A DNA stretch of 21,571 nt from Candidatus Omnitrophota bacterium (GTDB lineage Bacteria > Ratteibacteria > UBA8468 > MWAK01), in contig JAZDPL010000002.1 in assembly GCA_043797665.1 (NCBI GenBank), forward strand, positions 1-21,571. The letters are read 5' to 3'. The notes under the pieces were generated by a model. It was not told where the DNA came from. It searched no databases and was given only the letters and a program-made list of their open reading frames with translations. The position numbers and the translations under genes were made by a program. Each line of letters begins with the position of its first letter. The stretch's first letter is position 1. This document shows positions 1-21,571 of the stretch, in pieces.

Positions 1-1161
1 GACCTGGAACACCTGGCGCAGTCAGCCAGGGAAAAAGGGATATCCCTTTTAGGAACCGGCGACTTCACCCACCCCTTGTGGTTTGCCGAATTGAAAAATA
101 AGTTACAGCCGGATGAACCCGGAATCTACACCTATGCCGGACTCAAATTCATCCTGACCACGGAGGTCTGTAATATCTTTGAACACAAAAGTGCGATGAA
201 GCGAATCCATAATATCATCTTTTTGCCCAGCCTTGAGACGGCTTACCGGCTGACCTTGAAATTGGCCGCTTACGGTTCCATGGAATCGGACGGGCGCCCC
301 ATGCTTCAACTCTCGGCCGATAACCTGGTGGAGATGGTAAAAAAAGTGTCTTCGGAAGGGTTTGTCGTACCCGCGCACATCTGGACCCCCCACTTCTCTC
401 TCTTCGGCTCCAACAGCGGGTTTAACCGGATGGAAGAATGTTTCCCCAAAAACCTTTCCGAAATCTTCGCTTTAGAGACCGGTCTTTCCAGCGACCCGGA
501 GATGAACTGGCGTGTCTCCGCCCTGGACCGTTATTCCCTGATTTCCAACTCTGATGCCCATTCCCCGGCCAAAATCGGCCGGGAAGCCAACGTATTCAGT
601 CAGCCTTTAAATTACCCCCAGATTCGGGAAGTCCTCCAAACTAAGGATAAAACCAGGTTTCTCTATACGGTGGAATACTTTCCGGAAGAGGGGAAATACC
701 ATTATGACGGACACCGCTTATGTAAATCGTCTCTGGCGCCGGAAGAAGCGAAGGTCAAACAGAACAAATGTCCGGTCTGCGGCCGGAAGGTAACCGTAGG
801 CGTTCTCCATCGGGTAATAGACCTGGCGGACAAGCCTGACGGCCGGACGCCGGAAAACGCCATCCCTTTTAAACGGCTGGTGCCTCTGAACCAAATCATT
901 GCCGTTGCCCTGAAGAAACCCGTGGATAGTCCAGCCGTTGTGGAGAAGTACCAGAAATTAACCCGGACCGTGGCACCGGAATTTGAGATTCTCCTTTCTC
1001 TTTCGGAAGACGAAATAACCAACAAAATAGATTCGGGAATCGCCGCCGCCATCCTGGCGGTCCGAAAGGGAAAGGTCAGGGTGGAACCCGGATACGACGG
1101 CGAGTTCGGCAAGGTGGAAATCCCGATGGAACCCGGCGCCAAGCAGGCAACCCTCTTTTAA
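1..1161 (+). CDS. PHP-domain protein of the endonuclease Q / UvrD-associated N-terminal type, 5'-truncated by the window edge
   Basis: Frame is open from base 1 (DLEHLAQSAREKGISLLGTGDFTHPLW), so the TTG at 76 is not the true start. Motifs GTGDFTHP, PAHIWTP, ETGLSSD, SNSDAHS, GKYHYDGHRxC, CPxCG zinc ribbon, PGYDGEFG. Confidence 0.85.
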   Translation, partial: DLEHLAQSAREKGISLLGTGDFTHPLWFAELKNKLQPDEPGIYTYAGLKFILTTEVCNIFEHKSAMKRIHNIIFLPSLETAYRLTLKLAAYGSMESDGRPMLQLSADNLVEMVKKVSSEGFVVPAHIWTPHFSLFGSNSGFNRMEECFPKNLSEIFALETGLSSDPEMNWRVSALDRYSLISNSDAHSPAKIGREANVFSQPLNYPQIREVLQTKDKTRFLYTVEYFPEEGKYHYDGHRLCKSSLAPEEAKVKQNKCPVCGRKVTVGVLHRVIDLADKPDGRTPENAIPFKRLVPLNQIIAVALKKPVDSPAVVEKYQKLTRTVAPEFEILLSLSEDEITNKIDSGIAAAILAVRKGKVRVEPGYDGEFGKVEIPMEPGAKQATLF

Positions 1162-1170
1162 CAGTCATTT

Positions 1171-2151
1171 ATGTTATCCGTACTAATACCTCTCTATTAC
1201 TTAATCTCAGAAAGCCGGCGTCTGTTTTACCAGAAAGGCTTCTTAAAGCCGATAAAAGTTCCGGCTTATGTAATCAGCGTGGGCAACATTACCGTCGGCG
1301 GCACCGGCAAAACCACGCTGACCCGTTATTTAGCGAACTACTTTACAAAAAGAGGTAAAAAGGTAGTGGTAATCAGTCACGGTGTAAGCGGACGGCGTGA
1401 CGGTCTGGTCGTTTCCAACGGCAAAAAAATTCTGGTTGATGTCCGGCAGGCCGGCGACGAAGCCTACCTTCTGGCGCAGGGCCTGCCCGGGATTCCGGTT
1501 TTGTCCGGACGACGCAGAGAAAAACAGGCCCGGATTGCTCTCACCCAATTTGCGGCGGAAGTCATTATCCTGGATGACGCCTTCCATTATCTGCGTCTGA
1601 TTCGGGACCATAACATACTGGTATTCAATTGTTACTCCGGTTTAGGCAACGGCGCCCTTTTGCCGGCCGGCCCTTTAAGAGAACCTCTGCATAATTTAAA
1701 GCGGGCTGACGTTTTCTGGTTCAACCATACTGACCTGGTAACTCAACCGGACCTTCTTGGCTTTCAAAAAAAACTTTTACGATTTAACCCGGCCGCATCG
1801 GTGGTAACAAGTTATTATTCTTATCCAAACTTTTACTCCTTATCCGGAGAAACGATTCCTGCCCGGGACCTGACCGGAAAAAAAGTCTGGGTCTGTACCG
1901 GAATCGGTGAACCGGAAACATTTTTGAAAAAACTGGAAATCCTCGGGATTAAGGTAAAGGGCAAAACTCTCTTTCCCGACCATCACTTTTACCGGAAAGA
2001 AGAGATTCAAAAAATCCCCCTGGGAGAAGTTGATTTTATGCTTATCACCGAAAAAGACCGGGTGAAATTTCCCTCCGTTACCTTTTCAAAACCGGTCCTC
2101 TACCCGAAAGTGGAACTGGTAGTGGAAGGATTAGGGGCTGTCGTAGAATAA
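1171..2151 (+). CDS. lpxK: tetraacyldisaccharide 4'-kinase
   Basis: VISVGNITVGGTGKT P-loop, AGDEA, ILDDAFH, LLPAGPLRE, FPDHH, ITEKDxVK. The last five codons and the stop lie inside the downstream TIR element. Confidence 0.95.
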   Translation: MLSVLIPLYYLISESRRLFYQKGFLKPIKVPAYVISVGNITVGGTGKTTLTRYLANYFTKRGKKVVVISHGVSGRRDGLVVSNGKKILVDVRQAGDEAYLLAQGLPGIPVLSGRRREKQARIALTQFAAEVIILDDAFHYLRLIRDHNILVFNCYSGLGNGALLPAGPLREPLHNLKRADVFWFNHTDLVTQPDLLGFQKKLLRFNPAASVVTSYYSYPNFYSLSGETIPARDLTGKKVWVCTGIGEPETFLKKLEILGIKVKGKTLFPDHHFYRKEEIQKIPLGEVDFMLITEKDRVKFPSVTFSKPVLYPKVELVVEGLGAVVE

Positions 2152-2408
2152 AATTGATTATTTGCCAGAGGCGATTTTGGAGCGAGACAAGGAGCGAAGA
2201 AGATGGCGTACCCCCTGTGGTACGCAAGCAATGAGCGACGCAGTCATAGCCCAAAAGCGGCCTGGCCCTTTATGGGGAGTCCCATCTTTGGGTCATTGCG
2301 GCGTTGCTCCTCGGTTATGTGCCACAGGGGGCACAAAACCTTTGTCGCGCCTTGCACTAACCTCAAAGCAGGGACTCCAAATAGTCAATTTTATTCTACG
2401 ACAGCCCC
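2134..2408. mobile_element. 275-bp MITE-like element, family A copy 1
   Basis: 31-bp terminal inverted repeats (2134-2164 and 2378-2408, 30/31 complementary), flanked by TTA on both sides (2131-2133, 2409-2411). Homologous copy at 12981-13285. No transposase inside. Confidence 0.85.
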
Positions 2409-2415
2409 TTAACCT

Positions 2416-3243
2416 ATGTTAATCATTCCGGCCATTGATATTATCGGAAACCGTCTGGTCCGGCTAACCAGGGGTAATTACGGAGAGGTTACCGACTATA
2501 ATTTAGAACCTCTCCGGATTCTCCGGGAATATGCGTCTGCCGGCGCTAAACGTATTCACCTGGTCTTCTTATCCGCAGCCCGGGAGGGAACCCGGGGGTC
2601 TGAAGAGACCACTCTCTTAAACCGGATACTGGACGAAAAGCGCAGCCTGAATATTGAAATTGAATTGGGCGGCGGCATCAGAACGATGAATGAGATAAAA
2701 AAGGTTCTGCAGCGGGGTACCGACTACGTTATCCTGGGAACATCAGCCATTCTGGATGCGCTCAAAATTCTTGAAGAACATACCGCCATGGGTTATACTA
2801 AATCATTGGCCTCTTTTTTAAACGAGGTCTCTCTCCCTTTTCCCAGCATTCTCCAGGAAATAGTACGGGAGAGGATTTCGGAAAAGACAATTATCAGTAT
2901 TGACTGTAAAGAAGAAGCGGTCGCCGTAAGCGGCTGGGAAGTAACCCTGCCGCCGCAACCAATAGTCTTGTTTCAGGCGTTTCAGGCAATGGGATTCCGT
3001 CAGATTATTTATACATCCACCGACCGGGACGGCACCCTTTCCGGACCGGACGTTGACCGGATAAAAATGTTCGCAGACTCGGTCCCGGAAGTTTCGTTCC
3101 TGATGGCGGGTGGAATCGGAGGTATGAAAGATATCCGTACGCTCAACCGTCTTGGCATACCTAATCTCAAAGGAGTAATTATCGGTAAGGCGCTTTACGA
3201 AGGAAAGATAGACCTGCGTGAAACCATCAGTCAGTTTCAATAA
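2416..3243 (+). CDS. hisA: HisA/HisF-family TIM-barrel protein, probable ProFAR isomerase (atypical)
   Basis: MLIIPAIDI, VRLxxG, ELGGGIR, VILGTSA, VAVSGW, IYTxxxRDGTLSGPD, AGGIG, IIGKALYEG. Has an internal insertion and HLVFL where HLVDL is usual. Confidence 0.8.
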   Translation: MLIIPAIDIIGNRLVRLTRGNYGEVTDYNLEPLRILREYASAGAKRIHLVFLSAAREGTRGSEETTLLNRILDEKRSLNIEIELGGGIRTMNEIKKVLQRGTDYVILGTSAILDALKILEEHTAMGYTKSLASFLNEVSLPFPSILQEIVRERISEKTIISIDCKEEAVAVSGWEVTLPPQPIVLFQAFQAMGFRQIIYTSTDRDGTLSGPDVDRIKMFADSVPEVSFLMAGGIGGMKDIRTLNRLGIPNLKGVIIGKALYEGKIDLRETISQFQ

Positions 3244-3257
3244 ATACCTAGTCAATA

Positions 3258-3321
3258 TGTCATTCTGAGGAGCGAAGCGACGAAGAATCCATATAGATTC
3301 TTCACTTTGTTCAGAATGACA
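3258..3321. repeat. TGTCATTCTGA-type REP-like inverted doublet, family C
   Basis: TGTCATTCTGAGGAGCGAAGCGACGAAGAATC-catata-GATTCTTCACTTTGTTCAGAATGACA; related copies at 16503-16594 and 20401-20483. Confidence 0.85.
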
Positions 3322-3350
3322 GGACGTTTTTGAATATTCACGATAAAAAA

Positions 3351-3818
3351 ATGCTTGTTGGAATAGGTTTTGACGTACACCGTCTAGTCAAAAAACGGAC
3401 TTTGGTTTTGGCCGGTGTCAAAATCCCTTTTGAAAAAGGTCCGTTAGGCCACAGCGACGGTGACGTGCTCTGCCACGCTCTCGCCGACGCCATCCTGGGC
3501 GCAGCCGCCTGCGGGGACATCGGGACCATTTTCCCGGACACCGACCCGAAATGGAAGGACGTACCGGGCTTGAAAATATTACGGGACGTGCTCAAGATAG
3601 TAAAGAAAAAAAGGCGGGCGGTAAAACAGGTGGATACGGTTGTTATCATAGAGAAACCGGCCCTCTCCCCTTTCCGGGAAGAAATCCGGACCAGACTGGC
3701 AAAAACGCTTAAGATTTCACCGGGAATGGTCGGCTTGAAGTTCAAGACTGCGGAAGGATTGGGCGCAATCGGGCAATCAAACGCCATCGCCTCCTTCGCC
3801 GTCGTTACCATAAAGTAG
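3351..3818 (+). CDS. ispF: 2-C-methyl-D-erythritol 2,4-cyclodiphosphate synthase
   Basis: VGIGFDVHRL, GHSDGDVLCHALADAILGA, GDIGxxFPDTDP, KTAEGLG. ATG at 3351 preferred over TTG at 3330. Stop TAG is part of the GTAG REP. Confidence 0.95.
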   Translation: MLVGIGFDVHRLVKKRTLVLAGVKIPFEKGPLGHSDGDVLCHALADAILGAAACGDIGTIFPDTDPKWKDVPGLKILRDVLKIVKKKRRAVKQVDTVVIIEKPALSPFREEIRTRLAKTLKISPGMVGLKFKTAEGLGAIGQSNAIASFAVVTIK

Positions 3819-3864
3819 GGGTCGGATTTATCCGACCCGCGGGCTTGATAAATCAAGCCCCTAC
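3815..3864. repeat. GTAG-type REP inverted doublet (REPIN-like), family B
   Basis: GTAGGGGTCGGATTTATCCGACCC-GC-GGGCTTGATAAATCAAGCCCCTAC; exact 50-bp reverse-complement copy at 8948-8997. Confidence 0.9.
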
Positions 3865-3897
3865 AGACCAAAAAGGAAATTCCTATATCCTTAAATT

Positions 3898-5361
3898 ATG
3901 ATGCGGATAAGGTTTGCACCCAGTCCTACGGGTTATCTTCACATCGGGAACGCCCGGACCGCGCTCTTTAACTATCTTCTGGCGCGCAAGGAACACGGTT
4001 CCTTTGTTTTGCGTATTGAGGACACCGACTTGGAACGAAGCCGGCCCGAATACGAAAAAATGATTTATGAGGATTTAGCCTGGTTGGGTCTGGACTGGGA
4101 CGAAGGTCCGGATAAAGGCGGTCGGTACGGACCGTACCGGCAGTCAGAACGGCTCAGCTATTACCAGGAGGCGGCTCAGCGCCTCCTGAAAGAAGAGAAG
4201 GCTTATCTCTGTTACTGCAGTCCGGAAGAATTGGAATCAAGACGCCAGGAACAGATGAAGAAAAAAGAGAGCCCCAGATACGACAACCGCTGCCGCTCTC
4301 TCACCCCTGACCGGCAAGCCGCCTACGAAAAAGAAGGACGAAAACCGGTTATTCGTTTTAAACTGCTCGAAAGAAAGGTCTCCTTCTCTGACATTATCCG
4401 GGGTGAAATCACTTTTGACACCAGTCTGATGGGCGACCTCATCATTATGAAATCGGACGGAAAGCCCTCGTTCCATTTTGCAGTGGTCTGCGACGACATC
4501 ACGATGAACATCACTCACGTCATCAGGGGCGAAGACCACATCTCCAACACCCCCCGCCACATTCTGCTCTTTGAAGCCCTGGGAAAAGAACCCCCCTTAT
4601 TCGCCCATATGGCGATGACCTTGGGTCCGGACGGCAGCCGGCTTTCCAAAAGGCACGGCGCGACCTCTTTACGGGAATTGAAAAACCAGGGATTTTTGCC
4701 CGAGGCGGTCTTCAACTATCTGGCTCTTTTGGGCTGGGGAACTACCGAGGATAAAGAAGTATTCAGCCGGGAAGAGTTAATCGGGAAGTTCAGTTTGGAC
4801 CGGTGTAAAGAAGGCTCCGCAATCTTTGATTTGGACAAACTCACCTGGTTCAACGGACTCTATCTCCAGAAAACCGATTTGAACCGGCTGGTAACTTTAA
4901 GCCTGCCTTTTCTACGGGATGCCGGTTTAATCTCCCTACCGGTTTCGGAAGAAGACTTAAAGTACCTCGGCGAAATTATCACTATCCTGGGGGAACGGGT
5001 TAAGAAACTCTCCGACATACCCGAGGCGGCCGGATTCTTTTTCCAAGAAGAGATCGTATACGACCCGGCTGCGATAGACAAGGTTTTACGGAAGGAAGGA
5101 GTAAACAAAACTCTACAGGACTTGTACGACCTTCTGGAGAAAGAAGACGAATTTTCAATCAGCCGCCTGGAAGCGGTAATCAGAGATTACTGTACCAGCC
5201 AGGGATTAAAAACTTCGGCGGTATTTCATCCCTTAAGGGTAGCCATTACCGGTAAGACCGTTGGTCCCGGCCTTTTTGAAACCCTCCGTCTTTTAGGCAA
5301 AGAAAAAGTCCTCCGCCGCCTAAAGGGGTTACTCAACAATAAATCCACCCTCTCCCTCTAA
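3898..5361 (+). CDS. gltX: glutamate--tRNA ligase
   Basis: RFAPSPTGYLHIGN, LRIEDTD, GPYRQSER, CYC, ITHVIRGEDH, LSKRHG, plus C-terminal anticodon-binding domain (PLRVAITG..GP). Confidence 0.97.
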   Translation: MMRIRFAPSPTGYLHIGNARTALFNYLLARKEHGSFVLRIEDTDLERSRPEYEKMIYEDLAWLGLDWDEGPDKGGRYGPYRQSERLSYYQEAAQRLLKEEKAYLCYCSPEELESRRQEQMKKKESPRYDNRCRSLTPDRQAAYEKEGRKPVIRFKLLERKVSFSDIIRGEITFDTSLMGDLIIMKSDGKPSFHFAVVCDDITMNITHVIRGEDHISNTPRHILLFEALGKEPPLFAHMAMTLGPDGSRLSKRHGATSLRELKNQGFLPEAVFNYLALLGWGTTEDKEVFSREELIGKFSLDRCKEGSAIFDLDKLTWFNGLYLQKTDLNRLVTLSLPFLRDAGLISLPVSEEDLKYLGEIITILGERVKKLSDIPEAAGFFFQEEIVYDPAAIDKVLRKEGVNKTLQDLYDLLEKEDEFSISRLEAVIRDYCTSQGLKTSAVFHPLRVAITGKTVGPGLFETLRLLGKEKVLRRLKGLLNNKSTLSL

Positions 5362-6743
5362 AAATAGCGGATGAAGAGATAGAGGGTGGAGAGAGTCATC
5401 CCCAGGAACCCTATCACCAAACCGATTTTTAACCAATCTAAAAATCTTATCTTAATATTAAACTTTCTTTCCAGGAGTCCCAGTGCCACAATGTTTGCCG
5501 TAGAGCCGATCATGGTAATATTACCACCATGACAGGCACCGAATAGGATTGCCCACCATACCGGATTCAGATTCCAGGAATGGAGAGCCGCGATATTTTT
5601 AACTATCGGAATATAGGTTGATACCACCACAACATTGTCAAGCATACTGGACAGGATACCACTGGAAAACAGGATAACACCGGAAAGAATTTTCGGGTTC
5701 TGTCCTACGGATTTGACAATCTTTTCGGCCATAATTCCAGCCACGCCGGAACTTTGCATAACCCCTGCCTCAGCAAACAAAAAGAGGAAGAACAGAAGCG
5801 AGTTCCACTCTACTTCATGTTCTACATAATACCGTGCCTTATCGCGACGATACAGCATAACTATACCAGCAGAAATCATCGGCAATATTATCAGTAAGGT
5901 ATTTTTTTCCAAACCCAACAAAACTTCCAATTCCCCATGGAGAGCAATCAGTAATATGGTAATGCCAAAGATCAACATGCTGATTTTTGTTTTCCGGTCC
6001 GGGGGAATAGAAATAAGCAGGGAAAAAAAATCATTCCCGGCATAACCCTTAAGTTTTGAAGATAACTCTTTTATATACCGCCGGTACCAGAACAACAGTA
6101 TAAAAATGGTAACAATAAGAATAATCAGGGAAACAGGCAAGGCATGAACAATAAAATCACCAAAAGTAAGTTTGCTTTTGGTAGCGATCAGGATTCCGAT
6201 GGGATTTCCTAAAACGGTAGAAGTAGAACCGATGTTGGTTGCTAACACTGAAGATATCAATAACGGAACAGGAGAAATTTCGAGAAAAATACAGATATCA
6301 AAAATTGCGGTTGCGATTACGATAATAGAGGTAACCTCATCCATAAGTCCTGAAAGTAGCCAGGAAACTACCATTATTAAACCAAACATTTTTCTGCCAT
6401 CTAAATTCTTTACCCGTAAAATAGAGGTGATAAACCAAAGAAAGAACCCGGCTTCTTTCATCATGCCCACCAGAATCATCATACTGATTAGAAAAAGTAC
6501 TACCTCCAGCGAAGCAAACTTTATGAAGGTTTCTATGTCCACGGCATGAATCAAAAGGAGTAAACCGCTCCCAATAAATACAAGACTTAGACGAAACTCC
6601 CAGAAAAAAAGCGTGCCTAATATCGAAACCGAAAATATAGACATCACCATCGTCTGCCGAAAATCCAGCCCGAGAAAATGCCCGGTAATTCCAACCAATA
6701 TGGTTAATAATATCAAAAATAAAGACTTCCTTTTCATAATCAT
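5358..6743 (-). CDS. ArsB/NhaD (ion transporter superfamily) membrane transporter
   Basis: Many hydrophobic segments; motifs SGLMDEVT, ATNIGSTSTVLGNP, SSMLDNV, GGNITMIGSTANIV. Start uncertain: in-frame ATGs at 6749, 6743 and 6737. Confidence 0.85.
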   Translation of the reverse strand: MIMKRKSLFLILLTILVGITGHFLGLDFRQTMVMSIFSVSILGTLFFWEFRLSLVFIGSGLLLLIHAVDIETFIKFASLEVVLFLISMMILVGMMKEAGFFLWFITSILRVKNLDGRKMFGLIMVVSWLLSGLMDEVTSIIVIATAIFDICIFLEISPVPLLISSVLATNIGSTSTVLGNPIGILIATKSKLTFGDFIVHALPVSLIILIVTIFILLFWYRRYIKELSSKLKGYAGNDFFSLLISIPPDRKTKISMLIFGITILLIALHGELEVLLGLEKNTLLIILPMISAGIVMLYRRDKARYYVEHEVEWNSLLFFLFLFAEAGVMQSSGVAGIMAEKIVKSVGQNPKILSGVILFSSGILSSMLDNVVVVSTYIPIVKNIAALHSWNLNPVWWAILFGACHGGNITMIGSTANIVALGLLERKFNIKIRFLDWLKIGLVIGFLGMTLSTLYLFIRYF

Positions 6744-6747
6744 TCTC

Positions 6748-6756
6748 ATTATACCA
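6748..6756 (-). promoter_or_regulatory. extended -10 element TGGTATAAT, putative transporter promoter
   Basis: Plus strand ATTATACCA = TGgTATAAT on the minus strand, a perfect TGn-TATAAT at the 5' end of the minus-strand gene. Confidence 0.55.
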
Positions 6757-6770
6757 CGATCCCTTCTTTA

Positions 6771-6779
6771 TGCTATAAT
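6771..6779 (+). promoter_or_regulatory. extended -10 element TGCTATAAT, putative acyltransferase promoter
   Basis: Perfect TGn-TATAAT ending 15 nt before the ATG at 6795, in the divergent gap. Confidence 0.6.
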
Positions 6780-6794
6780 ATTTATGCGAAGAGT

Positions 6795-7703
6795 ATGGTT
6801 ATCATCTATCACTTTATGGCTTTCCTGGTTCTGAACCTGCCCAGGAGATTTGTACTTTTTTTAGTACAGGGGGTTGCCCGCATTTACTACTGGACCACAC
6901 CGGCGAAAAGACACCGGGTCCAGGCTAACCTGAAGACGGTTCTGGGTAATGATGGCACCAGCAGAAAAAAGATTGAACGTCTGACAAAGGAGGTCTACCT
7001 TAACTTCGGCCGGTACCTCTATGAATTTTTTTTCATACCAAAAGTTGATAAAACATTTCTGGAACGACATCTGCAAGTCGAAGGTTTGGAACACCTTGAT
7101 TCTGCTTTTAAAAAGGGAAAAGGGGTTATCAGCCTTACCGGACACATCGGCAACTGGGAACTGGGTGGCATCTTTACCGCCCTGTTGGGTTATCCCATCA
7201 GCGCCATCGCTCTTTCTCATAAGAGTACGGCTTTAAACCGTTTTTTCCTGCGACGCCGGCAGATGAAAGGCATTAAAGTCATACCTCTGGGAGCACAGAC
7301 CAGGAAGATTATCTCCAGCCTGAAACGGAACGAATTGGTCGCACTTTTGGGTGACCGGCCCTTTGGTCCGCCCTACATAAAACCAAACTTCTTCGGTCAA
7401 CCGGCTCTTTTACCCGCGGGACCGGCCCAGATTGCGGTAAAAATGGACAGTCCGCTGATACCAGGATTTCTGATTAGACAAGGTGAAAAGTACCTCCTCT
7501 CTTTTTACCCGGCACTGGAACATAATCGCGCCCTGGAACATCAACAAGCGGTTGAAGACCTGGCTCAACGGTCTATTCCGTATTTAGAAAAATATATCCG
7601 AAAATATCCCAGCCAGTGGCTGGTCTTTGACTATGTCTGGAATAATGGGGTGTCGCACCCCCTAAAGAATTACCATGAAGAAAATCTTGCTTTCCGGAAA
7701 TGA
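6795..7703 (+). CDS. lipid A lauroyl/lysophospholipid acyltransferase (LpxL/HtrB family)
   Basis: GKGVIxLTGHIGNWE, VALLGDR, FFGxPAxLPAGPA, YPSQW motifs. Confidence 0.88.
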   Translation: MVIIYHFMAFLVLNLPRRFVLFLVQGVARIYYWTTPAKRHRVQANLKTVLGNDGTSRKKIERLTKEVYLNFGRYLYEFFFIPKVDKTFLERHLQVEGLEHLDSAFKKGKGVISLTGHIGNWELGGIFTALLGYPISAIALSHKSTALNRFFLRRRQMKGIKVIPLGAQTRKIISSLKRNELVALLGDRPFGPPYIKPNFFGQPALLPAGPAQIAVKMDSPLIPGFLIRQGEKYLLSFYPALEHNRALEHQQAVEDLAQRSIPYLEKYIRKYPSQWLVFDYVWNNGVSHPLKNYHEENLAFRK

Positions 7704-8730
7704 GGCGGCCGGAGAAGCCGCGGTCAACGCCGGCTGTCGCTTCTACGCCGGCTATCCGATTACACCCCAGAACCAGTTGACCGAATATATGAGCCGCAGG
7801 ATGCCGGAATCCAACGGTGTTTTCATTCAGGCGGAGAGTGAAGTGGCCGCCATCAATATGGTTTTTGGTGCCGCATCTGTCGGCTGTCGGGCAATGACCT
7901 CATCCTCCAGCCCGGGCATCAGCCTGAAACAGGAAGGTATCTCGTACTTAGCCGCCTGTGAGTTACCCGCGGTTATCATCAATATGAGCCGGGCCGGGCC
8001 GGGTTTAGGCGACGTTACGCCCAGCCAGGGAGACTACTTTCAATCCACCCGCGGCGGCGGCCACGGCGATTACCGCACCCTTACCTTTGGTCCCCAGAGT
8101 CTGCAGGAACTTTACGATTTGACCTATCAGGCGTTCGAATTGGCAGATAAGTACCGTAATCCGGTCTTAATCCTGGCGGACGGAATCTTAGCCCAGGTAA
8201 TGGAGCCGGTTGCTTTAAAACCAATGAAGAAAAGATTTCCCGCTAAGCCCTGGGCGCTTACCGGTTGTGTCAGACGTTCACCCCAAAAAATTTCGTCCCT
8301 CTTCTTGAAACCCGGGGGCACGGAAAAACATAATTGGCATTTGGCGGAAAAGTATTGCCGGATAGAAAGAGCGGAACAACGCTGGGAAGACTTCCGGACT
8401 GAAGACGCCCGGGTTATCATCGCCGCGTTTGGTACCTCTGCCCGTATCAGCAAAGCCGCAGTATTGGCTGGCCGGGAAGAAGGTCTGCCGTTAGGCCTCT
8501 TCCGACCCATCTCTCTCTGGCCCTTCCCGTACCAGGCTTTACGCAGATTAGCCGGAAGCCGGAAGCGGAAATTTTTGGTGGTGGAGATGAACCTGGGTCA
8601 AATGGTGGAAGACGTACGTTTGGCAGTTGAAGGAAGATGCCCGGTATCCTTTTACGGCCGGCCTGGCGGAGGAGTCCCCACACCGGAAGAAATCCTGAAA
8701 GTAGCGCGAAAATTAATACAAACAAAGTAA
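7675..8730 (+). CDS. 2-oxoacid:ferredoxin oxidoreductase alpha subunit (VorB/KorA type)
   Basis: GNEAxGEAA, YAGYPITPQ, QAESEVAAINMVFGA, TSSSSPGISLKQE, QGDYFQxxRGGGHGDY, VEMNLGQM. Confidence 0.92.
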   Translation: MKKILLSGNEAAGEAAVNAGCRFYAGYPITPQNQLTEYMSRRMPESNGVFIQAESEVAAINMVFGAASVGCRAMTSSSSPGISLKQEGISYLAACELPAVIINMSRAGPGLGDVTPSQGDYFQSTRGGGHGDYRTLTFGPQSLQELYDLTYQAFELADKYRNPVLILADGILAQVMEPVALKPMKKRFPAKPWALTGCVRRSPQKISSLFLKPGGTEKHNWHLAEKYCRIERAEQRWEDFRTEDARVIIAAFGTSARISKAAVLAGREEGLPLGLFRPISLWPFPYQALRRLAGSRKRKFLVVEMNLGQMVEDVRLAVEGRCPVSFYGRPGGGVPTPEEILKVARKLIQTK

Positions 8731-8736
8731 TCCCTT

Positions 8737-8842
8737 TGTCATTCCCGCATGTTTTTAGCGGGAATCCAATGAACCAGACAATGAATTCCGGCTTACTATC
8801 TGCCGGAATACGGGTTCTCTTTCCATAGGATTGGAAAGGGCA
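8737..8842. repeat. TGTCATTCC-type REP-like doublet, family E, interrupted at its right end by the 30-bp module
   Basis: TGTCATTCCCGCATGTTTTTAGCGGGAATCCA...TGAATTCCGGCTTACTATCTGCCGGAATA[module]CA; inverted homolog at 10588-10660. Confidence 0.8.
8811..8840 (+). repeat. 30-bp nested hairpin module, family D copy 1
   Basis: CGGGT-T-CTCTTTCCA-TAGGAT-TGGAAAGGG; 9-bp stem with one G-T pair. Confidence 0.8.
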
Positions 8843-8881
8843 ACTTAATTTTAAGACGCCTGTATTATTTAAGGTGAAACA

Positions 8882-9063
8882 GTAAATTACCCCGTGCTTC
8901 CGCACGGGGCATTGGGACATTAAAAATGTTTGTATTCAACATTCAAGGTAGGGGCTTGATTTATCAAGCCCGCGGGTCGGATAAATCCGACCCCTACAAT
9001 TTTGATTGCAAAACAGATCCAAAAGGAAACCCTTTCCTCCCCGTGCTGCCGCACGGGGTATCC
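8882..9063. mobile_element. putative non-autonomous IS200/IS605-like element bounded by two near-identical hairpins, family F; boundaries approximate
   Basis: CCCCGTGC-TTCC-GCACGGGG (8890-8909) and CCCCGTGC-TGCC-GCACGGGG (9039-9058) in direct orientation around an AT-rich non-coding interior. Confidence 0.5.
8948..8997. repeat. GTAG-type REP doublet, family B
   Basis: Exact reverse complement of 3815-3864. Confidence 0.9.
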
Positions 9064-9077
9064 AGGGTTTATTTTTC

Positions 9078-9767
9078 ATGAAAGATATTATTATCCTGGC
9101 TGTAATAATTTTCGCGGTAGCACCGGCAATTATCATCCTGCGTAAAGTCATCCCGGCCGGTATAAAATCCCGGAAAAGGTTAAAAGAAAGTTTTGACCAA
9201 ATCGCGGTTAAGATTGGCGGAAGAACAAACACTTCTTTTTTCAGTTTACCGGGTGTGGAAGGTAATTACAAAGGGATACCGGTCAAAATTATTTATAACG
9301 GCGGCGGTGAAGATACCCTGCCATACTTTAAAATTACTTTTTCCAGGAAACCACCTTTCTGGCTTACCCTGTATGAAGAAAATTCTCTGACCACGTTTGG
9401 TAAAAAACTCAGATTAGTAAAAGAGGTTGTTCTAAACGTTCCGGACTTTGACGAAAAGTTTTTTATCCGGACCAACGACAAAATGCGCAGCATCGTATTT
9501 CTTTCGGATTCCCGGAATAGGGAGACTATTATGCACCTGCACCAGCAGGGCTGGCGATTAACTTTTGGCAAATCTGCGGTAGAAGTTCAAAAAGTGCTCA
9601 AAACTAAAACGACGGAAATAGCAGCTAATTGGTCAAAAGAGGGTACCTCTTCTCTGCTGCGCACATTTCTTCCTCAAGCAAATTCTCCCGGCTTTTTTCA
9701 GACTAATCTAATCACACCCGATGAGGTGGTATTCTTGCTGGAAAGCCTTTATCAGTTGAGATATTAG
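9078..9767 (+). CDS. hypothetical protein with N-terminal transmembrane anchor
   Basis: 229-aa ORF from ATG 9078 (MKDIIILAVIIFAVAPAIIILRK). The ORF-track start at 9006 runs through a repeat hairpin. No family recognised. Confidence 0.7.
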   Translation: MKDIIILAVIIFAVAPAIIILRKVIPAGIKSRKRLKESFDQIAVKIGGRTNTSFFSLPGVEGNYKGIPVKIIYNGGGEDTLPYFKITFSRKPPFWLTLYEENSLTTFGKKLRLVKEVVLNVPDFDEKFFIRTNDKMRSIVFLSDSRNRETIMHLHQQGWRLTFGKSAVEVQKVLKTKTTEIAANWSKEGTSSLLRTFLPQANSPGFFQTNLITPDEVVFLLESLYQLRY

Positions 9768-9783
9768 GAGTTGTCCCTTAGCG

Positions 9784-10536
9784 ATGGAAAGGATAATCTT
9801 TGCACGTACGGAAGGACTAAAAGAAACCTTACCCAGTTTCTGCCCCGGCTGTGGTCACGGCATTCTGATGCGGGTAGTGGCTGAGGTTGTGGTGGAAATG
9901 GGCTTGAGGGAAAAAACCATCGGCATCGCTCCGGTAGGATGTGCGGTTACCGCCTACGACTACTGGAATTTTGACGTTACGGAAGCCGCGCACGGCCGGC
10001 CGCCCGCAGTCGCCACCGGAATCAAGCGGGTACTACCGGACCGACTGGTCTTTACCTACCAGGGAGACGGCGATTTGGCTGCGATCGGCACCGCGGAAAT
10101 TATTCACGCGGCCAACCGGGGTGAAAATATCACCACCATCTTTGTCAACAATGCGGTCTACGGAATGACCCGGGGTCAGATGGCACCCACCACGATGTTA
10201 GGCCAGAAAACTACCACAACCATCTCCGGCCGTGACCCGAAAATCCACGGTTACCCAATCCGGGTCTGCGAACTGTTAGCGGTTCTGGAAGGAACCACCT
10301 ATATCGAACGGATTGCCCTGATTGACCCCCCTTCGGTACAAAAAATAAAGCGGGCAATCCGCAAAGGATTTGAGTGCCAGTTAGCCGAAAAAGGATTTTC
10401 GCTGATTGAAGTCCTTTCTCCCTGTCCGGTAAACTGGGGTCTGGAACCAATAGAAGCGCTTAATTTCATTAAGGAAAAGATGGTGTCCACTTTCCCGCCC
10501 GGTGTAATTAAAGACAATTTTACTAAAAACAGTTAA
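9784..10536 (+). CDS. 2-oxoacid:ferredoxin oxidoreductase beta subunit (TPP-binding)
   Basis: FCPGCGHG, PVGC, HGRPPAVATG, YQGDGDLAAIG...NNAVYGMTxGQ, SPCP. Confidence 0.93.
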   Translation: MERIIFARTEGLKETLPSFCPGCGHGILMRVVAEVVVEMGLREKTIGIAPVGCAVTAYDYWNFDVTEAAHGRPPAVATGIKRVLPDRLVFTYQGDGDLAAIGTAEIIHAANRGENITTIFVNNAVYGMTRGQMAPTTMLGQKTTTTISGRDPKIHGYPIRVCELLAVLEGTTYIERIALIDPPSVQKIKRAIRKGFECQLAEKGFSLIEVLSPCPVNWGLEPIEALNFIKEKMVSTFPPGVIKDNFTKNS

Positions 10537-10548
10537 CTATGTTATACT
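10519..10548 (+). promoter_or_regulatory. putative sigma70-type promoter upstream of the ATPase operon
   Basis: TTTACT (10519-10524), 18-nt spacer, TATACT (10543-10548) with TG at the extended position. Confidence 0.5.
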
Positions 10549-10587
10549 AAATACTTCATGATTTTATAAATTCTCCAGTAAAGACGG

Positions 10588-10660
10588 TGTCATTCCTGTG
10601 GATAGTAAACAGGAATCCAGATTCTGTATAGATTCCCGCTTGAAACATGCGGGAATGACA
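10588..10660. repeat. TGTCATTCC-type REP-like doublet, family E
   Basis: TGTCATTCCTGTGGATAGTAAACAGGAATCCA...TAGATTCCCGCTTGAAACATGCGGGAATGACA; inverted homolog of the copy at 8737. Confidence 0.85.
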
Positions 10661-10681
10661 GACAATTTTGCGGAGGAAAAT

Positions 10682-11167
10682 ATGGACCTAAATATGTTGG
10701 GATTGGCAATCGCAATTCTGGGAGGAGCCTTGGCGGTCGGCTTAGCCGGCAGCGGCTCAGCAATTGGCGTGGCTCTGGCTGGTTCAGCCGCCAGCGGACT
10801 CATCGCGGAAGACCCGGAAAAATTCGGGGCGACCTTACTCCTGGTTGCCCTGCCGGGTACTCAGGGGATATACGGTTTCCTGACGGGATTCCTGGTGATT
10901 ATGAAATTAGGCCTCTTATCTGCCACGGTAATTAAACCCAGTCTATTTCAGGGAATCCAGATATTTGGAGCCTGTATGCCGATTGCCATCGCCGGTTTTA
11001 TCTCTGCAGTACACCAGGGAAAAGTCTGTGCGGCCGGAATCGGGGTGGCCGCCAAAAAACCGGAGGCGGCGATGAAAGCGCTGGTCTACGGCGCTCTGGT
11101 TGAAACCTACGCCATCTTAGGTCTGGTTATGTCCATATTCTTTCTGCAGGGTATTAAACTCCAGTAG
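10682..11167 (+). CDS. atpK: V/A-type ATPase subunit K (c), 4-TM double-hairpin type
   Basis: GGAGG at 10672-10676 before ATG 10682; GSAIGV, LPGTQGIYG, QGKVCAAGI, VETYAIL. Confidence 0.95.
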   Translation: MDLNMLGLAIAILGGALAVGLAGSGSAIGVALAGSAASGLIAEDPEKFGATLLLVALPGTQGIYGFLTGFLVIMKLGLLSATVIKPSLFQGIQIFGACMPIAIAGFISAVHQGKVCAAGIGVAAKKPEAAMKALVYGALVETYAILGLVMSIFFLQGIKLQ

Positions 11168-11170
11168 CCG

Positions 11171-11773
11171 ATGGCCGTTGAAAAACTGCTGAGTAAAATC
11201 CAGGAGGACGTTCAGAAAGAAACCGAAGAACTTCTCTCTCAAACAGACCGTGAAATCCAAGAACTGGAAAAGCAATTCCAGGAAAAATCCGTTCAAAGAG
11301 CGCAAGACTTAATTGCCCGGGGGGAACTGAAACTCAGACAGACTGCCGAAAGGGAACTCACCGCGGAACGGCTTTCCTCCCGGCGAAACATTTTAGCGGA
11401 AAAACAGAAAATATTGGAAGAAATCTACCAAACTGTGCTTGCTCAGATAAAAAAAGACCCGGAAAAACTCCGGGGGTTTTTCAGTACCAATCTGGAACTT
11501 TTAGCCCCGGGCAAATACCACCTGAAGATAGCCAAAGACTTGAGTGCAGTTCTATCCTCGGAGTGGGTCACCAGCACCACCGAACGTTTACAAAAAACCG
11601 GACGGAAGGTTGAATCGGTCACCTATCAGGATGACCTTTCCGGCGAAATAGTTCTTACCTCCGGTAAGATAGAATTAGCCCTTTCTCCCGAGAAAATACT
11701 TTCTTTAAAACGGCCGGAGACAGAAAAGGAACTGGCAAAACTGCTATTCAGGGAAAACAATACAACCGAATAG
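11171..11773 (+). CDS. atpE: V/A-type ATPase subunit E
   Basis: Position after K; charged coiled-coil N-terminus (MAVEKLLSKIQED), ILAEKQKILEEIY, ends ELAKLLF; 200 aa. Confidence 0.8.
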   Translation: MAVEKLLSKIQEDVQKETEELLSQTDREIQELEKQFQEKSVQRAQDLIARGELKLRQTAERELTAERLSSRRNILAEKQKILEEIYQTVLAQIKKDPEKLRGFFSTNLELLAPGKYHLKIAKDLSAVLSSEWVTSTTERLQKTGRKVESVTYQDDLSGEIVLTSGKIELALSPEKILSLKRPETEKELAKLLFRENNTTE

Positions 11774-11774
11774 A

Positions 11775-12680
11775 ATGACAAACTATGCGTATGCGGTTGG
11801 CAGAATCAGGGCTCTGGAAGCAAAGATGCTGGGACCGGAGCGTCTGGACCGTCTGGCAAATTTACCGACGCTGGACAACCTTCTTTCCGAAATAGGCGGG
11901 TCCGGTTATCTTGTTCCCGAAAAAGGAGATTTAGACTTTACGCCGTGGTTTGAAGAAGAAACAGAAAAACTTATCCATCTGTGTAACGGATTGCTTTCAG
12001 AAACAAAGTACCCTTTTTTCTACCGGCTTCCGGCCGACTTTTCCAATCTTTCTCTTCGGGCAAGAAAGGAAACCGGTCTTCCGGCAAAGGAGGAAGGATT
12101 TAATTCCTGGGGCATCATCAGGCTCCCCGATTTAGATTCGGTGTGGTCGGAAAAAGGGCTCTTCCTTTTACCGGAATTTCTGACTAAGGGTTTGGTGGAA
12201 GCCAAAAAGAGATTGGCTGACGAAGGAATTGCCGGATTTGAATTCGTGCTGGGTACTGCCGTCTTTAATTTATTAAAAGAAGCGGCGGGGGAAAGTATCC
12301 TGCTTCAGAGATTAGTGTCATTCTTTGTTGACCGGACCAACATCCGGTCTTTTCTTGCCGGAGGCAAACGTTTTATAGCAGACGGGGGACTCATATCAAC
12401 AGAAATTTTCCGGAAGAACCGGGATGCGGCTTTGATAACAATTGAATTTCATTATCCCCGGATGAAAGCTTACTTAAAACCCGGGTCATCTCAAGAGGAC
12501 CCAAAAGCGGCTGGGACATTCGGATTGGAAGAAGGCTTCCGCGATGTACAGGAAAAGATTCTGGAAGAGAGCCGGTTTATCAGTTTAGGTCCGGAGCCGG
12601 TAATTGCGTACTATTATCGCAAATCACGGGAATTCGCTAACCTGCGCCGGATTCTCTCTTTAAAAATTAGGGGTTGTTAA
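11775..12680 (+). CDS. atpC: V/A-type ATPase subunit C
   Basis: YAYAVGRIRALExxML N-terminus, DxxNI, GPEPVIAYYxxKxxExxNLR C-terminus. Confidence 0.88.
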   Translation: MTNYAYAVGRIRALEAKMLGPERLDRLANLPTLDNLLSEIGGSGYLVPEKGDLDFTPWFEEETEKLIHLCNGLLSETKYPFFYRLPADFSNLSLRARKETGLPAKEEGFNSWGIIRLPDLDSVWSEKGLFLLPEFLTKGLVEAKKRLADEGIAGFEFVLGTAVFNLLKEAAGESILLQRLVSFFVDRTNIRSFLAGGKRFIADGGLISTEIFRKNRDAALITIEFHYPRMKAYLKPGSSQEDPKAAGTFGLEEGFRDVQEKILEESRFISLGPEPVIAYYYRKSREFANLRRILSLKIRGC

Positions 12681-12688
12681 ACAACCCC
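12670..12688. repeat. 19-bp palindrome matching both termini of family A copy 2 (possible collapsed remnant)
   Basis: GGGGTTGT-TAA-ACAACCCC; 8-bp arms identical to the outer ends of 12981-13285; preceded by TTA. Confidence 0.55.
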
Positions 12689-12695
12689 ATAGACT

Positions 12696-12977
12696 ATGAG
12701 AATCGCATTTATCGGTGAAGAACTGGTATTTAAACCGTTCCTGGCGCTGGGACAGGAAGTCTACGGCGCTAAAGAGCCGGCAGAAGCAAGACAGGTTCTT
12801 GCTACACTCAACATCAAGGACTACGCTTTAATCGTTTTAACTCCGGAAGTGGCAGAGGTCCGGCAGGAATTTTCCGGTCCCATATTTCTGGTTCTCCCGG
12901 GTTTGAAAAACCAATCTTCCGGTCAGCAGAAATTAATCTCTGAGGCGATCCGACGCGCAACCGGCCGCGCGATTTAA
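12696..12977 (+). CDS. atpF: V/A-type ATPase subunit F
   Basis: MRIAFIGE..F..LG, YALIVLT, LP, IRRATG; size and operon position. Confidence 0.85.
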   Translation: MRIAFIGEELVFKPFLALGQEVYGAKEPAEARQVLATLNIKDYALIVLTPEVAEVRQEFSGPIFLVLPGLKNQSSGQQKLISEAIRRATGRAI

Positions 12978-12980
12978 TAA

Positions 12981-13285
12981 GGGGTTGTCGCAGAATAAAA
13001 CTAACTATTTGCCAGAGATGACCTTGGAGCGAGACAAGGAGCGAAGAAGATGGCGTACCCCCTGTGGTACGCAAGCGATGAGCGACGCAGTCGTAGCCCA
13101 AAAGCGACCTGGCCCTTTATGGGGAGTCCCATCTTTGGGTCATTGCGGCGTTGCTCCTTGGTTATGTGCCACAGTGGGCACAGCAACCTCCCTTGTCAAT
13201 CCTATGACAAGGGGACCCGTGTCGCGCCTTGCACTAACCTCAACTCCACGACTCCAAATAGTCAGTTTTATTCTGCGACAACCCC
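12981..13285. mobile_element. 305-bp MITE-like element, family A copy 2
   Basis: 31-bp TIRs (12981-13011 and 13255-13285, 30/31), flanked by TAA on both sides; colinear with copy 1 plus a 30-bp insert. Confidence 0.85.
13190..13219 (-). repeat. 30-bp nested hairpin module, family D copy 2
   Basis: Minus strand CGGGT-C-CCCTTGTCA-TAGGAT-TGACAAGGG; accounts exactly for the 305 vs 275 bp length difference. Confidence 0.85.
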
Positions 13286-13292
13286 TAAAAAG

Positions 13293-15044
13293 ATGGAACA
13301 GGGAGAAGTAGTTAAGGTATCCGGACCGCTGGTAGAAGCGGTGAAGATGGAAACCGCCCGGATGTATGACGTTGTCTACGTGGGGACCGAACGCTTAGTG
13401 GGGGAAATAATCCGCCTTTACAAAGATAGAGCCTCCATCCAGGTTTATGAGGATACCTCCGGTATCGGTCCCGGGGACCCGGTCTTCCTGTCCGGAGGTC
13501 CCCTGATGGTGGAATTGGGTCCGGGATTACTTTCCGGTATCTTCGACGGGATTCAACGTCCTTTGAACATCATCGCGGAAGAGATTGGACCCTTTGTCCG
13601 CCGGGGCGTCAGCATCCCTTCCCTGCCCCGGAAAAAGCCCTGGGACTTTACCGCACTTGCCAAAAAAGGTGATTCGGTCCAGCCTGGAGATATCCTGGGT
13701 ACGGTTCCGGAAACCTCGCTCATAACCCATAAAATACTGGTACCGCCGGACATCTCCGGAAAAATATCCGAGATTAAATCCGGCAGATTTACCATAGAAG
13801 ATTCTCTCGGTGTCATTCAGACCTCCTCCGGAGTGAAAGAGATAAAGATGTACCAAACCTGGCCGGTACGACAAGCCAGACCATACCGGGAAAAAATAAG
13901 ACCGGAGACACCCCTGGTAACCGGACAACGTGTGGTAGACACCCTTTTCCCCATTGCTAAAGGCGGTTCTGCCGCCATCCCCGGACCGTTTGGAGCCGGT
14001 AAGACCGTCTTCCTGCACCAGATTGCCAAATGGGCGAACAGCCAGATTATCGTCTATGTCGGCTGTGGAGAACGCGGCAACGAAATGGCTGACGTCCTTC
14101 TGGAATTTCCGGAATTGAAAGACCCCCAGAGCGGCCAGCCTTTAATGGAACGTACCATCCTCATCGCCAATACCTCCAATATGCCGGTCGCGGCGCGGGA
14201 AGCCAGTATCTATACCGGCATTACCCTGGCAGAATACTACCGGGATATGGGCTATGACGTAGCCTTAATGGCGGATTCAACCAGCCGCTGGGCTGAAGCC
14301 TTACGGGAAATCTCCGGCCGGATGGAGGAGATGCCGGGCGAAGAAGGTTATCCCGCTTACTTAGGCACCCGGGTCGCCGCATTCTACGAACGTAGCGGCC
14401 GGGTAATATGTCTGGGGAACGACTCCCGCTATGGTTCACTTACCGCAGTCGGAGCGGTCTCTCCACCCGGCGGTGACCTGAACGACCCGGTGGTCCAGAT
14501 GACCCTGCGCACGGTCAAAGCCTTCTGGTCTTTAGACGACCAACTGGCTTATCAACGACACTTTCCAGCCATCAACTGGCTCTCCAGTTATTCCCTGTAT
14601 CTGGAAAACCTGGACGGATTCTATCGCGGGGAGATTTCTTCCGAATTCCCCACCTTACGCAACTGGGCAATAGAAACCTTGAGCCGGGAAGCACAATTGC
14701 GTGAGATTGTCCGCTTAATCGGAACGGAAACTCTCTCTCTTTCGGAACGTCTAATTCTGGATACCGCCCGTTCTATTCGCGAAGACTTCCTGCACCAGTT
14801 CGCTTTTGACGAACGGGATGCCTATACCACCCTGACAAAACAGATGTTAATGCTTAAGGCAATTTACCTTTTCCACGAAAAGGCTGAAGAGGCAATCGCC
14901 GAAGGAATTCCCTTCAACAAAATTCTGGGAATGGCGGTCCGCGATGCCATCATCCAGGTCCGCTACGTGGCGGAAGAAGATTTAGCCTATTTTTCAAAAT
15001 TAGAACAGGAAATCATTACCACGTTCGAATCTTTACGCAAATAG
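13293..15044 (+). CDS. atpA: V/A-type ATPase catalytic subunit A
   Basis: MEQGEVVKVSGPLV start; GPFGAGKT Walker A, GCGERGNE, ADSTSRWAEALRE, MPGEEGYPAYL. Confidence 0.97.
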   Translation: MEQGEVVKVSGPLVEAVKMETARMYDVVYVGTERLVGEIIRLYKDRASIQVYEDTSGIGPGDPVFLSGGPLMVELGPGLLSGIFDGIQRPLNIIAEEIGPFVRRGVSIPSLPRKKPWDFTALAKKGDSVQPGDILGTVPETSLITHKILVPPDISGKISEIKSGRFTIEDSLGVIQTSSGVKEIKMYQTWPVRQARPYREKIRPETPLVTGQRVVDTLFPIAKGGSAAIPGPFGAGKTVFLHQIAKWANSQIIVYVGCGERGNEMADVLLEFPELKDPQSGQPLMERTILIANTSNMPVAAREASIYTGITLAEYYRDMGYDVALMADSTSRWAEALREISGRMEEMPGEEGYPAYLGTRVAAFYERSGRVICLGNDSRYGSLTAVGAVSPPGGDLNDPVVQMTLRTVKAFWSLDDQLAYQRHFPAINWLSSYSLYLENLDGFYRGEISSEFPTLRNWAIETLSREAQLREIVRLIGTETLSLSERLILDTARSIREDFLHQFAFDERDAYTTLTKQMLMLKAIYLFHEKAEEAIAEGIPFNKILGMAVRDAIIQVRYVAEEDLAYFSKLEQEIITTFESLRK

Positions 15045-15048
15045 GAAA

Positions 15049-15110
15049 CGGGCGTCATAAATGTCGCCCCTACATTTCAAATTTGTAGGGGTTTGATTTA
15101 TCAAACCCGC
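15049..15110. repeat. two GTAG-type REP units head-to-head, family B
   Basis: CGGGCGTCATAAATGTCGCCCCTAC (15049-15073, minus) and GTAGGGGTTTGATTTATCAAACCCGC (15085-15110, plus). Confidence 0.85.
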
Positions 15111-15115
15111 GTATT

Positions 15116-16513
15116 ATGGAAACGTTGCCCAAACAGTACCGGTCAGTGGTTGAAATCAGCGGTCCGCTTATTCTGGTGGAAAACGTCTCCGGAGTCAAGT
15201 TTAATGAAATCGCCGAGATAACTCTCCCGGACGGCTCCATCCGCCGGGGACAGGTCCTGGAATTGGACGGAGACAAGGCGCTCCTTCAGGTATTTGAAGG
15301 AACCACCGGCTTAAACCCTTTCCAGATAAAAGTCAGGTTTGAAGGCAAAGGACTGCAATTAGGAGTTTCACCGGATATTTTAGGCCGGGTCTTTGACGGC
15401 CTGGGCAGACCCATCGACAAAGGACCGGCCATATTGCCGGAAAAGTACCTGGATATTAACGGAAGCCCGATAAATCCCGTATCACGCGACTATCCGTCAG
15501 AATTTATACAAACCGGAATTTCCGCTATTGACGGGCTGAACAGCCTGGTCAGGGGCCAGAAACTTCCCATCTTCTCCGGAAGCGGATTACCCCACAACCG
15601 GCTGACCGCCCAGGTCTGCCGACAGAGTAAAGTTTTAGGAAAAGAAACAAAGTTTGGCATCGTCTTTGCGGCGATGGGCATCACCTTTGAAGAAGCCGAT
15701 TTCTTCATCCAGGACTTCCGGAAGACCGGTGCGATTGAACGGAGCGTGCTCTTTGTCAACCTGGCTGACGACCCGGCAATCGAGCGCATCGCTACGCCCA
15801 GATTGGCTCTGACTACTGCCGAGTATCTGGCGTTTGAATTGGGAATGCATATCCTGGTGGTACTTACCGATTTAACCAACTACGCGGAAGCCTTACGGGA
15901 AATTTCCGCAGCCCGCAATGAGGTGCCGGGCAGACGCGGCTACCCCAGTTATCTTTACACTGATTTGGCAACCATCTTTGAGCGAGCCGGACGGATTAAA
16001 GGTAAGACCGGTTCCATTACCCAGATGCCCATCCTCTCAATGCCTGAGGACGACAAGACCCATCCTATCCCTGACCTTACCGGTTACATTACGGAAGGGC
16101 AGATTATCCTTTCCCGGACCCTTCACCAGAGCGGCATCTACCCGCCGGTTGACGTTCTGCCTTCGCTTTCCCGGCTCCGGGACAAAGGGATTGGAACCGA
16201 TAGAACCAGGGAAGACCATCCCGCCTTAGCCAGTCAGTTGTTCGCCTCATACGCCCGAAGCCGGGAAGTCCGGGAATTAGCGATGGTGTTGGGCGAAGCG
16301 GCCCTTTCCGAAGAAGATAAACCCTACATAAATTTTGGAACCGCCTTTGAAAAAGAATTCTTAAATCAAAGCGAAAACGAAGACCGTTCCGTTATTCAAA
16401 CGCTGGATACCGGGTGGAAATTGCTGGCTATGTTACCGCGTGCCGAACTGAAACGTATCCGCCGGCCCATCCTGGAAAAATACCTCCCCGCAGATAAAGG
16501 AGTGTCATTCTGA
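15116..16513 (+). CDS. atpB: V/A-type ATPase subunit B
   Basis: [54 protein letters not shown]. Confidence 0.97.
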
Positions 16514-16594
16514 GTACGGGTACCCTTACAGTTGAATCTGTAAGGGAACGAAGAATCTAATCCTTCAGATCCTTCGCTGACGCTCAGGATGACA
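16503..16594. repeat. TGTCATTCTGA-type doublet, family C, with nested 30-bp module
   Basis: TGTCATTCTGAGTA[module]AACGAAGAATCT...AGATCCTTCGCTGACGCTCAGGATGACA; supplies the atpB TGA stop. Confidence 0.85.
16517..16546 (+). repeat. 30-bp nested hairpin module, family D copy 3
   Basis: CGGGT-A-CCCTTACAG-TTGAAT-CTGTAAGGG; perfect 9-bp stem. Confidence 0.85.
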
Positions 16595-16601
16595 AGAATC
16601 T

Positions 16602-17204
16602 ATGCTTAAGGTAAGTATGACCCGGATGGAGTTGCTGCGGCTCCGGCGCAGACTCGGCCTTGCCCGGCGCGGACACAAACTCCTCAAGGACAAGCAAGAA
16701 CAACTCCTCACCCAGTTTTACCGTTTAGTAGAAGAAAGCAAGGGTTTTCGCGGGAACTTAGAGAAGTCGTTCCACGAGACAGCCCGGGATTTTCTGACTG
16801 CCCAGTCCGGTTATCTCGGTTCAGAAACATATCAGTTCCTGGTACCGCCGCGCTTTCAGTCAACCTTAGAATTCCATACCAGCCGCCTGCTCAACGTCGC
16901 CGTCCCCAGATTCCATTCTCAGTGGACCGAAACAAAGCCGGTTTTTTCCCGGATGCCCTTAGACCTCCTGGCAATTATCCACAAATACCGGACAACCTAC
17001 GAAGAGATTCTTCGCCTGGCGGAATTGGAAACAATCCTCACCCTCTTTGCGGCTGAGATTGAAAAGACCCGGCGCCGGGTTAACAGTTTGGAGTACATCC
17101 TGATTCCGGAATTGGAACAGACTACCCGTTCCATAGAAATGCGCCTGGAAGAATCGGAACGGGAAAACTTCGTCCGCCTCCGCCACATCAAGCAGCAGGC
17201 CTGA
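16602..17204 (+). CDS. atpD: V/A-type ATPase subunit D
   Basis: TRMELLRLRRRLxxAxRGHKLLKDK, EIEKTRRRVNSLEY, LEESERENFVRL. Confidence 0.95.
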   Translation: MLKVSMTRMELLRLRRRLGLARRGHKLLKDKQEQLLTQFYRLVEESKGFRGNLEKSFHETARDFLTAQSGYLGSETYQFLVPPRFQSTLEFHTSRLLNVAVPRFHSQWTETKPVFSRMPLDLLAIIHKYRTTYEEILRLAELETILTLFAAEIEKTRRRVNSLEYILIPELEQTTRSIEMRLEESERENFVRLRHIKQQA

Positions 17205-17206
17205 GG

Positions 17207-17295
17207 GTAGGGGCTCAATTTATTACGGGTCCCCTTCCCATTGAATTGGGAAGGGTGCCCGAAAAATATGCGGGTCGGATGAATCCGACCCCTAC
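17207..17295. repeat. GTAG-type REP doublet, family B, left unit interrupted by the 30-bp module
   Basis: GTAGGGGCTCAATTTATTA[module]TGCCCG...GCGGGTCGGATGAATCCGACCCCTAC. Confidence 0.85.
17226..17255 (+). repeat. 30-bp nested hairpin module, family D copy 4
   Basis: CGGGT-C-CCCTTCCCA-TTGAAT-TGGGAAGGG; perfect 9-bp stem. Removal restores a 25-nt REP unit. Confidence 0.85.
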
Positions 17296-17307
17296 TTTCC
17301 CATTGTG

Positions 17308-17316
17308 TGGTATAAT
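17308..17316 (+). promoter_or_regulatory. extended -10 element TGGTATAAT upstream of the ferredoxin-por operon
   Basis: Perfect TGn-TATAAT; downstream AAGGAGG at 17372-17378 before ATG 17384. Confidence 0.6.
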
Positions 17317-17383
17317 TAAAAAAGGGGGACTGTTTTGTTTTTTTAGAACGAGTCCCTGAAGTTGTTCAGCAAAGGAGGGCAAG

Positions 17384-17572
17384 ATGAAAGTTAAGGTGGA
17401 TACGGATGTCTGTACCGGTTGCGGACTCTGTGTTGACGGTTGTCCGGATGTTTTTGTTCTGGAAAATGACATTGCCCGGGTAAAGGTCGACCCGGTTCCA
17501 GCCACGGCGGAAGAGTGTACCCGGCAGGCGATTCAGGACTGCCCGGTGACCGCAATCGAAGAGGCGGCATAA
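17384..17572 (+). CDS. small mono-cluster ferredoxin
   Basis: 62 aa, CTGCGLC...CPDVF...C...CP; strong Shine-Dalgarno. Confidence 0.92.
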   Translation: MKVKVDTDVCTGCGLCVDGCPDVFVLENDIARVKVDPVPATAEECTRQAIQDCPVTAIEEAA

Positions 17573-18117
17573 TGAGACTTGCGGAAATGCGGGTTCACGC
17601 TCGGGCCGGTCAGGGTGCCATTACCACCGCGGCGCTTCTGGGAACTGCTCTCTTCTTAGAGGGCAAATACGCTTATGCCTTCCCCAGTTTTGGTGCCGCC
17701 CGGATGGGTGCACCTATGAACGCCTTCGTTCGTATCTCTGAGACACCAATCCGCCTGCGCAGTCAGATTTACAATCCGGATTACGTAATGGTGATTGATG
17801 CCACCCTTACCCGCAGTGTAGATGTTCTGGCCGGAGTAAAAGAAGAAGGTATCGTGGTGGTCAATTCGAAAGAAAAACTCAGCCTTGATTCGAAACAAAA
17901 AGGAGTTGAAATCTTTTATGTGCCGGCAAACGAAATTGCCCTGCGCCATTTGGGCCGGGCTCTGGGTAATACCGCCCTGTTGGGTGCATTTGCCGCGGCT
18001 TCCGGAACGGTAAAATTGGAAAGCCTGAAAGAGGCGATTAAAAAAAGGTTCCCGGAAGGTGTCGCGGAGAAAAATATCGCCTGCCTTTCTGAAGGATGGG
18101 AGGCTGTATGCAAGTGA
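17572..18117 (+). CDS. porC: pyruvate/2-oxoacid:ferredoxin oxidoreductase gamma subunit
   Basis: ATG 17572 overlaps the ferredoxin stop (TAATG); HARAGQGAITTA, AFPSFGAARMGAP, NTALLGAF. Confidence 0.9.
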   Translation: MRLAEMRVHARAGQGAITTAALLGTALFLEGKYAYAFPSFGAARMGAPMNAFVRISETPIRLRSQIYNPDYVMVIDATLTRSVDVLAGVKEEGIVVVNSKEKLSLDSKQKGVEIFYVPANEIALRHLGRALGNTALLGAFAAASGTVKLESLKEAIKKRFPEGVAEKNIACLSEGWEAVCK

Positions 18118-18359
18118 AAATCACCGCCCAACCCGGGAGCGCCCGAAATAACAAAACCGGCTCCTGGCGGGTTGAAAATAAGCCGAAGTTCCTCCAGAAA
18201 AACTGCGTTGCCTGCAAACTCTGTATTTTGGTATGTCCGGAAGGAATCGTCTCCGGCAAGGAAAAGAATTCTTTCCTCACCGATTACCTCTACTGTAAAG
18301 GCTGCGGCTTGTGTGCCGCGGTCTGTCCGAAAAAAGACATTGAAATGATTCCGGAATGA
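18108..18359 (+). CDS. porD: pyruvate/2-oxoacid:ferredoxin oxidoreductase delta subunit
   Basis: PGS..NKTGSWR and two CxxCxxCxxxCP motifs. Confidence 0.92.
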   Translation: MQVKITAQPGSARNNKTGSWRVENKPKFLQKNCVACKLCILVCPEGIVSGKEKNSFLTDYLYCKGCGLCAAVCPKKDIEMIPE

Positions 18360-19522
18360 AAGATTTTATTGTAGGTTCAGAAGCGGTAGCCAGAGCCGCC
18401 GCACTCTGCAAACCAGGGGTTATTTCCGCCTATCCGATTACCCCCCAGACCATCATTGTGGAATCCCTGGCCCAGATGGTTGCTGACGGCCGGCTCAAGA
18501 GTCAGTTTATCAACGTGGAGAGTGAACACTCTGCGGCGTCTGCGGTATTAGGCGCAGTGGCAGCCGGAGAACGGGTCTTTACCGCCAGTTCTTCCCAGGG
18601 ACTCATCCTGATGAGCGAGGTCCTTTTTAACATCGCCGGAATGCGGATGCCGGTGGTCCTGGCTTGCGTCAACCGGGCTATTTCCGCACCCATCAACATC
18701 TGGAATGACCAGCAGGATTCCATGGCGGTAAGGGACAGCGGATGGCTCCAGTTCTATGCGGAAAACAACCAGGAGGCAGTGGACTTAATTATCCAGGCTT
18801 ACCGGATAGGCGAAGACCCTGAGATTTGCTTGCCGGTAATGGTGTGCCTGGACGGCTACATCCTGAGCCACGGCTACGAAACGGTTGACCTTCCGGAAGA
18901 AAAGGCGGTCGCTTCATTTTTACCTCCCTTCGCTCCGGCGGAAAAATTAGACCCGGCTAATCCTAAGAGTTTCGGCCTGCTGGCCGGTCCGGACTATTAT
19001 CTGGAAATCAGGCATGATTTACATCAGGCAAACAAAAAAACTCTTTCCCTCATTCCGGAGGTAGTTTCGGAATTCAAAAAGGTCTTCGGTCGCACCTCAG
19101 GCGGTCTGATAGAAACCTATCAACTGGACGATGCGGAATGTGCCATCGTGGCGGCCGGTTCGGTCTGCGGCACGATTAAGGAAACGATAGATGCACTCAG
19201 AAAAGAAGGAACAAAAGCCGGCTTATTGCGGCTCATCACTTACCGGCCGTTCCCCGGAGAGCAAATCTATGATGCTATGAAAAATGTCCCGGCGATTGCG
19301 GTCCTGGACAAAGCGATTTCCTTAGGAGCGACCGGTCCCGTCTATGCGGACATAAAAACCATTTTCCAGGGAAAAAAGGCGGTTCCTAAAATCAGCGGAT
19401 TCATCGCCGGATTGGGGGGCCGGGACATTACGCCGGATACCGTCCGGGATGTCTTCAGGCGTCTGGCGGGTACGGAGGTAGACGACGGGTTTATCGGTCT
19501 GAAAGGAGTTAGCGATGGCTGA
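18356..19522 (+). CDS. porA: pyruvate/2-oxoacid:ferredoxin oxidoreductase alpha subunit
   Basis: [47 protein letters not shown]. Confidence 0.95.
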
Positions 19523-20395
19523 ACATCTTCTCTCACCAGGGCATACCGCCTGCGCCGGCTGCGGTCAGTCTATGGCGGCCCGACTGGTCATTGACGCCGC
19601 CGGACCCAACACCATTGTGGTCAACAACACCGGATGTTTAGAGGTCTTTACTTCAGCCTATCCTGATTCAGCCTGGGAAGTCCCGTTTATCCATTCTCTC
19701 TTTGAAAACGCCGCGGCGGTCGCCTCCGGTGTGGAATCCGCCCTGAAACAACAGGGGAGATTAGGAGAAGTCAGGGTCATCGCTCAGGCCGGGGACGGCG
19801 GAACCGCAGATCTCGGTCTTCAGGCTCTTTCCGGGATGTGGGAACGGGTCATGACATCCCTTCTATCTGTTACGACAACGAAGCCTACCTGAACACCGGC
19901 ATCCAGCTCAGCGGCATGACGCCAACCTACACTTCCACCACCACCAGTCCGGCCGGTAAGTCTTCCCTGGGAAACCCCCGGCCCAAGAAAAATATGTTAG
20001 AGATTGCGGTAGCGCACGGTATTCCTTACGCCGCCACCGCCTCGGCCGGTTTCCCGATGGATTTACAAAAGAAGGTAAAAAAGGCAATGGCTATCCGCGG
20101 TCCCAAGTATCTTCACATCCAGGTACCCTGTCCGTTGGGCTGGCGCCACGAATCAAGCCTTACCTACCAGATTGCCCGGTTAGCGGTTGAAACCGGACTC
20201 TTTCCTATGGTAGAATTTGAAAATGGGACCCTTTCCGGTGCCTATACGATTTCGCAGCCAAAACCGGTGGTAGAGTATCTGAAGCCCCAGGGAAGGTTCC
20301 GACACCTCTTCAAGCCCGGTGCGGAAGAAGCCCTGAAAGAGATACAGGAAATTGCCAATAAGAATATTGCACGCTACAATTTAATAAAGATATAA
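19515..20395 (+). pseudogene. porB: pyruvate/2-oxoacid:ferredoxin oxidoreductase beta subunit with a 1-nt frameshift (real lesion or sequencing error)
   Basis: ORF 19515-19892 has [33 protein letters not shown] 19838-20395 has GHD..CYDNEAY.NTGIQ, PCPLGW, QGRF. Adding one G at 19846-19848 gives the continuous WERGHDI. Confidence 0.85.
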
Positions 20396-20400
20396 CCCTA

Positions 20401-20483
20401 TGTCATCCTGAGCGTAGCGAAGGATCTATCTTAGATTCTTCACTCTGTTCAGAATGACAGGAAGCGAAGGATTCAGGATGACA
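20401..20483. repeat. TGTCATCCTGA-type doublet, family C, plus a third partial unit
   Basis: TGTCATCCTGAGCGTAGCGAAGGATCT...AGATTCTTCACTCTGTTCAGAATGACA (20401-20459), then ...TTCAGGATGACA ending at 20483. Confidence 0.85.
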
Positions 20484-20505
20484 CTAAAAAATGGAGGAGG
20501 ACAAG

Positions 20506-20985
20506 ATGGCGATTATGTTGTCAGCGTTTGAGGTAATTAACGTGGCGGTTGAGATTGAAAAGAACGGGTATCGTTTTTACACCGGAGCAGCCAAGACGAC
20601 CAGAAACATTCCGGTTGCTGATACCTTTCGTTTCCTGGCGGACGAAGAAACCAACCACCAGAAGGTCTTTGAAGAACTCTTAAAAACTGCGCCCCATGCA
20701 GCCATCACCGAATCATATCCCGGGGAACTGAACCTTTACCTGAAGGCGCTGGCTGATGCGGTACTGTTTAAACAGGAAGAAGGAATCAAAAAGGTCATCG
20801 CCAAGACCGTTTCCGAGCGGGAAGCACTGGATATGGGAATTCAGGCAGAAAAGGATTCCATTCTCTATTACCAGGAAATTTCAAGGTTTGTCTCCGACAA
20901 GGAAAAGACTCTGGTGGAAAAGATTATTATCGAAGAGAAGAACCACCTGGTTAAATTAAACGGACTCTACGGACCTCTGGTCTGA
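20506..20985 (+). CDS. ferritin-like / rubrerythrin-family di-iron protein
   Basis: GGAGGAGG before ATG 20506; duplicated E(K)xxxxFY/YY...EExxH motifs (IEKNGYRFY..EETNH; AEKDSILYY..EEKNH). Confidence 0.88.
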   Translation: MAIMLSAFEVINVAVEIEKNGYRFYTGAAKTTRNIPVADTFRFLADEETNHQKVFEELLKTAPHAAITESYPGELNLYLKALADAVLFKQEEGIKKVIAKTVSEREALDMGIQAEKDSILYYQEISRFVSDKEKTLVEKIIIEEKNHLVKLNGLYGPLV

Positions 20986-20988
20986 ATC

Positions 20989-21571
20989 TCACTCTGCTCT
21001 TCTTTCTGTGAGCAGTATCTTTTTGTCACACATCCACTTCACCGTCCGTTCGATGCTCTCTTCCAGGGAGATGCTTGCGCGGTAACCCAGATCTCTCTTC
21101 GCCTTGGAAATGTCACAGCACATATGTTCACAGAGAAATTTCAGGCCTCCGACGTCAAGAGCGGACTTTCCGGCAAATTGGCTTATCATCTCCTCCATCG
21201 GTAAATAGGCAACCGGTGGCTTTCGTTTCAGGATTTCACAGATTATACGGAGGTATTCATTCAAGGTCACGCTGTAATCAGAGGAGATATTGTATATCTG
21301 GCCGATGCTTTTTTTATTCTCCAGAGCAAGGGCAAACGCCTCCGCAATATCTTCTACGTAACAGGGCTGTAAAAGTGCCCGGCCATCGTTAGGTACGGTA
21401 ATAGTCTCTTCCTTAATAATCCTCTGCAGGAATCCCGGGTTCCGCGCACCCCAGATATCAATGGGAGGGCTCCCCGGGCCCATAATATTCGTGGGACGAA
21501 TGATTGTGGCGGGGAAACCGTCTCTGTGATAATATTCCAACGCTAATTTATCCGGCTCCACCTTGAACATA
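20989..21571 (-). CDS. NAD-dependent epimerase/dehydratase family protein, C-terminal part (5' end outside the window)
   Basis: IIRPTNIMGPG, NDGxxLxQPCYVEDIAEAF, GQIYNIS, DISKAKRDLGY. Confidence 0.8.
   Translation of the reverse strand, partial: MFKVEPDKLALEYYHRDGFPATIIRPTNIMGPGSPPIDIWGARNPGFLQRIIKEETITVPNDGRALLQPCYVEDIAEAFALALENKKSIGQIYNISSDYSVTLNEYLRIICEILKRKPPVAYLPMEEMISQFAGKSALDVGGLKFLCEHMCCDISKAKRDLGYRASISLEESIERTVKWMCDKKILLTERRAE

Follow-up and report, generated by a model that had tools for sequence, protein, structure and literature searches.

The window, i.e., the whole stretch of 21,571 nucleotides analysed here, carries four 30-nt hairpin units, each inside a palindromic host repeat (hosts are given without strand). 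Copy 1 (8811..8840, + strand), a member of subfamily SF1, lies in a TGTC-tagged REP-like hairpin (8782..8842) with empty relatives at 8737-8768 and 10631-10662; its junction purine is A at 8810, and the unit replaces GA in the GGAAT-GA-CA end of its host. Copy 2 (13190..13219, - strand; junction purine A at 13220) occupies a filled long palindromic repeat of family A (12979..13288), an empty repeat of this family being located at 2132..2411. Copy 3 (16517..16546, + strand; junction purine A at 16516) is found in a TGTC-tagged double hairpin (16503..16594) with empty relatives near 3259-3324 and 20401-20483, and copy 4 (17226..17255, + strand; junction purine A at 17225) in a GTAG-tagged REP dimer (17207..17295), the class of repeats beside the RAYT gene of this genome. 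On recheck, the four sequences, coordinates, strands and preceding A of the original prediction were all exact, the occupation of four different host repeats was confirmed, and the inner 4-bp stems paired at 16/16 positions; copy 1 has one T-G pair within its outer stem. Many copies, in the window as elsewhere, sit between operon genes.

The four hairpins are members of a family of about 160 tiny DNA inserts with a net length of 24-29 bases, carried by a single uncultured bacterial lineage. Scanning of the 2.69-Mb genome with structure-aware descriptors, as the original prediction had proposed, revealed the further copies. A first descriptor detected 106 copies of 30 nt and none in the reversed genome, and a wider one detected 164 copies in four subfamilies, with none in either the reversed or the dinucleotide-shuffled genome; two doubtful SF2 rows were removed after this count (164 to 162). 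For one loose descriptor the reversed-genome control was unusable because reversed GTAG dimers mimic it, and stricter descriptors and the shuffle were taken instead. The 164 copies comprise ~108 near-identical 30-nt elements (SF1) and three 25-nt sister subfamilies. All four subfamilies are nested in one another and share one anatomy, a 6-nt tail (CGGGTN, CGGGGW or CGAGGA) plus a hairpin whose inner stem is variable yet paired. With a pattern that did not require inner pairing, 336/340 inner-stem pairs in 85 copies were Watson-Crick, and 98.7% of the inner pairs matched in 59 distinct sequences, whereas 10,000 shuffles of the arms averaged 54% and never exceeded 67%. The loop TWGRAT, always after A, holds for the four window copies but not genome-wide, where the loop is TNGRAT and the base 5' of the unit is A in 74, G in 31 and T in 1 of 106 copies.

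The strict 30-nt pattern was absent from GTDB outside this family of Ca. Ratteibacteria; for the 25-nt subfamilies the search covered 65 genomes of the phylum, IMG/VR and PLSDB. No Rfam covariance model matched the window at E values up to 1, no match was found in IMG/VR (three patterns) or PLSDB (two queries), and, with ISfinder outside the scope, no paper on this hairpin family was among the literature matches listed.

An empty homologue was available for 82 of the 154 distinct flank sets, and in 70 of these 82 the empty site has exactly two nucleotides between the flanks. The net gain is 29 nt for the 30-nt units and 24 nt for the sister subfamilies, and the junctions, defined from filled and empty sites, follow a simple rule: a G-purine step becomes purine-[unit]-G, so that a target GA gives A[unit]G and a target GG gives G[unit]G. 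Where the filled site has A, the empty site reads GA in 30 flank sets and GG in 1; where it has G, the empty site reads GG in 23 and GA in 2 (p 2e-12, a value inflated, like the other p-values, since host amplification makes copies non-independent). In 14 further flank sets the two nucleotides are neither GA nor GG, mostly in variable host loops, and 12/82 sets, including family A and window copy 4, lack a 2-nt middle. The empty host consensus is GA and not AG (CAGAAT-GA-CA in 202 cases vs 2 with AG), and excision according to the rule restored seven intact outer elements, three at GA and four at GG steps. Targets on either strand follow a loose, purine-rich consensus, R R B [G R] V R. It is the target site and not the element that the preceding purine tracks, 29/33 multi-copy site clusters being pure despite mixed element types; there is also a weak link between element type and junction purine (p 0.003), as would be expected of a purine travelling with the element.

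The flank comparison bears out the absence of target duplication, and it corrects the predicted 30-nt insertion to a net 29 nt (24 nt for the sisters). For copy 3, empty sites with exact flanks have a 2-nt middle in 30/32 cases, GA being the commonest (12), and therefore the net gain is 29 nt. Only for copy 4 does the figure of 30 stand within the window: it is a real +30 exception (7 empty sites), one base over the prediction of the rule. The 30-nt length difference between the two family A copies was correct, but it consists of 29 nt and a separate nearby base.

Is the unit mobile by itself? Eight orthologous filled/empty pairs with a relative of the same genus differ by net +24, +29 or +48, and five of them fall in unique coding DNA. 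Seven of the eight are at GG, the eighth (L102, with a diverged flank) has an empty GA and a filled G, and none tests the GA swap; another pair that appeared orthologous (L173 vs C89) was set aside, its orthology not being confirmed. In sequencing-run contigs from relatives ~92% alike, no excision joint was found, an uninformative result. Because of the eight orthologous sites and the self-nesting, the unit is very likely an independently mobile mini-element, as originally proposed.

Copies are nested in other repeats, in each other, and in frame within genes. Among non-coding copies, 82/105 lie inside repeats vs 23-27% expected, so the predicted enrichment is upheld, and about a dozen copies lie in unique DNA without a hairpin; thus, repeats of several kinds are favoured, not required. 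The observation that no copy was free or in coding DNA is valid within the window, whereas the genome as a whole has such copies, and tolerance restricted to intergenic repeats is not supported, since frame-neutral forms occur within the conserved genes mutM, cobQ, fmt and pheT. Deep in long ORFs we found 7/11 of the 31-nt variants vs 1/92 of the 30-nt copies (p 1e-7), and MutM carries a 20-residue in-frame insert that is absent in three relatives. Obligate targeting of extruded hairpins is not supported either: folding of 16 unique-site targets picked by hand was no more stable than background (-4.7 vs -5.6 kcal/mol), and inside repeats the steps used were not more unpaired than those beside them, so exposure of the target is not supported. 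Orientation shows no bias with respect to GC skew (74/155, p 0.63; skew being a weak proxy where contigs are short) and gene direction (84/155), and single contigs hold both orientations. By eye, ORFs adjoining the copies have a housekeeping or toxin-antitoxin-type look.

The reading that we favour, with a probability of roughly 0.55, is that a non-coding hairpin insert of 24-29 bases, present at ~160 sites, swaps a G-purine step for purine-[unit]-G and is likely copied in, in trans and on DNA, by a strand-transfer enzyme. A specific chemistry, to which we give somewhat less than an even chance, would involve a single-stranded copy of the unit whose shape is recognised and which is joined to a target opened at both flanks of the G-purine step; each of these steps is an inference. 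REP-type host repeats, with their fast turnover between relatives, would be favoured landing sites on account of their frequent exposure and neutrality, and would take unit passengers along whenever a host repeat is copied. Frame-breaking copies would be cleared from genes by purifying selection, leaving the net +24 and +30 forms. Only tentatively, and as a proposal that may well fail, do we suggest that the change of GA to A[unit]G records an insertion chemistry not yet described, in which a shape-reading enzyme reorders two target bases and may move all ultra-small self-nesting repeats; these parasites of REP-type repeats would then be among the smallest mobile DNA.

No transposase or other candidate enzyme gene bounded by the element was found in the genome. 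The candidates considered were a RAYT, a degenerate Y1 fusion, two IS110 genes, a diversity-generating reverse transcriptase (RT), stand-alone GIY-YIG genes, a DUF559-like gene and TnpB, and the element bounds none of them. Gene presence did not track the carriers for DUF559 (27/65 genomes), RAYT (12/65), RT (3/9) or Y1 (7/9), the four covered by this comparison, which is weak evidence because the genomes are 54-97% complete and the carriers form one clade. A parent element with matching ends was not found in the 86% complete genome; lone left ends led to short or nested forms only.

An unlikely alternative is that the unit is an ordinary HUH (Y1) substrate, moved as single-stranded DNA by the RAYT or an IS200/IS605-type transposase of the genome, as originally suggested. 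The tail-plus-hairpin anatomy without duplication agrees with this, as does a RAYT-like gene in this genome (G000), although it scores below the NCBIfam cut-off, is flanked by GTAG REPs and not by the element, and has its nearest copy 2.2 kb away; a RAYT-flanking REP of G058 contains one nested copy. The GG sites are compatible with clean insertion, and on the opposite strand filled sites read C[unit]T or C[unit]C, TnpA-REP cutting at C|T (PMC8266576). However, clean insertion at C|T requires AG on the element strand, whereas the empty hosts show GA, and the junction loses or moves a base. IS200/IS605 insertion neither gains nor loses target bases; here, in contrast, the junction is not conservative, 30 flank sets showing A[unit]G in place of GA and AG targets being nearly absent. 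The target purine cannot be predicted from the base at the foot of the hairpin (p 0.19), and the orientation, as noted, shows no bias by the weak skew proxy. The search for an HUH/RAYT or IS200/IS605 gene flanked by the hairpin found none, no Y1 gene being bounded by the element; TnpB was not detected in G000 (86% complete), four non-carriers have close RAYT homologues, and none was found in two incomplete carriers.

No more probable is copying of the unit from RNA by a reverse transcriptase that primes at a nicked target and can copy twice, which would give small target loss and tandem units. Two head-to-tail doubles, perfect and with a period of 24, whose units are identical and whose flanks match over just 1 nt, agree with this, and small target deletions are known from target-primed retro-insertion of R2 elements. 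(A further tandem, at L169, has a 6-nt flanking match and may be slippage.) G000 holds an RT with Avd and a carrier of the same genus holds two RTs, but RTs occur in only three of the nine family genomes and were not found in four low-copy carriers; that of G000 is part of a diversity-generating retroelement and has its nearest copy 17 kb away, and its adenine-specific mutagenesis would not give compensated stems. The lack of bias relative to gene direction also argues against this route.

Still less likely are a few old insertions that spread only because host repeats carried them along, gene conversion having reshuffled the stems, with no mobility of their own today. Filled family A copies share one stem type in 10/10 cases and therefore likely descend from one insertion carried by the host; whole host repeats are gained or lost at orthologous sites, and one orthologous site (L154 vs C45) has different stem types in two genomes. 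Against this, 227 copies fall into 140 distinct site contexts, the subfamilies are nested within each other, and orthologous sites in unique coding DNA that differ precisely by the element alone largely refute it. Least probable is a regulatory hairpin (terminator, RNA-stability or protein-binding site) retained for host function, which the strict pairing and the many copies between operon genes would suit, but not the random orientation, nesting that disrupts the family's own units, presence/absence among close relatives or in-frame copies in unrelated enzymes.

The claim that the family had not been described agrees with the empty Rfam, IMG/VR and PLSDB searches, but its kind has been described, in the small dispersed repeats (SDRs) of Nostoc. 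SDRs have compensated hairpins and nest in themselves and in other repeats; both traits, and precise presence/absence between relatives, are found here, and no mover is known for SDRs. SDR1-8 of Nostocaceae (Elhai et al. 2008, Genome Res 18:1484; PMC2527708) are dispersed repeats of ~20-30 nt, probably mobile, with precise insertion and lineage-restricted, and SDR5 is inserted at bases 3/4 of GCGATCGC (PMC4390886, PMC5861425, PMC2884548). The size (net 24 and 29 nt, 164 dispersed copies) and insertion at a G|A step are similar here, whereas SDR5 has a fixed octamer target instead of a loose purine-rich step. SDRs also belong to another phylum, and the kinship drawn here is one of kind.

REPs/REPINs with RAYT share the short 5' tail at the hairpin foot, high copy number and mostly extragenic position with some in-frame copies (PMC8266576, PMC6006769, PMC3733652, PMC3116915), but the element has no GTAG or CGTC tag, is a single unit and not a doublet, does not flank a RAYT gene, and uses REPs as hosts. 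IS200/IS605 ends and PATEs also lack terminal inverted repeats and target duplication and have a hairpin near the end (PMC6006769, PMC3119063); unlike them, the element is a far shorter single hairpin for which no parent was found, without a fixed 4-5 nt guide-selected target (the consensus is loose and no tail-target link was found) and without a lagging-strand signal by the weak skew proxy. From MITEs it differs in its asymmetric tail and in the absence of terminal inverted repeats and target duplication. Short mobile repeats (SMRs) of Haloquadratum walsbyi are similarly transposase-free, without target duplication, prone to palindromes of other mobile elements and moved by an enigmatic agent, but are archaeal, 80-110 bp long and bear terminal inverted repeats (PMC3119063). 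Rickettsia palindromic elements likewise lie in frame within working genes but are longer REP-like units, and self-nesting and the GA to A[unit]G junction are not among the traits described in the sections consulted (PMC3733652). What is new in the family is its sister subfamilies, its reading-frame filter and a tested junction rule for which we know of no counterpart in established insertion chemistry.

How DNA too short for two transposon ends moves has been an open question since the cyanobacterial repeats were described. The family supplies many natural events, two net lengths, units nested in series, empty sites at orthologous positions and a sharply defined junction rule with which any proposed enzyme must comply, which makes the question of the mover testable. 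The element is also a route for 8-10 codons at once into working enzymes.

The 30-nt hairpin element that occurs four times in the window is a real, mobile element and represents a new family within a known kind, that of the small dispersed repeats of Nostoc. The sequences and strands of the four hairpins and the A preceding each are exactly those of the original prediction, and the copies are flanked by genes that, from their translations, we take to resemble a 2-oxoacid oxidoreductase subunit and a V-type ATPase operon; an Rfam search of the window gave no match. A structure-aware scan revealed 106 copies in the 2.69-Mb source genome (G000) and none in the reversed genome. The inner stem, said to vary while remaining paired, does so genome-wide: with a pattern fixing the conserved letters only, 336/340 inner pairs were Watson-Crick, and among 59 distinct sequences pairing amounted to 98.7% versus 54% after arm shuffling.

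A search for lone left ends detected 25-nt relatives of the 30-nt subfamily (SF1): SF2, with the tail of SF1 and a shorter stem; SF3, with the tail CGGGGW; and SF4, with the tail CGAGGA. In SF4, the third position of the tail, stem position 8 and the penultimate base have changed in concert, so that bases 2-4 match the final three bases in all four subfamilies. The joint catalogue comprises 164 copies (SF1 108, SF2 30, SF3 19 and SF4 7), compared with 0 in the reversed and 0 in the shuffled genome; most counts below leave out two doubtful SF2 rows.

The strict SF1 pattern was present in 7/65 phylum genomes, all belonging to one family, with 65 copies in G000, 32 in the same-genus relative G054 and 1-3 in each of five further genomes, while 25-nt forms rose above the control in G000 and G054 only. 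The same pattern run over 185,579 GTDB genomes yielded 42 loci, the total of the six relatives, with the titles uncultured bacterium, Ca. Omnitrophota or Ca. Ratteibacteria. JGI metagenomes contributed 103 loci, 92 with a blastn match in G000; 4 of the 11 without such a match have unpaired stems and are chance-like in appearance. Searches of IMG/VR and PLSDB did not find the element.

The predicted mobility is supported by eight orthologous sites where the same-genus relative carries the element and G000 lacks it, the net difference being +24, +29 or +48; five lie in unique coding DNA (pheT twice, rfaE, iolB and a radical-SAM-associated gene). At one orthologous site, the stem types differ between two genomes, which reflects either repeated insertion or conversion. 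At many loci compared between G000 and G054 (L013-L052, L083-L102), different repeat families swap at the same intergenic positions between genes that are ~90% identical, indicating very fast turnover of host repeats. Comparison of the metagenomic locus L137 with G000 contig C21 displayed a free SF1 copy in unique DNA, directly 5' of a start codon, at an apparent ribosome-binding site.

What does insertion do to the target? An empty homologue exists in the genome for 82 of the 154 distinct flank sets, and in 70 of these a 2-nt middle stands opposite the purine plus element. Of the flank sets with A before the element, 30 have an empty middle of GA and 1 of GG; of those with G, 23 have GG and 2 have GA; the other 2-nt middles (14 flank sets) lie mostly in variable loops. 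Since the empty sites have a 2-nt middle, insertion adds a net 29 or 24 nt and converts GA to A[unit]G. Insertion into AG was rejected, as AG is nearly absent from the hosts. Reversing the rule in silico restored seven intact outer elements, three of them at GA steps; twelve flank sets are misfits, including family A (the long palindromic repeat hosting window copy 2) and window copy 4 (17226-17255, + strand). None of the eight filled/empty orthologous pairs directly tests the GA swap, as seven have GG at the site and the flank of the eighth is diverged. The junction purine tracks the target site: 29/33 site clusters are pure for it despite holding as many as eight types of element, and one and the same type can be preceded by A or by G, with a residual weak type-purine association (p 0.003). 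Taken together, 148 target sites give the consensus R R B [G R] V R, with A at position -1 in 1 and T at position +1 in 6. Double and triple self-nests were seen at L156, L144, L129, L150 and L222, each at the GA of a TTGAAT-type loop.

Independent support for the element length is provided by placement in ORFs: of the copies with one extra base (net +30), 7/11 are located deep inside long ORFs, the figure for the 30-nt form being 1/92. The identity of the extra base varies between copies, so it was gained more than once. In-frame copies were identified in mutM, cobQ, fmt, folP, murG and folC (above NCBIfam cut-offs) and in hypF-, queE- and mfd-like genes; in MutM, host and element form a 20-residue insert absent from three relatives.

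The proposed targeting of repeats stands as a strong preference, 82/105 non-coding copies lying in or beside repeats versus 23-27% of comparable steps, but it is not absolute, as unique sites are also used. For copies called coding by the simple ORF caller that made the split, the values are 25/50 versus 3-4%; the p-values are overstated because the gene calls are simple and hosts multiply their passengers. Obligate targeting of extruded hairpins is not supported: the predicted folding of sixteen hand-picked unique target sites does not exceed background, and the steps chosen within repeats are not more unpaired than their neighbours. Orientation shows no bias (74/155 relative to GC skew, a weak proxy on short contigs, and 84/155 relative to the nearest gene).

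The unit, junction rule, loose target, repeat preference, frame filter and gain and loss between relatives are direct observations. Mechanistically, a single-stranded copy of the unit would be recognised by its shape, and a trans-acting strand-transfer enzyme would join it, opening the target around the G-purine step. By established chemistry, the reordering of the two target bases fits neither simple cut-and-join, which preserves their order, nor a crossover at core homology, which would duplicate both. An RNA-templated route, the chief rival to strand transfer of DNA, would account for the two perfect doubles with a period of 24. The odd junction makes the hunt for the element's enzyme testable.

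An HUH/RAYT gene flanked by the same hairpin, as originally envisaged, was not found in G000: its RAYT-like gene is flanked by GTAG REPs instead, and its GIY-YIG gene by TGTC-tagged repeats, and both likely serve these host repeats. Two IS110 genes are also present, and no TnpB was found in G000. None of the candidate mover genes of G000 is bounded by the element, and the presence of those compared across genomes does not track it. The RAYT-like gene (L054 1290-2020, contig C47) lies between GTAG REP arrays, and two members of the family carry copies of it with 82-85% identity. At L062 612-2328 (C50), a diversity-generating retroelement (DGR) combines Avd, a template-repeat-like stretch and a reverse transcriptase, and at L053 1375-2727 (C3), a 450-aa ORF fusing a degenerate Y1 transposase domain to an unknown part spans several repeats, including a triple SF1/SF3/SF4 nest.

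TnpA-REP cleaves at C|T, guided by a tetranucleotide (PMC8266576), and IS200/IS605 elements have lagging-strand, guide-selected targets (PMC6006769); unlike in these systems, the base at the hairpin foot of our element has no predictive value for the target, and the junction is not conservative. The Nostoc repeats, as described in citing papers, are the closest kind, and a similar junction may be on record for them. Haloquadratum SMRs (PMC3119063) likewise favour palindromes of other elements, although they are longer and have inverted ends.

Two further features were seen in the window. The stretch 8882-9061 has short palindromes at both bounds and a GTAG dimer within; its initial ~100 bases are also present at the terminus of G000 contig C36 (end of L059), where they cut off a GIY-YIG gene, so this stretch is a candidate for a further composite mobile repeat. 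At 19515-20395, two overlapping ORFs resemble a single gene, presumably that of an oxidoreductase beta subunit, split by a frameshift, possibly through an assembly error.
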